Shown here: piece by piece, positions 1 to 64,000 of the stretch | How the letters are laid out: every line of letters begins with the position of its first letter | Position numbering within the stretch: the first letter of the stretch is position 1 | NCBI GenBank assembly: GCA_965214605.1 | Contig: OZ243961.1 | Span: 2,688,001-2,752,000 of the forward strand | Direction: 5' to 3' | DNA length: 64,000 nucleotides | From: an uncultured Candidatus Binatia bacterium | GTDB lineage: Bacteria > Desulfobacterota > Binatia > Bin18 | Program-made: the position numbers and the translations under genes | The notes under the pieces: model-generated | The model's input: the letters and a program-made list of their open reading frames with translations, nothing else | What the model was told of the DNA's origin: nothing | Databases searched by the model: none

Positions 1-917
1 TGGCGGACCACGTCTTTTTCGGTGAAAAAGGTAAACTCAATACCGTCGATATTATGCAGAATAGCGCGCGCCTCTTTGAGGCCGGAGCGGGTGCCGGGCG
101 GCAGATCGATTTGGGTGACGTCACCGGTGATGACCGCCTTTGAGCCGTACCCGAGGCGGGTGAGAAACATTTTCATTTGCTCACTCGTTGTGTTTTGGGC
201 CTCGTCTAAGATGACAAAAGAGTCGTTAAGCGTCCGTCCCCGCATGAACGCCAGTGGAGCGACCTCAATTGTGCCGCGTTCAATCATTTTCTGGGCCCGG
301 TCAAAATCGACCATATCGTACAGGGCGTCGTATAGAGGGCGCAGATAGGGGTTAATCTTTTCGGCTAGGTCGCCGGGCAGAAAGCCGAGTTTTTCGCCGG
401 CTTCGACCGCCGGGCGGGTGAGCACTACCCGGCTTACTTTCTGCTTCATGAGTTCTGCGACCGCCACGGCCATCCCCAAATAGGTCTTTCCGGTTCCCGC
501 CGGACCGATACCGAACACGATGTCATGCTTGCGGATGGCGTCGATATAGGACTTTTGGGCCAGACTTTTGGGCGTGATCGTGCGGCGTTTGGACGAGATA
601 TAGACAGTATCAAGAAAGATGTCACGCAGCCTAGCTGAGCGGTTGCGGCTTAGAATACGAATAGCGTAGTCAACGTCGCTGGGATAAACGGGATAGCCGC
701 TTTTAATCAAGCCGTACAGTTGGGTCGCAACCCGGCTGGCGAGATCGCGCTGGTAGTCCTCACCGACAATGGTCAGCCCGGAACCTGCGGCCGAGATTTT
801 GACCCCGAGCGCTTTTTCGATCCCGCGCAAATGCGCGTCGTGGTTCCCCAGCAGATCGCGGAAGAAACGAGGGTTGTCAAACTCCAGTTGGGACGTGTCT
901 TGGAGGTGTTGCTCCAT
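1..917 (-). CDS. phoH: PhoH-family ATPase (3' end runs off window)
   Basis: Not in ORF track. Manual translation from ATG 917 gives MEQHLQDTSQLEF...FGIGPAGTGKTYL...LTRPAVEAGEKLGFLPGDL...FMRGRTLN...ILDEAQN...TGDVTQIDL...KDVVRH. Confidence 0.95.
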   Translation of the reverse strand, partial: MEQHLQDTSQLEFDNPRFFRDLLGNHDAHLRGIEKALGVKISAAGSGLTIVGEDYQRDLASRVATQLYGLIKSGYPVYPSDVDYAIRILSRNRSARLRDIFLDTVYISSKRRTITPKSLAQKSYIDAIRKHDIVFGIGPAGTGKTYLGMAVAVAELMKQKVSRVVLTRPAVEAGEKLGFLPGDLAEKINPYLRPLYDALYDMVDFDRAQKMIERGTIEVAPLAFMRGRTLNDSFVILDEAQNTTSEQMKMFLTRLGYGSKAVITGDVTQIDLPPGTRSGLKEARAILHNIDGIEFTFFTEKDVVR

Positions 918-939
918 ATAGCTCCGGGCGGTTCCTGTC

Positions 940-3576
940 TCAGGAACCGTGCTCAATCAGCTCATACACCTTTTGCAGCGCTTCATCCAGCCGGGCGGGA
1001 TCTTTGCCGCCGGCCTGGGCAAAGTCTGGACGACCGCCCCCTCCGCCCCCAACGAGCGGGGCGAGCTGTGCCATCAGCTCCCCGGCCCGATACCGCTCGG
1101 TAATATCTTTGCTGACTGCGGCCAGCAGGCTGACCCGAGCGCCTTTGACCAACCCCAGGACGACCACCCCTGGCTGGAGTTTGTCCCGCAGCCGGTCGGC
1201 CATCTCCCGCAGGCCGGCGGCATCGACGCCCTCAACCCGGGTGGCAAGGACGTTGATGCCGTGCAGCTGTCGAGCAGCGGTGAGGAGTGCATCACTCTGT
1301 GAGCCGGCGACCTGGCTTTGCAACTCGGCTAGCTGCTTTTCCAGAGCGCGCTGTTGGGCTAAGAGGCGTTCTATCTTGTTGGTAACTTCTTCTTCTGCGC
1401 CTTTGACCAGCGTGCCAACCTCTTTGAGCAGCTGCTCTTTGTGGCGTACCCAGTCAAGGGCGCTGCCCCCTGTCGTGGCTTCGATGCGCCGCACCCCAGA
1501 GGCCACGCCACTCTCTGCTTTGAGCTTAAACAGGCCGATATCGCCGGTTCGGCTGACATGGGTCCCACCGCACAGCTCGGTTGAGAAGTTGCCCATCCGC
1601 ACCACGCGGACGCGCTCGCCGTACTTTTCGCCAAAAAAGGCGAGGGCGCCGCTTTTGAGAGCCTCATTGAGGGACATTTCGGCGCTGCTGACCTGGGCAT
1701 TTTCACGAATATGGGTATTGACCAGGGTCTCGATGTGCTCCAGCCTGTCCAGTTTGACCGGGTTGGTATGGGTAAAGTCAAAACGCAGGCGGTCCGGCGT
1801 CACTAGGGAGCCGGCTTGGCGGACATGGCTGCCTAAGACGTCTCTGAGGGCGGCGTGCATCACGTGCGTCGCCGAGTGATTGAGCCGGGTCGCTTCGCGC
1901 CGGGCGGCGTCGGGCAGCAGATGGACCCGGTCTCCGGTTTGAATCGATCCGTGCCTGACCCGGCCGCGATGGATTGTCAACAGCGGCTGGGGTTTCTGGG
2001 TATCGACAATCTGGACCCGATCCCCTCTGTCGGTCTCCAGCCTGCCGGTATCCCCCACTTGGCCGCCAGATTCTCCGTAGAAAGGCGTCTCTGCGGTGAT
2101 AATCTCGACCTCTTCGCCCTCGGTGACAGAACCGCTCCGTGCTTCTCCGTTGACCAGAATGGCTAGGATTTCCGATTCCCACTCGGTAATCCGATCGCCA
2201 ACAAAACGTGACTGCAGATCGGTCAGACCGGGGTTGAGAGAGACGAGGTCTTTTTGGCCCTCACGGGCGCGGTGGCGTTGCTGTTCCATGGCCCGCTCAA
2301 AACCGGCCCGGTCAACCTGAAACCCCTCGGACGCCAGGAAGTCTTCAGTCAGGTCAAGTGGGAAGCCATAGGTATCATACAGCCGAAAGGCAATCTCTCC
2401 GGACAAGCGTGCGGTCGTGCCGCTTCGCAAACTGCCGATCTCTTGCTCTAGTAGGACCAAGCCTCTGCCCAGGGTGTCTGAAAAGCGCTCTTCTTCGGTT
2501 CGAAGGACCTCACTCATATAGTCTTTGCGCTCGTTGAGTTCGGGGTAGGCCGAGCCCATCAGATCGGCCACACTCTCGGCAACGCGCCAGAAGAAGGGGT
2601 GCGTAAAGCCGATCAAGCGCCCGTGGCGTAGCGCCCGGCGTACGATCCGACGCAACACATAGCCCCGGCCGTCGTTGGTCGGCACGACGCCGTCGGCAAT
2701 CGCCAGGGCGGCGGCCCGGGCATGATCGGCAATCACGCGGAACGAGATGTCACTGTCTGGCCCACTGCCGTAGCGGGTCGTAGTCAGCGCTTCGGTGGCG
2801 CGGATGATGTCGCGCAGCAGATCGGAGTCATAATTGCTCGGGACGTCTTGGAGAACGGCGGCGATGCGTTCCAACCCCATGCCGGTGTCCACATGTGTTG
2901 CCGGTAAGTCGTCGAGCGAGGTGTCCGGGTTGCGGTTGTACTGAATAAACACCAAGTTCCATAGTTCAATGAAGCGGGGGCAGTCGGCGTTGACTCCGCA
3001 CGTGTGGCCCGGCGTGCTCGCGAGGTCACACGAACCCGGCCCCCGGTCGATGTGAATCTCAGAGCACGGGCCGCAGGGACCGGTTTCGCCCATCTCCCAA
3101 AAATTGTCCTTTTCCCCAAAGCGCAAAATCTGCTCCGGGTTGATAGCGGTCTTGGTCCGCCACAGCTCGTCGGCTTCATCGTCGGTCGTATACACGCTCG
3201 CCCACAGGTGGTTCGGGGGCAGCTTCCACACCTCGGTCAGCAGTTCCCAGGCCCATCCGATGGCTTCTGCCTTGTAATAATCGCCAAACGACCAGTTGCC
3301 CAGCATTTCAAAGAAGGTGTGATGATAGGTATCCCGGCCCACTTCTTCCAAGTCGTTGTGTTTACCCGATACCCGCAGACATTTCTGGGAATCAACCACC
3401 CGGGAGTGGGTCGGCTGTTCAAGCCCCAGAAAAATATTCTTGAACGGCACCATGCCCGCGTTGGTGAACAGGAGTGTCGGATCGCTGGCTGGAATGAGGG
3501 ACGCGCTGGGCACGACGCGATGGCCCCGGTCAGCAAAAAAACGCAGAAAACTGTCTCGAATTTCGTTTCCGGTCAT
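940..3576 (-). CDS. alaS: Alanine--tRNA ligase
   Basis: DPTLLFTNAGM, HHTFFEMLGNWSFGDY, HSATH and ELCGGTHV editing motifs, C-terminal GGGGGRPDFAQAGG. Confidence 0.99.
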   Translation of the reverse strand: MTGNEIRDSFLRFFADRGHRVVPSASLIPASDPTLLFTNAGMVPFKNIFLGLEQPTHSRVVDSQKCLRVSGKHNDLEEVGRDTYHHTFFEMLGNWSFGDYYKAEAIGWAWELLTEVWKLPPNHLWASVYTTDDEADELWRTKTAINPEQILRFGEKDNFWEMGETGPCGPCSEIHIDRGPGSCDLASTPGHTCGVNADCPRFIELWNLVFIQYNRNPDTSLDDLPATHVDTGMGLERIAAVLQDVPSNYDSDLLRDIIRATEALTTTRYGSGPDSDISFRVIADHARAAALAIADGVVPTNDGRGYVLRRIVRRALRHGRLIGFTHPFFWRVAESVADLMGSAYPELNERKDYMSEVLRTEEERFSDTLGRGLVLLEQEIGSLRSGTTARLSGEIAFRLYDTYGFPLDLTEDFLASEGFQVDRAGFERAMEQQRHRAREGQKDLVSLNPGLTDLQSRFVGDRITEWESEILAILVNGEARSGSVTEGEEVEIITAETPFYGESGGQVGDTGRLETDRGDRVQIVDTQKPQPLLTIHRGRVRHGSIQTGDRVHLLPDAARREATRLNHSATHVMHAALRDVLGSHVRQAGSLVTPDRLRFDFTHTNPVKLDRLEHIETLVNTHIRENAQVSSAEMSLNEALKSGALAFFGEKYGERVRVVRMGNFSTELCGGTHVSRTGDIGLFKLKAESGVASGVRRIEATTGGSALDWVRHKEQLLKEVGTLVKGAEEEVTNKIERLLAQQRALEKQLAELQSQVAGSQSDALLTAARQLHGINVLATRVEGVDAAGLREMADRLRDKLQPGVVVLGLVKGARVSLLAAVSKDITERYRAGELMAQLAPLVGGGGGGRPDFAQAGGKDPARLDEALQKVYELIEHGS

Positions 3577-3674
3577 GGCTCGTCTTCTTTCGGCCGCTGT
3601 TGTGGAAAGCGATCGCTCATCTTTTCAGCTCATGAGGATTGCTCATCACCGTTCTTGTCGTACGCCACCAAAAG

Positions 3675-3718
3675 GTGGTCGATGATGATCACCGAGGCTA
3701 CATGAGATCATCGGTCCC
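3675..3718 (-). repeat. Degenerate copy of dispersed ~44-bp palindromic element, spanning the recX stop
   Basis: Minus strand GGGACCGATGA-N22-TCATCGACCAC; each arm 9/11 to GTGAACGATGA / TCATCGTTCAC. Confidence 0.45.
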
Positions 3719-4237
3719 CTTTTCGTCCTGGGGCGGACTGCCCAACAGCTGTTCGGCAAACTCGCACGAATATCCCCGCCGCACCAGCAGGCGATACGCC
3801 CGGGCATAGGTCTGCGCTTGTTGTAGCCCGTCCGCAGGAAAGCGGCTAGACAGCAGCCTGCGGGCGGCGTCGAGGTCGAGGCCTGGTTGTCGGGCTGCAA
3901 GCGTTTGCGCAATCAGGGCGGAATCAAGATGGTGGCGGAGGAGTTTTTGCCGGATGGCGGCCGGGCCAAAGCCACGTGCCTGAAAGTGCTGGGTGAGCTC
4001 CGCGGCCAGGCGGGCATCGTTGAGATAGCCCTGGCGGGTGAGGCGGTCGACCGTTTGTACCACCGCGCGTGGGCTGAAGTGGCAGGGAGGAGCTCGGCCG
4101 GTCTGTGAGAGGGTTTGTACCACCGCGCGTGGGCTGAAGCCTTTGGTACGCATCTTTGCCGCTAAGCCGGGCGCACTATAGGCTCGTTGTCCCAGCAGAC
4201 GATAGGCGTAGTCGAGAGCGGTCAGAGTGCCAGTCAT
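3698..4237 (-). CDS. recX: Regulatory protein RecX with a 20-aa in-frame duplication-insertion
   Basis: AYRLLGQRAYS, GYLNDARLA, GPAAIRQKL, LVRRGYS; upstream of alaS. FSPRAVVQT occurs twice. Confidence 0.9.
   Translation of the reverse strand: MTGTLTALDYAYRLLGQRAYSAPGLAAKMRTKGFSPRAVVQTLSQTGRAPPCHFSPRAVVQTVDRLTRQGYLNDARLAAELTQHFQARGFGPAAIRQKLLRHHLDSALIAQTLAARQPGLDLDAARRLLSSRFPADGLQQAQTYARAYRLLVRRGYSCEFAEQLLGSPPQDEKGTDDLM
4053..4139. repeat. Repeat-spacer-repeat unit: 27-bp identical direct repeats around a 33-bp unique insert
   Basis: GTTTGTACCACCGCGCGTGGGCTGAAG at 4053-4079 and 4113-4139; insert 4080-4112; period 60. Confidence 0.95.
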
Positions 4238-4239
4238 GG

Positions 4240-5373
4240 TTATTTACGAAGACGCCGACGCTGTGTTCCAGTCGCCGAATCGTAGTCGATATAATCGCGC
4301 GGCGAAAAATATTCCCGCGCTCCCCGGGTGGCTAAATCTTGCAGCACGGAGTCGGCCAAGACCAGGGCGACCATGGCTTCGGCAATTGGGACGCCCCGAA
4401 TTGCCACGCACGGATCGTGTCGCCCGCGCGTGGCAACCGTGCGTGGCCGAAAGTTCACATCAATCGTGTTTTTGTCCTGGGGGATAGACGAAGTGGGTTT
4501 GACGACCAACCGCACGACGATCGGCGCGCCAGAGGAAATGCCGCCCAGCGTCCCGCCATGGTTATTGGTGACAAATCCCGTTGGGGATAATGCGTCGTTC
4601 ATCTGGCTCCCGCGCATGGCGGCAGCGGCAAATCCAGCCCCAAATTCGACCCCCTTGACCGCCGGGATGGACATTAGGGCTGTGGCAAGCTCAGCGTCGA
4701 GTTTGCCAAAAACCGGCTCGCCCAGCCCCGGCGGAACGCCTTCGGCCATGACCTCGATTATGCCCCCCACAGAATCCCGCTCTTTTCTGGCCTGTTCGAC
4801 CTCGGCGCGCATGGCAGCCACACTGTCCGGGTCAAGGCTGCGCAGCTCATTGTCTTCGACCGCGTCCCAAATACGGCTGTTGGCCCGCACCTTTCCGACC
4901 TGAATGACGCCGCCCCTAATGCGAATCCCGAAATGCGCCAGCAGCTGCTTGGCTAGGGCACCGGCAAACACCCGCCCCACGGATTCTCTGACCGAAGCCC
5001 TACCACCCCCGCGATGGTCCCGGTGGCCATACTTGGCAAAATAGGTAAAGTCGGCGTGTCCGGGGCGGAACAGCTGGGCGAGTTCGTCATAGTCTTTGGA
5101 GCGCATATCGGTGTTGAAGACCATGGCCATCAGCGGGGTCCCGGTGGTCTTGCCCGCAAACACGCCCGAGAAGATCTCAATCTTGTCCCCCTCTTTGCGT
5201 TGGGTCACCAGTTTTGATTGCCCAGGACGGCGACGGTCCATCTCGTGTTGAATGGCTTCGAGGTCAAGCGCAAAGTCGGCCGGAAAACCATCCACAACAA
5301 CGCCAACGCCTCTCCCGTGGCTCTCACCAAAGGTCGTCACGCGTAATACGGTTCCAAACGTGTTCCCTGGCAT
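4240..5373 (-). CDS. aroC: Chorismate synthase
   Basis: TTFGESHG, RPGHAD, GGGRAS-RE, NNHGGTLGGISSG, GRHDPCV. Confidence 0.98.
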   Translation of the reverse strand: MPGNTFGTVLRVTTFGESHGRGVGVVVDGFPADFALDLEAIQHEMDRRRPGQSKLVTQRKEGDKIEIFSGVFAGKTTGTPLMAMVFNTDMRSKDYDELAQLFRPGHADFTYFAKYGHRDHRGGGRASVRESVGRVFAGALAKQLLAHFGIRIRGGVIQVGKVRANSRIWDAVEDNELRSLDPDSVAAMRAEVEQARKERDSVGGIIEVMAEGVPPGLGEPVFGKLDAELATALMSIPAVKGVEFGAGFAAAAMRGSQMNDALSPTGFVTNNHGGTLGGISSGAPIVVRLVVKPTSSIPQDKNTIDVNFRPRTVATRGRHDPCVAIRGVPIAEAMVALVLADSVLQDLATRGAREYFSPRDYIDYDSATGTQRRRLRK

Positions 5374-5416
5374 GTGTTTCCTGACTCATTTGGTATCTTG
5401 AGAATAGGCGAAACAA

Positions 5417-6580
5417 TCACACGACCTCATCCTCTCGTAGACTGCGGATATCGGCTGTGCTCAACCCCAGCTCGCCCAAAATCTCATCGGTCTGTTGACC
5501 TTTCTCTGGGGTGGGAGTCCTGACTCCACCAGGAGTGCGGCTGAGGGTGACGGGCAGGCCGAGGACATGAATTTCACCGAGGTGGGGATGGGAAACCGGG
5601 GTGGCCAAGCCCAGGTGTTGGACCTGTTCGTTGGCAAAGACTTGGTCAATCGACAAAATAGGGCCGCTTGGCACCCCCGCGTTGTTGAGCGCGGCAATCC
5701 ATTCGGCGGCGGTTTTGCGGGCAAGTCGGTGTTCTATTTCACGGCTTAACTCGTCACGGTTGCGCGAGCGTCTGCCCGGTGAGGCAAAACGCGGGTCGTC
5801 GTACAGCTCATCGGCTTCAAGCACGTGACACAAGCGTTTCCACATATGCTGGCCCCCCGAGGCGATATTGATATGGCCGTCTTTGACCCTGAAGCTTCCG
5901 GTCGGGATACTGGTCGGGTGGTTGTTACCGGCTTGGGGCGGAACTTCCTGACCGATCAGCCAACGTGTGGCCTGAAAGTCGAGCATGGAGACCATGGCTT
6001 CGAGCAGCGAGGTCTGGATCCACTGTCCTTCGCCCGAGCGTTCGCGTTCGAGCAGGGCGACTAAAATTCCTTGGGCAGCGAGCAGGCCAGCGCTCAGGTC
6101 TGCAACCGGGATGCCGACCCGCCACGGTCCGCTGCCCGGCTGCCCGGTGATGCTCATCAGGCCGCCCATGCCTTGGGCAATTTGGTCGTAGCCAGGCCGG
6201 TCTTTATACGGCCCTGTCTGGCCAAAGCCGGAGATGCTGGCGTAGACCAGGCGTGGGTTGAGGGGTTTAAGCGACTCATAGGAGATGCCGAGACGGTTTT
6301 TCACGTCGGGTCGATAGTTTTCGACCAGCACGTCTGCCCTACACACCAGCCTTTTGAGAATGTCTTTGCCGCGCTCGTCTTTGAGATTGAGGACCAGACT
6401 GCGCTTGTTGCGGTGGAGATTCTGAAAATCAAAATGGTGCCGGCTGGTGCCTTCCTCATCGTTAGGCTGCTCAACTTTGATAACCTGGGCACCCATATCG
6501 GCCAGCTGGCGGACACAGGTTGGGCCGGAGCGGGCGCGGGTGAGATCAATCACACTGATATGTTCAAGGGGGAGTGCCAT
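5417..6580 (-). CDS. CaiB/BaiF class III CoA-transferase
   Basis: LADMGAQVIKVE, RNKRSLVLNLK, ADVLVENYRP, ASISGFGQTGP, GYD. Confidence 0.95.
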   Translation of the reverse strand: MALPLEHISVIDLTRARSGPTCVRQLADMGAQVIKVEQPNDEEGTSRHHFDFQNLHRNKRSLVLNLKDERGKDILKRLVCRADVLVENYRPDVKNRLGISYESLKPLNPRLVYASISGFGQTGPYKDRPGYDQIAQGMGGLMSITGQPGSGPWRVGIPVADLSAGLLAAQGILVALLERERSGEGQWIQTSLLEAMVSMLDFQATRWLIGQEVPPQAGNNHPTSIPTGSFRVKDGHINIASGGQHMWKRLCHVLEADELYDDPRFASPGRRSRNRDELSREIEHRLARKTAAEWIAALNNAGVPSGPILSIDQVFANEQVQHLGLATPVSHPHLGEIHVLGLPVTLSRTPGGVRTPTPEKGQQTDEILGELGLSTADIRSLREDEVV

Positions 6581-6794
6581 GGCTGTGGTTCCTTTTTGCT
6601 GCCCTCATCCATACCGCATACTGAAGGGGCTTGTCTAATATTTTGAGATTACGCCAAAATCCAATTTCACGTTCCAGTCCTGAACCGACGCATCCCAGGG
6701 AAACCGCAGAAACCGGATCTCTCCGAGCCTTCCCCCGCTCTCTCTGAAAAGTTCGCCTCATGACATTTCGATAGGCTGACCGCACGTAGCCCGC

Positions 6795-6812
6795 CTCTCA
6801 GAGCTCTGAGAG
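6795..6812. promoter_or_regulatory. Perfect 18-bp palindrome in divergent intergenic region, possible operator
   Basis: CTCTCAGAGCTCTGAGAG is its own reverse complement; function is inference. Confidence 0.35.
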
Positions 6813-6846
6813 CTTGATCCTCGGGGTATCTGAGAAGGGAACTACA

Positions 6847-7191
6847 GGCTCTGTCCCACCCAAAAGAAAGTCAAGTAGATTGTATGCTCTTTTGGTTTAG
6901 GATGCGCCGCTGGCTGCCCCTCTTCTTCCCGGGCGCATGGAGAATCATCGTTTATATGAGCGCATGGCTAATCCACAAACAGCTTCTTCCTGGGCGCATG
7001 GAGAATCATCGCTTTGATGAAATTGTTTATTCCTCTGAGCTTACTCGTCAAGCCGGCTCCGCCAAAGCGAATGAGTCACGTCAAACCTTGAGGGGAGCCA
7101 GGCGGTCCATTTGCTGAGAAACCTCTGCCTCCGAAAGGGGATGGCCCCATCCATCTTAGCATGTTCTTTGACAACGAATTTGACAGCAGCC
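6847..7191. mobile_element. Possible non-autonomous IS/MITE remnant
   Basis: Imperfect inverted ends GGCTCTGTC (6847) and GACAGCAGCC (7182-7191); no transposase visible. Confidence 0.2.
6922..7011. repeat. Repeat-spacer-repeat unit: 29-bp direct repeats (1 mismatch) around a 32-bp unique insert, CRISPR-like geometry
   Basis: CTTCTTCCYGGGCGCATGGAGAATCATCG at 6922-6950 and 6983-7011; insert TTTATATGAGCGCATGGCTAATCCACAAACAG; period 61. Confidence 0.93.
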
Positions 7192-7290
7192 CCCTTAAGA
7201 ATATCCAGCCAGATCCGGTTTGGCTGGACAACACCAGTGCATATATGCCATGTAGGGCCACAGGCAGAGATCTCAGTAAGGAGGATAGCC

Positions 7291-8805
7291 ATGACACTCC
7301 GCAAGCCAACCAGAGATGATCTAGAGCGTTTGGCCGAGGCGCATTATTTTGAACTGAGTGACGAAGAGCTTGAGGCTTTCCAGAACATGCTGCCCGCCAT
7401 GTTTGCGTCTCTAGACGAGCTAGACCAGAAGCCGTCCAATCTGCCGCCGGTCGTTTACCGGGACCGCGCCCCTGGGGGGCGGCCAAACCGACAGGACGAC
7501 CCACTAAACGCCATTGTGCGGCGCTGTTCGGTCAAAGGGGCGTCGTCGGGCAAGCTGGCTGGGAAACGGCTGGGAATCAAAGACAATGTGTGCATTGCCG
7601 GGCTGCCCATGACCTGCGCTTCCCTCGTCCTAGACGGCTATGTGCCGGATATCGACGCGACGATCATCACCCGGATGCTTGACGCCGGAGGGGAGGTGAC
7701 GGCTATCCTCAATATGGACAACTTCGCGTTCTCCGGCGGCGGCCATACCAGCGCCTACGGACCTACCCGCAACCCACATAACCCTAAACACAGCGCCGGT
7801 GGGTCTTCAGGGGGCTCTGGGGCTGCCCTGTCATACGATGACATCGACATGACGATTGGCGGTGACCAGGGCGGCTCCATACGTATCCCGGCCTCGTGGT
7901 GCGGGGTGGTCGGTCATAAGCCGACCCACAGCCTGGTCCCCTACACCGGTATTGTCGGCATTGACCCGACCTTTGACCATGCGGGGCCGATGACTAACAC
8001 GGTGGCCGATGCTGCCCTGCTGCTAGAGGTCATTGCCGGCAAGGACCCGTTGGACCCACGCCAGTACGAGGTGCCGGTCCACCCCTACACCCAGGAGCTG
8101 GACAAAGATATCGGTGGGCTGCGCCTGGGCGTGGTTCGTGAGGGGTTCGGCATGCCGGGATCTCAGCGGGGGGTAGATGCCAAAGTCCGTGAAGCGGTCA
8201 GCGCGCTGGGTGAGTTGGGGGCGGAGGTGCAAGAGGTTTCTATTCCGGCTCACCTTGAGGCGGGTGGCATTACCTGGGCGCTCATTGCGGAAGGCATGGC
8301 GGCCTTGGCCTATGGCAACGGGGTCGGCCATCATTGGAAGGGGCTCTACAACGAGAGCTTTGTCAACACGTTCGGCAAGTCCCTCCAGGCCCAGGCCCAA
8401 GATCTGCCTATTCAGGTGAAGCTGGTGGTGGTACTTGGCTCATATTTGAACACGGCCTACCATGGACGTCTGTACGCCAAGGCCCAGAACCAGCGCCGGG
8501 CGCTACGGGCGGCCTATGACAGTGTGTTGGAGCGGTGTGATGTGTTGGTCATGCCTACCACGCCGATGGTTGCCCAGCGGCATGAGCCCGCGCAGTCCGT
8601 CCAGCAGAATCTAAATTTTGGCTGGACCATGTTGGCCAATACCGCGCCGTTTGACATGACCGGCCATCCGTCGCTGAGCCTACCGTGTGGCAAGTCGGAG
8701 GGGCTGCCGGTTGGCTTGATGCTGACCGGCCGCCATTTTGAGGACGGTACGCTGCTGCGGGTGGGACACGTGTTTGAGCAGCAGATGGCTTGGCAGGCGC
8801 GCTAG
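7291..8805 (+). CDS. Amidase signature family enzyme
   Basis: ATG 7291 after AAGGAGG; GIKDN Lys, SAGGSSGGSGA, GGDQGGSIRIPASWCG. Confidence 0.96.
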   Translation: MTLRKPTRDDLERLAEAHYFELSDEELEAFQNMLPAMFASLDELDQKPSNLPPVVYRDRAPGGRPNRQDDPLNAIVRRCSVKGASSGKLAGKRLGIKDNVCIAGLPMTCASLVLDGYVPDIDATIITRMLDAGGEVTAILNMDNFAFSGGGHTSAYGPTRNPHNPKHSAGGSSGGSGAALSYDDIDMTIGGDQGGSIRIPASWCGVVGHKPTHSLVPYTGIVGIDPTFDHAGPMTNTVADAALLLEVIAGKDPLDPRQYEVPVHPYTQELDKDIGGLRLGVVREGFGMPGSQRGVDAKVREAVSALGELGAEVQEVSIPAHLEAGGITWALIAEGMAALAYGNGVGHHWKGLYNESFVNTFGKSLQAQAQDLPIQVKLVVVLGSYLNTAYHGRLYAKAQNQRRALRAAYDSVLERCDVLVMPTTPMVAQRHEPAQSVQQNLNFGWTMLANTAPFDMTGHPSLSLPCGKSEGLPVGLMLTGRHFEDGTLLRVGHVFEQQMAWQAR

Positions 8806-8809
8806 AGGC

Positions 8810-8837
8810 CGTTCCCTCGCTCTGGAGGGAGGGAACG
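8810..8837. terminator. Hairpin between convergent genes
   Basis: CGTTCCCTC / GAGGGAACG 9-bp stem right after the amidase stop; no U-tract. Confidence 0.4.
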
Positions 8838-8931
8838 CTGCACTGTCGACCTTGGCTCCTTCCTCGAACCGCCCGTTTACCGCGGGGCTCAGACCATGGC
8901 CGGGGCGGTCCATGTATTTGCAATCCGTTAA

Positions 8932-9726
8932 TTAGGATTTTGTGGCGGACACTAAGAACTGTGGCAAACAGAAAAAGTATGTGCCGTTATCCAGCCGGGC
9001 TTTGATGTCGGCTAGCCAGGCGTCAGCTTGGTTTTGACCGACCACTCCAGAGACGGTGGCGTAGTGATACAGGCTCTTCTCCAGCATTGGCAGGGCGTGG
9101 CCGACTAGATCGGGGCTGGCAAAGATCTTGGTCGCGATGTCGGTCAGTCCGGCCGCTTTGCACAGGCGGGGTAATTTGCGACCAATACGGGGCTCTTTTG
9201 TGACGGTTGACGTCACAGCCTCGATAACACGGTCGTGCAAGGCTTCATCGCTGGCGTCTAGGGCGAGCATGTCCCAATCACTATCGATAAGGACGATCTT
9301 GCCGCCGGGTTTTGCCACCCGAGCGATTTCTCGAACCGTTGCCTCGGCGGAGTCTACGTATTCCAGGACATTTTTGCAAAATACCCTATCAAAAGTCCTG
9401 TCGGCAAAGGGCAGGGGAGGAAAGTCGGCGTGTTCATAGCGAACCTGAGACAGTTCTTGCTGTTGTGTCTGAGCCCTTGCTCGTGAGACAAACGTCTCAT
9501 TAATATCAATACCAACGGCTTGTCCTCCGGGGCCGACCCGGCGGCCAAACTCCTGGGTGATAGAGCCGGGGCCAGAACCCACGTCGAGCACCGACTGTCC
9601 GGGTTGCACCTCAAGCGGGGCCAGCAGGGGAGCCATCCGAGGGTGGTAGCCGAGGAGGTTGTCGTAGATGGAAAAACGGCCCTGCTCAATGTCAATCCAG
9701 TGCTGCTTGTAGTATGGAGCCGTCAT
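8932..9726 (-). CDS. Class I SAM-dependent methyltransferase (UbiE-like fold)
   Basis: VLDVGSGPG, GIDIN, LPFADRTFD, VAKPGGKIVLIDSDWD. Confidence 0.9.
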   Translation of the reverse strand: MTAPYYKQHWIDIEQGRFSIYDNLLGYHPRMAPLLAPLEVQPGQSVLDVGSGPGSITQEFGRRVGPGGQAVGIDINETFVSRARAQTQQQELSQVRYEHADFPPLPFADRTFDRVFCKNVLEYVDSAEATVREIARVAKPGGKIVLIDSDWDMLALDASDEALHDRVIEAVTSTVTKEPRIGRKLPRLCKAAGLTDIATKIFASPDLVGHALPMLEKSLYHYATVSGVVGQNQADAWLADIKARLDNGTYFFCLPQFLVSATKS

Positions 9727-10596
9727 TTAATCACCTATCAGGATGTGTCTGGCCTCTTGCGGCGTTGCGGGGTGTCTGCCGTGGGCGCGGGCGACTTCAA
9801 CCGCCCAGTTGACATAGTCGGCACTGCTCTGGGCCGGAGAGCCGTCGATGAGCGTATCGCGATCTTCAAAGCCGATACGTAGGTGAGCCCCGGTCGAGAT
9901 AGCCAGACTGGCGATGGTGAAGACACTGTCTTCAATGCCGTGGGCGATCCAGGTGGCATTTGGAAAGATCTCTCTGACGCAGTCCGTCATATAGGCGTAG
10001 CTGCGTGGCGTGCCCGGCATGATCTGAAAGCCCTGGCCGAAGCGGCCTGAGAACTCAACCAAGAGGTAGCGCGGCGCGGGCAGCAGGCCGTCTTCGACAA
10101 ACATGGCGACATTGGACAGAAAGCCGGTGTCAAGCACGGCAGGCTCGGGCACAATCCCGCGCTCGCGACACACCTGTATAGTCTGTCTGATATCGTTGTA
10201 GGAGTTGGGAATCGCGATTGTCCGCCGCCCGCCCTCAGAGAGCGGACTATTGAAAACAATATTGCCCGAGTTGAGAGAGATCATATCGACCGGCTTGGGC
10301 GTTTCCCGCAAATAGCGCAGAACCTGCTCAATCGTGGCGTCCGGCATCCGGGCGGTGGTGTGGTTGATAAGCAGATCGGTCTGTTCCCGAATCAATCGGT
10401 CGGCTTCAGCATACCACTCCGGATCGTAGCTGATGGCGCCTTCAGGGGTCCGGGCGTGGATGTGGACGACCGCAGCACCGGCCTCGGCACACCGCCGTGC
10501 CTCCGCGGCCACTTCAGCCGGCGTCCAGGGCACGTGCGGGCTGCGCTCACGGCCACGCATACCATTCAGGCAGGCTTTGATAACGATAGTGTCCAT
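9727..10596 (-). CDS. Beta-keto acid cleavage enzyme family (Kce/BKACE, DUF849)
   Basis: ACLNG, PWTPAEVA, AGAAVVHIHAR, LRIGFED, ATPQEAR; ATG 10596 after AAGGAGAGG. Confidence 0.93.
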   Translation of the reverse strand: MDTIVIKACLNGMRGRERSPHVPWTPAEVAAEARRCAEAGAAVVHIHARTPEGAISYDPEWYAEADRLIREQTDLLINHTTARMPDATIEQVLRYLRETPKPVDMISLNSGNIVFNSPLSEGGRRTIAIPNSYNDIRQTIQVCRERGIVPEPAVLDTGFLSNVAMFVEDGLLPAPRYLLVEFSGRFGQGFQIMPGTPRSYAYMTDCVREIFPNATWIAHGIEDSVFTIASLAISTGAHLRIGFEDRDTLIDGSPAQSSADYVNWAVEVARAHGRHPATPQEARHILIGD

Positions 10597-10712
10597 GAAC
10601 CTCTCCTTGAGAAGAGCCACGAGAGAGACACTTAGGGTGCCCTCTGCAGTGCTTTTGTTCTCTCCCGCCGGGTGGGGTGGGAGAGAGGTGGACGAAGAGC
10701 CGCAGGCGGCTG

Positions 10713-11258
10713 CTAGGCGGCTTGCTGTTGTTTGTCTTTCAGCAGCTTGGTGATAATCTCGTCAATAACGTGGTCGGCCAGAGCGCGGACCTCGTCCTGG
10801 GTTTTGGGTTGGATAGGATGCTCCACCAGAATCGGCTCGTAGTCCGGCATGCCAAGCGCGGTGCACTGGGCGTGGGCCGCACCAATGAATTCGGTGGTGG
10901 TCACATTTGCGGTCGGAATCCCCTGTTCTTCAAAATAGACAACATCGTGCGAACTGCACGAGATACAGCCCCCTCAATCGCTGAGAGCTTCGATAATGGC
11001 GTCACACTTCTGGCTGAGTTCGGCTTTTAGCGGCTCGGGAGCCGTCCGAGCGACCGTGGGCTTCATGCGACGTAAGACATCCTTCACCTCGTACTGCTCA
11101 CGCAGGACTTCTTCCACCCGATCGAGAAAGAAGGCGCCTTTCGCCTTACTGATATCAAGTAAGCCCACCGTCTTGCCGGCCAAGGTCTCGAGCCGAGGGG
11201 CAAAAGCTTTCTGCTCGCGTTCTACTACATCCGTCGGGTCTAGTAAGATATCTCCCAT
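10713..11258 (-). CDS. UGSC-family selenoprotein (in-frame TGA 10976-10974 read as Sec; motif D-U-G-G-C-x-x-C), about 181 aa
   Basis: ORFs 10974..11486 and 10713..10904 are one frame separated only by TGA: IIEALSD-U-GGCISCSSHDVVYFEEQGIPT. A hairpin follows the TGA. Confidence 0.88.
10940..10973 (-). promoter_or_regulatory. Candidate bacterial SECIS element
   Basis: mRNA UGA-GGGGGCUGUAUC-UCGUGC-AGUUC-GCACGA: 6-bp stem, GU in the apical loop, loop 18 nt after UGA. Confidence 0.75.
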
Positions 11259-11274
11259 CCGATGCCTCCTTATC

Positions 11275-12363
11275 TTAGGCGTGAATTTCTTTGGTCGTGA
11301 TGCGGCTGCCAGCATCAGATCCGGCCCAGCCTTGGATGGCGGCCGAAAAACGACCTGCCGTGCCTCCAGCCACAATGATAACGATATTGTCGGGTTTGGG
11401 AAACTTGGGAAAGAGCGTCTCATCAGTCGGCGGTGGGCGGTCTTTCTTGGGCGTTCTGAGCATACTGACTCCCACCCCTTCGCCACCGTTCACGTCAGGC
11501 CGGAGGTCCCGCAGCGGACGGCGAATGTTCTCGTACAGGAATTGGCGCAGATCGTTTTTGGACCAGCCGTCTTGCGCGAAGGTTGCAGCGTGCTCAGGGC
11601 AAACGACGAGGACGGTGTCCGAAAAGAGCGGATAGTTTTTGTGGTTCCACAGTCCGGACATGGTCCACCCTAGGGAGAGCGCGAGTTGCTCGGCACTCCG
11701 GCTGGCGTGATCATTGATCTGCAGCGGTGAGTGGCCGCCAAACAGAGTGACCGTACTCTGGTCGGGGCGAAAGCCTTTTTCGACATGCAGCGGCTCCCAC
11801 GGACTGTCTTCCTCGTTTTCGCCCACACAAAACGTGTACTGGGCGGGGTGCCCCATGGTCGCCTTCGTGATCTCGTGGGGCTTAGCGCCGCCAATATTGA
11901 TAATCATCAGCCGCAGAGCACGGCCGATAGTCGCGTTAGCCCGGAAGCCGTGGCCCATCGCATTATGGCCGCAGTTCACTCCGATTTGGTGCCGAATTGG
12001 GCCGTTAATAATCGTCATCGGCGAGGCGGAGAAGGTCGTGACATTGATGCCGTGGATGCAAAACTGCTCCTCACACATGGCCTCGACCGCGGCCAGAACC
12101 GTCGGAAAATACGACGGGTGACAGCCGGCCATCACCGCATTAATCGCAATTTTCTCCAGCGTCGCCCGGCCGTAATTGGGGCCTATCGTGCCAATTTCCT
12201 CTTTTGGGTCCCACGCCGTGGCAGCCAGCATGCGCGCCACCCGCTCCTGGGTGGGCGGGACAACCGGTAAGCCGTCCGTCACCCCACGGGAGTACAACAG
12301 TTCAACCGGATCCTCTTCTTGGACCTCAATCCGTCGTGAGGACAGTTCTGCCGACTGTGCCAT
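11275..12363 (-). CDS. Conserved protein typically paired with UGSC-family proteins, function unknown
   Basis: TDGLPVVPPT, ATLEKIAINAVMAGC, RANATIGRALRL, ENEEDSPWEPLHVE, IIVAGG; directly upstream of the UxxC gene. Confidence 0.8.
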   Translation of the reverse strand: MAQSAELSSRRIEVQEEDPVELLYSRGVTDGLPVVPPTQERVARMLAATAWDPKEEIGTIGPNYGRATLEKIAINAVMAGCHPSYFPTVLAAVEAMCEEQFCIHGINVTTFSASPMTIINGPIRHQIGVNCGHNAMGHGFRANATIGRALRLMIINIGGAKPHEITKATMGHPAQYTFCVGENEEDSPWEPLHVEKGFRPDQSTVTLFGGHSPLQINDHASRSAEQLALSLGWTMSGLWNHKNYPLFSDTVLVVCPEHAATFAQDGWSKNDLRQFLYENIRRPLRDLRPDVNGGEGVGVSMLRTPKKDRPPPTDETLFPKFPKPDNIVIIVAGGTAGRFSAAIQGWAGSDAGSRITTKEIHA

Positions 12364-12376
12364 ACTGCATCCCCCT

Positions 12377-13330
12377 CTATTTGATCGCCTGTGGGTTGAC
12401 CGGTGACCCGACCGCTCCGGTAATCGTCAACGGCGGCGCGACGAACATAAATTCGTATACCCCGTCGGCCGCACAGTCCTTGGCTAACTCTTCGAGGTCA
12501 AAAATCTCTCCCACCAACATGCCGGCGTGGACAATCAGAATCATGTGCAGGGGTTGGAAGATGTCGGGCGTCTCGTTTGGAATAACCTCGGTGCCCCAGG
12601 TGTCTGTGGCGTAGCCGGCGACCTGCTTGTCGCACAGCCACGACGCGCACGCCACGCCTAGCCCTGGTGCGTTACCGCCGCTATAGGTCCCCCAGTCGTT
12701 GTCGGCCCGAACCTGGGCAATCTGGCCGGTGCGAATAATGACAATGTCGCCGGTACTCACATCCACCCAACCCATTGCGGCTGCGCCGTCGAGATCTTCG
12801 GGCTGAATCGCTTCTCCGGGTTCCAGCCATTGGTTGCCCTTGTAGCGGGGAATATCGAGCAGCACGCTACGGGAAATAATCTTGCTCTTCGCATTTTCAA
12901 TCCCGTTCCTTTTGGCCCCCCTACTGGTCACCACCTCTGCTCCGTAACCATTGTACATCTTGTCTTTGTACAGAATATGGGCCAGGGCGTCCCACTGGGT
13001 GGCGCACTGGAGCGGCATGGTCACCGCGTCGTCGGTATACTGCAGATTTGGTAAATGCTTCTGGGCACCAACCGCGATGTCACCCCCATCCTGGATCATA
13101 AAGTGAATAGGGTTAAAGCGCCCATAGGCACCGGTCTGAGGACCTTTGTCATCAAAGGGAATAGCCAGCGAAATGACCTTGCCCTGGGTGACGAGCTTTG
13201 CGGCGTTGACCACTTTTTCGGGGGTGATGTAGTTGAGCGTGCCAAGCTGATCGTTGGGTCCCCACTTGCCCCAGTTTTTATATTTTTGGGCCAGGGCTTC
13301 GACGTCTGCCATCGAGTACTGTTGTCTCAT
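12377..13330 (-). CDS. Cyclase / kynurenine formamidase-like metal hydrolase
   Basis: NWGKWGPNDQLGTLN, QCATQWDALAH, LLDIPR, IIRTG, GAVGSPVNPQAIK; ATG 13330 after GAAGGAG. Confidence 0.92.
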   Translation of the reverse strand: MRQQYSMADVEALAQKYKNWGKWGPNDQLGTLNYITPEKVVNAAKLVTQGKVISLAIPFDDKGPQTGAYGRFNPIHFMIQDGGDIAVGAQKHLPNLQYTDDAVTMPLQCATQWDALAHILYKDKMYNGYGAEVVTSRGAKRNGIENAKSKIISRSVLLDIPRYKGNQWLEPGEAIQPEDLDGAAAMGWVDVSTGDIVIIRTGQIAQVRADNDWGTYSGGNAPGLGVACASWLCDKQVAGYATDTWGTEVIPNETPDIFQPLHMILIVHAGMLVGEIFDLEELAKDCAADGVYEFMFVAPPLTITGAVGSPVNPQAIK

Positions 13331-13441
13331 GTGCTCTCCTTCTTCGTTCCTATCTTCCCCCGTCTGACAGCCGTTCGTCAAGAATCGTTGCGCTGTATCT
13401 TAGAGAGGTCACCCAGACGATCTCTTTTGCCGTCCGACGGC

Positions 13442-14386
13442 TCAGGTTCCGAGCTGCGTGCCGGGCGTTTGAGGCTGGCCCTTGAGGAATTCGCGAATGC
13501 CTAAGCGTTTTTTTCCGGCCAACTGAACTTCTTCGAGAGCCAGGGTGCCACAGCCGGTGACGATCAGCAGTTGGTCTGGAGCAGCGCACACCACGGTCCC
13601 CGGCGCCGCACTTGAGAGCCCGGACTGGGCCAAGCGGGCGGCGTAGACCTTGAGCCGCTGACCGTGCAGAGTCGTATAGGCCGACGGCCAGGGCTGGAAC
13701 GCCCGAATACGTCTTTCAATGCTGAGCGCGTCCTGAGTCCAATTGATGCGTCCGTCTTCCTTTTTGATCAAGGGTGCATACGTCGCCTGGCTCTCATCCT
13801 GCGGTCTGGCAACGAGTCGCCCGTGTTTGAACAGAGTCAAGGCCTGGTCAAGCGCCCCGGCTCCAAGCACGGACAGTTTGGCGTGCAGTCTCCCGGCGGT
13901 TTCTGTGTCGGGAATAGGAATAGCTTTTTGCAGCAAAATATCGCCGGCGTCCATCTTTTGAACGACCCGCATGATGGTGACGCCGGTCTGCGTCTCACCG
14001 TTGGCAATCGCCCACTGAATGGGAGCTGCCCCCCGGTACTTGGGGAGCAGAGAAGCATGGACATTGATACAGCCGTGGGGGGGGAGGTCGAGCAGACGCT
14101 TGGGCAGCAGCTTGCCGTACGCCGCAATCACGAGCAGGTCGGGCTGCCAGGCCCGCAGGTGTTCGACGACCTCAGGCGAGTGGAGCTTCGCGGGTTGAAA
14201 GAGGGGAATGTTGTGTTCGAGAGCGCAGGTTTTGACCGCTGAGGGGCGCGGTACCATGCCTCGTCCGGCCGGTTGGTCGGGCTGGGTGACCACGGCGACG
14301 AGGGTGTCTTCTCTCTCAGTCAGGACCCGTAGGGACGGCACGGCAAATTCCGGCGTGCCCATGAAGACGAGACGGAGGGGTTTCAC
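13442..14386 (-). CDS. fmt: Methionyl-tRNA formyltransferase
   Basis: FMGTPEFA, VVTQPD, INVHASLLPKYRGAAPIQ. Confidence 0.98.
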   Translation of the reverse strand: MKPLRLVFMGTPEFAVPSLRVLTEREDTLVAVVTQPDQPAGRGMVPRPSAVKTCALEHNIPLFQPAKLHSPEVVEHLRAWQPDLLVIAAYGKLLPKRLLDLPPHGCINVHASLLPKYRGAAPIQWAIANGETQTGVTIMRVVQKMDAGDILLQKAIPIPDTETAGRLHAKLSVLGAGALDQALTLFKHGRLVARPQDESQATYAPLIKKEDGRINWTQDALSIERRIRAFQPWPSAYTTLHGQRLKVYAARLAQSGLSSAAPGTVVCAAPDQLLIVTGCGTLALEEVQLAGKKRLGIREFLKGQPQTPGTQLGT

Positions 14387-14395
14387 AGTGTTCGC

Positions 14396-14935
14396 TTAAA
14401 TCGCTGGCGGCCCCTTGTCAGCCTTAAGGGGCCGACCTTCGCGGATCAGCTTCTTGACCCGCCGACTATAGATGTCCCGCTTGAGACGGCTGATGCGGTC
14501 GATAAACAGTTGACCGTCAAGGTGGTCAAGCTCGTGCTGGAGGGCCACGGCCAACAGTTCTTCAGCCTCGACGGTGATCTCTTTTTGGTCAAGCGTCCAG
14601 GCGCTGACCTCGACTTTGGCGGCCCGTTTCACCTCGGCTGTATAGTCAATGACGCTAAGACAGCCTTCTTCCCAGACAAGAAAGCCTTCCTGAGCAGTGA
14701 TACGGGGATTGACCAGTTGTAGTAGCTCTTTGCCGGGCTCTTCGTGATTCACGTCGAGGACCACAACGCGCTGGGCCGTGCCGAGTTGGGGGGCGGCTAG
14801 GCCAACACCCGGCGCGTCATACATGGTCTCCACCATGTCTTCGACCAAGCGGGCTAGCTCGCCGTCCATGTTTTCGACCGCGGTCGAGGTTTTGGTCAGA
14901 CGTATGTCCGGAAAATGGAGAATTTCTCGTATCAT
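14396..14935 (-). CDS. def: Peptide deformylase (start could be 14974)
   Basis: GVGLAAPQ, EGCLS, QHELDHLDG. Confidence 0.97.
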   Translation of the reverse strand: MIREILHFPDIRLTKTSTAVENMDGELARLVEDMVETMYDAPGVGLAAPQLGTAQRVVVLDVNHEEPGKELLQLVNPRITAQEGFLVWEEGCLSVIDYTAEVKRAAKVEVSAWTLDQKEITVEAEELLAVALQHELDHLDGQLFIDRISRLKRDIYSRRVKKLIREGRPLKADKGPPAI

Positions 14936-14990
14936 CAGGCTCTCAAAAACAATGATTTTTTCTTGATGGGGCATTCACACGTCCACCCCT

Positions 14991-17351
14991 CTATAACATG
15001 CTATACGGATCAATATCAACGATTGTCCGCATGTCGCGCCCCCCTCTCGTCTTGGCCCGCCCCAATTCTTGTTCGAGATCTTGGCGAACCCGCTGGATCA
15101 GGCCGTGCAGGATCCGCGGCTGCTCGCCTTTGAGCAGCAACTGCCACCGGATCCGGCCTTTGATCTTTTCAATCGGGGCCGGAGCCGGACCTAACATAAC
15201 GGCTGAGCCCGACGATCCCCGGCCTTGCCCTTCTGCTTGGATGAGGGTCTGTAAACACTGGGCAAAGCGCTCGGCGTAGGCCATGACTTTTTCGCTATCG
15301 ACGCTCTCAAATCGAACATTGATCGCACGGGTAAACGGCGGGTAGCCGAACCGTTTGCGGTAGCCCAACTCCTGACTGGCGAAACGGACGAAATCGTGCC
15401 CAAGTGCCGCCCGGATACTGTAGTGATCGGGCGCATAGGTCTGAATGATGACCCGACCGGGGTTGTCACCGCGGCCGGCTCGGCCAGCCACCTGGGCCAG
15501 CAACTGAAAGGTTCTCTCTGCCGCCCGGAAGTCGGGCAGGTTGAGAGAGATATCGGCCGCTAGCACCCCCACCAAGGTGACGCCGGGGACGTCGTGCCCC
15601 TTGGCAATCATCTGGGTCCCGATAAGGACATCGAGATCCCCCGCCCGCCAGGCGCCTAAGATTTGCTCCAAAACACCTCGCCGACGGACCGCATCGCGGT
15701 CGAGCCGTCCAATCCGTGCGCCGGGTATCAGTTGTGTCAGAGCTTCCTCAACCTGCTGTGTCCCGATCCCGCTATCCCTTAGCGATGAACTCGAACAGAC
15801 CGGACAACGCCGCGGCGACGGTTTGGAGAGGCCGCAGTAATGACAGCGGAGTACGTGGTCTGGGCGGTGCCAGGTGAGCGTTACGCTGCACTGGGAACAG
15901 ATGAGCACCTCCCCACACTGATGACACTGGAGGTAGTTCGCATACCCGCGCCGGTTCATGAACAGCAGACTCTGGCGGCCATCCCGGTAATTTTCCACTA
16001 GGGCGTGTTGGAGAGGGGCTGAAAAAATCCGATCCGGACCGCGCGGTTGGGCTTCGTGTTTTGGCCGTCCTTGGCGACGTAGGTCCACCACTTCCACCTC
16101 CGGGAGCGGGCGGGAGGCAATCCGTTGGGGCAGGCTTAGCAGGGTATAGCGCTGGGATTGACTATGGAGGTAGCTCTCAAGCGAAGGGGTGGCCGAACCT
16201 AGGACCACCGGGCAAGAGGATATTCTGCCACGGACGACTGCAAGGTCTCTGGCATTATACCGCACGCTGTCCTCCTGCTTGTAGGCGCCGTCGTGCTCTT
16301 CATCGACCACGATCAGGCCCAACTGGTTCACCGGGGCAAAAATTGCCGAGCGGGTGCCAATAATGACTGGAGCGTCTCCGCGTGCGATACGTTGCCATTC
16401 TGCCCAACGCAGGCTGGACCGCACCCCACTGTGTAACACGGCGATTCGCTGTCCAAAACGCTGCCGGACGCGTTCGACCAACTGGTGGGTCAGGCCAATC
16501 TCTGGGACGAGCATCAGCACACGTTTACCGCTGTGCACAACGGTCTGAGCAGCGTGGATATACACCTCAGTTTTACCACTACCCGTCACCCCGTGTAGTA
16601 GAAACACTCGAAAGGCCGCGGATTGGAGGGCGGCGGTGATCTGGGTGTAAGCGGCTTCCTGCTCAGATGAGAGGGGGAAAGGAAGAGCGCTGCCCTCATC
16701 AGCCTTGGCCAGGGTCGAACTCGCCTCCGATTTGGCTTGTCGTATTTGCGGCGGAATATGCTCTCGGACTGTAAGCAGGTTTCGGGCTTCCAAGCCGGGC
16801 AGGATTCTTCCAATTGGCAAGCTGGGGAACTGTTGTCCAAGCGTCTTTGTCGTCACCCGTTTCTTGGCCAGCACGAAATCCAGAATCTTTTTTTCCCGTC
16901 TAGTCAGCTCTGAGGTACTTTGTTGAACATGCGAAGCTTCTGTAAGGCCTGCATTTTTGACCTTTCTCTTTTTCACCGGCGTCACCACCTGGGCGCTCTC
17001 ACTACGCAGACCGCTGGGGAGCATGACGTTGAGCATATCGCCCAAGGAGGCCAGATAGTAATTGGCTGTCCACTGCCACAATTCCATCATTTCTTCAGAA
17101 AAAATAGGAGTTTCATCGAGAACATCAAGAATATACTTCAATTTTTTATCGACCAAGGCATGAGAAGTACTAACACGCGTCACAATACCGGTCATTTTTC
17201 GACGGCCAACAGGCACAAAAACCCGCACCCCAGGGACGAGACTCGTCTGAAACGCCTCAGGAATAGCATAGGTAAGCTCTTTGTGACGACCGATTGAAGC
17301 CGTGACCACCACACAAGCGAAAGTAAAATATGAAGTTTGTGTCTCTAACAT
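14991..17351 (-). CDS. priA: Primosomal protein N' (replication restart helicase)
   Basis: LHGVTGSGKTEVY, DEEHD, SATPS, four CxxC, GTQMIAKGHD, QVAGRAGR. Confidence 0.98.
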   Translation of the reverse strand: MLETQTSYFTFACVVVTASIGRHKELTYAIPEAFQTSLVPGVRVFVPVGRRKMTGIVTRVSTSHALVDKKLKYILDVLDETPIFSEEMMELWQWTANYYLASLGDMLNVMLPSGLRSESAQVVTPVKKRKVKNAGLTEASHVQQSTSELTRREKKILDFVLAKKRVTTKTLGQQFPSLPIGRILPGLEARNLLTVREHIPPQIRQAKSEASSTLAKADEGSALPFPLSSEQEAAYTQITAALQSAAFRVFLLHGVTGSGKTEVYIHAAQTVVHSGKRVLMLVPEIGLTHQLVERVRQRFGQRIAVLHSGVRSSLRWAEWQRIARGDAPVIIGTRSAIFAPVNQLGLIVVDEEHDGAYKQEDSVRYNARDLAVVRGRISSCPVVLGSATPSLESYLHSQSQRYTLLSLPQRIASRPLPEVEVVDLRRQGRPKHEAQPRGPDRIFSAPLQHALVENYRDGRQSLLFMNRRGYANYLQCHQCGEVLICSQCSVTLTWHRPDHVLRCHYCGLSKPSPRRCPVCSSSSLRDSGIGTQQVEEALTQLIPGARIGRLDRDAVRRRGVLEQILGAWRAGDLDVLIGTQMIAKGHDVPGVTLVGVLAADISLNLPDFRAAERTFQLLAQVAGRAGRGDNPGRVIIQTYAPDHYSIRAALGHDFVRFASQELGYRKRFGYPPFTRAINVRFESVDSEKVMAYAERFAQCLQTLIQAEGQGRGSSGSAVMLGPAPAPIEKIKGRIRWQLLLKGEQPRILHGLIQRVRQDLEQELGRAKTRGGRDMRTIVDIDPYSML

Positions 17352-17380
17352 TTGACAATATACTTTTTATTTGCCATATT
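17352..17380 (+). promoter_or_regulatory. Sigma70-like promoter divergent from priA
   Basis: TTGACA-17 bp-CATATT in an AT-rich tract. Confidence 0.5.
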
Positions 17381-17643
17381 AAGTCTTCGAAAAGACTGGG
17401 AACAGAAAGTCTTTACAATGCCTCTTGTGAGCGGTATGAAAGATTGCCTCAAACAAAGTCTTCCGACCTGTTTTATTCCAAGGAGAGAAAAACTATCTGA
17501 CCCTGGATATTGGGACAAGGCCGGTAAAAATACTCGAAATACAGAAGGAACGCACACTGAGGGCGGCCACGGCCGTGCAGGCAAAAAAACACTAGCATGG
17601 CGGTGTCACTGTGGATGAGGGTGTGATGGTGAGAGAGGGATGG

Positions 17644-18231
17644 ATGACGGATACGCCGAGGACAGTGGCGCTGGCGTGTATGGCCCTCGGCATGGGCGCG
17701 TGTACAGCCCACGCCCCCCTATCCACCGCATCTCCTGCTGCGTCCGCCTCTTCCGTTCAAGCGGATACAAGAGGCCGCCTCCGGATACAGGAAGTGCGTC
17801 TGGTCAAGACAGCCCGGCAGCGCGGTGTGCGGTTTCAGTTTTCTCAACCGCCTCACGAAATTGATTATTTCCCCCTACGAGACCCGAGCCGGTTGGTGAT
17901 CGATGTCAAAGGACCAGTTGTGGTCCTCCCGCAGGTCTATAATACGCTTGATCCACTAGTTTCGGCAGTACGGATCAGCAGCTACCAGGGCAGAATGCGG
18001 CTCGTGATCGATATGGAGAGCGAGAAGGTCCCGCCATTTTCGATTGATCAGCAGGAGAGCGTGCTGATCGTCTATATCGGCTATGAACAGGACGGGGATG
18101 TTTCTGCCGTGACGAACGCTCGGGGTCGGACGGCGCATGAGATAAGGAGAACAACGGTATTGGCTGGGACACTCGGAGGCTTGAGTGTCAGTGGTAATGT
18201 AGGGCGGTGGAGTGGTGGAAGCGAGGGGTAA
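17644..18231 (+). CDS. AMIN-domain lipoprotein, possibly a truncated PilQ-like N-terminus
   Basis: Signal ending LGMGAC; FPLRDPSRLVIDV...VRIS...MRLVIDM; directly upstream of aroK-aroB. Confidence 0.65.
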   Translation: MTDTPRTVALACMALGMGACTAHAPLSTASPAASASSVQADTRGRLRIQEVRLVKTARQRGVRFQFSQPPHEIDYFPLRDPSRLVIDVKGPVVVLPQVYNTLDPLVSAVRISSYQGRMRLVIDMESEKVPPFSIDQQESVLIVYIGYEQDGDVSAVTNARGRTAHEIRRTTVLAGTLGGLSVSGNVGRWSGGSEG

Positions 18232-18417
18232 TACGCTTCTTGACTTCGAGCCTCCAAGTGTCTCTGTCAATGTGGTGGTTTGGATGGTTGCGGTAGCGGA
18301 AAAACGATGGAGTGTCTCTGTTTAAGGTGGTGTGAATGGTTGCGGGTAGCGGAGGAACAACGGAGTATCTCTATTGATGTGGTGGCGTGGATGGTTGCGG
18401 TAGCGGAAAAACGACAG
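18183..18417. repeat. Degenerate tandem repeat, 53-54 bp unit (3 clear copies plus 1 decayed)
   Basis: Units start 18257, 18311, 18364 (AGTGTCTCTG...ATGGTTGCGGTAGCGGAAAAACGA); weaker copy from 18183. Confidence 0.85.
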
Positions 18418-18598
18418 AGATTAAGATAGGGGTGGGGAGGGGGAATTTTCCCCCTGTTCCTTGATTTCCCCCCACTCCTATCAAAAAATCTTCCTTCAGG
18501 CAAGGCCCTAGCCTAGGTGCGCCCGCTCAAGAGGAAAAACACCGGGAGAAGGCTGGAACAGACCCCAGGGCGCTTCCCTGACCTGCTGCTCTGTATCT

Positions 18599-19117
18599 AT
18601 GCCAGCTAATATCATACTTACCGGCTTCATGGGGACTGGCAAAACCGAGGTCGGCAGGCAGCTGGCCAGGCAGCTGGGGTGGCTGTTTGTCGATACAGAC
18701 CTCGTTATCGAACAAGTATCCAATACCTCTATTCGACAGCTCTTTGCGGAAAAAGGAGAAGTCTATTTCCGTGAGCAAGAACGGCGGGTAATCGCCTGGG
18801 CGTGCCAACACCAGCGACATGTTATTGCCACTGGGGGCGGAGCGATTGTTGACCCGGTCAACGCCCAACGGCTCAAAAATAGCGGTCTGCTCGTGTGTTT
18901 GACCGCGACTCCTGAGGTTATTTTCTCTCGGGTACGGAGCAATACCGACCGTCCGCTCCTCCAGACCGAAGATCCACTGGCAACAATTCGGATCCTGATG
19001 GCAAGTCGGGATGGCGCCTATGCCAGGGCACAGATCACTATTGACACCTCGCAGCAGAGTGTGGAACAGGTTGTTGCAACAGTGCTGGACGCGTATCGCG
19101 ACTACGCCCGAGCCTAG
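18599..19117 (+). CDS. aroK: Shikimate kinase
   Basis: GFMGTGKT, DTD, GEVYFRE, ATGGG, RPLL. Confidence 0.97.
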   Translation: MPANIILTGFMGTGKTEVGRQLARQLGWLFVDTDLVIEQVSNTSIRQLFAEKGEVYFREQERRVIAWACQHQRHVIATGGGAIVDPVNAQRLKNSGLLVCLTATPEVIFSRVRSNTDRPLLQTEDPLATIRILMASRDGAYARAQITIDTSQQSVEQVVATVLDAYRDYARA

Positions 19118-19147
19118 GAGAAGAAGACAGGACGGTCGTCCGTCCCT

Positions 19148-20251
19148 GTGCCGATGGAGAGCATCACCGTTCATCTTGGCCAGCGTTCCTACCCGATCAT
19201 GATTGGGGCTGGAGTGCTGGCCCATCTTGGCCCACTGTTGGACGAGCAGGGCCTGACCGCCAAGCGCGTTGCGGTGGTGACCGATAGCAATGTCGCAGCG
19301 TATTACCGCGAGCCACTGCTGCATAGCCTGACCGGGGCGGGCTATGAGCCGTGGGTGATCGTGCTGCCGCCCGGTGAACAGCACAAAGATCTGGCGACCC
19401 TCTCCTTGGTGTACGACAAGCTGATTGAAGGACGGATCGAACGCCGTTGTCCGCTGATCGCTTTAGGCGGAGGGGTGATCGGTGACCTGACCGGATTTGC
19501 TGCCGCCACGTTTCAGCGCGGCGTCCCCTTTATTCAGGTGCCGACAACGCTGTTAGCCCAGATTGACGCCAGCGTGGGGGGGAAAACCGCGGTCAACCAT
19601 CCGGCCGGGAAAAATTTGATTGGGGCTTTCTATCAGCCGCGTTTGGTCCTCATTGATGTTGACACGCTCAAAACCCTGCCCCAACACGAGTTTGTGGCTG
19701 GGGTTGCGGAGGTGATCAAGTATGGGGCGATTCTGAGTCCAGACTTGTTCGTCCTCTTAGAGGAGCAGCTCGACCGCCTGCTCCACCTAGAGCCTGCGGT
19801 GTTGACCTCAATCATCCAGACCTGCTGTCAGCTCAAGGCGCAGGTGGTCGAAGCGGACGAGCAAGAAACAGATTTCCGGGCAATTCTCAACTTTGGGCAT
19901 ACGCTCGGCCACGCCGTCGAGAGTGCGACCGGGTATGGGCGGTTCTTGCACGGCGAGGCGGTTGCCATAGGTATGGCGTTTGCCGCCAAGCTGTCGCTCC
20001 AACGTGGCCTGTGTGAAGCGGCCACCCGTGACCGTCTCGTGCGCTTGATCAAACGGGCTGGTTTGCCGAGCGATATCCCGCCGGATATCGCTCAAGAGCA
20101 CCTGCATGCAGGTATCGGGGCGGACAAGAAGGTCTCGGCCGGCAAGGTCAAATTCGTGTGTCTTGAACAGCTCGGCAAAACTCGCTTTGAGTCGTTGAGC
20201 GCTACCGAAATTGTCCGTCATGTGTCCCATCCCCGCCTGTCCAGCCCGTGA
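19148..20251 (+). CDS. aroB: 3-dehydroquinate synthase
   Basis: ALGGGVIGDLTGF, PTTLLAQIDASVGGKT, LNFGHTLGHAVE, HGEAV. Confidence 0.98.
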   Translation: MPMESITVHLGQRSYPIMIGAGVLAHLGPLLDEQGLTAKRVAVVTDSNVAAYYREPLLHSLTGAGYEPWVIVLPPGEQHKDLATLSLVYDKLIEGRIERRCPLIALGGGVIGDLTGFAAATFQRGVPFIQVPTTLLAQIDASVGGKTAVNHPAGKNLIGAFYQPRLVLIDVDTLKTLPQHEFVAGVAEVIKYGAILSPDLFVLLEEQLDRLLHLEPAVLTSIIQTCCQLKAQVVEADEQETDFRAILNFGHTLGHAVESATGYGRFLHGEAVAIGMAFAAKLSLQRGLCEAATRDRLVRLIKRAGLPSDIPPDIAQEHLHAGIGADKKVSAGKVKFVCLEQLGKTRFESLSATEIVRHVSHPRLSSP

Positions 20252-20333
20252 TCTTCTAGCGGGCCGGATTATGCTTGATTACACAAACAAGACATTATAC
20301 CCTGAAACATACCACAGGCTGGGACGCGTACCT

Positions 20334-21077
20334 ATGGATTTCTTGAAGCACGCAGCGGTTTATCAGATAGGTCTTGCCCTCATGCTTTCGGGGTGCTCGT
20401 CGATGAGTGCCGCCACGGACACGAGGTCGAGTTCGAATGTGAGCCCTGGACCGCCCCCTTCCTCGGCCCAAACCCAACCGCCCGCTATCACCCAACCGGA
20501 ACTTCAGGTTGACCTCCAGGACGCTCCACCGCTGACCCGAGGAGAGAAAGTCAAGCGCATGGACCGAGCGCTCTCCCGTTCGCTCAATAAGTTTGATGCC
20601 CGCCGGAATGTCGCAGATCAGGGCGGCGGGCCTTCTTCTGCCACGGCCGGGAACGCGCAGGATGGTGTGGTCGATAAGGCCGCGGGGTCCGGTGACGGCG
20701 CGTTTCCCGAGGCTGGGGTGGGCGGGTCAATCGCCTCTTCCGACATATCGGGAACCGAGGTGACGTCGCAAGTTCCGGGTGGTCCAGCTGCGGGCTCAAC
20801 ACCGATCACCGACGTGACAGGGCTAGACCAGGCCTTGGGCATCCCGCCGCCCTTTGGCGGGACGGAGACGCCGGACAGGACCTCCACACAGATACTGCGT
20901 GGACGGACGCCGGTTCTTGGTAGTGGGAAGCTGCCGGAAGACATTCCTAGTGCCGACAACGACAGCGTCCTTGAGGCACAGATCCGTGCAGCGGCGATGC
21001 AGGAAAAAGATCCGCACCTGCGGGAACGCCTGTGGAACGAATATCGTCGATACAAGGGTCTCCCCACAAAAGAATAG
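20334..21077 (+). CDS. Lipoprotein, low-complexity body with conserved-looking C-terminal helix
   Basis: Lipobox LSGC; G/S/P-rich linker; PEDIPSADNDSVLEAQIRAAAMQEKDPHLRERLWNEYRRYK. Confidence 0.75.
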   Translation: MDFLKHAAVYQIGLALMLSGCSSMSAATDTRSSSNVSPGPPPSSAQTQPPAITQPELQVDLQDAPPLTRGEKVKRMDRALSRSLNKFDARRNVADQGGGPSSATAGNAQDGVVDKAAGSGDGAFPEAGVGGSIASSDISGTEVTSQVPGGPAAGSTPITDVTGLDQALGIPPPFGGTETPDRTSTQILRGRTPVLGSGKLPEDIPSADNDSVLEAQIRAAAMQEKDPHLRERLWNEYRRYKGLPTKE

Positions 21078-21097
21078 GCGGCGTACTGAGGGACCGA

Positions 21098-22306
21098 ATG
21101 GAGCTCGTAAAGAAGCTTGTCGTACACCTAGTGTGTGTTGCACTCGCCCTGTCAGGCTGCGCCGCAAACCCGGGATTGAGGTCGGGCCAGAACGTCGGAT
21201 CGCCCTCCTCCACCCTGGCTAACGTGCCCACGCCGGTGGATAAACCCAGACTGGACATTATCATTCCGGTATTTGATCCTGGGCTAGTGCAGGGCACCGT
21301 CGTTGACGGCGTGTGGCCGGAACTGCGCCGGGCCGAGGCCAATCGCTTTGCCCACAAGCTGAAGCTGGCCCTTGAAGAAAGCGGCGTCTTTGGGGCCGTC
21401 CGAGTCACCCCCGACGCGACCGCGACCGGTGACCTGTACGTGATGGGCAAGATTAAGGAATCGACCGGTGAGAGGATCGCAATCGACCTGCAGGTGCGAG
21501 ATATTGCCGGCACCCACTGGTTTAGCCAGTCCTTTGACCATGCAGTGGACAACAGTTTCCATAAAAATATCCGCAACCAGGGCAAAGACCCTTACGATCC
21601 AGTATTCAGGAGTGCCGCCCAGTATCTCGTTGAACAGCTCAAGCAGCGGCAGACCGCCTCCCTAGAACAGCTCAGAATGCTGACCGACCTCCGCTTTGGC
21701 GTGAGTCTGACCGAGGAAGCCTTCTCTGAGCATCTCGAACGAAAAGGCGACCGGTTTGTTCTCGCCAGTTATCCGAGCCGTGATGATCCCATGCTCCTGA
21801 GAACCAGGGCCATCCGCGTTCGCGATCAGCTTTTTATTGACGATCTGCAGGACCACTACCGGGTGTTCAACGATAAAATGAACGCCAGTTATCTGATCTG
21901 GCAGGAACAGAGCCTAGCCGAGGTCGAGGCCGAGAGAAAGACTAAGCGGAAAGCCCTCACCCAGGGGATTGCCGGCGCGCTGCTGCTCGGGCTTGGCGTT
22001 GCGGGTATCGCCATGGCTCCCCATGGTAACCTCGGCTCCGTGGCGACAACCGCCGGCTTGGCCAGTGGCGTCGCCGGGGCGGTCATGCTGGGGAAGAGCT
22101 TTCAGACCAGCAAAGAAGCCAAGGTCCACCGCGACGCGCTCAACGAGCTTGGCGAGTCCATTGATGTTGAACTTGCCCCTCAGGTCGTCGCATTTGAGAA
22201 AGACACCCAGAAACTGACCGGGACGGCCAAAGAACAGTTCGGGCAGTGGCGCGCCTTTCTCAAGAAAATCTACGAACAAGAGCGCACGCCGGAGGTGGGA
22301 CTCTAA
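21098..22306 (+). CDS. Lipoprotein of unknown function with glycine-zipper-like segment
   Basis: Lipobox LSGC; long ORF; GIAGALLLGLGVAGIA...AGLASGVAGAVMLG. Confidence 0.8.
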   Translation: MELVKKLVVHLVCVALALSGCAANPGLRSGQNVGSPSSTLANVPTPVDKPRLDIIIPVFDPGLVQGTVVDGVWPELRRAEANRFAHKLKLALEESGVFGAVRVTPDATATGDLYVMGKIKESTGERIAIDLQVRDIAGTHWFSQSFDHAVDNSFHKNIRNQGKDPYDPVFRSAAQYLVEQLKQRQTASLEQLRMLTDLRFGVSLTEEAFSEHLERKGDRFVLASYPSRDDPMLLRTRAIRVRDQLFIDDLQDHYRVFNDKMNASYLIWQEQSLAEVEAERKTKRKALTQGIAGALLLGLGVAGIAMAPHGNLGSVATTAGLASGVAGAVMLGKSFQTSKEAKVHRDALNELGESIDVELAPQVVAFEKDTQKLTGTAKEQFGQWRAFLKKIYEQERTPEVGL

Positions 22307-22358
22307 CAAGGTGAACGATGATGACTCCCTCATCAAGAAGAGACCATCGTTCACCTTG
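22307..22358 (+). repeat. Dispersed palindromic element (best-preserved copy)
   Basis: CAAGGTGAACGATG...CATCGTTCACCTTG perfect 14-bp stem; loop contains CAAGAAG; starts immediately after a stop codon. Confidence 0.85.
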
Positions 22359-22372
22359 CCCGGAGTACAGGA

Positions 22373-23848
22373 ATGCTGGATGAGCGGCTCAAAGGCGCGA
22401 GTCGGCAAGCGTGGAACAGACGGCTCAAGGGAGCCGCGATAGGAGTCATCGGAATATCAGGCCTTGGGCTGTTGTGGTTCGCGGAAGAAGGGTTTATGAA
22501 CCATGAGCCGTCGGGCAGGATCGACCTGTTTGCCCCCGATGTTTCGAGCAACACGTCTGAAATTCTCGGTGTGCTCCCCGATCCGGCAAGCAGTCCTCAG
22601 CTCGGGTTGCCACTCGACAGAGATCCCCGGGAACGCTTTAAGGAGGCCTTGAGCGAGTATCTCCGCGAGGTCGAACCGCTTATCTCTAGCCAGGCATTTG
22701 CACGCTGGGACGCGGTCGCCCAGCGCGATATAACAGCGATGAAGGAAGCCGCGTTGCGGGCCTTCGGCGAGGGAAGCCACGCCGACGCGCTCCTCCGGCT
22801 CGAAGCGCTGCTTGAAAAGGCGCGGGAGGCCGTGCGGCAACGTGAAGCGGCTTTCACGGCTGCACTTTCGGCTGCGGACGCCAGCCTCGGACAAGACAAC
22901 TACCATGACGCCAGTCTTCATGTCACCGAAGCTTTGCGCATCAAGCCGGAATCACCGGAGGCCCTCCGCCTGCACGCTAGGATCGAGCAATTACCAGACA
23001 TTTTGGTCCACTTAGAGGCGGCCCGGATAGCTGGGCTTGAGAACAATCCGCAGGCCGAACTGCAGTCCCTTGAAGAAGTCCTCCGGCGAGATCCAACCCG
23101 CTCGGCTGTCCGTACTCGTATGACTGCCCTGAGAACAGGCATTCAGGAGGAGCGCTACAGCCGTCATATCGCACGTGGGCTCGCCGCTCTAGAGAAGAGC
23201 GACCTTGCGAGTGCCCAGGCACAGCTCAACAAAGCGCGTCACTTGTTTCCGAAGCGGGCGGAAACCACCCTATTGGCCGGACAGGTGTTCGACCTCAATC
23301 AAGCGCTGCAGGTCGAACGTCTGCTCAACAGAGCGGGCACCGCCGTGGAGGCGGACGACTGGCCCTCAGCGCTTGACGCCTACCGGCAGGTGGAGGCTAT
23401 CCGGCCCGGAAACGCCTCGGCTGTCCAGGGCCGGCAGACTGCCGAGCGCCTCCTTGCCCTGCTCAGCACCGTCCAGACCCATCTCGGTGCTCCTCATCGG
23501 CTGTCGTCGCCAAACGTTGCGGCCCAGGCACAAGAGCTGATTGATCAGAGTAGGGAAGCCGGGCGTCTCAGCCCGCAATTAGCCGCCCGGGCTTTAGAAC
23601 TTCAACGGGCACTTGAGAGCTACTCCAGACAGGTCCCAGTCCGTATTGTTTCTGACGGAAAGACAAAAATATCGGTCAGGGGGGTCGGTCGGGTCGGGGC
23701 TGTCGTCTCGAAGCTTATCCATCTCAAGCCGGGCGCGTATAAATTCGAGGGCAGTCGGAGCGGGTATAAATCGGAAATCGTACAGGTTCAGGTCCCACCG
23801 GACGCGTTTGATGTTCGAGTTGAAATTGTTTGCGATGAACCGATTTGA
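22373..23848 (+). CDS. Membrane-anchored TPR-like alpha-helical protein with C-terminal beta domain
   Basis: N-terminal TM; A/L/E/R-rich helical repeats (ALRIKPES, ARHLFPKR, EAIRPGN); LKPGAYKFEGSRSGY. Confidence 0.75.
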   Translation: MLDERLKGASRQAWNRRLKGAAIGVIGISGLGLLWFAEEGFMNHEPSGRIDLFAPDVSSNTSEILGVLPDPASSPQLGLPLDRDPRERFKEALSEYLREVEPLISSQAFARWDAVAQRDITAMKEAALRAFGEGSHADALLRLEALLEKAREAVRQREAAFTAALSAADASLGQDNYHDASLHVTEALRIKPESPEALRLHARIEQLPDILVHLEAARIAGLENNPQAELQSLEEVLRRDPTRSAVRTRMTALRTGIQEERYSRHIARGLAALEKSDLASAQAQLNKARHLFPKRAETTLLAGQVFDLNQALQVERLLNRAGTAVEADDWPSALDAYRQVEAIRPGNASAVQGRQTAERLLALLSTVQTHLGAPHRLSSPNVAAQAQELIDQSREAGRLSPQLAARALELQRALESYSRQVPVRIVSDGKTKISVRGVGRVGAVVSKLIHLKPGAYKFEGSRSGYKSEIVQVQVPPDAFDVRVEIVCDEPI

Positions 23849-25865
23849 GCAACGTATTAAAAGTGCCCGACAATACCAACGCAGCCGTTACGGGATCATT
23901 GCACTTGCTCTGGCGTGCGGCATGCTGATTGTCGCGCTCACTGTTGTCTATGCGACCGGAACGTCCGTCAAGATCGCACCGGCGGACGCGGCCCAGACCG
24001 GCTCCGTTAACGTTGAGGACGGCATTGCGGTGGCCGTCTCAGGCGTGGTCTACGCCTTCAGTTCGAAGCCTGTGGTGGCTGTGAGCGCCCCTGGCTTTCG
24101 AACCGCCAACCGCCAGATTCAGCCCCATGAACGGGGCGGTGTGATCAGCGTTACCCTCCAGGAGCTACCCGGCCGCTTGATTGCTTCGAGCAGTCCGGCA
24201 GACGACGCTACCCGATGGTCTCTGAACGCCAACCAAGTGGCGACAAGTGCCCAATTTGAACGCGAACTCCTGCCGGGCGAATACCGGATTGGCGTCGATC
24301 ATCCCTACTATCAGACTACCGAGCAGCGTATCACTCTTGGCCGCGGCGAAGAACTCAAGCTCGACATTCCCCTCCAGGAAGTCGAGGGCGAGCTCTTTAT
24401 TCAGTCCTTGCCGACCGGAGCCTCGGTCACCCTCAACGACGTGCAGGCCGGGACAACGCCGTTCCGCCGCCGCCTAGCCGGCGGCAGGTATCAGATCGCC
24501 GTGTCGCTCGACGGGTATGCGCAGGTCTTGGAAAGCGTTGAGGTGACCAACGCCGCGGCGTCGGTCGAACGCTCCTATCGTCTTCGGCGGCCAACCGCGA
24601 CCTTGACCTTTGAGGTCAGTCCGCCGGGCGGGAATCTTCTTGTCAATGGGAAAAGGGTAAACCCTGCTCAGAGCTACGGCGTGCCGGCCAATACTCAGGT
24701 CGACGTCACCTATCTCAGCCCAGGCTATACCAGACTGACTCGCAAGGTGGTTGGTCAAGCGCGGCAAACCACCCGGGTGCAACTGCACTTACAGCCAGAG
24801 TTCGGTCGGGTAGACATCCGGTCCCGGCCTCAGTCCCACGTGTTCATCAATGGGACGGAAAAAGGGGTGACGCCGCTAAGCCTGAACCTGGCGACCAAAC
24901 CCCAAACACTCTCCCTCAGACGCGCGGGTCACCGGACGATTGAGCGGCGGGTCAAGCCGTCGAGCACTCACACGACGGTGATAGACGAAACCCTCGTGAC
25001 CGAGTTCGCGGCGCGTTTGGCAGAAGCGCCCAAGCAGTATACAAACTCTGCTGGCGTGCAATTAGTCCTGTTTCATCCGACCCGTTTCACCATGGGCGCC
25101 CCACGCCACCAGAAAGGCCAGCGGGCCAATGAGTTTGAGCGTCAGGTGGTCCTCACAAAACCCTTCTATGCGGGAAAATACGAGATCACAAACGCCGAGT
25201 TTCAGAAATTCAAACCGGACCACAACGGTGCTGCCAATTTGCCCGTGACTTCTGTGCACTGGATAGACGCGGGGATGTTTTGTAACTGGCTGAGCCAACA
25301 AGAAGGATTGTCGCCATTTTATCGTATCAAGAACGGAGCACTCCTCGGCATCAACGGGACGGCGGACGGGTATCGATTACTGACGGAAGCCGAATGGGAG
25401 TGGCTGGCGCGCCGAGCGGGGCGTAAAGCCAGCACTATTTTCCCATGGGGGGACGAGTCCATTCTGCCGCGTCAGACGGGGAACGTCGCCGATGAGAGCG
25501 CCCAGGGAAGCACTCGGTTCTACGTTCCGAATTACGTTGACGGGCATGCCGGCCTAGCTCCAGTCGGGAGTTTTCCAGCCGAGTCGTCCGGCCTTCACGA
25601 TCTGACCGGAAACGTCAGCGAATGGGTCCACGACTATTATACGATTGTGGCTGACCCGACGTCTGGAACCCCGACCGATCCGCTCGGCCCGGCCTTCGGC
25701 CGGTCGCACGTCATCAAGGGATCGAGTTGGCGGTCGGGCTCGCTGACACCCCTGCGCGCGGCGTATAGGGATGGCCTGCGCGAGGGACGTGATGATGTGG
25801 GATTCAGAATAGCCAGATATCTGTACGCACCTGAGGAAACATACACCCACCATGAACAACGATAA
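23835..25865 (+). CDS. TM + multiple PEGA domains + FGE-sulfatase (SUMF1-like) domain protein
   Basis: SLPTGASV...GTTP PEGA motifs; FTMG, YEITNAEF, YRLLTEAEWEW, GLHDLTGNVSEW, VGFRIAR. Confidence 0.9.
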   Translation: MNRFEQRIKSARQYQRSRYGIIALALACGMLIVALTVVYATGTSVKIAPADAAQTGSVNVEDGIAVAVSGVVYAFSSKPVVAVSAPGFRTANRQIQPHERGGVISVTLQELPGRLIASSSPADDATRWSLNANQVATSAQFERELLPGEYRIGVDHPYYQTTEQRITLGRGEELKLDIPLQEVEGELFIQSLPTGASVTLNDVQAGTTPFRRRLAGGRYQIAVSLDGYAQVLESVEVTNAAASVERSYRLRRPTATLTFEVSPPGGNLLVNGKRVNPAQSYGVPANTQVDVTYLSPGYTRLTRKVVGQARQTTRVQLHLQPEFGRVDIRSRPQSHVFINGTEKGVTPLSLNLATKPQTLSLRRAGHRTIERRVKPSSTHTTVIDETLVTEFAARLAEAPKQYTNSAGVQLVLFHPTRFTMGAPRHQKGQRANEFERQVVLTKPFYAGKYEITNAEFQKFKPDHNGAANLPVTSVHWIDAGMFCNWLSQQEGLSPFYRIKNGALLGINGTADGYRLLTEAEWEWLARRAGRKASTIFPWGDESILPRQTGNVADESAQGSTRFYVPNYVDGHAGLAPVGSFPAESSGLHDLTGNVSEWVHDYYTIVADPTSGTPTDPLGPAFGRSHVIKGSSWRSGSLTPLRAAYRDGLREGRDDVGFRIARYLYAPEETYTHHEQR

Positions 25866-25892
25866 TCACCCGAAGCGATCATCATCGTTTAC
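25852..25892 (+). repeat. Dispersed palindromic element copy forming the N-terminus of the small protein
   Basis: ATGAACAACGA-N19-TCATCGTTTAC, encodes MNNDNHPKRSSSFT. Confidence 0.55.
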
Positions 25893-26031
25893 TTTGAAGC
25901 CCAGCCGGCTTCTTGTCATCCTGGTTTTGGGGGTGTTGATAGGTGCCGGCTTGCTAGCGGTCGCCGTTGCCCAGTCGAACCGTACGGCGTTCAGTCTCAA
26001 TTCCTCGGCGTCGTTTCCGGTGGATATCTAA
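25852..26031 (+). CDS. Small 59-aa single-TM protein ending SFPVDI (below ORF-track cut-off)
   Basis: MNNDNHPKRSSSFTLKPSRLLVILVLGVLIGAGLLAVAVAQSNRTAFSLNSSASFPVDI; overlaps upstream stop and ends 1 nt before the next ATG. Confidence 0.75.
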   Translation: MNNDNHPKRSSSFTLKPSRLLVILVLGVLIGAGLLAVAVAQSNRTAFSLNSSASFPVDI

Positions 26032-26032
26032 T

Positions 26033-26887
26033 ATGACGAAAACCCTCTCGAATATCCTTGCCCTAGTCGTATCTGTGGTAGCCGTGCACGTGACCTATAT
26101 TGGCTACATCCGGCCGCAGGCGTCGCTGATTCTTGAGGCGTCAAGACAGACTGGCCAATCGGCCCCTCGCCACCTCCTCGTCATCCTCAAGGATTACGAG
26201 CAAGAGATTTGTCTCATCCTCATGCTGTGGGGCATGTTTCTCATCCTCGTCAAATGCCTGACCATCCTGAGAGAGCAGTACCTTTTTTCCGTTGATTTGC
26301 TCGAAGAATCCTCCGAAGAGCCCGATGAGGCAGACGACACCGATCCGGTCGAAGAACCCCTGGGAGAATTCCAGGGGTTGAGCAGCACCCTGAAAACGCT
26401 CGAAGCCTTGCCCCTTGATATCCGCGAAACGCCCCTGGTCAAGACCCTCATGACCAGTCTGCGCCGCTTCCTCATTACCCGGGATGTCCAAAACACGTCT
26501 GACGCTATTGAGTCCAGCGTCGAGGCGCTGGCGATGAAACAGGACGCCGAGAACTCCATGATTCGCTATCTTATCTGGGCGATCCCGTCGATCGGATTTA
26601 TCGGCACAGTGCGCGGTATTGGTCAGGCCCTGTCTCAGGCGGATCAGGCCCTTGCTGGCGACATCGCCGGCATGACCGAGAGTCTTGGCATCGCCTTCAA
26701 TTCTACCTTGGTGGCACTGCTGATCAGCATCGCCCTGATGTTCATGTTGCATCAGCTCCAACGGCTGCAAGATAATCTGGTTGTGGATACACAGGACTAC
26801 TGCGAGGCGTTCCTGCTCAATCGTATTAGCCAAAGTGGTGATGTTGCCCCCCAGATGAGGACATCACCACCGTTGTCGGTAGGTTGA
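26033..26887 (+). CDS. MotA/TolQ/ExbB proton channel family protein
   Basis: WAIPSIGFIGTVRGIGQAL and SLGIAFNSTLVALL TM motifs. Confidence 0.92.
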   Translation: MTKTLSNILALVVSVVAVHVTYIGYIRPQASLILEASRQTGQSAPRHLLVILKDYEQEICLILMLWGMFLILVKCLTILREQYLFSVDLLEESSEEPDEADDTDPVEEPLGEFQGLSSTLKTLEALPLDIRETPLVKTLMTSLRRFLITRDVQNTSDAIESSVEALAMKQDAENSMIRYLIWAIPSIGFIGTVRGIGQALSQADQALAGDIAGMTESLGIAFNSTLVALLISIALMFMLHQLQRLQDNLVVDTQDYCEAFLLNRISQSGDVAPQMRTSPPLSVG

Positions 26888-27954
26888 AACTGAAACGGCG
26901 CCGTATTACACAGGGCTTCAATATCGCCTTCCTGGACATTATGTCCTGCGGGTTGGGTGCCATTGTGCTCGTGTTTATGCTTGTCAAGGACAACGTGGAG
27001 ACAGCCGCGCCCGAGGCCACCCTGTTAGAGGCTGACCTGAGCCGCCTTGAGCAACTCCACCGGCAACTCCGCCGCACTATAGAGGAAGTCCGCGATCAGA
27101 GCAGTGCCGCGGACAGCCGTATTCAGTCCATCTCCCAGGACCTGTCGCGGCTGCAACAAGAGGCTGACGGGATCCGCGAGGCGGCGGAGACTAAACGAGA
27201 GCGGCTCACGGCCCTCGAAGAGACGATTAAACAAACGAATATTGCCACCAAATCGGACATGGTCGAAATTCCCAAGGCTGGCCAGGAGACTTACCTCATC
27301 GGCCTCAGGGTCGAAGGTCGGAAAATCGGCCTGCTCATTGATACGAGTGCCTCAATGACCGACGAAACCCTTCTGTCAGTCATTCGTCGAAAAAATTCTT
27401 CAGATCTTGAAAGAAAAGCCGGTCCAAAGTGGCGTCGAACAAGGGACATTATCGGCTGGCTGCTGGCCCGCCTGCCGAGTCAGTCGGAAGTCAGTGCCGT
27501 GACCTACAATGACAAGGCCCGACATTTGGGCGGATCACACTGGAAACCGAGCCGCGACCCAAGCAGCCTAGAGGGCATCCTGCGCGATCTCGAGGCGGTT
27601 GTCCCCTCGGGACCGACCAATCTCCAGGTCGGTCTCAAAGCCATGTACGCAATGGGCCCCACCAATCTGTACGTCGTCACCGATGGGCTCCCGACGCAGG
27701 GGAGCGCGGGCTACAAAAGCCTCAATCCGTTTGCCGCCTGTAGCTCACTGTGGGGCCTGTCTAACACGATATCCGGCGATTGCCGGGCCAGACTCTTTCG
27801 GCATACGATTCAAGAGACTTGGCCGACGGACAGCCTGCCGGTCAACGTCATTCTCCTGCCCATTGAGGGCGACCCAGGAGCGGCGGCCGAGTACTGGCTG
27901 TGGACGGCCACCTCGGGCGGTTTACTTATCACTCCTGCGGAGACCTGGCCATGA
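26884..27954 (+). CDS. vWA-domain protein with N-terminal Asp-bearing TM and coiled coil
   Basis: FNIAFLDIMSCGLGAIVLVFML; coiled coil; MIDAS LIDTSAS; VVTDGLP. Confidence 0.88.
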   Translation: MKLKRRRITQGFNIAFLDIMSCGLGAIVLVFMLVKDNVETAAPEATLLEADLSRLEQLHRQLRRTIEEVRDQSSAADSRIQSISQDLSRLQQEADGIREAAETKRERLTALEETIKQTNIATKSDMVEIPKAGQETYLIGLRVEGRKIGLLIDTSASMTDETLLSVIRRKNSSDLERKAGPKWRRTRDIIGWLLARLPSQSEVSAVTYNDKARHLGGSHWKPSRDPSSLEGILRDLEAVVPSGPTNLQVGLKAMYAMGPTNLYVVTDGLPTQGSAGYKSLNPFAACSSLWGLSNTISGDCRARLFRHTIQETWPTDSLPVNVILLPIEGDPGAAAEYWLWTATSGGLLITPAETWP

Positions 27955-28898
27955 AGCCGGAGCGTCGGTCCTTCGATATTTTTAGCCTCTCGTTTTTGGA
28001 CGTGGTGTCGTGCGGATTCGGGGCGGTAATCCTGCTGGTCCTGATCTCCGATTTTTCGGAAGCAGTCACACCACAGCTCCAAGTCCAGACGGAAACCCTG
28101 CTGAGGGATATTCTGGCCGCCCAGACCGTTGCCGACACCCTGCAATCTGAGCTTGCCCAAAGGCAAGGGGAGGCCGCGGCGCGCGAAACCCTACTGGCAA
28201 AACTCCGGGCAGCAGCTGAGGCGGTGCGCCAGAGTGTCAAAACGAGCACAGACGAGAACAAAACGCTGGACAAAAATCTGGCCGGGCTGACGCTGGTTGA
28301 ACAATCCATAAAACGCGCCACCGTCCAACAGGAGACCGCTGAGGACAGTGATGAGGAGGTCGGCGGTATTCCGGTCGACAGCGATTACGTCGTTTTTATT
28401 GTTGACACGTCTGGAAGCATGCGGCAAATCTGGGGCCGGGTAACACGAGAACTTGAGAATGTTGTGACTATCCATCCTAAGATCAAAGGATTCCAGATTC
28501 TCAACGACAACGGTGCGCATCTTCTCTCAGGCTATGCCGGACGGTGGATTCCCGACACCCCACGACGCCGCCGGAGCGTGATCAGGCTGTTTAGGACATG
28601 GAACAGCACCTCGAACAGCAGCCCTGTCGAAGGACTCCACGTCGCCTTGCAGCGCTATGCCAAGCCGGGCGTTAAGCTGTCGATCTACATTTTTGGCGAC
28701 GACTACACGGGTGGTTCCTACGACCCGGTCATTGAGGCTCTAGCCAGGCTCAACACCAACACCGGAACCGGGGAGCGCCTTGCCAAGGTCCACGCGGTTG
28801 GGTTTGTTTCTCCACATACAACGGACCGTTTTCCCACCCTGATGCGCGAGCTGACTCGTCAGAACGGCGGTACCTTCATCGCCCTGCCGGTCCGGTAA
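27951..28898 (+). CDS. Second vWA-domain protein, paralogous architecture
   Basis: FSLSFLDVVSCGFGAVILLVLI; coiled coil; IVDTSGS; IFGDD; NGGTFIAL. Confidence 0.88.
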   Translation: MKPERRSFDIFSLSFLDVVSCGFGAVILLVLISDFSEAVTPQLQVQTETLLRDILAAQTVADTLQSELAQRQGEAAARETLLAKLRAAAEAVRQSVKTSTDENKTLDKNLAGLTLVEQSIKRATVQQETAEDSDEEVGGIPVDSDYVVFIVDTSGSMRQIWGRVTRELENVVTIHPKIKGFQILNDNGAHLLSGYAGRWIPDTPRRRRSVIRLFRTWNSTSNSSPVEGLHVALQRYAKPGVKLSIYIFGDDYTGGSYDPVIEALARLNTNTGTGERLAKVHAVGFVSPHTTDRFPTLMRELTRQNGGTFIALPVR

Positions 28899-28905
28899 TC
28901 CTCCC

Positions 28906-31107
28906 GTGCCCCACGTCTTTGACAATAGCACCCAGGCCCTCCGCCCCGCGCTGATAGAAACCCTGCGTGGCCGCCCACTGCGTAACGACAACGAGATCAA
29001 CCCCGATGCGCTAGGCTACATCTTTGAGAAGTACCTCAACCAGAAACAGCTGGGAGTTTATTACACCTAAGGAGGACATCACCGGCTATATCGGCCGCAA
29101 CACCATCATCCCGTTTTTGTTCGACCGGGCAAAAGACGCCTGCGCCATTGCTTTCGAGCCGACCGGCGGGATCTGGCGGCTGCTCACCAACGACCCGGAC
29201 CGCTATTTCTCCGAGGCCGTCCGCCACGGTATCAGCTTATGACCTGCACAAAGGGGAAGCCCTGGTCGAAACACGTCAGCTGCCGCCCGAGATAGCAGTC
29301 GGCCTGAACGATGTCTCAGCCCGCGCTGACTGGAACACGCCGGCCCCGTCCGACTATAGCCTGCCGACCGAGACCTGGCGCGAGCACATCGTTCGCCGCC
29401 GGCGCTACGAGGAAGTCCGGGCCGAGTTAGCTGGCGGCCATCTCACCTCTATCAATGACCTCATTACTTACAACCTGGACATTGAGACATTTGCCCAGGA
29501 TGTGATCATCGGAAGTGAGGGCCCGGAGCTGGTGCGTGCCTTCTGGAAGACCCTGAGCGCCGTCTCTGTCCTCGACCCTACCTGCGGCTCCGGCGCCTTT
29601 CTGTTCGCCGCGCTCAACATCCTAGAGCCGCTGTACAGCGCCTGTCTGGAGGCCATGCGTAGCTTTACGACCTTGATCGCTCGCCGCACTCCCACCACCG
29701 CCCGGAGAAGCTAGGTGACTTTCGCAAGATACTGGCTGAGGTCGAAGCTCACGCCAACGAGCGGTATTTCATTCTCAAGTCCATCATGGTCAACAATTTG
29801 TACGGGGTGGACATCATGGAAGAGGCTGTAGAGATCTGCAAGCTGCGCCTGTTCCTCAAGCTCGTCGCCCAGCTGGACCGCTCCGAGCAGATAGAGCCCC
29901 TGCCCGACATTGATTTCAACGTCCGTGCCGGCAATACCCTGGTCGGCTTTACCTCGCTTCAAGAAATCCAGGATGCTTTTGTCACGACCCGGGATGGTCA
30001 GCGCAGAATGCTCTATCCAGAAGACAAGGCTACCCTCACGCGTATTACAAAAAACGCCGCCCGCGTTGACCGCGCCTTCCGTCAGTTCTACGCCGTGCAG
30101 ACCAAGTCCGGCAGAGACGCCGGCAGGCGTACCGACGCAAAGGAGGCACTGCGGGAACGGTTCGCTGCTCTGCGAGACGAACTGGACAAGCATCTGGGCC
30201 GGGAGTATGGCGTCGCGGTCGAAAACCAACGGGCCTACCGGCACTGGCGGGCCAGCCATCAGCCCTTCCACTGGTTTGTGGAGTTCCACGGCCTTTTGAT
30301 CTCGGCGCCACGAATGTTGCCGCTCATGCGTCTCTTAACAAGTCGCACCTCCATCCATATGAGCAGTTTTGCCGTCCGTCCGGCGAAACTGTTTGTCGGC
30401 GTAGATATGAATTTCTCTATTGTGATCGGTACACTCAAGACAAAGAAGGATGAGACGAGATTTTTACAACGACGTACAACCGATGGAATGAGGTGAATAG
30501 TCTGTTCAGCCTCCTTTCGTATGTTGAATCTGAATGTAACGAGCCGCTTGCCGCTGTTTTCAAGATCGGTTCAGAGATCAGCCGAGCCGTTCTCGACAAG
30601 CTCAAACGCTTCCAGCCGCTCCAACGGTGTCACGCTAAAAGGTCCGCAAGTTCAATCTACTATCACAGTGGGGGGCGTTATTTTCGTAAATGTATGAAAA
30701 GAAAACTGTCCAACGAATATAAAGAACTGCGATTGCAAAAAGAAGCTGCAGATCCCCTTCTTTGCCTTCTGTCGTCGTCACTCTATTATTGGCTTTGGAT
30801 TATGTTTTCCGATTGCTATCATGTGACCCGACCAGATGTTGATATGGTTTACGTTCCTGATTCGTTGATCCTGGACCGCCGGTTTCACACACTGTCGGCC
30901 TCCCTCATAGACGATCTGGAAAAAAATTCAAAAGTCCGCATCCGAACACGGGAGGACGGCAGTAAGCGAAAAGAAGTCAATTATTTTGCTGGAAAATCAA
31001 AACACCTGCTCGACGAAATTGATAGAGGACTAGCAGACCACTACGGACTTACAGCAGAAGAATTGGACTTCATCATCAATTACGACATCAAATACCGCAG
31101 CGCCTAA
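28906..31107 (+). pseudogene. Decayed Eco57I-like (type IIG) N6-adenine methyltransferase locus
   Basis: Frameshifted fragments INPDALGYIFEKY, YYT/KEDIT, VLDPTCGSGAFL, NNLYGVDI, PFHWFVEF, ELDFIINYDIKYR; no NPPY motif after PFHW. Confidence 0.88.
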
Positions 31108-31113
31108 GCCACA

Positions 31114-33348
31114 TTAGAACCGGACGGCCGCTTCAATGCCCCACACCGGCGGCTCGTTCACCATGCTGGTCAGGTTATTGAAGTCAATGCCGCTGGTGGT
31201 GGAGAGGTCGTTCAGGATGTTGCGGCCAAAGGCGGCGACTTCCAGCTGGCCGCTGGCCGACCGCCAGGCTAGGCGGGCACCGCCCTCAAGCCGGTATTTG
31301 TCGCTGAACTCCCGCGAGTCGTACAGAAAGAAATGAACGCGGCTACGATAGATCCAGTCAGTGGACACAATCAATTCAGAGCCGCCGGCCAGCGACCAGG
31401 CATAGCTGAGGCCTAGGTTGGCGATCCAGCGCGGCGCGTCGGGCAGATCGTTGCCGTTGATCGACACTGTGCCGGGCACGGGACCGGGCGGGTCAAGTAT
31501 GGTGCAACCGGAGCCACAGGGTTGGACAAACAGGGTGGGATCGTCAATATTCGTGTAATTGTAGCTCGCCCCGCCGGTGATACGTAGCCCGCGGCTCAGC
31601 ATCAGTTGCAGGTCGACCTCGACGCCCCGGCCGGTGGTGTGCTCGGCGTTCACTAGGCGGTTGATGTTGCTCGTGCCACTGCCTGCGGTCAACTGCTGGT
31701 CTCGTAGCCAGTAGTGATAGGCGGCTAGGTCCAGATGTAACCGGCGTTGCCAGCCACGCAGCTTCACCCCGGTTTCAACCGAGATAATCCGCTCGGTATC
31801 GGCTACGGTGACCTCGTCGCCAAACAGCAGCCGGCCCTGAATGCTGGGGGCGCGGAAGCTGCTGGCCGCCCGTACATAGGGCTGGACGCCTGGGGCCGCT
31901 TGGTAGCGTAGGCTGGCGTCCCAGCTTGGCACTAGGTCACGCGGGCTGCGACGCAGTGGGGCCAGCGGGCCGCTGCCGATGGGCGACTGTAAGCGCTCGC
32001 CCTCATATTCCTTGTCGTCTTCAGATACCCGTACTCCGCCACCGACCTCCAGCCCGTCGGTCAGCTTGAAGGTCGCCGAGGCAAACACCGCCCAGGCTTC
32101 AGTGCGCTGCTTCTGGCGCGCATAGCCGTTGAGGAGGCTGCCGTTGGACGTATCAAAACTGAAGGTATCAATCGTGAGCGACTCGCGGAAATAGAAGACG
32201 CCCAGCCGCCAGTCCAAGCGTTGGGCATCTGCAGCTTCCAGGCGGATCTCCTGACTGAACTGGTATAGGGACGGATGGCCGTCTGAGGTCTCAGACGGAA
32301 AGGGAACCGGGTTGTGCGGACTGCCGCCGTCCACATCGCCATGGGACAAGCTGTCCAGCCATTCCGCACCGGTCAGCGAGACCAGCCGAAAGCGCTCCAG
32401 GCCGTAGCGCAGTTCAGCAGAAAACCCCTGGCCGCTGATCTCCTGTGAGTTGGTGCCGTCCAGAGAGATCTTGTCACGGCGGAAGCCGTGACGAAGCCGG
32501 CTTGTGCCTAGCTTGATAGTGTTGGCTCGGAAGAGTCGTGCCGTGCCGTCAAAGTCGCGGACCTGGACCTTGAACCGCCCGGAGAAATCCTCCAGCGGCG
32601 TCCACAACAGTTGGAAGCGGCCGGCGATGTCACGGTATCCGCCCAGAGCGCTGTCTTCACCGGTATAGGTGTTGTCCACCCAGTCGGCCCGCCGCTGGAC
32701 GATGAGTGAGGCCCGAGCGGCCAGCACGGATGGGATCAACGGGCCGGACACCGCCCCCTCGAAGTTCACGCCGTCAAACCGTCCATAGGACAGCCGCCCG
32801 TAGCCCTCAGGCGTCCAAGTCGGCCGGGCGGATTCGATCTTGATCAGCCCGGCTGGGGTGTTGCGACCGAAAAGCGTGCCCTGAGGGCCGCGCAAGACCT
32901 CAATGCGATCGATATCGAAAACCGGCGTGCCCTTAAGCAAGGGGTTTTCCAGCACAACGCCGTCATGAATCACCGACACCGGCTGAGAGGCGTTCAGGTC
33001 AAAGTCGGTGTTGCCAAGACCGCGGATGTAGAAGCGCGGAAAGATCCGCCCGAAAGACGACTTGATTTGCAGGCTAGGGACGCGGCTGTTTAGAAAGCGG
33101 ATGTCGTGGCCCGAGGCGCGCAGCCAGTCGAGTTCTTCACCCTGCAACACGGACAGGGCCAGTGGCACGTCAAAGGACCGCTGTTCCTGCTTGCGGGCGG
33201 TCACAACGATTTCGCTCAGCTCGTGGCGCGGTCGGGTTGCCTGTTGCGCTGCCGCTGCCGTGACGAGGCCTAGCAGCACCCCAATGAGTGCAGGCAGTAC
33301 GGATTTTGACAGTGAACAAGATTTCATCATTGGTGAGAAAGGTTTCAT
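31114..33348 (-). CDS. TonB-dependent outer-membrane receptor (start uncertain)
   Basis: Signal peptide, EIVVTARK TonB box, YIRG, IEVLRGPQGTLFGRN, terminal F. Confidence 0.96.
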   Translation of the reverse strand: MKPFSPMMKSCSLSKSVLPALIGVLLGLVTAAAAQQATRPRHELSEIVVTARKQEQRSFDVPLALSVLQGEELDWLRASGHDIRFLNSRVPSLQIKSSFGRIFPRFYIRGLGNTDFDLNASQPVSVIHDGVVLENPLLKGTPVFDIDRIEVLRGPQGTLFGRNTPAGLIKIESARPTWTPEGYGRLSYGRFDGVNFEGAVSGPLIPSVLAARASLIVQRRADWVDNTYTGEDSALGGYRDIAGRFQLLWTPLEDFSGRFKVQVRDFDGTARLFRANTIKLGTSRLRHGFRRDKISLDGTNSQEISGQGFSAELRYGLERFRLVSLTGAEWLDSLSHGDVDGGSPHNPVPFPSETSDGHPSLYQFSQEIRLEAADAQRLDWRLGVFYFRESLTIDTFSFDTSNGSLLNGYARQKQRTEAWAVFASATFKLTDGLEVGGGVRVSEDDKEYEGERLQSPIGSGPLAPLRRSPRDLVPSWDASLRYQAAPGVQPYVRAASSFRAPSIQGRLLFGDEVTVADTERIISVETGVKLRGWQRRLHLDLAAYHYWLRDQQLTAGSGTSNINRLVNAEHTTGRGVEVDLQLMLSRGLRITGGASYNYTNIDDPTLFVQPCGSGCTILDPPGPVPGTVSINGNDLPDAPRWIANLGLSYAWSLAGGSELIVSTDWIYRSRVHFFLYDSREFSDKYRLEGGARLAWRSASGQLEVAAFGRNILNDLSTTSGIDFNNLTSMVNEPPVWGIEAAVRF

Positions 33349-33355
33349 CGGCCGG
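33312..33355 (-). repeat. Degenerate palindromic element copy over the receptor start region
   Basis: Minus strand CCGGCCGATGA-N22-ATCTTGTTCAC; 28/45 ungapped identity to the parA copy by manual count. Confidence 0.45.
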
Positions 33356-33397
33356 CTATGAGCGAATCAGCACCATCCTAATGTATAGAGCGACTTT

Positions 33398-33738
33398 TTA
33401 CAGTGGCGCTCCGCTGTCAGAGTTGGCAGCCCCATTGACTGCGCCGGGGCCGGACACGCTCGCGGTCTCCAGGCGAGACAGCCCCAATGGTCTGGGCGAC
33501 TTGGACAGGCCGGCTGATGCGAGTGCCTGACTAATGTCGAACTCCCAGACCTCTAGACCGATCTCGGTTGTGACGCTCCACACCTCAGCGCTGGAGAGGC
33601 CGTTTTTGGCCGGCTGCGTCCCAACTGCGGCAAGGTTGACCGCGGAGATGATAGACCATGGAAGGCAGTTGCGTACCCGTTTGGCTCCCGGTTCGTTGTG
33701 CATGGACGCAAGAAGCGCTGCAGCATCACGCACGTCAT
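33398..33738 (-). pseudogene. vapC: VapC (PIN) toxin pseudogene
   Basis: Frameshifted DAAALLA...EPGAKRV...ISAVNLA...LGLS/LGDR...PTLTAER. Confidence 0.8.
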
Positions 33739-33960
33739 GAGGCACCATCACGCTGTGCCTCATGACGACGTTCTGCACTGAGTTCGTCAATAAGGCCGAC
33801 TTCAGGGGGGAGACGACGAGCGATAAGCTTTTGCACCCGTTCGATGGCCGTGGCCCGGCTGTAAAGACAGACTGTCAGCCGCAAGAGGACCGTGTCGCCA
33901 TCTTTGATTCCGGGCGTTTTGGTGAGGACCGGTGGGACGGCCAAGCCGGCAGGCGGATAT
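33735..33960 (-). pseudogene. AbrB/MazE-type antitoxin remnant
   Basis: GIKDGDTVLLRL...AIERVQKL...LIDELSAERRHEA; stop overlaps vapC ATG (ATGA). Confidence 0.7.
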
Positions 33961-34878
33961 GAGGGGGACTGAGACAGGGGCGAAGCGACCGGCATCAAGC
34001 GACCCCTGCACCGTGCTCCTCGGTTCGTTCGACCACTTGCTGTCGCCCCTCCTGCAGAGGCCATGGAGAGGAGGATTGCCCAAGGCTCCCTGATCTTGAC
34101 ACAGCGGGAAGACCCTTCTCATTGCCTGTTCTATCATTCCGACCAGTGATCCTTTCGAAGTCAGGCCTGTCAGGCCGCTATTCGGGTCAGCATCGACGCA
34201 ATCCGACCGCCTGATCGACCAAGCCGTCAAAGCGGTCAAGCAGCCGCCTTTGCTCTTCGAAGGCCGGAAGGATAGACAAGAAGAGGAAGAGAGTCGTGCT
34301 TAGTAGAGAGGCAGCCGCCCGTTATCCGAGAGGGTGACTGCTACGGCTGATCTGCATTTCATGCCAACAGCGGCTCTAGCGCCGTCGGTAGCTATTTTAA
34401 CGCAAACCGGACCGTTTCGACAGGCAGGTTGAGCGAAACGTGGTCCTCTGTCTCGCCACCGATATCTTTGACCAACACGTCTCAGGCTTGTCTCCTGATC
34501 GCAAGGACGGTTGGAGAGTCGTTTTGGCTCGAGCCCACAAAATTCAGCCCCAAGCTCTCGGGAGTGAGGACGGTGGTTGTGCTTCCGCCACCAACGATCC
34601 GATAGGGGTACCCTCCCGGATCGTTTGAAAGACTGGAATGGAAATCCTGTGGACAAACCGGTAGCAACAGAGCCTTAGCAAATTCTCGGGCGATTGCGGT
34701 AACCGACCGTGTCGGTACCGGGAGCCATGCGACAAGAATGAGAGATTCGCGACCTTGGATTTTGCACTTCGATCCCCATTGGGCCAAAGCCCATCGTATG
34801 AGGCACGCTATCGACAAGTCTGGCTGGGGCTTCGAGTTGGTCGTTGACGCCGACTGAGTGGCTTTGTAGGTTACATCA

Positions 34879-36282
34879 GTGGCATCACGACGACCCTCTT
34901 CCCCACCTCGGCAGGGGAACCTACGTTCCACCGGTCAGGGTTCTTCCTCTCCCCATACGCCCCGAACAAAACCCGGCTCCGGCAAGCTGGCACGACCTTT
35001 TCGCGGCAAGTTTCAGGCCAAAGCTCGGCGCTTCCAGGATCGCCCGTCCGTCTTGCGCGACAAAGAACGTCAACAAAACCAGACCCCAGCCGCCCGGCGT
35101 CCGCCCTGTCCGCATTATCCAGCCTGCCATGGCTGCCCCTTTGTCGGTGTTCCCTATGATGAACAGTTGAGCAAGAAACAGGCCCAGATCACGGCCGCTT
35201 TTGCCGACTATCTGTCTCTACGACCTGTCACTATTCCCGTCCCGGTTGCGTCCGGTCGCCGCTTTGGCTATCGCGCTCGGGTCAAGCTGGCCGTGCAACG
35301 CGTAAAGGGCAAGCCGGTCATTGGGCTGTATCGTCCGGAGTCGCACCGGGTTATCGACGCCTCGGCCTGTCCGGTCCATCCGCCGCCGATCAACGCCCTT
35401 GTGCGTTGTCTGAAGCAGCTGATTGAGAAACTCAGAATCACGCCGTATGACGAGCGGCACGATACCGGCCAACTCCGCTATCTCGACATTCGCTATAGTT
35501 TTTGGCAGAGACGCCTGCTGCTCACCCTGGTCACCCGTCACATGGATTTTCCGCAGATCCGTGAGCTTACCCGTGAGCTTGGCCGGCGCTTTCCGCACCT
35601 GGTCGGGGTGGTGCAGAATATCAATGATATCCCGGGGACCGAGGGGAACAGCATCTGGGGACACCGCTTTCACCCGCTGCGCGGACGCGACTCGCTCATC
35701 GAACAGGTCGGTCACCTGCGGCTCCATTCCTCGGCCGACACGTTCACCCAAATCAATCCGCCGGTTGCTCGCCAGCTCTACCAGACGGTCCTGGACTGGG
35801 CAGAGCTGAGCGCAGAGCACATCGCTCTTGATCTGTATTGCGGGACCGGACCGATAGCCCTGTATCTGGCCAGTCGGGCCAAACTCGTTGTCGGGGTTGA
35901 CGACAATACCCGGGCGATCCGGGTGGCTAAAGAAAACGCGCGTCACAATGGCTATCACAACACCCGCTTTTTCGCTGGGGATGCGGCGCATAGACTCAGA
36001 GAGACTGCCAGTCGGCTCGCCCGAATTGACTGTATCGTCGTCAATCCGCCCCGCAAGGGTCTGAGTCCCCGCGCGTTTACCGCGCTTGAGGCGGTGGCTG
36101 CGCCGCGTCTGGCCTACGTCTCGTGCGACCCGCTAAGCTTAGCCCGTGACCTTGATGGACTCTGCCGGGCCGGGTATCGGCTGACCAAACTCCAGCCTTT
36201 TGATATGTTTCCCCAAACAGACAAGGTTGAAACGCTTGTCCTCCTCAATCGGGCAGGTCGGGCGGAGGAGACGGACGCATGA
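34879..36282 (+). CDS. rlmD: 23S rRNA m5U1939 methyltransferase (RlmD/TrmA family)
   Basis: CPHYPACHGCP Fe-S motif, FTQIN, LDLYCGTG, NPPRKG, YVSCDP, FDMFPQT. Confidence 0.93.
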   Translation: MASRRPSSPPRQGNLRSTGQGSSSPHTPRTKPGSGKLARPFRGKFQAKARRFQDRPSVLRDKERQQNQTPAARRPPCPHYPACHGCPFVGVPYDEQLSKKQAQITAAFADYLSLRPVTIPVPVASGRRFGYRARVKLAVQRVKGKPVIGLYRPESHRVIDASACPVHPPPINALVRCLKQLIEKLRITPYDERHDTGQLRYLDIRYSFWQRRLLLTLVTRHMDFPQIRELTRELGRRFPHLVGVVQNINDIPGTEGNSIWGHRFHPLRGRDSLIEQVGHLRLHSSADTFTQINPPVARQLYQTVLDWAELSAEHIALDLYCGTGPIALYLASRAKLVVGVDDNTRAIRVAKENARHNGYHNTRFFAGDAAHRLRETASRLARIDCIVVNPPRKGLSPRAFTALEAVAAPRLAYVSCDPLSLARDLDGLCRAGYRLTKLQPFDMFPQTDKVETLVLLNRAGRAEETDA

Positions 36283-37043
36283 GACCTGTGTGGTACACTG
36301 CCGCCGGTTGGGAGCGGATTCCTCATCTGATTCACGGCTTTTCCGGTCGAATAGCCGATCAGGCAGCGGCCCTGTCCGCTCTCTCCGAGGTGCAGCTCCC
36401 GCTGCATACGCTCAAACAGGTGCACGGGAACGAGATCCGGGTTGTTGGGAGCTCAGACCCACCCTGGCCAGACAAGACAAGGGGAACACGGATGCTCCCC
36501 TCTTGGAGGAACAACCCCCAGGCAGACGGGATGCTGAGTGCCGAAGCCGGTCAGCTTTTGGGCATTACCACCGCGGACTGCGTGCCTATCCTGATGGTTG
36601 CCCCACACCACCGCATGGTTGCCGCCCTGCACGCCGGCTGGCGGGGAACGGCCAAAGACATCTGTGGGCGCGCTATCCGGTCTCTGGAAACGGACTGGGG
36701 CGTCCCTCCCGCCGACCTGTTGGTCGCCTTGGGCCCGTCTATTGATGGTTGTTGTTACGAAGTTGGCCGCGATATTGGCGAAACCCTAGCCCAACAGCGG
36801 GGAACGCAGGGCTGGCGTGCCTGGCGGTCGAACGGCGACACCGGCTTCCTGGATTTACGCCTGGTCAATCGCCTGCGGTGTGAACAGTTTGGCGTTGCCC
36901 CCGACCGGATTCAACACGTTGGGCCGTGTACGTTTTGTTCAGGAGCGCTGCTGTCCTCGTATCGCAGAGAAGGAACCCATGCCGGCCGTCAGCTGAGCGT
37001 CATTGGCTGGTACGAGACGCTCGGTCGGAGTATTTGTCCGTGA
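36279..37043 (+). CDS. pgeF: PgeF/YfiH peptidoglycan editing factor (laccase-like domain)
   Basis: KQVHG, TADCVPI, HAGWRG, GPSI-CCYEV, SYRR. Confidence 0.95.
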   Translation: MRPVWYTAAGWERIPHLIHGFSGRIADQAAALSALSEVQLPLHTLKQVHGNEIRVVGSSDPPWPDKTRGTRMLPSWRNNPQADGMLSAEAGQLLGITTADCVPILMVAPHHRMVAALHAGWRGTAKDICGRAIRSLETDWGVPPADLLVALGPSIDGCCYEVGRDIGETLAQQRGTQGWRAWRSNGDTGFLDLRLVNRLRCEQFGVAPDRIQHVGPCTFCSGALLSSYRREGTHAGRQLSVIGWYETLGRSICP

Positions 37044-37045
37044 CG

Positions 37046-38125
37046 ATGAGAGCTATACGTATTGGTGTCATTGGTGCAGGCGGATGGGGAACGGCGCTGG
37101 CAGCCTTGTTGACCAAGGCCGGTCACGCCGTGTGCCTGTGGGTGCGCAAGCCCGAGCTGTGCGCCGAACTGCAAAAGACTGGCCAAAACCCGCGTTATTT
37201 GCCCGGAGTTCAGCTTCCCGCCGGTTTGACCTCCAGCGCTTCTCTGGCCGAGGTGGCCCGAGAAAAAGATATGCTGGTGCTCGCCGTCCCTGCTCAGGTG
37301 CTGCGTGGGGTGGTGTCCGAGTTGATACCGTTTCTGGCCTTAGAAGTGAACGATGAGGAGCAGTTGGGCAAGAAGCGCTCCTCATCGTTTTCCTCTTCGG
37401 TCGCTCCGGTCTTGGTCAATACTAGTAAAGGTGTTGAAGAAGAGACCTTGCTGACGATGAGCGGAGTGCTCAGAGAGGTGTTGGGACCCGGGGTACAGGC
37501 ACGTCTGGCCACCCTCTCCGGTCCTAGCTTTGCGGCCGATGTGGTGCGTGGCTTGCCAGCGGCGGTCACCGTCGCCGCTGCGAACCAAGTCCTGGCTCAA
37601 GAAGTCCAGCAGCTCTTTGCAACGGCCGAGTTCCGGGTCTATACCACAACCGATGTGACCGGGGTGGAGATTGGTGGGGCGGCAAAGAATGTCATTGCCC
37701 TAGCGGCCGGAGTCAGCGACGGACTGGGCTATGGGCAGAGTGCCCGCGCGGCGCTGATTACCAGAGGGCTGGTCGAGATTACGCGTTTAGCCGAATGGAT
37801 GGGTGGGTTGCCCCAGACCTTGTCCGGCCTGTCGGGCCTGGGAGATTTAGTCCTCACCTGTACCAGCACCCTGAGTCGAAATTATCAGGTGGGTGTACGT
37901 CTGGGCAAAGGCGAACCGATCGACAACATTCTGAACAGCATGACGACAGTAGCCGAGGGAGTGCGGACGAGTCGCTCCATCTTTGCCCTGGCCCAGCAGA
38001 GCGGCGTTGAAATGCCGATTATTGAGCAGGTCCACGCCCTTCTCTATCACCACAAATCTGCCCGCGAGGTAGTGACCGTCCTGCTCGGACGTGAGGTGAA
38101 ACCCGAATTTAGTAGCCGAAATTGA
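37046..38125 (+). CDS. gpsA: NAD(P)H-dependent glycerol-3-phosphate dehydrogenase with internal insertion
   Basis: GAGGWGTALA, SKG, LSGPSFA, GGAAKNV, GLSGLGDL-LTC-SRN. Confidence 0.97.
   Translation: MRAIRIGVIGAGGWGTALAALLTKAGHAVCLWVRKPELCAELQKTGQNPRYLPGVQLPAGLTSSASLAEVAREKDMLVLAVPAQVLRGVVSELIPFLALEVNDEEQLGKKRSSSFSSSVAPVLVNTSKGVEEETLLTMSGVLREVLGPGVQARLATLSGPSFAADVVRGLPAAVTVAAANQVLAQEVQQLFATAEFRVYTTTDVTGVEIGGAAKNVIALAAGVSDGLGYGQSARAALITRGLVEITRLAEWMGGLPQTLSGLSGLGDLVLTCTSTLSRNYQVGVRLGKGEPIDNILNSMTTVAEGVRTSRSIFALAQQSGVEMPIIEQVHALLYHHKSAREVVTVLLGREVKPEFSSRN
37346..37392 (+). repeat. Palindromic element copy inserted in frame in gpsA
   Basis: GTGAACGATGA-N25-TCATCGTTTTC; perfect 13-bp stem AACGATGAGGAGC / GCTCCTCATCGTT; encodes VNDEEQLGKKRSSSF. 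Confidence 0.85.
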
Positions 38126-38150
38126 CAACCTTGGCCCGGTATGGTGAGAT
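38122..38150 (+). promoter_or_regulatory. Sigma70-like promoter for the rpmH operon
   Basis: TTGACA-17 bp-TGAGAT. Confidence 0.45.
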
Positions 38151-38179
38151 GAGAGTCTTCTTGGATCACACATACACGG

Positions 38180-38722
38180 ATGAAGGTCAATGAAAAGAAC
38201 CTATCAACCCAGCAATATTCGTCGCAAGCGCACTCACGGCTTTCTGAGTCGGATGAGCACGCCGGCTGGTCGCGCCGTCATACGAAGACGCCGCAGCAGG
38301 GGACGCAAACGTCTGAGTGTCCAGATACCCCCCAAACAAGCACGGCTCTAGACACGCGGTCTGCCCCATCGACGTTCCAAAAAGCGGCTCGTATCTTAGT
38401 CCGCCGTGACTTTGTTGTTCTCCAGCGTAAGGGCAGGCGCCGCCATACTCCGCACTTTGTGGTGATGACAAGACCGAGACAGACCGGCTGCTCCCGTCTC
38501 GGGATTACAGCCACCCGCCGTTTTGGCAATGCGGTGATGCGCAACCGCGTAAAGAGACGTGTGCGTGAATTTTTTCGCCGTCACCAAGCCGATTTCGTCC
38601 CCAGTCAAGATATCCTGGTCATCCCCAAGCCCGGTGCTGGACAGCTGTCCTTTCGCCAGATCAGCCAAGAGCTCGGCCGGGCATTGTCTCTTGCTGAAAA
38701 AACCCGCTTCGGCATACAGTAG
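38180..38722 (+). CDS. rnpA: Ribonuclease P protein component, frame open across all of rpmH
   Basis: [33 protein letters not shown]; the only in-frame ATG/GTG/TTG before the domain is ATG 38180. Confidence 0.9.
38190..38351 (+). CDS. rpmH: 50S ribosomal protein L34 (53 aa, not in ORF track)
   Basis: [53 protein letters not shown]. Confidence 0.98.
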
Positions 38723-38801
38723 GACTGACCGACCAATGACTACTGCTCCCGACTTCTCAATGCCGCATTCCTGATTTTCCGGATAAGGTAGCCGCACCAC
38801 T

Positions 38802-40451
38802 ATGATGGATAAAAGGAGCCTGATCGCAATCGTCCTCTCTCTGGTCATTCTGATTGGCTATCAGGAACTGATCAGCTACCTGTATCCGCCCCCACCGCCA
38901 CAAGAGCCCCCTGTTCTGTCCGAGCGGCTCGGCTCGTCCCCCGCCTCCTCCTCCTCGGTCATGCCTGCGCCTGAAGTTGAGCAAAGCCTCGGGGTCGCGC
39001 CTAACACCCCGGTTGCCCATGCCCAGCCTGAAGAACAGGAAATCGTGGTTGAAAACGTCGTGTATCGCGCCGTATTTAGCTCGCGTGGAGCTCGGCTGAA
39101 GAGCCTCACCCTCAAAGACTATCCCGGAGACGCGGGTGAACACAGTCCGCCCCGGGAAATGGTCCGTCCAGGCGTTGGGGACGTTGCTCCCCTTGAGGTG
39201 CGGCTTGAGGGGGACGGTACGAGTCTGGATGATACGGGTGTTGTCTACGCGGTTGAGAGTGACAATATCGAGTTTGACGCCCAAGAGCAGGCGATTCTGA
39301 CCTTTCGCGGCACTCTCGCCGACGGAACGCCGATTGCAAAGGTGTTCACCTTCACGGTAGACACCTACGGCATACAACTCGCCGTTCAGGTCGGGCAAGC
39401 TCCGCCGAACGTCTCCGCCCTCTCCTTGGTATGGATTGAGAGCCTGGATCCGACCCAGACCGATGATTTCTACACGACCTATGGTCCGGTGGCGCTAGTG
39501 GGCCGAAAATTCGTCTATGAAGGCGCGTCTGGATTGGACGAGCCGGAAATTCTTGGACCCGGCCAGGTACGCTGGGCCGGTTTCACCGATTCCTACTTCC
39601 TCGCCGCTATGATGCCCCCGGCCGGGGAGAGTTATCGCTGTGTGTTCAGGTTGGTCAATAACACGGCCCGAACCACCCTGACCATGCCCTGGGCCGGAGA
39701 GAGCGTCTCCTACACCCTGTATGTCGGTCCCAAAGAAACCGAAGCGCTCAGCGCCGTTGACCCGGTCTTTGACCGGGCGATTGATTTCGGTTGGTTCCAT
39801 TTTATCGCCCGTCCGCTTATCTCCTTGTTACGTCTGTCACACAGTCTGACCGGTAACTACGGACTTGATATCATTTTACTAACCGTCCTGGTGAAACTCC
39901 TCTTTTTTCCCCTGAGCAATAAGAGCTTTCAGTCCATGGCGGCAATGAAAAAGCTGCAACCCCAAATGGAGCGGCTCAGGGAGCGCCACAAAGACGACCG
40001 CCAGAAGCTCAACCAGGAAGTGATGGAGCTCTACAAACGTAACAAGGTCAACCCCTTGGGCGGTTGCCTGCCGATGATTGTCCAATTTCCGGTCTTCATC
40101 GGCCTCTATCAGGGCTTGATGTACGCCATTGAGTTACGTCAGGCCCCGTTTTTTGGCTGGATCACCGATCTGTCCAGCCCCGACCGCCTGGGCAGTCTGG
40201 CTATTCCGTTCGTCGATCCCCCTGGGCTGCCCATCTTGACCCTGTTTATGGGCGGATCAATGTTACTCCAACAATGGATGACGCCCATGACGACCGGAGA
40301 TCCGATCCAGCAAAAAATGATGATGTTGATGCCGGTGATCTTCACCGTGATGTTTGTTAATTTTCCTTCTGGCCTGGTGCTCTATTGGCTGGTGAATAAT
40401 GTCCTGAGTATCGCCCAGCAGTATTGGTATAACGCTCAGCACGTCTCATAG
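38802..40451 (+). CDS. yidC: Membrane protein insertase YidC
   Basis: IDFGWF, NYGLDII, MKKLQP, NPLGGCLP, FPSGLVLYW. Confidence 0.98.
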   Translation: MMDKRSLIAIVLSLVILIGYQELISYLYPPPPPQEPPVLSERLGSSPASSSSVMPAPEVEQSLGVAPNTPVAHAQPEEQEIVVENVVYRAVFSSRGARLKSLTLKDYPGDAGEHSPPREMVRPGVGDVAPLEVRLEGDGTSLDDTGVVYAVESDNIEFDAQEQAILTFRGTLADGTPIAKVFTFTVDTYGIQLAVQVGQAPPNVSALSLVWIESLDPTQTDDFYTTYGPVALVGRKFVYEGASGLDEPEILGPGQVRWAGFTDSYFLAAMMPPAGESYRCVFRLVNNTARTTLTMPWAGESVSYTLYVGPKETEALSAVDPVFDRAIDFGWFHFIARPLISLLRLSHSLTGNYGLDIILLTVLVKLLFFPLSNKSFQSMAAMKKLQPQMERLRERHKDDRQKLNQEVMELYKRNKVNPLGGCLPMIVQFPVFIGLYQGLMYAIELRQAPFFGWITDLSSPDRLGSLAIPFVDPPGLPILTLFMGGSMLLQQWMTPMTTGDPIQQKMMMLMPVIFTVMFVNFPSGLVLYWLVNNVLSIAQQYWYNAQHVS

Positions 40452-40492
40452 GGACAACAACCCCCCTAACATGGGAAAGGAAGAAGTCTGGA

Positions 40493-41344
40493 ATGAATGC
40501 GGTAGAAGCGGAAGGACGAACGGTTGAAGAAGCCGTTGCTGTTGCCCTCAGGCAGCTCGGTGTGGAACAGGAGCACGCCGAGATTGAGATTGTGTCACAG
40601 TCAACCAAAGGCTTTCTCGGCATTGGCGGCAAAAGGGCACGGGTGCGGGCCAGTCTGCGCACCCCGTCTGAGGTTACCCAAGAGTCGCCACCCGCCTCTC
40701 CCAGGCGACGGCGGGAAACCCGGAAAGAGAGCCGGGAGAACGCTAGACAAGATCCCTACGCTCCGTCAGGCCGCGCGGTGACCGAATACCTCTCTGAGCC
40801 TGGGCAAGAATCAGATCAAACCGCCGCTCCAGCCACCGCGTTGTCGCCCGAGTTCGTCGAGCGAGCGGGCCAGCTGCTCCGAGAGATCTTAGTCCGTATG
40901 GACATACAGACGGAGGTCTCGTCTTCCATCCAGAACAACGAGATAGTGCTCAATTTCGAGGATGTCACCGACGGGCTTCTCATCGGACGCAAGGGGCAGA
41001 CCCTCGACGCCTTGGAGTATTTGCTCAATCGCATCATCGCCAAAAACGACGACACCGAAGCCCACGTGCTGCTTGACACGGCCGGTTACCAAGAACGGCG
41101 ACGCCAGAATTTGGAGAATCTGGCCATGCGCCTTGGTGAACGGGCTAAGCGGCGGCGGCGGACGGTGACCCTGAGTCCGCTCAATCCGCGCGACCGCCGT
41201 ATTATCCATCTGGCCCTGGAAGGCGATCCGTTGGTGGCAACAAAAAGTGTGGGCCGCGGCTACCTGCGGCGGCTCAGCATTGTTCCCGAAGAAGCCACGC
41301 GCCGTGAACGAGGTCGGGGCGCGGCGCGCATGTCAGCCGAGTAA
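40493..41344 (+). CDS. jag: Jag/EloR/KhpB RNA-binding protein
   Basis: EGRTVEEA, KGFLGIG, LLIGRKGQTLDAL (KH), RRIIH (R3H). Confidence 0.95.
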   Translation: MNAVEAEGRTVEEAVAVALRQLGVEQEHAEIEIVSQSTKGFLGIGGKRARVRASLRTPSEVTQESPPASPRRRRETRKESRENARQDPYAPSGRAVTEYLSEPGQESDQTAAPATALSPEFVERAGQLLREILVRMDIQTEVSSSIQNNEIVLNFEDVTDGLLIGRKGQTLDALEYLLNRIIAKNDDTEAHVLLDTAGYQERRRQNLENLAMRLGERAKRRRRTVTLSPLNPRDRRIIHLALEGDPLVATKSVGRGYLRRLSIVPEEATRRERGRGAARMSAE

Positions 41345-41349
41345 GGTGA

Positions 41350-42750
41350 GTGTACGCACACGACACGATAGCGGCGATTGCCACTCCGGCCGGTTCTGGT
41401 GGAGTGGCCATTGTTCGTATCAGCGGCGAGCGGGCCGAAGCCCTCGCCCGAACGGTCTTCCGACCCGGCCAGCCCTGGGAACGCCTCCACTCACACCACC
41501 TCTATCTGGGGCGGGTGACCGATCCGCTGACGGGTCAAACCCTCGACCGGGCGCTGCTGGCGCTGATGCGTGCCCCCCACAGCTATACCGGGGAGGATGT
41601 GGCCGAAATCCAGTGCCACGGCGGTAGCTTTCTCGTCCAGCGGATTTTGGAAGCCGTGCTCCAACACGGGGCACGGCTAGCTCTACCCGGAGAGTTCACC
41701 AAACGGGCCTTCCTGAACGGTCGGCTTGATCTGTCTCAGGCCGAGGCAGTCCTTGACCTGATAGAGGCCAAGAGTGCAGCGAGTCTCCGGCTGGCCTGGG
41801 AACAGGTGTCGGGTCGTTTATCCGAACAGTGCGGGCGACTCCGCGAGCGACTGCTCGGCCTCTCCGCTCACATTGAGGCATTTCTCGATTTTCCAGAAGA
41901 GGACATTCCGGCCCGCACCCAAGACGAGTTCTGCTGTGACCTGTCCGAGCTGATTGCTGTGGTCGGCCGACTGCACGCGAGCTTCGCCCAGGGCAAGGTC
42001 TATCGAGACGGGGTGCGGACGGTCATCGTTGGCAAGCCCAACGTCGGCAAGTCCAGCCTGTTGAATGCCCTGACCGGGACGGACCGGGCGATTATTACAC
42101 CGGTGCCGGGCACCACGCGTGATACGCTAGAGGAAACAGTCACTATTGATGATGTACCGTTGGTCGTCTGGGACACGGCCGGCCTCCGCGCTGGGCGGGA
42201 CGAGGTGGAGCGGCTAGGTATCGAACGAACACGGAGCGGGATCAGCCAAGCCGAGTTGGTGCTGGCTGTGTTTGACGCCAGCCGGTCTTTTGATGCCGAA
42301 GACACAATAGTGTGTGAGTCCGTCAGCGGCAAGCGGATAGTCCCCATTCTCAATAAGAGCGATCTGCCGACCGAGATGACCGCCGCCGAGCTTGAGACGC
42401 GGCTGGGGGCCGGACCACCGGTCGTCATCTCGGCCCAAAACGGCAGTGGCTTGGACCGTTTGGCAAACACAATCACCGCCCTGATTTTCGGCTCTTGTTC
42501 GGCCGGACAAAACGGGCTGATGGAAGATGGAGGCGGCGTTGTTGTCACCCGCCTCCGCCACCGAGACGCGTTGAGAAAAGCCGAGCGGTATCTTACAGCT
42601 GCCCTTGAGAGTCTAAGCACCGGACTCCCGCTCGACCTAGTGGCCGTGGACCTGCGAGCAGCTCTGGATCAGATTGGAGAAATCACCGGCGAGGTGAGCA
42701 GTGAGGATATTCTGGACCGCATCTTTGGTGAATTTTGCATTGGGAAATAA
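41350..42750 (+). CDS. mnmE: tRNA modification GTPase MnmE
   Basis: [35 protein letters not shown]. Confidence 0.99.
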
Positions 42751-42764
42751 GTCGGAAATCCGTC

Positions 42765-44639
42765 ATGGACTATGATGTTATCGTCGTTGGTGCTGGTCAC
42801 GCTGGGATTGAGGCGGCGCTTGCCAGCGCCCGTTTAGGGGCAAAAACGCTGATGTTGACGCTCAACCTCGACCACGTTGGACAGATGTCGTGTAATCCCG
42901 CTATTGGGGGGATCGGCAAGAGTCACCTGGTCCGGGAGATTGACGCACTGGGCGGCGAAATGGCCAAGGCTATCGACGAGACGGGTATCCAGTTCCGGGT
43001 GCTCAACACGCGAAAAGGGCCGGCGGTGAGAGCGACCCGGGCCCAGGCCGATAAGGCCCTCTACCGTCAACGCATGAAGCGGCGGGTGGAAAGTACATCG
43101 TCTCTCACCCTGCGTCAGGGTAGCGCAGAGCGCCTGCTCGTCGAAGACGGTCAGGTACGGGGCATAGAGACCCAGATCGGCGAGATTTTTTCGGCTCACA
43201 AGATTATTCTGACGACCGGGACCTTTCTCAAGGGTCTGATTCACGTCGGGCCGAAGCATTACGCCGCCGGTCGGGCGGGAGATTTTTCGGTCGAGGGGCT
43301 GAGCGACCACCTGGCCGTGCTCGGCTTTCAGCTCGGTCGCCTAAAAACCGGAACCTGTCCCCGCCTCGACAGCCGGACGATTGATTACCGCCGGCTTGAG
43401 CCCCAATACGGCGACGAACCGCCGCCGCCGCTCTCGTTCTCAACCGAGACGATCCGGCAGAGTCAAATTCCCTGCCATCTGACCTACACCAATCGGCAAA
43501 CGCACGCGGCTATCCGCGCCGGTTTAGACCGTTCTCCCATGTACTCGGGCGCCATTCAGGGCCGGGGACCGCGCTATTGCCCGTCTATTGAAGATAAGAT
43601 TGTCCGTTTTCAAGACAAGCCGCGCCATCAAATTTTTCTGGAACCCGAGGGCCGGGAGACCGTCGAGGTCTATCCCAATGGGCTGTCCACTAGCCTACCG
43701 CTCGATGTGCAGCTGCACATGGTCCGCTCTATACACGGTCTGGAAGAGGCGGACATTATGCGGCCCGGCTATGCGATTGAGTATGATTATGCCGACCCAA
43801 CCCAACTTTTCCCGAGTTTAGAGACGAAACTGGTATCCGGACTGTATTTCGCCGGCCAGATTAACGGGACGACCGGCTACGAAGAGGCGGCCGCTCAGGG
43901 GTTGATGGCCGGTATCAACGCGGTTTTGAGCCTGAGGAGTGAGGCTCCCCTTATTCTGGGCCGAGATCAAGCCTATATCGGGGTCTTAATAGACGATTTG
44001 GTGACCAAAGGGGTGGGTGGAGAGCCGTATCGCATGTTTACCTCGCGAGCCGAACATCGACTGCTGTTGCGTGAGGATAATGCCGACCTCAGACTGCGTG
44101 AGTACGGGTATCGGGTTGGTCTTGTTGACGCGGCCGCAGCGCAGCGCACACAAGACAAAAAAGCCGCGATTGCCGCCGAAATCCAACGTCATGAAAAGAC
44201 GATGGTCGTCCCAAGCGATGCACTGAATGCGAAATTAGCCGATGTGGACACTCCTCCCATCAAAAATCCCGTGTCGTTGGCCCAACTGCTGCGTCGGCCC
44301 CAACTGTCCTACGCTGTCCTGGCCGATCTGATCCCTGCCCCTCAGGCGTATTCCCGTGAGGTCGGCGCAGAGGTTGAGGTCACGGTCAAGTACGCCGGAT
44401 ATATCCGGCGCCAGGAGGAGGGGGTCGCCCGGCTGCGTCATCTTGAACACACCAGGATCCCGGACAACCTGAACTATATCGGTGTGAGTGGGCTGTCGGC
44501 CGAAATCCAGGAAAAGCTGAGCACCTTGCGTCCTCGTTCGCTGGGTCAGGCGGCCCGCATTCCGGGCATCACCCCGGCAGCCCTGTCGTTGTTGGCCATT
44601 CATCTGAAAAAGGGAAACCTCCGGACCCAAACGGCCTGA
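42765..44639 (+). CDS. mnmG: tRNA uridine modification enzyme MnmG (GidA)
   Basis: [39 protein letters not shown]. Confidence 0.99.
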
Positions 44640-44686
44640 GTATCCGTATGCTCCTCAATCAAGCCTGCCCGCATAGCATCAGGTGA

Positions 44687-45379
44687 ATGATGAGGCGTGC
44701 CTCTCATCAGGAAGAGAGTAGCGTCCACCTGTTGAGCCAAGGGGCGGTCCGCCTGGCCATGCCCTTATCTCGGACGACCCTTGAGCGTTTGTGTGTCTAC
44801 CTCGAGGAGCTGCAGCGCTGGAGTCGGATCGTCAATCTGGTCGCTTCCCCCAACCCCCGAACCGTCATCCGTAAACACCTGCTGGATTGCTTAGCCCTGG
44901 TCTCCCGACTCGCTTGTGAGGGGCGTCTAGTCGACCTTGGCAGTGGAGCCGGCTTTCCGGGTTTAGTTCTCGCTATAGCCGACCCCAATCGGCCGATTGA
45001 TCTTATTGAAGCCCGCAGGAAACGGGTCCATTTCCTCAAAGCGGTGGTCAGAAGGCTGGAGCTGAGGAATGTGACGGTGTATGAGGGCAGAGCAGAAGCT
45101 TTGCTTTACCAGGAGCGGTTTCGAGCCGCGTACCGGATCGCCGTGTCGCGGGCGACCTGGAAACTGGAGCCATTTTTATCACTCGCCCAGGGTTTTATCG
45201 ATTGCAACGGCTGGGCGATGGCGATGAAGGGGCCTGGTGTAGAGGACGAGTTGCGCGATGTCCAGGCTCGGGTGGGTCCGTTCGTCCTTCACACCCGCTA
45301 CGACTATACTCTCCCGTTTGGAACAGAGAGCCGGACCCTGCTCTCCTTTGCCAAACGGAATCAGTCGTTGGGGATTTGA
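44687..45379 (+). CDS. rsmG: 16S rRNA m7G527 methyltransferase RsmG (GidB)
   Basis: KHLLDCL, DLGSGAGFPG, SRA, MKG; follows mnmG. Confidence 0.96.
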   Translation: MMRRASHQEESSVHLLSQGAVRLAMPLSRTTLERLCVYLEELQRWSRIVNLVASPNPRTVIRKHLLDCLALVSRLACEGRLVDLGSGAGFPGLVLAIADPNRPIDLIEARRKRVHFLKAVVRRLELRNVTVYEGRAEALLYQERFRAAYRIAVSRATWKLEPFLSLAQGFIDCNGWAMAMKGPGVEDELRDVQARVGPFVLHTRYDYTLPFGTESRTLLSFAKRNQSLGI

Positions 45380-45594
45380 CGTAGCGGCGGTATTGCTGAT
45401 GTCGAATGCCAAGACAAGCCTATCAAGTTGCCGGCTCAGCCGTGACCGTGAGCGGAATGAGAAATCTGTCTAGTCCATGCGGCAACGTATCCGGGCTGCC
45501 ATGACCACCGACTCGTCTTGTACGTTGAAGCAGGCGGGCCCTCTGTTGGCGACACGCCCCGGCCGGACGAAAAACAAAGACGATCATACCTCCT

Positions 45595-45846
45595 AGGGCG
45601 CGGGCCTAAAAACTGCGCTTATCAGCGCAGGTGAGCGCAGCGGGTCTCTCGGCTAAGGGTGCCAAGAACCTGAGAGGCAGCAAAGGCATGGTGATGTTTT
45701 TCAAAGAGGCTGTCGCCCTAGAAGGCTCTTTCCTGATGAGGAATCCTTTTCCGGTACCCAGATGAATCACCGGGCGTTGCTTAAGACTTCAGCCGGGCGG
45801 CAAAACCAGCGGTACGTAGGTGACACGGTTTTTGTGACCGCGTCTC
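45595..45846. mobile_element. Possible MITE / IS remnant
   Basis: Imperfect inverted ends AGGGCGCGGGCCTAAAAAC and GTTTTTGTGACCGCGTCTC; no ORF inside. Confidence 0.3.
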
Positions 45847-46728
45847 GCACTTGAATCTGACCATGCAGCGTCTGCTCGAAGCTCTTCGATCAATTGCTGC
45901 ACTTTCTCTTTTACAGGTATGCTTCTCACGGCTACTCATACCATTTTTCCGCTTAACGGTTCTGGGTTCTCCCAGGGATATAACTCCTGTGACTTATTTC
46001 CTGAACAGGCGCGGCATTTCCGCCACATTTGCAATATTTGCAATAAAGGCTACGTTCCTGCTCTAGTTTCTTCCCTGCCATACTCTTTCCTAACGTCCTT
46101 GGCTTTATCGCAGCTGTCGTGGGTCAGCAGAACCCCAGCTGAGGGACACCGCGCCCAGCATCACCGTCCCCTTCTGGCTGTCGCGTTCCAGTTTTGGGAT
46201 GTGCGGCCGCACGAGTATTCGTCCGGCCTTCGCCGGCGTCTCGCCCGCTCCTCGGCCGGCACCGTCGCAAAGTGGCTCTGCATTGTGCAGGCTAGGCTGA
46301 TTGTGGCCCCGTAGCCGACTGCTTTTCTTTAGAGAAAAGTGGTGCTGAGCTCCCCGGTTTTCATGCCCCGAACAACGCACAGCCGCCCTTTAGCGCATCA
46401 CCGAACTCCGGGCGGCTAGGTATAGCCTCGGTAAAACTCCCGACTGTTCTTTCTCAGTCGTCTCGGCGTATCTGAATCGCTTCTTCGCCGGCCTTCGCCG
46501 GTTTCGCTCTGGGCGTACCGCTCTTTCCTGTTTGACCCGGACAGATCATAACACTGCACGATTGAAGACAGACAGCGGTGGTGGGTCCGGGTCGTGGTTT
46601 GGTCGAGTTGGGAACAGCGGGGCGTGTCCCCCCCTCCCCCCAGAGTACCCGGCTCGAGATGTCGGATGTAATCGGCTTGGGGAGAAAATTGCCGAAAAAT
46701 CTACATCTACATAGGGACCGAGGTATGG

Positions 46729-47082
46729 CTACGTGGTGCGCCGTAACAGCTCGGCCAAGACTTGGCTCTGTCGTTCGAGCGCTTCGCCATGCCGTTCGAG
46801 CGCTTGGCTCTGTCGCTCGAGCGCTTCGCCATGCCGTTCGAGCGCTTGGCTCTGTCGCTCCAGCATCTGCCCCAACGCCTCGCCCTGTCGCTCGAACGCC
46901 TGCCCCTGCCGTTGGAACGCGGCGGCTAGCTCATCAATTTCTCGATCGCGCCGGCGGCCGGCCTTCTTCATCTGGAACAAGCCCCCAACAATGCATCCCA
47001 AGCCTATTATGCTGGCGATAGCCTGAATGATCTGGACCTGATCTGAGATCGACAATACGATGAATTGGTAGAGAGGATCCAT
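46729..47082 (-). CDS. Small membrane-anchored heptad-repeat coiled-coil protein
   Basis: TM IIQAIASIIGLGCIVGGLF, then LERQSQA / LERHGEA repeats. Confidence 0.75.
   Translation of the reverse strand: MDPLYQFIVLSISDQVQIIQAIASIIGLGCIVGGLFQMKKAGRRRDREIDELAAAFQRQGQAFERQGEALGQMLERQSQALERHGEALERQSQALERHGEALERQSQVLAELLRRTT
46761..46920. repeat. 21/42-bp coding tandem repeat
   Basis: CTTGGCTCTGTCGYTCGAGCGCTTCGCCATGCCGTTCGAGCG repeated about 2.5 times, plus degenerate 21-mers. Confidence 0.92.
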
Positions 47083-47287
47083 GTCTGAACCTTCTTCCGG
47101 CAAGTTGGCTCTCCCGGCCAGTAAAAATAGAGGCTCCTCAGTCAAGGGCGGTGGTCTTTTGCCGGATGCGGGTGCCTAACTCTTTGACTGTGGATACTTG
47201 TTGCGGCGCTGGTACAGGTAAGAGCGAAGGCAAATCGTATCTAGAGCACGGAGAAGGAAAAAACGGCCCGCGCCAGGGACCTCACGG

Positions 47288-48088
47288 CTACTCGGTGGAC
47301 GCAGCTGCACGGTTGCGTTGTTGCTTCCGTCTCATGTCCATCTCCCTTCTCTCGTCACGTGTCACCGCCCACATGACCGCTAGGGCTGCGCGGCAGTCCC
47401 CGAGCGCGGTATGTGCCTCGTGCTCCGGCACTCCCTCACGCTCGACGGCATCGACCAGCCGATGGCGACCGCCGGACCGCAGCTCTCGGTAGTCCTCCAA
47501 TAGGTCATGCCACTTAATCTCCGGCAGCATCAGCTCGTGGCGCTCGGCAGTCTGCGCCAACAGCCTCGAATCGAAGGGCGCGTTCCAGGCGAGCACCATG
47601 GCCGCTTTGGAGAGCACGGCCGCAACCTCGGCATGCACCTCGGGCCACGGCTGTGCCCCGGCCTCTCGCAGCCGAACTCGGGACCAGCCGTTCACCTCGG
47701 CCGCCTTGGCCGAGATCCGCCCCGCCGGCAGACTCAGGACGTGCAGGACCTCCCGCCCCGTGGTGTCGAGAATTGCGAGCTCAATGACCTCCGCTCGCGT
47801 ACCCAGGCCGGTCGTCTCGGTATCAAGAATGAACACGTCGGAGCGATTGAGCAGGCTACGCCACCACTCGCGCGGGTGCGCTTGTTGGCGCACCCGCAGG
47901 CGCCGCACGATGAACCATATCACCAGTAGCACAGCGAGGACGGTAAGCAGCACCCCACCGTAAGTCTCCCATACTGCGGACAGCCACTCCATTGCCAGCC
48001 CCACGGCGATAATGATAACCACTAAGACACCCAGCGGCCCGAACATCATGGACAGCAAGTCTTTTACTACGCGTGTGTCCTTGTCCAT
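47288..48088 (-). CDS. DEDDh (DnaQ-like) 3'-5' exonuclease with two N-terminal TM helices
   Basis: ILDTETTG, AWNAPFD, AHTALGDC; two hydrophobic N-terminal segments. Confidence 0.9.
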   Translation of the reverse strand: MDKDTRVVKDLLSMMFGPLGVLVVIIIAVGLAMEWLSAVWETYGGVLLTVLAVLLVIWFIVRRLRVRQQAHPREWWRSLLNRSDVFILDTETTGLGTRAEVIELAILDTTGREVLHVLSLPAGRISAKAAEVNGWSRVRLREAGAQPWPEVHAEVAAVLSKAAMVLAWNAPFDSRLLAQTAERHELMLPEIKWHDLLEDYRELRSGGRHRLVDAVEREGVPEHEAHTALGDCRAALAVMWAVTRDERREMDMRRKQQRNRAAASTE

Positions 48089-48185
48089 GTCTTGTCTCCC
48101 TTCTCTTATCACGTGTCATCGCCCGCATGACCGCTAGGGCCGCGGCAGTCCCCGATAGCCGTATGCGCTCGCCTTGTGCTGTCGC
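48086..48185. repeat. Diverged direct copy of the exonuclease 3' end (47333-47430)
   Basis: TCTCCCTTCTCT..TCACGTGTCA.CGCCC.CATGACCGCTAGGGC..GCGGCAGTCCCCGA present at both sites. Confidence 0.88.
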
Positions 48186-48393
48186 ACGGCGAAGATGGTG
48201 AGCAGCGCCTCGACACTCATCGTTCCGCCTCCAAGGCTGGGGCGACGTTGGATGGAGCTGCCGTCCTCCCTGCCGCGGGAGCATCCGGCTCCTGGTCACG
48301 TTGCCTTTCGATTCAAAGCTGGCCAGACCGGTGAAAAATGTAGCTTCGATATAATAAAGATTAGGAGCCGCGGCAATGAGTTCCAAGACGGCG

Positions 48394-48700
48394 ATGACCG
48401 AAGTTCTCCATTACACCAATGCTGACGGACGAGATTTGATTGCAGCCTGACTGAGCAGCCTGCGAGATCAGCAGGCCGTGGCACGGATTGCGGCCTGGAT
48501 TGAACGCCTTGAACTTGGTTTACTAGGGGACTGTTAAGCGGTGAAAGGTGGGGGTATGGAACTCCCCATTGATTATGGCCCTGGGTGGCGTGTCTATTTT
48601 GCCACGATACAGAAGAGCGTCATTGTGTTGCTAGGTGGTACCAAAGGGACGCAACAGTGCGGCAGCGAGGGCGCGGTTGAAGAACTGGCGGGCAAGACCG
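48394..48700 (+). pseudogene. RelE/ParE-superfamily addiction-module toxin pseudogene
   Basis: One frame ...L.SLRDQQAVARI...RLELGLLGDC*AV...EL.IDYGPGWRVYF...LLGGTKGTQ, with TGA 48448 and TAA 48535. Confidence 0.87.
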
Positions 48701-48735
48701 TGCCGCCCTATGGGTCAGCTGGAAGTGACAAGAGC

Positions 48736-48999
48736 ATGAAAAAGGTGAAGCACGACGAGGGGCTGCGGGAACAGCTCAAAGACCCGGGTTTCAGCACTGA
48801 GTATCTAACGGCAGCGGTAGAGGACGCAGAGCCGGCCGTCTTCCTGCAAGCGCTGCGGAAAGTCGCTGAGGCGCAAGGCATGGCGGCGGTCGCCAAACGG
48901 GCGGGGATTCCCCGGGAACGTCTCTACCGTATACTATCGGCCAAAGGTAATCCGCGGTGGGCAACACTTGCCCCGGTCGTTCGTGCGAGACAGAATTGA
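48736..48999 (+). CDS. HTH addiction-module antitoxin, C-terminus probably frameshifted
   Basis: EYLTAA...FLQALRKVAEAQGMAAVAKRAGIPRERLYRILSAKGNP. Confidence 0.85.
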   Translation: MKKVKHDEGLREQLKDPGFSTEYLTAAVEDAEPAVFLQALRKVAEAQGMAAVAKRAGIPRERLYRILSAKGNPRWATLAPVVRARQN

Positions 49000-49359
49000 A
49001 GCTGGCCGTGCTTCGCCCGGCGTGAACCACGGCCAGTCGCGACGGCGTGGAAGCTCTCTGCTATGAGCCCGATACCTGGCGTGCGGCGCAGGTGCGCAAT
49101 GGCGGCGGGATTGAGGGCAAGAGACCCGCTACGGATGATGAAGGGGAAACCGTCAAGCAGGGAGGCGGTCAAACGCTGGATTGATAAAGAGATGAAAGGC
49201 CGGTCGTGTTGGTCGGGACTCACACCGCTGTCCGTCCGTGGATCCCCTCCGAGATTCGCAAGTCGTGGGCGGTATCAGCGAGGACGATCTCACCGCCCGC
49301 CGGTCGCCCTCGGCGACTGATGAGCGGGACCGGGGCGGCGCACTGATGCCCCCATCTCC

Positions 49360-50682
49360 TCAGCGCCGGCCGCTGACCATGTTGCGCAGCGAATAGAACT
49401 GCTTGGCACGCCCCGGCGAGAAGGTCCGCTTCAGCACATAACAGTGCGTGTAGGTCGCGTGCGGCTTCTTGGCGTTGATGCTCGTCTCGCCCACATGAAG
49501 AAAGACCTGGTGACCGACATTCTTGGAGAAGTCCTGCTCCAGATACGGGGCCTGCCGGGCAGGCTCCTCGGCATAACTCTCCGAGTATTTCAGAAAGTGT
49601 TGACTCAGCCGCAGGAGCTTGTCGTCCCGCCGGTCAAAAGCCACCATCCAGTGCGTCCAGTAGGTTTCGGTGTCAATAAACACGATCTTGTGGCTGTACG
49701 GATGGGTCTCGCTCTTCGGGTCAATCTGCAGGACGTGGGTGTCGCGCACCTCCCAGCGGGCCTTGTGCGGCACCCACAGATGGGGCCCACCCGCCTCTGG
49801 GTTGGTGGCCACATTGATGGTCGCCAGCACCGGCTTGCGGCCCAAATAGGTCCACTCCTGTTCATAAATTTTGCCGCCAAACCCCATCATGTCTTCCGGG
49901 GTAAAATCCATCCCCATCATCTCGCTAGTGCGCTCCGAGGCCAGGGTGCGGCGCGGCTTGCGCTGCGCCGGCAGATAGGTCCAGCCGCTGTCTTCTTTGT
50001 AGTGATCGACATAGGTGATGGACAGGTTCTTGGCCCCCGTCATATCCCGCGGGGACCGGAACTCCATCAAGGACTTCCGGCGCACCTCTTCATACCCCGG
50101 CACCAGACAGTGCGTCCCCCGCGCATACTCGGCATTGACCGCGGTAAACTCGAACTCCCGATCCAGCTGGCCGTATTCGCTCCGCGACCAGGCCACCATC
50201 GGCATCATATAATCATCCTGCCCGGGCCGCCACAGCATATTCCAGATGACCTTGAGCGCGATCTGCGGATCAGCAGGGGCAATATCTGGAAACGGAAACC
50301 CGCCGCCCTGAAAATCCACCAGCACCCCCTGCGCATCCAGCGCATAGCCGGGTACGACCTGGTGGCCCCACTCCGGCGGCGGCGGATAGTCGCCCGTGGC
50401 GGCGATCTCCATCTCCATGGCCTCAAAGAAGTAATACGCCCAGGCCGACTGGGGGATGAACGGCTCCAGCGCGTGGCGGTCTTGGAAGCCCAGGGTGTGG
50501 CCGGGCTCAAACGTCGCCGGGGCTTCCCGGTAGTGTTCGAGCCAATTCACCAGGGCCTGATAGCTCTGATCTGCCGCGCCACGGGCCGGAGCGGGTGCCG
50601 CCCACGTGTCCGCCAGGATGAGAGCGACACACAGCCCGACTAGGCGCACGACGGAAGGTTGGTGTCTTCGTATTCTGCGCAT
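49360..50682 (-). CDS. DUF1329 / LolA-like periplasmic protein
   Basis: Signal peptide; GFPFPDI...KVIWN; SPRDMTG; WTYLPAQRKPRR; WEVR; HPYSHK..FID.ET; ATG after AAGGAGGA. Confidence 0.85.
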   Translation of the reverse strand: MRRIRRHQPSVVRLVGLCVALILADTWAAPAPARGAADQSYQALVNWLEHYREAPATFEPGHTLGFQDRHALEPFIPQSAWAYYFFEAMEMEIAATGDYPPPPEWGHQVVPGYALDAQGVLVDFQGGGFPFPDIAPADPQIALKVIWNMLWRPGQDDYMMPMVAWSRSEYGQLDREFEFTAVNAEYARGTHCLVPGYEEVRRKSLMEFRSPRDMTGAKNLSITYVDHYKEDSGWTYLPAQRKPRRTLASERTSEMMGMDFTPEDMMGFGGKIYEQEWTYLGRKPVLATINVATNPEAGGPHLWVPHKARWEVRDTHVLQIDPKSETHPYSHKIVFIDTETYWTHWMVAFDRRDDKLLRLSQHFLKYSESYAEEPARQAPYLEQDFSKNVGHQVFLHVGETSINAKKPHATYTHCYVLKRTFSPGRAKQFYSLRNMVSGRR

Positions 50683-51180
50683 ACGTTCCTCCTTGCAAAA
50701 CATCCGAGAATAACTGATAACTTAGCAAGCCAGAGGGAGGAAGAATAGGCCGGTGTGAGGAGGCGAGGCCGGGACTCCGAGTCGGAGAGCGGGCCGGGTG
50801 AGTGAAATATGTAGGTGTTTGAATGGTCAGGCTTTTCAGTCTGCTCTCCTCCCAATTTCATCAAGCGAAACCTCATCGCGCAAGCGTTGCGGCCATCTCC
50901 ATTCTGCCACCGTTCCGCAGCTACGCGGTCATGTCGCCTCCTTTCCCGTAGCCTTACCAATAATGTCGCTGGTGTCGTCGAGCAGGCTGCGCGTCTCAGT
51001 TGCTGTCAACCGGACGGCGACTAAGATCAATCAGTTCGCGCGTTTCACACTCCGGGCTGTAGCAAAAAACAGTGAGCGGACAAGCCAGAGCGCCAGGCGG
51101 CTTCCTGCTTACCGGACGAGCCAAGGTAGCTGCACACAAGAGACAAGAGGGACAGATGACAAATCCCATTAGCTGCTTGA

Positions 51181-51196
51181 TGTTCAACGTGAAACA
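51181..51196. other. parS: parS site
   Basis: TGTTCAACGTGAAACA vs consensus TGTTNCACGTGAAACA; upstream of parA. Confidence 0.85.
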
Positions 51197-51211
51197 ATAC
51201 CGAAGCGAAAA

Positions 51212-51227
51212 TGTTTCACATGAAACA
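51212..51227. other. parS: parS site
   Basis: TGTTTCACATGAAACA, one mismatch to TGTTTCACGTGAAACA. Confidence 0.9.
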
Positions 51228-51280
51228 TTTGCCAGTCCAAGCGCTGTTTTTTGTGGAAAACGTATGCTAGGAAATCCGCA

Positions 51281-52159
51281 GTGGGAAGGGTGATCTGTAT
51301 AGCCAACCGGAAGGGTGGGGTGGGGAAGACGACAACTGCAATTAATCTTGCTGCCTGCCTCGGTGTCGTCAAAGCGCCAACCTTGTTAATCGACTGCGAT
51401 CCTCAGGCCAACGCCACGAGTGGTATTGGAGCGCGTATTGAGCAGCAGAACGCGACTCTATACGAAGTGCTGCTGGGCGAATATCCACTCCAAGAGGCCA
51501 TTGCCAAAACCGTCATTGAGCACCTCGACGTCTTGCCGGCGACGCATGACTTGATCGGCGTCGAAGTTGAGTTGCTCAACACAGACAACCGCGAGTACAT
51601 ACTGCACGGCCTGCTGCGTCGTCTGGCCCAGTATGAGTATATCTTGCTTGACTGTCCGCCTTCCCTGGGACTGTTGACGGTCAACGCCCTAACAGCTGCC
51701 GATAGTGTCTTGATTCCGCTTCAGTGTGAGTATTACGCTCTTGAGGGTCTGCGCTCCCTGTTGGAAACAATTGATCTCCTGCGTGCTCGCTTAAACCCCG
51801 ATTTGGTGATTGAGGGGCTGTTGCTGACCATGTTTGACCAGAGAAATCGTCTGTCTCGACAGGTTGAGGATGAGGTCCGGCAATTTTTTCCTGATCAAGT
51901 GTTTAGGACCGTTATTCCGCGCAACGTTCGGCTCGGTGAGAGCCCAAGTCATGGCCTGCCCATTATTCTCTACGACCCGTCGTGCCGGGGCGCGCAGAGT
52001 TATGTGGCCTTAGCTCAGGAGATCCTCGCACGGAGGCCGACGCCGGTCATCGCCCAGCAGGCTGCTTCTGAGGAAAAAGTGAACGAAGAGACCCATCTCT
52101 CCAAGAAGGGAGCATCGTTCACTTTTGTGGAAACGACACGGGGAGGAATAGATGAGTGA
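51281..52159 (+). CDS. parA: Chromosome partitioning ATPase ParA/Soj with C-terminal extension
   Basis: KGGVGKTT, IDCDPQAN, DCPPSLG, IPRNVRLGESPSHG. Confidence 0.98.
   Translation: MGRVICIANRKGGVGKTTTAINLAACLGVVKAPTLLIDCDPQANATSGIGARIEQQNATLYEVLLGEYPLQEAIAKTVIEHLDVLPATHDLIGVEVELLNTDNREYILHGLLRRLAQYEYILLDCPPSLGLLTVNALTAADSVLIPLQCEYYALEGLRSLLETIDLLRARLNPDLVIEGLLLTMFDQRNRLSRQVEDEVRQFFPDQVFRTVIPRNVRLGESPSHGLPIILYDPSCRGAQSYVALAQEILARRPTPVIAQQAASEEKVNEETHLSKKGASFTFVETTRGGIDE
52075..52126 (+). repeat. Palindromic element copy within the parA tail
   Basis: AAAAGTGAACGA...TCGTTCACTTTT 12-bp stem; 22-nt middle with CAAGAAG; encodes VNEETHLSKKGASFT. Confidence 0.85.
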
Positions 52160-53090
52160 AGCCGCGGCCAATACTCAGACGGGCGTCAAATCAACTCCAA
52201 AACGCCGTGGCCTTGGCCGCGGTCTGAGCGCGCTCATACCTGGGGGCATGTCCATGGCGGCGCCAGCTGCTGAACGGCGTGTCCATGTATCCGAAATTCG
52301 GCCCAACCCGCGTCAGCCCAGACGTTATTTTGACGAGCAGCGGATTGCTGAGTTGGCCGAATCGATTCGTCAGCAGGGTGTGCTACAGCCGCTGGTGGTG
52401 CGTAAAGCCGCTTCCGGCTATGAGCTGATTGTCGGAGAACGCCGATTTCGCGCGGCTCAGCGGGCTGGCTTAGAGCGGGTGCCGGTTATTGTGAAGGAGG
52501 TGAGCGACGCCGAGACCCTGGAAATCGCTCTGGTAGAGAACATTCAGCGCGAAGAACTCACTCCAATTGAAGAAGCGCTTGCCTACCGTCAGCTGATAGA
52601 CGAGTTTCGGCTAACCCAAGAGGACGTAGCCAAACGGGTTGGAAAAAGTCGGCCAGTCATCGCCAACCTGCTGCGGATCCTGAATTTACCCGAGGAAATC
52701 AAAGAAGACGTCGACCACGGCACTCTCTCGGTTGGCCATGCCCGTTCACTGCTGGCCCTAGAAACGCCCCAAAAACAGATTGAGGTGGCACGTCATGTCA
52801 TCCGTCAGGGGTTATCGGTGCGGGAAACCGAGACGCTGATTGCCCGCTCTTTAGAGGGGACCACAGCTGTAACGGTCCCAAGTCAGCCTCCCGGCCCAGA
52901 AAAATCGGTCGGTCATGCGGATATTTATTTAAAGGCAATTGAAGAAGAACTAATGCGCGAGCTCGGGACGAAAGTGCGCCTGCACTCCCGAAAAAAGGGC
53001 GGCAGGATTGAAATTGAGTACTATTCCAACCAAGAGCTCGACGGCCTGTTAGCCCGCCTCAGAAATACAAATAAAAAACCGTTTGCCTGA
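52152..53090 (+). CDS. parB: Chromosome partitioning protein ParB/Spo0J
   Basis: GLGRGLSAL, PNPRQPR, GERRFRA, ENIQREEL, HTH. Confidence 0.98.
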   Translation: MSEAAANTQTGVKSTPKRRGLGRGLSALIPGGMSMAAPAAERRVHVSEIRPNPRQPRRYFDEQRIAELAESIRQQGVLQPLVVRKAASGYELIVGERRFRAAQRAGLERVPVIVKEVSDAETLEIALVENIQREELTPIEEALAYRQLIDEFRLTQEDVAKRVGKSRPVIANLLRILNLPEEIKEDVDHGTLSVGHARSLLALETPQKQIEVARHVIRQGLSVRETETLIARSLEGTTAVTVPSQPPGPEKSVGHADIYLKAIEEELMRELGTKVRLHSRKKGGRIEIEYYSNQELDGLLARLRNTNKKPFA

Positions 53091-53178
53091 TGTCTCCCTG
53101 ATACACCCTAGCCCTAATGCGGATTTCCCTTTATATAGAAACACGCCGACTCCGTTCGGAGAGAGGAGACTCCAAGCT

Positions 53179-53619
53179 GTGTTAGCATTTCCTCCAGATT
53201 GGACGTTTTTCTGCCAGATTCTTCTTTTTCTTCTCTTGTGGTCTGTGTTGCGCCGGGTGCTGTTTGAGCCCAACCTGACCCTGTTGGCCAACCGAGAACG
53301 GCACAGCGCCGGGGCCCTCCAAGAGGCGGCTCAGATCAAGGCGGAAGCTGAAGTGAAGGGCCAGGAGTATCGCAGCCAGCTCACCGCAGCGCGCTCGGGT
53401 GCCATGCAGGAAGTCGAGGCGGTTTACCGCGAAGCCCAAGAGCAGTCGCAGACGCTGGTCGAACAGGCCCGCAATGAAGCTGCCCAGACACTCGCCCGGA
53501 TGCGGCAGACTCTTGAAGCCGAGATTGCCGCGGCGCGCCAGGACCTTGAACAACGCATCCCCAACTTTTCCAACGAGATTGCCGAGCGACTGCTAGGCAG
53601 ATCCCTGACACAATCATGA
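53179..53619 (+). CDS. ATP synthase F0 subunit b'
   Basis: GTG after AGGAG; TM, then LFEP...RE coiled coil, LLGRSL end. Confidence 0.9.
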   Translation: MLAFPPDWTFFCQILLFLLLWSVLRRVLFEPNLTLLANRERHSAGALQEAAQIKAEAEVKGQEYRSQLTAARSGAMQEVEAVYREAQEQSQTLVEQARNEAAQTLARMRQTLEAEIAAARQDLEQRIPNFSNEIAERLLGRSLTQS

Positions 53620-54245
53620 ACACCCACCTGAACAAGATGGTCAGTCTCCTCGCCGTCCTTTCTCCAGTGCTGCTGGTGACCGCGGTCTGGGCGGCCAGCG
53701 GAGGAGAAGGAGACGAGCACCACGGCGTGACCCAGGATCAACTCCTCGGCCTCCTTTTCTTTGCGATTAACTTTGGGCTGTTTGTCCTTGTCCTGCGAAA
53801 ATTTGCCCTGCCCTTTGTCAAGGAGTCGCTCCACAAGCGCAAAGAGACGGTTGTCAAGGCGCTCAACGAAGCCAAGCTGGCCCAGGCCGAAGCCGAGCAG
53901 GTCCGACGTGAGTACGAAGAGAAGCTCGCCGGTTTAGAGGCTGAAGAACAAGCCCTGCGTGCTCAGGCCTTGGAATCGGCCCAACGCGAGAAAACACGCA
54001 TTCTTGAAGAGGCCGGCCGCCTGGCCGAGCGCGCCCGGCTGGAGGCGCAGCAAATAGCCGAGCGCGAGGTCGAACAGGCCCGGCGGACATTACGTGAGGA
54101 TGTGGCTGAGCAGGCGGTAAGAATCGCCACCGAACTGATCCGTATCCAGCTGCGTCCAGCCGACCAGAGCCGTCTGATCAATGATCTTATTGAGAAGGCG
54201 GACGATGAGAGTAGTAGAGAGGGACGGGATGCCAGCAGCCGCTAG
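53616..54245 (+). CDS. atpF: ATP synthase F0 subunit b
   Basis: WAASGGEGDEHHG leader, INFGLF TM, coiled coil, DQSRLI. Confidence 0.93.
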   Translation: MNTHLNKMVSLLAVLSPVLLVTAVWAASGGEGDEHHGVTQDQLLGLLFFAINFGLFVLVLRKFALPFVKESLHKRKETVVKALNEAKLAQAEAEQVRREYEEKLAGLEAEEQALRAQALESAQREKTRILEEAGRLAERARLEAQQIAEREVEQARRTLREDVAEQAVRIATELIRIQLRPADQSRLINDLIEKADDESSREGRDASSR

Positions 54246-54765
54246 ACGATACGCCAAAGCCCTGCTCAGTCTGGCCCAAGAGGTCGGCCAGGAAGAAGCT
54301 ATTGGGACCGAGCTGAAGCATATTGCCACGGTGCTAGCCGAACCAGACCTAGCCCGGACTCTGGCCCTCCCAACCCTGCCACCTAAAACACGGGGTGAGA
54401 TTGTCGAGAGCCTGATCCGTGCCGCCGCGCCCCACCCGCTGGTGGCCAACTTCCTGCGCGTCCTGGCCGTCAACGACCGTCTGAATGTCCTGGCCGATAT
54501 TGAGAGTAGCTATCAGAGGCTGCTGGAAAAACTGCTGGGGCGGGTAAGAGCCACGGTAAAATCGGCGTTCGAGTTGTCTGAAGACGAAGTCCAGTCCATC
54601 GTTGACGCCTTCAGTCACAAGACCGGGAGGACCGTCATCCCCATCCTGGAGCTTGAGCCTGAATTGCTGGGAGGGGTGACGGTTGAAATCGAGGGTCGGG
54701 TATACGACGCTAGCCTCAGGACACAGCTCCAACGACTCGGTCAGTCTTTGGCCCAACGGTTGTAG
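54229..54765 (+). CDS. atpH: ATP synthase F1 delta
   Basis: ARRYAKAL, NFL, PELLGG, YDASLR. Confidence 0.96.
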   Translation: MPAAARRYAKALLSLAQEVGQEEAIGTELKHIATVLAEPDLARTLALPTLPPKTRGEIVESLIRAAAPHPLVANFLRVLAVNDRLNVLADIESSYQRLLEKLLGRVRATVKSAFELSEDEVQSIVDAFSHKTGRTVIPILELEPELLGGVTVEIEGRVYDASLRTQLQRLGQSLAQRL

Positions 54766-54866
54766 GGGCCTATGTACTCAGAGAGGTGGGGTATCGTTCA
54801 CTGTGACCGGGAGGCACGGGCAGAGAGATCTGAACGATAACGATCAACCGACAAAAAGAGGATGTA

Positions 54867-56375
54867 ATGGAACTGCGTGCGGCTGAGATTAGCGAAATTA
54901 TCAAGCAACAGATTCAGGGCTATGACACCCAGGTTGAGCTACGTGAGACCGGCACTGTTCTGTCGGCCAGCGACGGTATCGCTCGGATTCACGGCCTAGA
55001 CCAGGTCGCGTCCGGTGAATTGCTCCAATTTCCAGACGATATGCTTGGCTTGGCCCTGAATCTCGAAGAGGACAATGTCGGGGCCGCAGTGTTCGGCGAG
55101 GTCCAGGCTATTAAAGAGGGAGACGAGGTCCGTCGTACCGGGCGTATCGCCGGGGTCCCGGTAGGCGAGGCAATGCTGGGCCGGGTAGTCAATGCTCTTG
55201 GTCAGCCCATTGATGGAAAAGGGCCGATTGAGAGCGCCGAGTCGCGACGGATTGAGGTCAAAGCCCCAGGTATCGTGTTGCGCCAACCGGTCAAAGAGCC
55301 CGTCCAGACCGGCCTGAAAGCCATCGACTCAATGATCCCCATCGGCCGCGGGCAGCGCGAACTCATCATTGGCGACCGCCAGACCGGCAAAACCGCTATT
55401 GTTGTCGATACGATTATCAATCAGAAGGACGGCGACATGCAGTGCATCTATATCGCCGTCGGGCAGAAGCGTTCTACTGTCGCTCAGGTGGTTGAGCGTT
55501 TGACCCGAGCCGGTGCGCTCGACTATACGACCGTTGTGGTCGCCAGCGCTTCGGACGCCGCGCCGTTGCAGTTTATTGCGCCCTATGCGGGCTGCGCGAT
55601 TGGCGAGTACTTTCGCGACAACGGCAAGCACGCGCTCGTCATCTACGACGATTTATCCAAGCACGCCGTTGCCTATCGCCAGCTTTCGCTCCTGCTGCGC
55701 CGTCCGCCGGGGCGGGAGGCGTTTCCGGGAGATGTGTTCTACCTGCACTCCCGGCTGCTCGAACGGGCCGCCAAGATGAGTGATGCCGAAGGTGGCGGCT
55801 CGCTGACCGCCCTGCCTATTATTGAAACCCAGGCTGGTGACGTTTCGGCCTATATTCCGACCAATGTGATCTCAATTACCGATGGCCAGATTTTTCTTGA
55901 AACCGACCTGTTCAACTCGGGTATCCGTCCCGCGGTCAACGTTGGCATTTCGGTCTCGCGGGTCGGCGGATCGGCCCAGATCAGAGCGATGCGCCAGGTG
56001 GCCGGTTCGCTGCGCCTCGACTTGGCCCAGTACCGGGAGATGGCCGCCTTTGCCCAGTTCGGTTCTGACCTTGACGCCGCCACCCAGCGGATGCTGGCCC
56101 GCGGCACACGCCTAGTCGAAGTGCTCAAACAGGGCCAGTATGAGCCGCTGTCGGTCGAACACCAGGTACTCATCATTTACGCTGGCACAAACGGTTTTCT
56201 AGACCAGTTCCCAGAGTCGGCGCTCAAAAAATACGAGACCGAACTGTTTCTTTTTGTCGATACCGCCCACCCGGACCTGTTGTCAGATCTGCGCGCCAAG
56301 CGGGAATTGACGGACGATATCAAGGAGCGCCTTGAGGCCGTCCTTCGAGAGTTCAACGAAACTTTTATAGCGTAA
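54867..56375 (+). CDS. atpA: ATP synthase F1 alpha
   Basis: [32 protein letters not shown]. Confidence 0.99.
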
Positions 56376-56377
56376 CG

Positions 56378-58661
<2,284 letters not shown>

Positions 58662-58690
58662 ACAATGGTCTCGTCTTTGGAGTCACCGTT

Positions 58691-59098
58691 ATGGCAGAAA
58701 CACTCCGTCTGGTGTTAGTCACCCCCGAACGCACCCTGCTTGACGAAACGGTCGATGAGGTCAGCGCACCGGGTACGGTCGGGGAGTTTGGCGTCCTCCC
58801 GAACCATATCACCTTTCTGTCCTCCCTCCAGGCCGGTCGCCTCGAATACAAGCAGGGGAGTCGCTCCACACGCTTAGCGCTCAGCGGCGGTTTTGCCGAA
58901 GTCGTCGACAATGTGATGAGCGTTCTAGCGGATCGGGCTGAATTCGCCGACGAGATTGACCTTGAGGCCGCCCAGGCCTCGATAGTCGAGGCCGAAGAAA
59001 AGCTAAAAACGCTTGGCGAGAGCGACCCTGACTACGCCGAAACTGCTCAGACTTGGCAGTGGCAACAGGCCCGGGTCGCTGCCGCTGCCGGGCGCTAA
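58691..59098 (+). CDS. atpC: ATP synthase F1 epsilon
   Basis: LVTPER, GEFGVLPNH, SGGFAEV. Confidence 0.97.
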   Translation: MAETLRLVLVTPERTLLDETVDEVSAPGTVGEFGVLPNHITFLSSLQAGRLEYKQGSRSTRLALSGGFAEVVDNVMSVLADRAEFADEIDLEAAQASIVEAEEKLKTLGESDPDYAETAQTWQWQQARVAAAAGR

Positions 59099-59521
59099 GA
59101 ACTCTCCGTTTCTCTTTTCCCACGCGTCATAAGATTGTCTGAGAGGGGATTTCTTCTTTTGCGAAGTGAGAGGTGGGAGGAGCACTGTTAACGAGATGTG
59201 AGGCCGGGGCGCTGTTTGAGGTACCGGAGCCGCTTCCGTGTGAATATTCCAGTCGGCTAGGCCATAGCCTCGTATCAGCCCCGAGTTTCTCCAACTCCTG
59301 GCATTTTTGAGCGACCCTTTTGGCGATCCGCAGGTTCCACTTCAGGACTTCTTCCTGGTCAAAACAGGCCTTCTTTTCTCGGTCGCCTCTTTTCTTCGCT
59401 CCGTAATGTCTCCGGCCACGCACCAGGAGAAGCGCTCTACAAGATTGGTCGTGCAGAGGTTCAACGACCGCCTCTGTTGCAACTGTGGCTCTGCTTGGGA
59501 TGAAGCGGATTGGAAGTCGTC

Positions 59522-59557
59522 CAGCGTGCCCTCCCGCAGCTGCGGGAGGGCACGCTG
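59522..59557. terminator. Perfect 36-bp palindrome downstream of the SDR gene, probable terminator hairpin
   Basis: CAGCGTGCCCTCCCGCAG|CTGCGGGAGGGCACGCTG. Confidence 0.6.
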
Positions 59558-59580
59558 AGAAGGTTTTATGCCACAGGGGA

Positions 59581-60297
59581 TTAGAACTTTTCCTTGAAGG
59601 GCCGGACTTCCAGTTCGGTGGTCCAGGCGCTAGGGTCCTGATGGGCCAGATGCCAGTAGGTCTCGGCAATGGCCTCGGGCTTGAGCATGTCCTCGGCCGT
59701 GAACTGAGGGATGCTGCGGCCGGGGATGTCGATCACTCCGTCAACATTGACCCAGGCGACGTGAATCCCCTGAGGGCCAAGATCGCGCGCCATTGATTGC
59801 ACCAGGCCACGTAGCGCGAACTTGGCCGGCCCAAAGGCAACCGAGCGCGGGCCTGCCTTGACGCCAGCGGTTGCGCCGGTGAACAGCATGGTCCCGCGAC
59901 CTTTGGCGATCATGTCGGGCACGACTTCCTTGGCGCTCAGAAACGCCCCGTACGCGTTCACCCGCCAGGTTGTTTCGTACTGTTCGGGCGTGACATCGGT
60001 GATCGTGCCAAATAAACCGCTGCCGGCGTTGTAGAGGAGAACGTCGGGCGTGCCGAGCTGGTCACGAATTGTTTTGAAGACGGCCGTAACCTGCGCCTGG
60101 TCGCCGATATCGGCTGGGACCTCTAAGACCCGGCCGCCACCCGCTCTGATCTCTCCGGCTAGTGAACTGAGATATTCCGCCCGACGGGCGTTGATGGCAA
60201 CCGCGTAGCCCTGGGCAAAGCGGCGGGCTAGGGCCGCGCCCAAGCCCGGACCAACGCCGAGTACCGCAGCTACTGGAAGCGATTGTGCGTCTGACAT
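59581..60297 (-). CDS. Short-chain dehydrogenase/reductase
   Basis: GVGPGLG, LYNAG, FTGATA, FGPAK in place of YxxxK, SAWTTE; strong SD AAGGAGG. Confidence 0.95.
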   Translation of the reverse strand: MSDAQSLPVAAVLGVGPGLGAALARRFAQGYAVAINARRAEYLSSLAGEIRAGGGRVLEVPADIGDQAQVTAVFKTIRDQLGTPDVLLYNAGSGLFGTITDVTPEQYETTWRVNAYGAFLSAKEVVPDMIAKGRGTMLFTGATAGVKAGPRSVAFGPAKFALRGLVQSMARDLGPQGIHVAWVNVDGVIDIPGRSIPQFTAEDMLKPEAIAETYWHLAHQDPSAWTTELEVRPFKEKF

Positions 60298-60929
60298 AAT
60301 GGTGTCCTCCTTATATTGTTACTTGTTCAGGTCGTTGAGCAGGACTGCGTCACTGATTTCCAGCTTAGGAGCGGGCTGCTCGTTCCGCGCTTTGTCGGCT
60401 TCTTCTTTGGTGAAGGCTCCGGTTATGGTCCGGCTGCCTTCCGGGAGGGCGAGGCTTTCTAATTTGCCACGGTGGGATTTCAATTTTTCTCGGAATTCCT
60501 TTGCACTTCCATTGTACGAAGCCGCTCTGGTCGCTGGGATGAATGTAGCGAAATCTGCCGCCTTCTTCTAGGTGGCAGTGTTGAAAAGGCCCCTGGCTTT
60601 TTCGTGGCGGCATATACAAAAAGACGGAGCAATAGAGACCGAGACTTAGCCGAGAAAATTCAGCCGGCCATTGATCGTATTGAGCAGAGTGACCGGAGAA
60701 GATCTCATGCCCTCCCTCGTTTGATACCCGGCTCTATCGCTACCCGCCGCCTTCATATCCCCCTGTAGGCTGCGGGTGCGTCGATTCCGAACAGAAGAGT
60801 CCTAAGAGTTGCCACTGCTCGGACTTTCGGTCATGATCTAGAATCCCCGGCAAGAGAGTCGATACCGTCTGCTCTCCGATTCGTTGCGCTCTGCCCTATC
60901 AAAAGCTGGTGTGGATTAAGAGAAGACGT

Positions 60930-61574
60930 ATGATGGATAAAGAGTTGGGTAGTGTGATTGATGACGAGCTTGACAAGGACGAGGAGGCTGAAGAGCAACG
61001 ACGGGTCGAGCTGCTGGCTGAGCTGGAACGCTTAGGCGAATTGCACTGTATGAGCTGCCAGCGCCCGCTATGCAGCCACGCCTATGTCATCTGCGTAGCC
61101 GTCGGCTTCAAGACCACCCCGCGGTGTGTCGGCTGCCTTGCTGACGGCTATGGTCGGCCCCCGTCCGAGTTGCTGGTCGACGCGCTTCGCTACATTCGAC
61201 GGCACCCGTGTTACTGGAGCGGCTGGCGGTGGGCTAACCAACACGAGGGCCAGCCCAGGAACCTGGAGCGACCGGCCTGTATCTGGCCAGAGGACAGTCC
61301 GCCCGAGGCGGCACTCAGAACAGACAGTCACGAGCCGGTCCTGCACGCTACGGCCGGAGCCGATGCGGTGTGGGATGCCGGAGATATGAGCTGTGGTGAT
61401 CTGGTGCTCAAACTCCGGCTGCGGATGGAAAAACTGCAGGCCGGACAGTTGATGGCCCTGACCGCCCATGATCCCGGCGCACCTCAGGATATCCCGGCCT
61501 GGTGTCGTTTGACCCGTCATACCCTGGTCGCTGCTAGCCATCCCCACTATTGGATACAGCGCCGGGCGGACTGA
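60930..61574 (+). CDS. TusA/SirA-family sulfur carrier fused to an N-terminal Cys-rich domain
   Basis: CMSCQRPLCSH...CVGC...C; C-terminal WDAGDMSCG...DPGAPQDIPAWCRLTRH. Confidence 0.85.
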   Translation: MMDKELGSVIDDELDKDEEAEEQRRVELLAELERLGELHCMSCQRPLCSHAYVICVAVGFKTTPRCVGCLADGYGRPPSELLVDALRYIRRHPCYWSGWRWANQHEGQPRNLERPACIWPEDSPPEAALRTDSHEPVLHATAGADAVWDAGDMSCGDLVLKLRLRMEKLQAGQLMALTAHDPGAPQDIPAWCRLTRHTLVAASHPHYWIQRRAD

Positions 61575-61626
61575 GCGGGGCAGACAAGTGGCCATGGAAA
61601 AACCAGGGGGGCACACCGAGGCCACT

Positions 61627-64000
61627 TTAGCTCTCACCCTTCTGAGGTCTCAGGGCAATCTTTTCGCCATACACAAAGCGGGGCCGGAGCCTGTTCAGAA
61701 TTGCCGGTAGCACCGTCATTGAAACGAGCAAACACGCCCCCATATTGAGCGACAGCATAGCGCCTAGGTAGAAGTTGGGGCGGAAGTTCGAGGTCAGAAA
61801 GACCATGAATCCGCCGATAACAACCACGGAGTTGAAAAAGATGGCTTTCCCCGAGGTCGCCATGGTCACGGCGGTGAGGTGCTCCTGGTCAGTCAGGCCT
61901 TCTCGGACTTTGACTTGATACTTGTTGAGAAAGTGGATGGTGTAGTCAATACCAATGCCAATGACCATAGAGGCGGTCAGCGATTTGCCAATCTCCAGCG
62001 GGATATTGAGCAAGCCCAGCAGGCCAAAGCTAAAAATCATAACGAGACTAATTGGAATGACATTGATCAGGCCTGCAACCCAGGAGCGGAACATCAGGGC
62101 AGTCAGCACAAAGACCGCGCCTAGCGAGGTCACCAAACTCGACAGCTGACCGGACACAACCAACTCGTTCATCCGGTTCAGCAGATAGCCGTTGCCAGCA
62201 ATACCGATTCGAAAGCCGCTGTTCGTTTCCCAGCCAATGACTGTGGGCTCAATGCCGGCTAGCCAGCGACCAAACCGGACCGTTAGTGCATCAGTCGCCG
62301 CATCGGTATCTCCATTATGGCCAAATTCCTGGACGGCAAAATCCCGGATCGTTTGCACCACCCGTTCGACATCCTGGGTTCTATCAGACCGCAGATAGAC
62401 TGTGACGTTGGCGTGTTGGTAGTCATAGTCGACGATTTCATCAAAATCGTCCGGATCGCCGGAGAATGAGTACAGCAGGAGATACTGGGCTACTAGGTCA
62501 CGCGAGCGAGGTACGATTTCCATCTCTGGGCGGTCCTCATTCATGACCCGGTTCATGCGTTTGATATATTCGGCCAGCGACAGCGAACCGCCCACGTGAG
62601 GATCCTGCTCGACCGTGGCTTGGAGACGGTCGAGTTGACCGAGTAGCACCGGGTCTTTGAGCCGATCCGCCTCCCGGCCCTCAATCGCTACATAGATGGG
62701 TACGGTCCCCTGAAATTTTTCGCGCAGAATAGTGTCACCGACCCGCAGTTCGTGGAGTGAGTCAAACATGCGGATGACCGACGCGTCAACCATAATGTGC
62801 TGGGCGCCAAACAGACACAGCCCAACGACGAGCGTGGTTGGTGTCCACACCGCCAGCGGTCGGCGGGCGACCCCCCGTCCTAAGCGTGACAGCAGGCTGG
62901 CTGCCCAGCCGGTGGCCGCTAGGTCTCCACTGCGGCTCATCTGCCTGCGCAGGCCACGGCTGACGGTCGGCGACAGCAGACTCAGCATGGCTGGCAGTAT
63001 GGTCAGTGAGAAGACCATGGCGGCCAGGATGCCAACTCCGGTAAAGACGCCAAAATAGCGAACCGGGACCATGGCTGCGGTCAGAAAGGAGAGGAAACCG
63101 GCGGCGGTGGTCAGCGAGGTCAAAATGACGGGCCGCCACATCTCGCGCATGGCCACAATCACGGCTTCGGACGAGGATGTATTCGGATGCTCTAACAGTT
63201 CATCGTAATAGCGACTCAGAATATGAATACCGTCGGCGACTCCAACCGCCATCAGCACGACCGGCATCATTGAGGTGACAAAGAACATCGGAATACCGAC
63301 GGCGGCCATGATGCCCAGGGTCCAGATCACCGCGGCGATGACGACGGCTAGAGGCAGCAGGACACCGCGCAGGCTGCGATAGGTAGAGTACAGGGTGGTC
63401 ACAATCACCACCAGGATCAGGGGCAGGAAGGTTTCCATATCACGCCGGCCCTCTTGTTCGAAGTTGACCTCAAGCGCACCGCGGCCGGCTATATGGAAGG
63501 ATTCGGGAACGCCGCTGGCTTCTTTGTCCTGAACCATGTCGCGGATCGTGGTATACACCGCCATCCGTCTGGCTGAGCTTTCCTGAGTGCCCTCCGACGG
63601 CTCCATCTTGGCCATTACCAGGAGCCCGGTGCCGTCCTGTGATACGACCCAATTGACGAACATATGATTGGCGAACAGTCTGTGTTTGAGGCTCTCTAGG
63701 GCGGCTGGGGTGTGGGGGACGACCTCCATAAACGGATCGACGTTCAGGCCATCGACCGTGCCGGTGATGTTGTCCATGGTCGCAACACTCGCCACATCCT
63801 CGTCGCGGACCGCTTTGATTCCCGGCAGAAGGGCGATTTTTTCCGAGAACTCTTTGACAATGCCCAACGTCCGTGGGTTGAAGACGCCATTTTCGTCGGG
63901 GTTGTTGTTGAATACGCCAACCATAATGAGGTCCCGTATGCCAAACCGTTCTTCGATCATTCTGTTATAGCCGATGACCGGATCGTCGGCCGGGAAATTT
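61627..64000 (-). CDS. MMPL/RND family transporter (5' end beyond window)
   Basis: Two TM clusters with GVADGIH and GIGIDYTIH; frame stays open to 64000. Confidence 0.95.
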   Translation of the reverse strand, partial: NFPADDPVIGYNRMIEERFGIRDLIMVGVFNNNPDENGVFNPRTLGIVKEFSEKIALLPGIKAVRDEDVASVATMDNITGTVDGLNVDPFMEVVPHTPAALESLKHRLFANHMFVNWVVSQDGTGLLVMAKMEPSEGTQESSARRMAVYTTIRDMVQDKEASGVPESFHIAGRGALEVNFEQEGRRDMETFLPLILVVIVTTLYSTYRSLRGVLLPLAVVIAAVIWTLGIMAAVGIPMFFVTSMMPVVLMAVGVADGIHILSRYYDELLEHPNTSSSEAVIVAMREMWRPVILTSLTTAAGFLSFLTAAMVPVRYFGVFTGVGILAAMVFSLTILPAMLSLLSPTVSRGLRRQMSRSGDLAATGWAASLLSRLGRGVARRPLAVWTPTTLVVGLCLFGAQHIMVDASVIRMFDSLHELRVGDTILREKFQGTVPIYVAIEGREADRLKDPVLLGQLDRLQATVEQDPHVGGSLSLAEYIKRMNRVMNEDRPEMEIVPRSRDLVAQYLLLYSFSGDPDDFDEIVDYDYQHANVTVYLRSDRTQDVERVVQTIRDFAVQEFGHNGDTDAATDALTVRFGRWLAGIEPTVIGWETNSGFRIGIAGNGYLLNRMNELVVSGQLSSLVTSLGAVFVLTALMFRSWVAGLINVIPISLVMIFSFGLLGLLNIPLEIGKSLTASMVIGIGIDYTIHFLNKYQVKVREGLTDQEHLTAVTMATSGKAIFFNSVVVIGGFMVFLTSNFRPNFYLGAMLSLNMGACLLVSMTVLPAILNRLRPRFVYGEKIALRPQKGES

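What the first reader, a model, noticed from the sequence alone, without database searches (positions are those of the whole stretch)
4053..4139. CRISPR-adaptation-like scar inside recX: 27-bp target duplication around a 33-bp foreign insert
Seen: two identical 27-mers of recX coding DNA flank an unrelated 33-mer. The net gain is 60 bp, so the frame is preserved and FSPRAVVQT appears twice. The duplicated word has a CCAC/GTGG mini-hairpin, starts GTT and ends GAAG, loosely like type I repeats. Established: Cas1-Cas2 integration duplicates a ~28-bp target and inserts a ~32-33-bp spacer, and off-target integration creating single-spacer neo-arrays has been shown experimentally in E. coli. Simple slippage would not add novel DNA between the copies. 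Inference: this is a natural off-target spacer integration fixed in a housekeeping gene, adding 20 aa to the protein.
Basis: partly seen in the sequence, partly recalled or inferred. Interest (0 to 1): 0.82.

Follow-up and report, generated by a model that had tools for sequence, protein, structure and literature searches.

The report
CRISPR spacer mis-inserted into recX
The bacterium's own CRISPR memory-writing enzyme most likely pasted a 33-base spacer into the DNA-repair gene recX instead of its CRISPR array, a rare natural case, still variable within the strain, of the immune system mutating its own host's genes.

Summary
Window 4053-4079 and 4113-4139 are identical 27-mers around a unique 33-mer, in frame inside recX (3698-4237, minus strand).

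- **Matching system.** The genome has a complete type I-E cas operon. Its 97-repeat array has a 28-nt repeat and a 33-nt spacer.
- **Not ancestral.** All 20 aligned relatives lack the insert.
- **Second hit at the same site.** One same-genus species (G007, which also has I-E) carries its own 60-bp insertion at the same recX bases. Its insert is unrelated and contains a stop codon.
- **More scars.** G000 holds six more 27-29 + 33-34 scars. In four, the insert is a copy of a distant locus of the same genome. G007 has a 27+33 scar whose 33-mer is copied 33/33 from elsewhere.
- **Shared target motif.** All 11 target sites have CC at positions 8-9, as the native repeat does. A matrix built without recX ranks the recX site in the top 0.013% of genome positions.
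- **Not fixed.** Contigs of three public runs carry the uninserted allele with otherwise identical sequence. One run carries the insert.

No source was found for the recX 33-mer.

Verdict: a natural off-target Cas1-Cas2 integration at a recurrent hot spot. The mechanism is known; this is a rich natural case.

The parts
3698..4237 (-). recX ORF, 179 aa, carrying the 60-bp in-frame insertion. Relatives encode about 155-160 aa.
   Evidence: ORF list; Pfam RecX_HTH1/2/3; alignment with 20 relatives.
4113..4139 (-). Copy of the duplicated 27-bp target that comes first in the coding direction. This is the presumed leader-proximal copy. It encodes FSPRAVVQT at residues 34-42.
   Evidence: Orientation comes from the held-out target matrix: 9.46 bits on the coding strand against 0.17 bits on the plus strand.
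4080..4112 (-). 33-bp insert, the presumed spacer. It is unique in the genome and encodes LSQTGRAPPCH at residues 43-53.
   Evidence: Its length equals the native I-E spacer (33 nt in 94 of 96). It is absent from relatives and from contigs of runs X1, X2 and X5.
4053..4079 (-). Second copy of the duplicated 27-bp target in the coding direction. It encodes FSPRAVVQT at residues 54-62, which runs on into the canonical helix.
   Evidence: The AlphaFold2 model places helix 56-68 at high confidence.

Best explanation
The 60 extra bases in recX are the product of one off-target, full-site spacer integration by the genome's own type I-E Cas1e-Cas2e integrase.

The proposed sequence of events is as follows. 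The complex, loaded with a 33-bp prespacer of unknown origin, took a repeat-like, partly palindromic 27-bp stretch of recX for a CRISPR repeat. It made staggered attacks at the two borders of that stretch and joined the prespacer in between. Gap repair then duplicated the 27 bp.

The result adds 20 residues in frame between helices of the first RecX three-helix module, and probably leaves the fold intact.

The event is recent and still polymorphic in the strain. The same site was hit independently in a sister species, so it is a hot spot set by sequence.

Shown: the anatomy; the absence of the insert from the ancestral allele; the matching native system; the sibling scars with copied 33-mers; the shared target motif. 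Inferred: that Cas1e-Cas2e was the enzyme, and the order of the chemical steps.
For: 1. **Geometry.** The native I-E array has a 28-nt repeat and a 33-nt spacer. The unit is 61 in 94 of 96 intervals and 60 in 1 of 96. The recX scar is 27+33.
2. **Enzymes present.** The operon is complete: Cas3, Cse1, Cse2, Cas7, Cas5, Cas6e, Cas1e (291.9 bits, cut-off 215.6) and Cas2e (82.4 bits, cut-off 33.15), next to a 97-repeat array.
3. **Ancestral state.** 20 of 20 aligned relatives lack the insert.
4. **Recurrence.** G007 carries a 27/28-bp duplication starting at the homologous base, also with period 60, around an unrelated insert that holds an in-frame TAA. The two copies are identical within each genome but differ at 3 positions between genomes. 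G007 has Cas1e and 225 near-identical I-E repeats. In the genus, 4 of 8 genomes have Cas1e. The recX insert is in 2 of those 4 and in 0 of the 4 without Cas1e.
5. **Sibling scars in G000.** There are six more with a 27-29 bp duplication and a 33-34 bp insert. In four of these, the insert is a copy of a distant locus of the same genome: 33/33, 32/32, 33/33 and 32/33.
6. **Sibling scars in G007.** In the 2.4 Mb scanned there are three more. One is 27+33, and its 33-mer matches another locus 33/33. This shows that 27+33 is a real outcome of this system.
7. **Period histogram.** Isolated two-copy repeats peak at the units of the native arrays. Exact repeats: period 61 x5, 60 x1, 73 x5, 76-78 x6, of 33. 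With up to 3 mismatches: 10 of 45 at period 60-61.
8. **Target motif.** CC at positions 8-9, as in the native repeat, is present in 11 of 11 sites; the null frequency is 0.083 per site. A matrix built from 9 other scars plus the native repeat scores the recX site 9.46 bits. Only 1148 of 8.62 million genome positions score as high.
9. **Reads.** A 14.6-kb contig of run X4 holds the whole stretch. Contigs of X1, X2 and X5 join 4052 to 4113 exactly, with no other differences.
Against: - No source was found for the recX 33-mer. It has no match elsewhere in its own genome, in 54 other genomes of the family at up to 3 mismatches, as an exact match in viral, genome or metagenome contig collections, or by blastn in phage and plasmid records. 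So no PAM could be read.
- The duplication is 27 bp, one short of the native 28 bp.
- Taken alone, the target's likeness to the repeat is modest: 13 of 27, null P about 0.03.
- Protospacer flanks of the sibling scars and of three self-matching native spacers give no consistent PAM.
- Only contigs were available, not raw reads. Run X4 may be the assembly's own source, so it is not independent proof of the junctions.
- No experiment shows the integrase acting at this site.
- Genus members without Cas1e could not be scanned for scars as a negative control.
Confidence: 0.9

Rival explanations
1. Assembly or sequencing artefact: the 60 bp are not in the organism's DNA.
For: Contigs of three of the four laid runs (X1, X2, X5) lack the 60 bp. 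The only run with it (X4) may be the source of the assembly.
Against: - An independent contig build of X4 carries the insert in a 14.6-kb contig at word depth 13.7.
- By inference, a chimera would not make a perfect 27-bp target duplication around 33 new bases.
- The same anatomy occurs at the same site in a different species' assembly and at other sites with copied 33-mers.
Confidence: 0.02
2. A process unrelated to CRISPR produced the structure. Candidates are replication slippage or tandem duplication followed by divergence, templated break repair, or the footprint of a transposon or integrative element.
For: Direct repeats flanking an insert are also the signature of transposition and of some repair events. 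No protospacer or PAM ties this particular insert to adaptation.
Against: - The insert is unrelated to the flanks, while the two copies are 100% identical.
- No inverted repeat lies within 4080-4112.
- By recall, target duplications of 27-29 bp are not known for insertion sequences.
- The insert length is fixed at 33 across unrelated sequences and equals the native spacer length.
- Scars with other geometries in the same genome match its other arrays. One 36+30 scar has a 30/30 self-copy. Scars with 35-38 bp duplications have period 70-78.
Confidence: 0.04
3. One ancient integration in the common ancestor of G000 and G007 created a two-repeat mini-array in recX. Its spacer was later replaced and its repeats homogenised.
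For: Both species have the structure at the same bases with the same period of 60. Multi-spacer mini-arrays of period 61 exist in both genomes: G000 at C1:711165 and G007 at 1495966 and 1498082.
Against: - Runs X1, X2 and X5 hold an uninserted allele that is otherwise identical over about 740 bases to G000, so the G000 event is recent.
- G006, which has the most similar uninterrupted recX, lacks the insert.
- Each genome's copies carry that genome's own substitutions.
Confidence: 0.03
4. A different adaptation module of the genome made the insertion. The genome also has arrays with 36-nt and 37-nt repeats, each with its own cas1 and cas2.
For: The genome has several cas1 and cas2 genes and scars attributable to these other systems.
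Against: The units of those arrays are 66 and 73-89, with 36-37-nt repeats. Their scars duplicate 32-42 bp. Only the I-E array has 33-nt spacers and a 28-nt repeat.
Confidence: 0.01

Closest known systems
Off-target ('non-canonical') spacer integration and neo-CRISPR loci in Escherichia coli (Nivala, Shipman and Church, Nat Microbiol 2018). The paper itself is not held. I saw only passages of papers that cite it.
   Same: Type I-E Cas1-Cas2; integration outside the array; duplication of a repeat-length target around a spacer-length insert; sites that resemble the native locus. By recall of the abstract, spacers were taken from the cell's own DNA, and putative natural cases were reported in two other species. 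A citing preprint calls that 'circumstantial evidence'.
   Different: The present case arose without engineered over-expression. It sits in frame in a protein-coding gene and is still polymorphic in the strain. It recurs at the same bases in a second species. It is one of many scars in the genome that fit the geometry of at least three different native arrays.
Non-CRISPR integration sites of Pyrococcus furiosus Cas1-Cas2 in vitro (PMC6698737; passages read).
   Same: Full-site integration at repeat-like sequences, with the two attack sites one repeat length apart and several positionally conserved bases. This parallels the conserved C8 C9 and other positions found here.
   Different: That work used plasmids in vitro, a different CRISPR type and a 30-bp repeat. 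Here the sites are chromosomal scars in natural genomes.
Ectopic spacer acquisition inside arrays of Streptococcus thermophilus and S. mutans (search listing only).
   Same: The integrase chooses a site other than the leader-proximal repeat.
   Different: Those events still use a true repeat inside the array. Here the target is unrelated coding DNA.
Casposon and transposon target-site duplications (recalled, not tested).
   Same: Staggered attacks followed by gap repair duplicate the target.
   Different: The duplications known to me are much shorter (about 2-15 bp), and the inserted element has defined ends and genes. Here the insert is 33 bp of arbitrary sequence.

Membership tests
Off-target Cas1-Cas2 integration scar (single-spacer neo-CRISPR) | The duplicated target has the length of a resident CRISPR repeat. 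| tested here: met
   27 bp against the native 28 bp, so one short. The same 27-bp outcome with a proven copied 33-mer exists in G007 at 1833927. Sibling scars duplicate 27-29 bp.
Off-target Cas1-Cas2 integration scar (single-spacer neo-CRISPR) | The insert has the length of the resident spacers. | tested here: met
   The insert is 33 bp. Native spacers are 33 nt in 94 of 96.
Off-target Cas1-Cas2 integration scar (single-spacer neo-CRISPR) | An intact adaptation module of the matching type is in the genome. | tested here: met
   Cas1e scores 291.9 bits (cut-off 215.6) and Cas2e 82.4 bits (cut-off 33.15). The interference genes are all present and a 97-repeat array follows.
Off-target Cas1-Cas2 integration scar (single-spacer neo-CRISPR) | The insert is copied from other DNA (a protospacer), with a PAM beside it. 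| tested here: inconclusive
   No source was found for the recX 33-mer. A source was found for 4 of the 6 other G000 scars and 1 of 3 G007 scars. No consistent PAM emerged.
Off-target Cas1-Cas2 integration scar (single-spacer neo-CRISPR) | The target resembles the native repeat or leader-repeat junction. | tested here: met
   Identity to the repeat is 13 of 27 (null P about 0.03). CC at positions 8-9 is present in 11 of 11 sites. The held-out matrix score is 9.46 bits, in the top 0.013% of genome positions.
Off-target Cas1-Cas2 integration scar (single-spacer neo-CRISPR) | The ancestral allele has one copy of the target and no insert. | tested here: met
   20 of 20 aligned relatives. Contigs of runs X1, X2 and X5 skip exactly 4053-4112.
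Functional CRISPR array | Transcribed from a leader and processed by Cas6e into crRNA that guides interference. | not testable with these tools
   No RNA run holds the stretch (0 rows on record as RNA). The pseudo-repeat shares only 13 of 27 bases with the native repeat.
RecX (regulator of RecA) | Three tandem three-helix modules. | tested here: met
   Pfam HTH1 scores 34.9 bits and HTH2 42.4 bits, both above the cut-off of 26. HTH3 scores 23.5 bits, below the cut-off. The AlphaFold2 model has pLDDT 84.2 and helices throughout.
Insertion-sequence or transposon footprint | Terminal inverted repeats, or element remnants between short target duplications. | tested here: not met
   No inverted repeat lies within 4080-4112. 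The insert has no match in the genome. The duplication is 27 bp.

The most novel reading that the evidence does not exclude
In this lineage, off-target integration is an ongoing, genome-wide mutational process, driven by at least three different adaptation modules rather than being a rare accident.

It writes spacers, often taken from the cell's own chromosome, into repeat-like sites. It knocks out or lengthens genes: recX is broken in G007 and extended in frame in G000. It also seeds mini-arrays that then grow, such as the period-61 clusters with three or four repeats at G000 C1:711165 and at G007 1495966 and 1498082.

recX would then be a true hot spot. Because its pseudo-repeats lie in sense orientation in the mRNA, the transcript might even be cut by Cas6e or yield a crRNA.
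Probability: 0.45. Interest if true: 0.88.

Novelty: new member of a known kind. Interest (0 to 1): 0.78.

Why it matters
Off-target integration by Cas1-Cas2 has been shown in E. coli with over-produced integrase. Evidence that it happens in nature, and at what cost, is thin: a citing preprint speaks of circumstantial evidence in two species.

This genome offers a natural system in which several things are visible at once:
- One event is caught while still polymorphic.
- The same housekeeping gene was hit independently in two species.
- The inserted DNA can be traced to its source at several sibling sites.
- The target rule (C8 C9 and other repeat-like positions) can be read from about a dozen natural sites.

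That makes three questions directly testable: how CRISPR arrays are born, how large the autoimmune and mutational burden of adaptation is, and how the integrase measures repeat length. The case also shows that adaptation machinery can lengthen a protein in frame.

Tried and rejected
**Source of the recX 33-mer: nothing found.**
- blastn-short against the genome: best other hit 15 nt.
- Exact pattern in viral contigs, genome contigs and metagenome contigs: 0 in each.
- blastn against phage and plasmid records: no match.
- 54 other family genomes at up to 3 mismatches: 0.
- The G007 insert also has no second copy in G007, G000 or G006.

**PAM: inconclusive.**
- Two protospacers share the 5' flank CCTTGA; the other two do not.
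- Three native spacers with self-matches give yet other flanks.

**In-silico removal of each scar to see whether longer frames are restored.** This was uninformative for most sites. The one exception is a possible split gene at C1:3921609.

**Gaps in the read evidence.**
- Parts of the stretch have no contig cover in X1 and X2; these say nothing.
By share of words (0.94), X6 and X7 look like X5, but this is not shown.

**Tools and papers not available.**
- The Nivala 2018 paper is not held. Its content is given from recall and from citing passages.
- Supplements of papers were not consulted.

Full report
**The observation**

Window 4053-4079 and 4113-4139 are identical 27-mers, and 33 unrelated bases lie between them. 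The 27-mer occurs nowhere else in the 4.37-Mb genome. The 33-mer occurs once; its next-best match is 15 nt.

The structure sits in the ORF 3698..4237 on the minus strand (179 aa). This ORF matches the three RecX three-helix Pfam domains: HTH1 at residues 7-43, HTH2 at 73-113, and HTH3 at 121-158. HTH3 is just under its cut-off. The extra 60 bases keep the frame and give FSPRAVVQT-LSQTGRAPPCH-FSPRAVVQT. The neighbouring ORFs look like alanyl-tRNA synthetase and chorismate synthase. That is my reading of the translations and was not tested.

**Relatives**

I aligned the protein with recX of 20 relatives: 6 of the same genus, 13 of the same family and 1 of the same order. All 20 lack the 20 residues and have one copy of the word.

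In a search of all 55 genomes held for the family, 52 gave a recX match. Only G000 and G007 showed the long form. Where both halves of the query matched in another genome, they abut or overlap, as expected for an uninserted gene. Where only the C-terminal half matched, the open frames are about 155-180 aa, which I take as normal length but did not inspect.

**A second hit at the same site**

G007 is another species of the genus; its recX DNA is 81% identical. It has its own insertion. A 28-nt word, or 27 plus one ambiguous base, is repeated perfectly with spacing 60. It begins at the base homologous to the G000 duplication.

The 32/33 bases between the copies are unrelated to the G000 insert and contain an in-frame TAA, so recX is interrupted there. 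Within each genome the two copies are identical. Between the genomes they differ at three positions, and each genome's copies carry that genome's own variants. G006 has the most similar uninterrupted recX and has no insert.

**The matching CRISPR system**

The genome has many cas1 and cas2 genes and four large arrays. One locus is a complete type I-E operon: Cas3, Cse1, Cse2, Cas7, Cas5, Cas6e, Cas1e and Cas2e, all recognised by NCBIfam. A leader and 97 repeats follow it.

The repeat is 28 nt. The spacer is 33 nt in 94 of 96 cases, and the unit is 61 in 94 of 96, 60 in one and 84 in one. The recX insert therefore has exactly the native spacer length, and the duplication is one base short of the native repeat.

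G007 also has Cas1e and 225 repeats that differ from the G000 repeat by one base. These lie about 30 kb from its recX. In the genus, Cas1e is found in 4 of 8 genomes: G000, G001, G005 and G007. The recX insertion is in 2 of these 4 and in none of the 4 without Cas1e. These numbers are too small for a test, but they point the right way.

**The recX scar is one of a family**

I scanned contig C1 for exact two-copy direct repeats of at least 22 nt. The period had to be 40-140, with at least 15 nt between the copies, outside the known arrays and isolated from other repeats. This gave 33 repeats.

Their periods pile up at the units of the native arrays: 61 (five) and 60 (recX), 73 (five), 76-78 (six) and 66 (one). 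When up to three mismatches per 27 nt are allowed, 10 of 45 isolated near-repeats have period 60-61, and no other period except 73 exceeds three.

With the mini-array at C1:711165, which the isolation filter drops, G000 has seven exact scars of I-E geometry. They are at C1:91695, 500128, 711165, 1399850, 2692053 (recX), 3921609 and 4089123. The duplications are 27-29 bp and the inserts 33-34 bp.

In four of the six non-recX scars, the insert is a copy of a distant place in the same chromosome:
- 500128 matches 974074-974106 (33/33).
- 1399850 matches 1691840-1691871 (32/32; the first base differs).
- 3921609 matches 1215783-1215815 (33/33).
- 4089123 matches 915880-915912 on the other strand (32/33).

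This is what spacer capture from self DNA looks like. No slippage or transposon model explains it.

Scars with the geometry of the other arrays exist too, again with copied inserts. A 36+30 scar has a 30/30 copy elsewhere. A scar of period 73 has a 37/37 copy, and another has a 34/35 copy.

**The same pattern in G007**

In the first 2.4 Mb of G007 (66% of the genome; the rest could not be fetched) I found three more I-E-geometry scars and two mini-arrays of period 61. Two of the three scars are 27+33, like recX. In one of them, at 1833927, the 33-mer matches 1665370-1665402 of G007 33/33, while the adjoining repeat bases do not match. So a 27-bp duplication around a 33-bp spacer is an established outcome of this integrase.

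**Target rule**

I oriented each of the 11 sites by its better match to the native repeat and anchored it at the 5' border. All 11 sites then have CC at positions 8-9, as the native repeat does. Several other positions agree in 7 to 9 of 11 sites. In random 28-mers of the genome treated the same way, CC at 8-9 occurs with frequency 0.083.

Whole-word identity to the repeat is 10 to 16 of 27-29 (recX: 13). The null mean is 8.5, and P(13 or more) is 0.032.

I built a position matrix from the nine other scars plus the native leader-repeat junction, leaving out both recX sites. It scores the recX target at 9.46 bits in the coding-strand orientation. Only 1148 of 8.62 million positions on the two strands score as high. 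In the plus-strand orientation the score is 0.17 bits. The site is thus a predicted good target, and its repeat-like orientation is the sense strand of recX.

**Reads**

Seven public runs from three studies hold the stretch or a part of it. I laid four of them; all are kept as contigs.
- A 14.6-kb contig of X4 holds the whole stretch without a difference. X4 may be the source of the assembly, so it is not independent.
- Contigs of X1 and X2 (one study, 2019) and of X5 (the same study as X4, 2024) join 4052 to 4113, skipping exactly the 60 bases. They show no other difference, and 93 to 255 letters lie on the shorter side of the joint.
- The repeat (27 nt) is shorter than the 31-letter words used to build these contigs. 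By inference, such a joint requires reads of an uninserted molecule.

The insertion is therefore polymorphic within one strain. Given the relatives, it is the derived state. This also makes the G000 and G007 events independent.

**Consequence for the protein**

An AlphaFold2 model, built with the 21-sequence alignment, has mean pLDDT 84.2 and pTM 0.73. Confidence is low only in residues 31-50 (block means 55 and 54). Helix 56-68, which starts in the second copy, is confident and runs on into the normal fold. By inference, the insert is a loop-out between helices of the first module and may leave RecX working. In G007 the stop codon truncates the protein.

**Comparison with what is known**

Off-target integration by type I-E Cas1-Cas2 in E. 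coli, and the idea of neo-CRISPR loci, come from Nivala et al. 2018. That paper is not held. I saw only citing passages:
- Off-target events were detected in cells over-producing Cas1-Cas2.
- There was 'circumstantial evidence' in two other species.

In vitro work on P. furiosus showed non-CRISPR sites that resemble repeats in spacing and at conserved positions (passages read). Four full-text searches listed no report of a natural, in-frame scar in a protein-coding gene or of a recurrent natural hot spot. The library misses most subscription journals, so this does not prove absence.

**Limits**

- There is no protospacer or PAM for this insert.
- The duplication is one base shorter than the native repeat.
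- Only contigs were available, not raw reads.
- There was no negative-control scan of genomes that lack I-E.
- There is no experiment.

I put the off-target integration reading at 0.9.

Noticed in passing
G000 C1:91695, 500128, 711165, 1399850, 3921609, 4089123 (outside the window): Six more scars of I-E geometry: 27-29 bp duplication around a 33-34 bp insert. Four carry inserts copied from distant loci of the same chromosome. The one at 711165 is a mini-array of about four repeats.
   Followed up: yes
window 6922-7011: A 29-nt word is repeated with period 61 and one mismatch, with 32 nt between the copies. Its start (CTTCTTCC) fits the target motif. It may be an older I-E scar. However, the stretch between the copies partly resembles the word itself, so a local tandem repeat is not excluded.
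   Followed up: partly
G000 C1:916264, 1880827, 1967748, 2103855, 2197075, 3068860, 3676203, 4250365; C6:7607: Isolated two-copy repeats of 32-42 bp with period 66-78, which matches the units of the genome's 36-nt and 37-nt-repeat arrays. Three carry inserts copied from elsewhere: 37/37, 34/35 and 30/30. At least two further adaptation modules seem to leave off-target scars.
   Followed up: partly
L017 1829-1916 (G007:C1, recX): recX of the sister species is interrupted by its own 60-bp insertion, which carries an in-frame TAA. The downstream part is otherwise intact, which suggests a recent knock-out.
   Followed up: yes
G007:C1:1495966-1496100 and 1498082-1498300: Two near-identical mini-arrays of three to four repeats with period 61. 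The repeat word differs from the native I-E repeat. They lie in what looks like a duplicated segment.
   Followed up: no
G000 C1:2301762-2307667 (native I-E array) and C1:2534815-2535083: Two native I-E spacers match the organism's own chromosome 33/33 (at 3170433 and 3218149). A spacer of a second small I-E array matches 30/31 (at 2606538). Three spacers partly match spacers of the other arrays. Self-matching spacers suggest tolerated or inactive interference.
   Followed up: partly
G000 C1:612877-613496: A tandem array with period 43-44 and a 25-nt core word lies in the frame where Pfam Cas1 gave a weak hit. A single copy pair lies at 176444. Its nature was not examined.
   Followed up: no
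window 18281-18414: A 27-nt word is repeated at period 107 with a diverged third copy between the two. It is an intergenic tandem element of about 53 nt.
   Followed up: no

What the first reader, a model, noticed from the sequence alone, without database searches (positions are those of the whole stretch)
4053..7011. Two different repeat-spacer-repeat units within 3 kb: possible genome-wide spacer-insertion mutagenesis
Seen: two units with unrelated repeat sequences but nearly the same geometry (period 60 in a gene, 61 intergenic). Inference: different repeats with the same ruler point to one integrase acting at many loosely palindromic sites. Selection would keep only frame-preserving events in genes. 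If common, this would be an undescribed natural source of insertions and a dispersed record of foreign DNA that array finders needing 3 or more repeats miss. Two cases are suggestive only.
Basis: inference. Interest (0 to 1): 0.8.

Follow-up and report, generated by a model that had tools for sequence, protein, structure and literature searches.

The report
Stray CRISPR spacer insertions across genome
The two small repeat-spacer-repeat units look like CRISPR spacers pasted into the wrong place by the cell's own spacer-inserting enzymes, one of them adding 20 amino acids to the RecX protein, and the same genome holds about two dozen more such stray insertions.

Summary
Both units are real. The recX unit (27-nt perfect repeat, 33-nt unique insert, period 60) is a recent, precise insertion. 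10 of 10 relatives' RecX lack the 20 residues. Contigs of three public runs from two studies carry the exact empty site with otherwise identical flanks, and a fourth run carries the filled site.

The geometry is that of the genome's own type I-E CRISPR array (28-nt repeat, 33-nt spacers). A genome-wide scan found 44 two-copy units with an unrelated spacer. 38 of them have periods of 58-80, with peaks at 61 and 73-78. These fit the native I-E, II-C, I-D and III-B arrays. A shuffled genome gave none.

10 of 36 orphan spacers are sharply bounded copies of other places in the same genome. The I-E-like duplicated targets resemble the native repeat.

Best reading: off-target integration by Cas1-Cas2. 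The intergenic unit (29+32=61) fits less surely, because its spacer holds a partial copy of the repeat core and no empty allele or source was found.

The process was described in E. coli (Nivala et al. 2018), so this is a rich natural instance, not a new kind.

The parts
3698..4237 (-). recX gene (179 aa) that carries the 60-nt insertion
   Evidence: Pfam RecX_HTH1 (residues 7-43) and RecX_HTH2 (73-113). It lies between alaS (940-3576) and chorismate synthase (4240-5373).
4053..4079 (.). recX unit, copy 1 of the 27-nt duplicated target (encodes FSPRAVVQT on the minus strand)
   Evidence: 100% identical pair. The motif is present once in 10 of 10 relatives' RecX.
4080..4112 (.). recX unit, 33-nt insert ('spacer'). 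Source unknown.
   Evidence: Same length as 94 of 95 native I-E spacers. No second copy in the own genome, in 7 genomes of the genus at up to 3 mismatches, in metagenome or viral contigs by exact match, or in the phage and plasmid collections.
4113..4139 (.). recX unit, copy 2 of the 27-nt duplicated target
   Evidence: Contigs of runs X1, X2 and X6 join 4052 directly to 4113 (skip 60, 27 letters fit either side).
6922..6950 (.). intergenic unit, copy 1 of the 29-nt repeat
   Evidence: The 29-mer occurs only at these two places in the genome at up to 7 substitutions.
6951..6982 (.). intergenic unit, 32-nt 'spacer'. It holds a 12-of-14 copy of the repeat core.
   Evidence: No source found.
6983..7011 (.). 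intergenic unit, copy 2 of the 29-nt repeat (one mismatch, at 6991, in this assembly)
   Evidence: Base 6991 reads C in contigs of X4 and X6, which makes the copies identical.

Best explanation
The units are products of off-target (non-CRISPR) spacer integration by the genome's own adaptation machinery. For these two units that is the type I-E Cas1-Cas2 integrase.

Proposed course: the integrase, loaded with a 32-33-bp prespacer, attacked the two strands of a chromosomal site 27-29 bp apart. The site only loosely resembles the I-E repeat (C at positions 7-9, a central CGCG, G at 20-21). Gap repair then duplicated the 27-29 bp on either side of the insert.

In recX the stagger was 27 rather than the usual 28, so the insertion is 60 nt. 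It adds 20 in-frame residues at the third helix of the first RecX three-helix domain.

Shown: the insertion and target duplication in recX, the match of geometry to the native array, the presence of a complete I-E system, the resemblance of the target set to the repeat, and the copy-paste origin of other orphan spacers.

Inferred: that Cas1-Cas2 did it, that selection retained recX because it is in frame, and that orphan units are not processed into crRNA.
For: (1) recX is an insertion. 10 of 10 relatives' RecX lack the 20 residues and have one FSPxxV copy. Contigs of X1 and X2 (study P1) and X6 (study P3) skip exactly 4053-4112 with 0 other letters in the pieces shown. A 14.6-kb contig of X4 holds the filled form.

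(2) Geometry. The native I-E array has a 28-nt repeat and 33-nt spacers (94 of 95), period 61. It lies beside Cas3, Cse1, Cse2, Cas7, Cas5, Cas6e, Cas1e and Cas2e.

(3) Genome-wide scan. There are 57 single-pair units, 44 with 20 or more unrelated bases between the copies. 38 of the 44 have periods of 58-80, including 7 at 61. For contig C1 the count is 36 of 42; a binomial test run with 35 of 42 gave p=2.6e-20, and 9 of 42 in periods 60-62 gave p=3.9e-7. The shuffled contig gave 0.

(4) Copy-paste origin. 10 of 36 orphan spacers have a second copy of 28 nt or more elsewhere in the genome, against 28 of 1000 random 30-40-mers (p=3.9e-8). The matches end at the spacer borders for most of them; the first base of the insert differs from the source in two I-E-like units, and two matches are imperfect (32-33 nt for five I-E-like units, 30 nt for the 36+30 unit).

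(5) Target resemblance. Ten I-E-like duplicated segments match the native repeat at 13.3 of 28 positions on average, against 8.95 (sd 2.0) for random sites scored the same way. 0 of 100,000 resamples reach that value.

(6) Other geometries track other native systems: a 36+30 unit and the II-C array; 35-42 + 31-41 units and the I-D and III-B arrays.

(7) Relatives. G007 carries the same Cas1 types. It has 5 units in 1.2 Mb, all at periods 66-78, two with perfect 37- and 40-nt repeats. G002 has one Cas1 hit. It has 6 imperfect units spread over periods 44-132.
Against: No experiment ties Cas1-Cas2 to these events.

The source of both window spacers is unknown.

No clear PAM emerges from the five I-E-like protospacers and two native self-matches. 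In two units the first base of the insert differs from the source.

No leader-like flank is conserved.

For the 35-42-nt class, likeness to the native repeats is mostly not significant. Only 3 of 14 units reach p<0.01 against any one repeat. 6 of 14 begin with GT or end with AC, against 10% expected (p=0.002).

The intergenic unit's spacer holds a 12-of-14 copy of the repeat core. That motif occurs nowhere else in the genome, which plain integration of unrelated DNA does not predict. No empty allele of this unit was seen: X4 and X6 have it filled, and the pieces listed for X1 and X2 do not cover it.

Some of the 38 units at periods 58-80 are clearly something else. Two are 72-nt protein-repeat pairs at C1:1510591 and 1511814. 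Two are copies of an 80-nt pair. One unit is counted on both C1 and C4.
Confidence: 0.8

Rival explanations
1. The intergenic unit alone is not an integration product. It is a set of three related binding sites or iteron-like repeats (core GCGCATGG-NN-AATC at 6933, 6960 and 6994) in the divergent promoter region between the CoA-transferase and amidase genes. Its period of 61 is a coincidence.
For: The core motif occurs 3 times in 4.37 Mb, all inside this unit. Likeness of spacer to repeat has p=0.0006-0.0015 by shuffling. Identity is 6 of 9 just 3' of each copy. No empty allele and no protospacer were found.
Against: Identity is perfect over exactly 29 nt in X4 and X6 and then drops sharply. 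The period and the 29+32 split match nine other I-E-like loci in this genome. Only 6 of 44 units lie outside periods 58-80. The spacer is not similar to either flank, so this is not a decayed tandem duplication. The duplicated segment matches the native repeat at 13 of 28 positions, including C7-C9.
Confidence: 0.3
2. The units arose by replication slippage or template switching (short templated insertions with flanking duplication), without any Cas protein.
For: Direct repeats of 27-29 nt can promote slippage. The empty recX allele could in principle arise by deletion between the repeats.
Against: Slippage duplicates adjacent sequence, but the inserts are unrelated to their flanks. In ten other units the inserts are copies of places up to megabases away; eight are full spacer length, one covers 28 of 34 nt and one 37 of 41 nt. 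Insert and duplication lengths track the native arrays of four systems. All 10 relatives have the empty recX form, so the filled form is the derived one.
Confidence: 0.05
3. The units are decayed remnants of true CRISPR arrays, or mini-arrays brought in by mobile elements.
For: Two-repeat mini-arrays exist. One with the genuine V-C repeat lies at C1:176444.
Against: Each locus has its own repeat sequence. In recX the repeat is conserved host coding sequence, present once in every relative. Neither repeat occurs elsewhere in the genome.
Confidence: 0.03
4. The units are assembly artefacts of a metagenome-assembled genome.
For: The genome is a 9-contig assembly whose relatives are all MAGs.
Against: Independent contigs of public runs reproduce the filled recX form (X4) and the filled intergenic form (X4, X6). 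Others hold the clean empty recX form. X4 may be the source sample, so it is not independent for the filled form.
Confidence: 0.01

Closest known systems
Off-target ('non-canonical') spacer integration and neo-CRISPR loci (Nivala, Shipman and Church 2018, Nat Microbiol 3:310)
   Same: A spacer-sized insert sits between a duplicated, repeat-sized stretch of non-CRISPR DNA, made by the type I-E integrase. Repeated use of one site can start a new array. Here C1:711165 has three repeats and two spacers.
   Different: That work used E. coli overproducing Cas1-Cas2. A citing preprint calls the natural evidence 'circumstantial' in two other species. Here the events are natural, number about 24 high-confidence loci, fit four co-resident systems, include an in-frame insertion in a housekeeping gene, and one is still polymorphic in public runs. 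I could not read the paper itself. What I say of it rests on passages in citing papers and on recall.
Isolated or orphan CRISPR arrays (Shmakov et al. 2020, CRISPR J 3:535)
   Same: A citing preprint names off-target spacer acquisition as one of three proposed origins of arrays far from cas genes.
   Different: That survey dealt with arrays that array finders detect. The units here have two repeats and would mostly be missed. The paper is not held; its content is known to me only from the citing passage and recall.
In vitro non-CRISPR integration by Pyrococcus furiosus Cas1-Cas2 (PMC6698737) and Streptococcus thermophilus type II-A Cas1-Cas2 (PMC6895254)
   Same: Paired attacks one repeat length apart at sites that share some positions with the repeat or the leader-repeat junction, with a preference for G at the attacked base (passages read). 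Here 6 of 14 long-class duplications begin with GT or end with AC. The II-C-like unit's target matches the II-C repeat at 18 of 36 positions (p=0.003).
   Different: Those are plasmid assays with purified proteins. Here the products are fixed or segregating in a chromosome.
Target-site duplications of transposable elements and casposons
   Same: A staggered cut followed by fill-in gives a direct duplication.
   Different: From recall, duplications by IS elements are a few bp to about 15 bp and flank an element with terminal inverted repeats and genes. Here the duplication (27-42 bp) is about as long as the insert (30-41 bp). No inverted repeat was reported in either unit.

Membership tests
Off-target CRISPR spacer integration product (neo-CRISPR unit) | Direct duplication of the target, about as long as the native repeat | tested here: met
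   27 nt (recX) and 29 nt (intergenic), against a native I-E repeat of 28 nt.
Off-target CRISPR spacer integration product (neo-CRISPR unit) | Insert as long as the native spacers | tested here: met
   33 and 32 nt. 94 of 95 native I-E spacers are 33 nt.
Off-target CRISPR spacer integration product (neo-CRISPR unit) | The ancestral or allelic site has one target copy and no insert | tested here: met
   Met for recX: 10 of 10 relatives, and empty-site contigs in X1, X2 and X6. Not obtained for the intergenic unit: the region cannot be aligned in relatives, and X4 and X6 have it filled.
Off-target CRISPR spacer integration product (neo-CRISPR unit) | A matching Cas1-Cas2 adaptation module in the same genome | tested here: met
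   Cas1e (TIGR03638, 291.9 bits) and Cas2e (TIGR01873) beside the 61-period array.
Off-target CRISPR spacer integration product (neo-CRISPR unit) | The target resembles the CRISPR repeat | tested here: met
   Set of ten: mean 13.3 of 28 against a null of 8.95. recX alone 13 of 28, intergenic alone 13 of 28, each about 2 sd above the null mean.
Off-target CRISPR spacer integration product (neo-CRISPR unit) | The insert is a copy of DNA from elsewhere (protospacer), with a PAM | tested here: inconclusive
   No source was found for the two window spacers. A source was found for 10 of 36 orphan spacers genome-wide. No consistent PAM emerged.
Off-target CRISPR spacer integration product (neo-CRISPR unit) | Formation depends on Cas1-Cas2 | not testable with these tools
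   Needs an integration assay or genetics.
Canonical CRISPR array | Three or more copies of a repeat shared with a cas-linked array, plus a leader | tested here: not met
   Two copies each. The repeats are unique in the genome. No leader-like flank is conserved.
Tandem duplication / VNTR | The whole period is repeated | tested here: not met
   The spacers are unlike the flanks: p=0.38-0.76 for the intergenic unit, 0.24-0.82 for recX. Tandem Repeats Finder lists neither unit.
RecX (recombination regulator) | RecX three-helix domains | tested here: met
   PF21982 RecX_HTH1 and PF02631 RecX_HTH2, both over the cut-off. The AlphaFold2 model is all-helical, mean pLDDT 82.

The most novel reading that the evidence does not exclude
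In this uncultured Binatia lineage, off-target integration by four co-resident adaptation modules (I-E, II-C, I-D, III-B) is a frequent and ongoing natural mutational process: about 24 high-confidence loci, or 5-6 per Mb. It makes in-frame protein insertions that segregate in natural populations. It seeds new arrays that have already taken up a second spacer (C1:711165, C1:1706197). It also leaves a record of naive spacer uptake that autoimmunity has not censored: 28% of orphan spacers are self-derived, against 2% in the native arrays.
Probability: 0.7. Interest if true: 0.7.

Novelty: new member of a known kind. Interest (0 to 1): 0.6.

Why it matters
Off-target spacer integration has been shown mainly with overproduced enzymes or in vitro. 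A citing preprint states that its frequency in nature is unclear.

This genome gives a natural catalogue with known sources and known targets for several integrase types at once.
- It can be mined for the in vivo target rules of I-E, II-C, I-D and III-B integrases.
- It shows that the process can alter a housekeeping protein without destroying it.
- It shows young arrays being born.
- The contrast between orphan spacers (10 of 36 self-derived) and native spacers (4 of 210) is a natural measure of how strongly autoimmunity purges self spacers.
- Array finders that need three repeats miss all of this.

Tried and rejected
Empty site for the intergenic unit. A DNA search of 12 relatives found only the gene ends, and the intergenic DNA could not be aligned.

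Source of the two window spacers. There was no exact hit in metagenome contigs or viral contigs. There was no hit at up to 3 mismatches in 7 genomes of the genus. There was no hit in the phage or plasmid collections at E up to 1.

PAM. Flanks of five I-E-like protospacers and two native self-matches gave no consensus.

Leader-like flank. None is conserved among the ten I-E-like units.

Excision test for gene disruption. It was too noisy in this 58% G+C genome, where long spurious frames are common, and I draw no count from it. Pfam scans of 20 ORFs around 16 units gave 8 ORFs with a family. Units lie at gene ends or between genes where that could be told.

Decayed 61-nt tandem duplication for the intergenic unit: rejected.

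A general role for likeness between spacer and target in choosing the site: rejected. Only 2 of 30 units have p<0.01.

The full texts of Nivala 2018 and Shmakov 2020 are not held. I did not open supplements, and those of the in vitro papers may list off-target sites that bear on the comparison. Read laying used contigs only, so the parts of X1 and X2 without listed pieces (6877-7015) say nothing.
Full report
OBSERVATION. The window holds two repeat-spacer-repeat units.

Unit 1 has a 27-nt perfect direct repeat at 4053-4079 and 4113-4139, with 33 unrelated bases between the copies (period 60).

Unit 2 has a 29-nt repeat at 6922-6950 and 6983-7011, with one mismatch and 32 bases between the copies (period 61). 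The repeat finder extends this pair to 38 nt at 89% identity.

Tandem Repeats Finder lists neither unit. No inverted repeat was reported in either. The two repeat sequences are unrelated, and neither occurs elsewhere in the genome.

Unit 1 lies in an ORF at 3698-4237 (-). That ORF matches Pfam RecX_HTH1 and RecX_HTH2 and sits between alaS and chorismate synthase. Unit 2 lies in the 710-nt divergent region between a family III CoA-transferase gene and an amidase gene.

THE recX UNIT IS A RECENT, PRECISE INSERTION.

RecX of 10 of 10 relatives lacks exactly 20 residues and carries a single FSPxxV motif. Six of these are from the same genus and four from the same family. G007 matched only in part and was left out of the alignment.

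Contigs built from public runs were laid on the window.
- X1 and X2 (study P1) and X6 (study P3, a 30.3-kb contig) join 4052 to 4113. This skips 60 nt, and 27 letters fit either side. The pieces shown have no other differences.
- X4 (study P3) has a 14.6-kb contig with the filled form. X4 may be the source sample, so it is not independent for the filled form.

The empty form is therefore ancestral, and both alleles exist in near-identical populations.

An AlphaFold2 model built on the 11-sequence alignment (mean pLDDT 82) keeps the helical RecX fold at about 90 pLDDT. It shows the insert as a lower-confidence extra helix (residues 36-46) and loop (47-55) ahead of the native third helix. This is a prediction only.

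THE GEOMETRY IS THAT OF THE HOST'S OWN CRISPR SYSTEMS.

The genome (4.37 Mb, 9 contigs, 58% G+C) belongs to the candidate class Binatia, judged from the titles of its relatives' records. It has five CRISPR-Cas systems:
- a complete type I-E system beside an array of 96 repeats, with a 28-nt repeat and 33-nt spacers in 94 of 95 cases;
- type II-C (Cas9 of 1080 aa; 36-nt repeat, 30-nt spacers);
- type III-B with its own Cas1 (37-nt repeat, spacers mostly 39 to 47 nt);
- type I-D with Cas4 and Cas1 (37-nt repeat, spacers about 35-40 nt);
- type V-C (Cas12c and Cas1; about 25-nt repeat, 18-19-nt spacers).

I searched periods 30-160 for windows with at least 22 of 24 matching bases.
- This gave 57 single-pair units. 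44 of them have at least 20 unrelated bases between the copies.
- 38 of the 44 have periods of 58-80. Seven are at 61, one each at 58, 60 and 62, six at 73, and eight at 76-78.
- Only 6 lie elsewhere (54, 93, 102, 107, 119, 147).
- For contig C1 the count is 36 of 42. A binomial test run with 35 of 42 against 23 of 131 period values gave p=2.6e-20. For 9 of 42 at periods 60-62 it gave p=3.9e-7.
- A shuffled contig gave none.

Not all 38 are integration products. Two are 72-nt protein-repeat pairs. Two are copies of one 80-nt pair. One locus is assembled twice, on C1 and C4.

My curated high-confidence set, drawn, requires copies that are perfect or differ at one base over the core, and a geometry that fits a native system. 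It has 24 loci:
- nine I-E-like loci (duplication 27-29 nt, insert 32-34 nt): C1:91695, 125256, 500128, 711165, 1399850, 2692053 (recX), 2694922 (intergenic), 3921609 and 4089123;
- one II-C-like locus (36+30) at C1:4250365;
- eleven I-D- or III-B-like loci (33-42 + 31-44);
- three intermediate loci (26-32 + 33-39).

C1:711165 has three repeats and two spacers (33 and 32 nt). C1:1706197 has three repeats with spacers of 33 and 37 nt. Both are arrays in the making.

THE INSERTS ARE COPIED DNA.

10 of 36 orphan spacers have a second copy of 28 nt or more elsewhere in the same genome. Random 30-40-mers do so in 28 of 1000 cases (p=3.9e-8).

Most matches end at or within one base of the spacer borders. 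The lengths are 33 of 33, 32 of 33 (twice) and 33 of 34 for I-E-like units, 30 of 30 for the II-C-like unit, and 34 of 35 and 37 of 41 for longer units.

One I-E-like spacer comes from the I-E leader itself. Another comes from the CARF gene of the III-B locus.

Of 210 native spacers, only 4 hit non-array places of the genome. I infer that orphan units escape the purge of self-targeting spacers because they are not made into crRNA. That step is not shown.

TARGETS RESEMBLE THE REPEAT.

Ten I-E-like duplicated segments were each scored in the better of two orientations, anchored at either end. They match the native repeat at 13.3 of 28 positions on average. Random sites scored in the same way give 8.95 (sd 2.0), and 0 of 100,000 resamples reach 13.3.
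- C at positions 7-9 is kept in 6 to 9 of 10.
- G at positions 20-21 is kept in 7 to 8 of 10.
- The central C-CGCG is kept in 6 to 7 of 10.
- The per-position counts are inflated by the choice of orientation. The test of the mean allows for that.

For the longer classes the likeness is mostly weak. Even so, 6 of 14 begin with GT or end with AC, against 10% expected (p=0.002). The II-C-like target matches the II-C repeat at 18 of 36 positions (p=0.003).

CONTROLS IN RELATIVES.
- The first 1.2 Mb of G007 was scanned. G007 is in the same genus and carries the same kinds of Cas1. It holds 5 units, all at periods 66-78. Two have perfect 37- and 40-nt repeats. None is at 61.
- The first 1.2 Mb of G002 (same genus, a single Cas1 hit) holds 6 units. 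All are imperfect, at periods 44, 70, 72, 104, 126 and 132.
- The first 1.2 Mb of G000 holds 9 units.

CONTEXT AND SELECTION.

Where Pfam could place genes, period-61 units lie between genes or at gene ends.
- C1:4089123 lies between a CDP-alcohol phosphatidyltransferase gene and a diacylglycerol-kinase-like gene.
- C1:711165 lies just 3' of a polysaccharide deacetylase gene.

Other units touch the last 16 codons of an LPG-synthase gene or the 5' end of an integrase-like ORF.

recX is the only clear mid-gene case, and it is in frame because the duplication is 27 nt rather than 28. This fits selection against frameshifts, but it rests on one case.

THE INTERGENIC UNIT IS LESS CERTAIN.

It has the I-E geometry (29+32). 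Its copies are identical in X4 and X6, where base 6991 reads C. Identity drops sharply after 29 nt.

However, its spacer holds GCGCATGGCTAATC, a 12-of-14 copy of the repeat core. The motif GCGCATGGNNAATC occurs only three times in the genome, all within this unit. Shuffling gives p=0.0006-0.0015 for this likeness. The spacer is unlike both flanks, so this is not a decayed tandem duplication.

Only one other unit of 30 shows likeness between spacer and repeat. No empty allele and no source were found.

X6 has the filled intergenic unit but the empty recX site. So the intergenic unit predates the recX event.

I put about 0.6 on integration for this unit and about 0.3 on a regulatory triple repeat.

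COMPARISON WITH WHAT IS KNOWN.

Off-target integration by the I-E integrase, and the birth of 'neo-CRISPR' loci, were reported by Nivala, Shipman and Church in 2018. I saw only citing passages.
- One says that rare off-target events were detected in E. coli overproducing Cas1-Cas2.
- One says that natural evidence was 'circumstantial' in two other species and that the natural frequency is unclear.

A 2026 preprint lists off-target acquisition among three proposed origins of isolated arrays, citing Shmakov et al. 2020. Neither primary paper is held.

In vitro work on P. furiosus and S. thermophilus shows paired attacks one repeat length apart at repeat-like non-CRISPR sites.

My searches found no report of a natural genome with dozens of such events from several systems. 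The library lacks most subscription journals, so this is not proof of absence.

VERDICT. The claim that it is undescribed is wrong. This is a new and unusually rich natural member of a known kind.

Noticed in passing
G000:C1:607406-613543 (outside the window); also C1:176444-176512: A fifth CRISPR system, type V-C: Cas12c of 1414 aa (NF033950, E=0) and a Cas1 of 351 aa. Its array has a repeat of about 25 nt and spacers of 18-19 nt (period 43-44), and many of the spacers are identical copies. The same repeat forms a two-repeat mini-array at C1:176444. A similar period-43 array lies beside Cas1 hits in G007 (678575-679118).
   Followed up: partly
G000:C1:711165-711386 and C1:1706197-1706361: Two off-target sites that have taken up a second spacer. 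Each has three near-identical copies of a non-CRISPR repeat (29/29/28 nt with spacers of 33 and 32 nt; about 32 nt with spacers of 33 and 37 nt). They look like arrays being born. C1:711165 also has a degenerate fourth copy.
   Followed up: partly
G000:C1:125256-125344 and C1:2307693-2307725: The spacer of this I-E-like orphan unit is a 33-of-33 copy of the I-E leader, 26-58 nt upstream of the first repeat. Another orphan spacer (C1:1399850) is copied from the CARF gene of the III-B locus.
   Followed up: partly
G000:C1:3218149, 3170465, 51299, 337619: Four native spacers (two I-E, two III-B) match non-array places of the own genome, three of them perfectly and in full. I did not examine whether the targets are prophages. 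One I-E spacer and one III-B spacer also overlap each other's sequence.
   Followed up: no
G000:C1:500217-500233: Seven nt downstream of orphan unit C1:500128 lies AATCAGGAGG. This equals the native I-E leader-repeat junction (AATCAGGA|GG). It may be chance, or just a ribosome-binding site.
   Followed up: no
G002:C1:1-400000: The first 400 kb or so of this relative's single contig is AT-rich and full of microsatellite-like arrays, which account for most of the 36 multi-copy clusters. It looks unlike the remainder and may be a chimeric assembly.
   Followed up: no
window 18274-18419 and 46761-46920: Tandem repeats with units of 53 nt (2.7 copies) and of 21 and 42 nt. They are unrelated to the finding.
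   Followed up: no
window 7096 and 7132: The X6 contig lacks 1 nt at 7096 and 23 nt at 7132, upstream of the amidase gene. It has five other base differences in 5969-7300. So the X6 population differs from the window here while being identical around recX.
   Followed up: no

Follow-up and report, generated by a model that had tools for sequence, protein, structure and literature searches.

The question raised by this locus is whether two short direct repeats, spaced exactly as in a type I-E CRISPR array, are a solitary one-spacer unit or a look-alike. They lie in a 64,000-nucleotide stretch of the chromosome of an uncultured Candidatus Binatia bacterium (hereafter, the window), and a previous reading of the letters alone (hereafter, the sequence-only reading) had proposed either a neo-CRISPR created by off-target integration or a regulatory mini-array producing one crRNA-like RNA, with an origin in replication or repair as the alternative. 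The two 29-nt copies (6922-6950 and 6983-7011, hereafter A and A') were, as described, identical at 28 of 29 positions with a start-to-start distance of 61 nt, the sole mismatch being at position 9 (C in A, T in A'). None of 100 shuffled windows reached two matches to the 29-mer, as against two in the actual window, and its 20-nt core was found with up to 3 mismatches at just two sites across the 4.37-Mb genome. The 32-nt insert was also correctly described as richer in AT than the window (GC 0.41 vs 0.59; 0.59 in the repeat and 0.52 in the surrounding positions 6581-7290) and as sharing GCGCATGG with the repeat; GCGCATGGnnAATC is present in three copies at this locus. A unit of 29 nt is only partly borne out, for both copies are real, but the similarity between them extends to 38 nt at 89%. 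At the left edge, identity before the unit is 1/10, and at the right edge it is 7/10 after a 28-nt unit, as against 1-4/10 in six other loci of the same 61-nt class. Elsewhere in the window, tandem repeats were seen at 18274-18419 and 46761-46920 (period 53, 2.7 copies; periods 42 and 21, 2.5-3.6 copies).

The repeat pair sits in a 710-nt gap between a CoA-transferase and an amidase gene. This gap is more than intergenic sequence; it contains the remnant of a Fic-family gene, matched by an intact open reading frame in a relative. The features to which the text refers are as follows.

5417-6580, minus strand: CoA-transferase family III gene, left neighbour (Pfam PF02515, E 1.1e-120)
6638-7146, minus strand: Fic/DOC-family pseudogene remnant, pieces in three frames, in-frame stops, about 178 codons deleted between 7093 and 7099
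6922-6950, minus strand: copy A, native; of two neighbouring 9-codon segments in the Fic-like gene, it encodes the second
6951-6975, minus strand: first 25 nt of the supposed spacer (segment B), read as a diverged native 9-codon segment (family consensus (R/K)INRLVYRT)
6976-7009: 34 nt extra in comparison with relatives, 7-nt filler CAAACAG (6976-6982) and 27 nt of copy A'
6983-7011: copy A', derived, abutting the conserved right flank C
7291-8805, plus strand: amidase gene, right neighbour (Pfam PF01425, E 2.2e-97)

In G020, a member of the same family but of another genus, the CoA-transferase and amidase genes flank an intact minus-strand ORF of 484 aa (P0001), which matches the Pfam Fic/DOC family (PF02661, E 1.2e-13) and possesses HPFGDGNGR, a motif that we take to be the catalytic one of the Fic family. 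Three pieces of the remnant match P0001 with E-values of 1.8e-13, 2.8e-5 and 3.1e-4, with TGA and TAA inside. A closer family member, P0100, gave 235 bits summed over the following minus-strand alignments.

7146-7099: P0100 residues 61-76
7093-7004: P0100 residues 255-284
6951-6889: P0100 residues 291-311
6893-6687: P0100 residues 310-393
6730-6638: P0100 residues 366-396

Residues 77-254 of P0100, catalytic region included, have no counterpart between 7093 and 7099, and the repeat pair falls exactly in the gap between two of the matching pieces. The family, of approximately 397 aa, comprises 690 proteins at E <=1e-5, and its N-terminal and C-terminal parts are covered by the remnant. Homology with the Fic/DOC proteins (PF02661) is thus shared, but the part with the Fic motif has been lost and what is left no longer reads in frame. 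The locus is a Fic-family pseudogene and no longer a gene, with pseudogene sequence on both sides of the repeat pair.

Orthologous loci were compared in eight relatives (six found first, two added), all in one other genus and with 64-71% DNA identity to the window. A DNA search of the family genomes detected a homologue of the remnant in 6 of 54 other genomes, all of one other genus, and in none of the seven same-genus genomes, so that the pre-event allele is unseen. All eight relatives have a single copy of A, followed by 25-27 nt (segment B) and then by the conserved right flank C, and the duplication is present in none of them; the order in the window is A, B, the 7-nt filler, A' and C. In the six relatives that were scored, copy A is identical at 14-17 of 29 positions and the right flank at 22-27 of 31. 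Joint alignment placed a gap at 6976-7009 in 8/8 relatives, which are shorter by 34 nt and not by 61; the edges of the insertion can slide by 1-2 nt owing to a shared CG. The base at position 9 of the 29-mer is T in all eight, as in A', and C in copy A alone, therefore one substitution came after the duplication.

The empty site that a neo-CRISPR should have in relatives was not what we saw: beyond the 34-nt difference in all eight, which belong to another genus, when the two flanks were mapped separately, 27 native bases separated the unit from the right flank in seven (for the eighth, G014, the best match of the flank mapping was a stray one, and this relative was not counted). The same test on three genuine integrase events of this genome, described below, resulted in clean overlaps of 28 (n1), 28 (n7) and 27 nt (recX). 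At the protein level, the stretch over these segments is exactly 36 residues long in 121 of 121 family proteins (the query and the best 120 of 690), and the 9 residues at the position of the 'spacer' are kept in all 121 of them, among the best conserved.

Four of eight sequencing runs were also compared with the window. Run X3 carries the stretch whole and identical; X3 may be the source sample, and this is therefore not an independent confirmation. Runs X1 and X2 had no contig over the repeat and X7 covered it in part, nothing being concluded from these gaps, and the rows of the four runs compared had no letters left out relative to the window. In one X3 contig, which belongs to another organism, 106 letters take the place of 141 in the window. 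With the 17-mer to the right of the repeat, which is short and AT-rich, none of the 119 matches listed among metagenome contigs was homologous to the remnant, and a scan of genome contigs with an alignment of the ten family proteins chosen for their closeness to the remnant gave, among the matches listed, protein identities of no more than 74% and no closer DNA.

Based on alignment, most of the supposed spacer is evidently native sequence. In a strict end-to-end alignment of its first 25 nt to the native codons, 15-25 of 4000 genomic 25-mers and 14-33 of 4000 shuffles scored as high under four gap settings (48 and 63, respectively, under a fifth), which corresponds to a p of about 0.005; over 27 nt (9 codons), the alignment contains one 1-nt deletion and one 1-nt insertion. 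This strict global test replaced a gapped test with free end gaps against the relatives, in which 1872 of 5000 were as high and the result was not significant. Identity of the 'spacer' to the relatives in register is 8-12/25, below that of the flanks, and the sum over six relatives (58/150) was reached by 1003 of 20000 random 25-mers, which is marginal.

The insert is related to the repeat as well. Its local alignment score of 10 with the repeat was reached by 144 of 20000 random 32-mers and, among real host spacers compared with their own repeat, by 1 of 95, and in the 27-nt (9-codon) register the two agree at 15/25 positions (8 of 50000 as high). The two junctions of the locus agree at 12/17 (chance 0.0014). 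The segment-to-segment score in the eight relatives is 4-5 (9 in one) vs 10 here, and the junction likeness 6-9/17 vs 12/17. Both the B-to-A and the junction likenesses are confined to the lineage of the window and hence not inherited, and the models are not told apart by the resemblance between spacer and repeat. No second copy of the insert was found in the genome, although five of the six other inserts of the 61-nt class have one, and the protospacer search that the sequence-only reading had suggested thus yielded no match elsewhere in the genome.

The attributes of a functional CRISPR repeat are for the most part missing. The imperfect TTCTTCC/GGAGAA hairpin attributed to the repeat did not withstand folding: both copies, on both strands, fold no better than 200 shuffles each (z +0.93, +1.08, -0.53 and +0.37), with minimum free energies of -2.6 to -6.0 kcal/mol, and the longest perfect inverted repeat is 4 bp. 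The anchor motifs GCGGG, CCCCG and CGGGG are absent from both copies on both strands. Comparison with the true CRISPR repeats of the host gave a divided answer. In register, 13 of 28 positions are identical to the I-E repeat (chance 0.032), with CCG at positions 8-10, but free local alignment to it scored 10, equal to the null mean and reached by 1886 of 3000 random 29-mers, and free alignment found none of the four host repeats to be significantly similar. The seven units of the 61-nt class, the flagged one included, show 12-17/28 in register (chance 0.079 for >=12 and 0.032 for >=13), and CCG at 8-10 is found in the I-E repeat and in four of the six genuine units. The window was rightly reported to have no evident cas genes: none of the eight genomic Cas1 matches falls in it, and the Cas1 gene beside the I-E array is about 386 kb away. 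The locus thus has the period of a functional type I-E array, but not its repeat sequence or anchors, its hairpin or its adjacent cas genes. As for a neo-CRISPR, the geometry of the host integrase is present and the length of the insert fits (32-33 nt), but there is neither an empty site nor a locally unrelated insert.

It should be noted that the genome does have the machinery in question. We found four large arrays and one small array, of the I-E type and three further repeat types, and eight Cas1 matches, some of them partial (C1:3262730 and 3643612). Arrays and Cas1 sites were listed at the following positions of G000, the genome to which the window belongs.

G000:C1:528853-529934
G000:C1:1687757-1689702
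G000:C1:2301763-2307641
G000:C1:2534814-2535100
G000:C1:3922753-3928347
Contig C2

The I-E array is adjoined by a Cas1 gene. It consists of 97 copies of a repeat of 28 nt, in which GCGGG ends 8 nt before the end of the repeat; 94 of its 96 intervals are 61 nt and 94 of its 95 spacers are 33 nt. The first base of the spacers is mixed (T 38, C 32, G 21 and A 3 of 94). A short-repeat family with a core of about 25 nt and spacings of 43-44 nt and their multiples was noticed at C1:612870-613480, beside a weak Cas1 match (C1:612052-612705), and at C1:176444-176512.

The chromosome was scanned for direct repeats present in just two, non-abutting copies outside the five arrays (unit of >=24 nt, >=23/24 matching, offsets 30-130). 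Seven pairs were found at offset 61 and seven at 73; most other offsets gave 0-3, and 63, 77 and 102 gave 5-6, the pairs at 63 and 102 being mostly repeat families. Besides the flagged pair there are six at offset 61, which cannot be put down to chance; each is a duplication of 27-28 nt around 33 nt, and four of them consist of exactly 28-nt perfect units. The inserts of five of these six are copied from the same chromosome (32/32, 33/33, 32/32, 33/33 and 32/33 identical). Positions below are those of the first unit.

n1, G000:C1 91695: no genomic source for the insert
n2, G000:C1 125255: insert copies C1:2307693-2307724, in the I-E leader region
n3, G000:C1 500128: insert copies C1:974074-974106
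n4, G000:C1 1399850: insert copies C1:1691840-1691871
n6, G000:C1 3921609: insert copies C1:1215783-1215815
n7, G000:C1 4089123: insert copies C1:915880-915912

For n1 and n7, clean empty sites are present in G006 and G007, with a flank overlap of exactly 28 nt; the flanks of n3 and n4 are unconserved in the seven same-genus genomes and gave no empty sites there. We also observed that n1 splits an ORF which stays unbroken at this site in the DNA of G006 and G007. No consistent PAM was seen in the bases upstream of the five self-protospacers (TGA, TGA, GTC, ATC and CGC). The protospacers of n3 (C1:974074) and n6 (C1:1215783), when oriented by the repeat, are both preceded by CCTTGA; the other three differ.

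Pairs at other offsets fit the other arrays of the genome (36+30=66; 37+35 to 41, that is, 72 to 78), and in six of them a single self-derived source for the insert was found. The I-E module may not be the only one that integrates off target. The pairs at these other offsets were recorded at G000:C1 1967743, 2103853 and 3068860 (offset 73), 4250363 (66), 1706198 and 782974 (65), with more at 70-78. Their measured units are 28-40 nt, those of 37-40 nt being suited to the arrays with 36-nt and 37-nt repeats (periods 66 and 72-78), and single copies of their inserts elsewhere are identical at 36/36, 29/29, 33/33 and 28/28 positions, with weaker ones besides.

A further event of this kind lies 2.8 kb from the flagged unit.

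4053-4139 of the window (G000:C1:2692053-2692139), in a recX-like ORF at 3698-4237, minus strand: 27-nt duplication around 33 nt

This insertion adds 20 codons in frame and leaves the ORF open. It is missing from six sister species, each of which has one copy of the duplicated sequence, with a flank overlap of 27 nt. At the same recX site, G007 has a 27-nt duplication of its own, and the 33-nt insert that it surrounds is a different one, which contains TAA. No second copy of the G007 insert was found in the G007 genome, and no source in the genome for the insert of the window's genome. Copies of the I-E repeat number 99 in G000 and 224 in G007, both of which have a recX insertion, and 91 in G005 and 3 in G001, which lack it; G002, G003, G004 and G006 have neither an I-E repeat copy within 2 mismatches nor a recX insertion. 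The recX site looks like one pseudo-repeat hit independently by I-E off-target integration in two species. That at least seven solitary units form a set of off-target I-E integrations comes close to being demonstrated, and from the genuine units at offset 61, the recX event and the self-derived inserts at other offsets, it follows that natural off-target integration is frequent in this lineage. The sequence-only reading was therefore sound in kind, given a host array of 28+33 nt and genuine one-spacer units elsewhere, but is not supported for the locus at which it was proposed.

For the flagged pair, we consider it probable, and with some confidence, that it arose when a templated duplication of nearby sequence added 34 nt (7-nt filler and a 27-29-nt copy) within a dead gene, and that it has no function. 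An origin in replication or repair, which had been named only as an alternative, is the reading best supported by the data: relatives differ by 34 nt, and the insert is both native-like and repeat-like. The gene context, the single copy in relatives and their 34-nt difference, the mostly native 'spacer' and the missing hairpin, anchors and protospacer are all matters of observation; for the mechanism by template switching and for the lack of function, including any crRNA or regulatory role, we infer rather than observe.

The ancestral order would have been left flank, segment A, segment B (9 codons) and right flank C, and 34 nt would then have been inserted between B and C, namely the 7-nt filler and a copy of A from 61 nt upstream. 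Template switching during replication or repair synthesis is the likely mechanism. On the minus (coding) strand, synthesis may have proceeded to the end of C and then skipped forward by 27 nt to the point where the A-encoded segment starts, which is preceded by similar bases; the A-encoded segment would have been copied, 7 bases added, and synthesis resumed at the start of segment B. The right end of the copy lands where the A/B and B/C junctions look alike, and the new strand could have re-annealed there. This junction likeness amounts to no more than microhomology of the sort at which template switches tend to occur. The net effect would be a gain of 34 bases and a frame shift of one, in a gene with a lost catalytic core, other frameshifts and stops.

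Complex indels include templated insertions made by template switching, in which a short copy of nearby sequence is accompanied by filler bases. The flagged locus resembles these in having a nearby copy, few filler bases, a junction likeness of 12/17 and a host gene with frameshifts, stops and a large deletion; it differs in that its filler has no identified template and its copy lies 61 nt from its source. Native sequence separates source and copy, therefore this is not a tandem duplication. Some points weigh on the other side. No template was found for the filler CAAACAG, which counts against local duplication. Moreover, by a rough estimate, local duplications that have this offset and this unit length by chance would be expected about 0.03 times per genome; they are so rare that the integrase reading would be favoured if prior odds were all that counted.

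Another explanation, which we hold to be unlikely, is an aged off-target integration by the host I-E Cas1-Cas2, with a 28-nt target duplication around a 33-nt spacer. The period of 61 and the unit of 28-29 nt match the I-E geometry of a host that has Cas1 beside its array (28+33), seven genuine events are present in the genome, the recX one being close by, and there is the in-register identity to the I-E repeat, with CCG at 8-10. The inserts of n1 and recX likewise have no genomic source. Removing 61 nt would restore the frame as well, the difference between 61 and 34 being 27. Such an event, however, needs the loss of exactly 27 native bases flush with the edge of the unit, either before or after it, and none of the three testable genuine events shows one. 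It further needs a chance likeness of the spacer to the codons it replaced (about 0.005), to the repeat (0.007) and at the right flank (7/10). Fisher's combination of the three tests gives 2e-4 to 7e-6, the weaker in-register value of 0.05 being used for the codons. The 9 residues to be replaced are, besides, those kept in 121/121 family proteins (query and best 120 of 690). We see only a slim chance that the flagged unit is an eighth, older neo-CRISPR whose 28-mer was chosen for its in-register CCG, with 27 native bases lost and the resemblance between spacer and native sequence due to chance or later patching. The neo-CRISPR reading of this locus does not agree with a difference of 34 rather than 61 nt, native bases at the would-be empty site, a related insert, and a unit with no hairpin, anchor or protospacer.

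A hybrid of the two appears rather improbable: a nick or half-integration by the I-E integrase at a pseudo-repeat, repaired by template switching, with no foreign spacer acquired. This would account for a native 'spacer' together with an integrase-like geometry and an in-register CCG. Fill-in of a staggered nick, however, would give abutting copies, and not copies with native sequence between them, and we know of no described reaction that sets a target copy beyond 25 native bases. A functional element, whether a mini-array with one crRNA-like RNA or operators for the divergent CoA-transferase and amidase genes, is highly improbable, for despite three GCGCATGGnnAATC copies within 80 nt and one promoter-like site (7051-7022, minus strand), there is no hairpin, no Rfam match at E <1 in 5500-8500 (three at E 2.7, 6 and 8.3 are far below the gathering scores), and the DNA is decaying coding sequence whose gene is intact in relatives, none of the eight having the duplication. 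The weights that we assign to these four readings rest on rough rather than computed likelihoods.

Off-target integration as such has been described. According to citing papers, Nivala et al. (2018) are reported to have detected off-target integration by over-produced Cas1-Cas2 in E. coli, which can spawn new arrays (neo-CRISPR); circumstantial evidence is reported for two other species, and off-target acquisition appears in the consulted literature as one of three proposed origins of isolated arrays. The flagged locus is similar to a neo-CRISPR in having repeat-length copies around a spacer-length insert, away from cas genes, in a genome with a 28+33 array and genuine events. It differs in being 34 nt longer than its relatives, in its native-related insert and blurred right boundary, and in having no protospacer. 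The E. coli I-E repeat, according to Goren et al. (2016; PMC5039180), has two ruler anchors, the second being GCGGG ending 8 nt from the end. By that account the flagged unit is similar in its period of 61 and in having CCG at 8-10, at the first anchor of the host repeat, and different in having no GCGGG, CCCCG or CGGGG, whereas the host repeat has the E. coli arrangement. In the literature consulted, natural off-target integration figures only as a proposal or with circumstantial evidence, and no priority is claimed here. Self-derived one-spacer units or a recX hotspot were not found described in it; it did not extend to Nivala et al. (2018) and Shmakov et al. (2020) themselves, which may list overlapping cases.

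The flagged locus is most likely a known kind of event, an ordinary small duplication with CRISPR-like spacing, and the one-spacer units found across the genome are new and unusually clear examples of a known phenomenon. A repeat pair of 29+32 nt can pass for a one-spacer array even when the genome does contain real ones, and what told them apart here was the empty-site test in relatives together with where the insert came from. Should the set of one-spacer units hold up, it would be a natural record of target choice by the integrase, of self-spacer uptake without autoimmunity, and of the birth of arrays.
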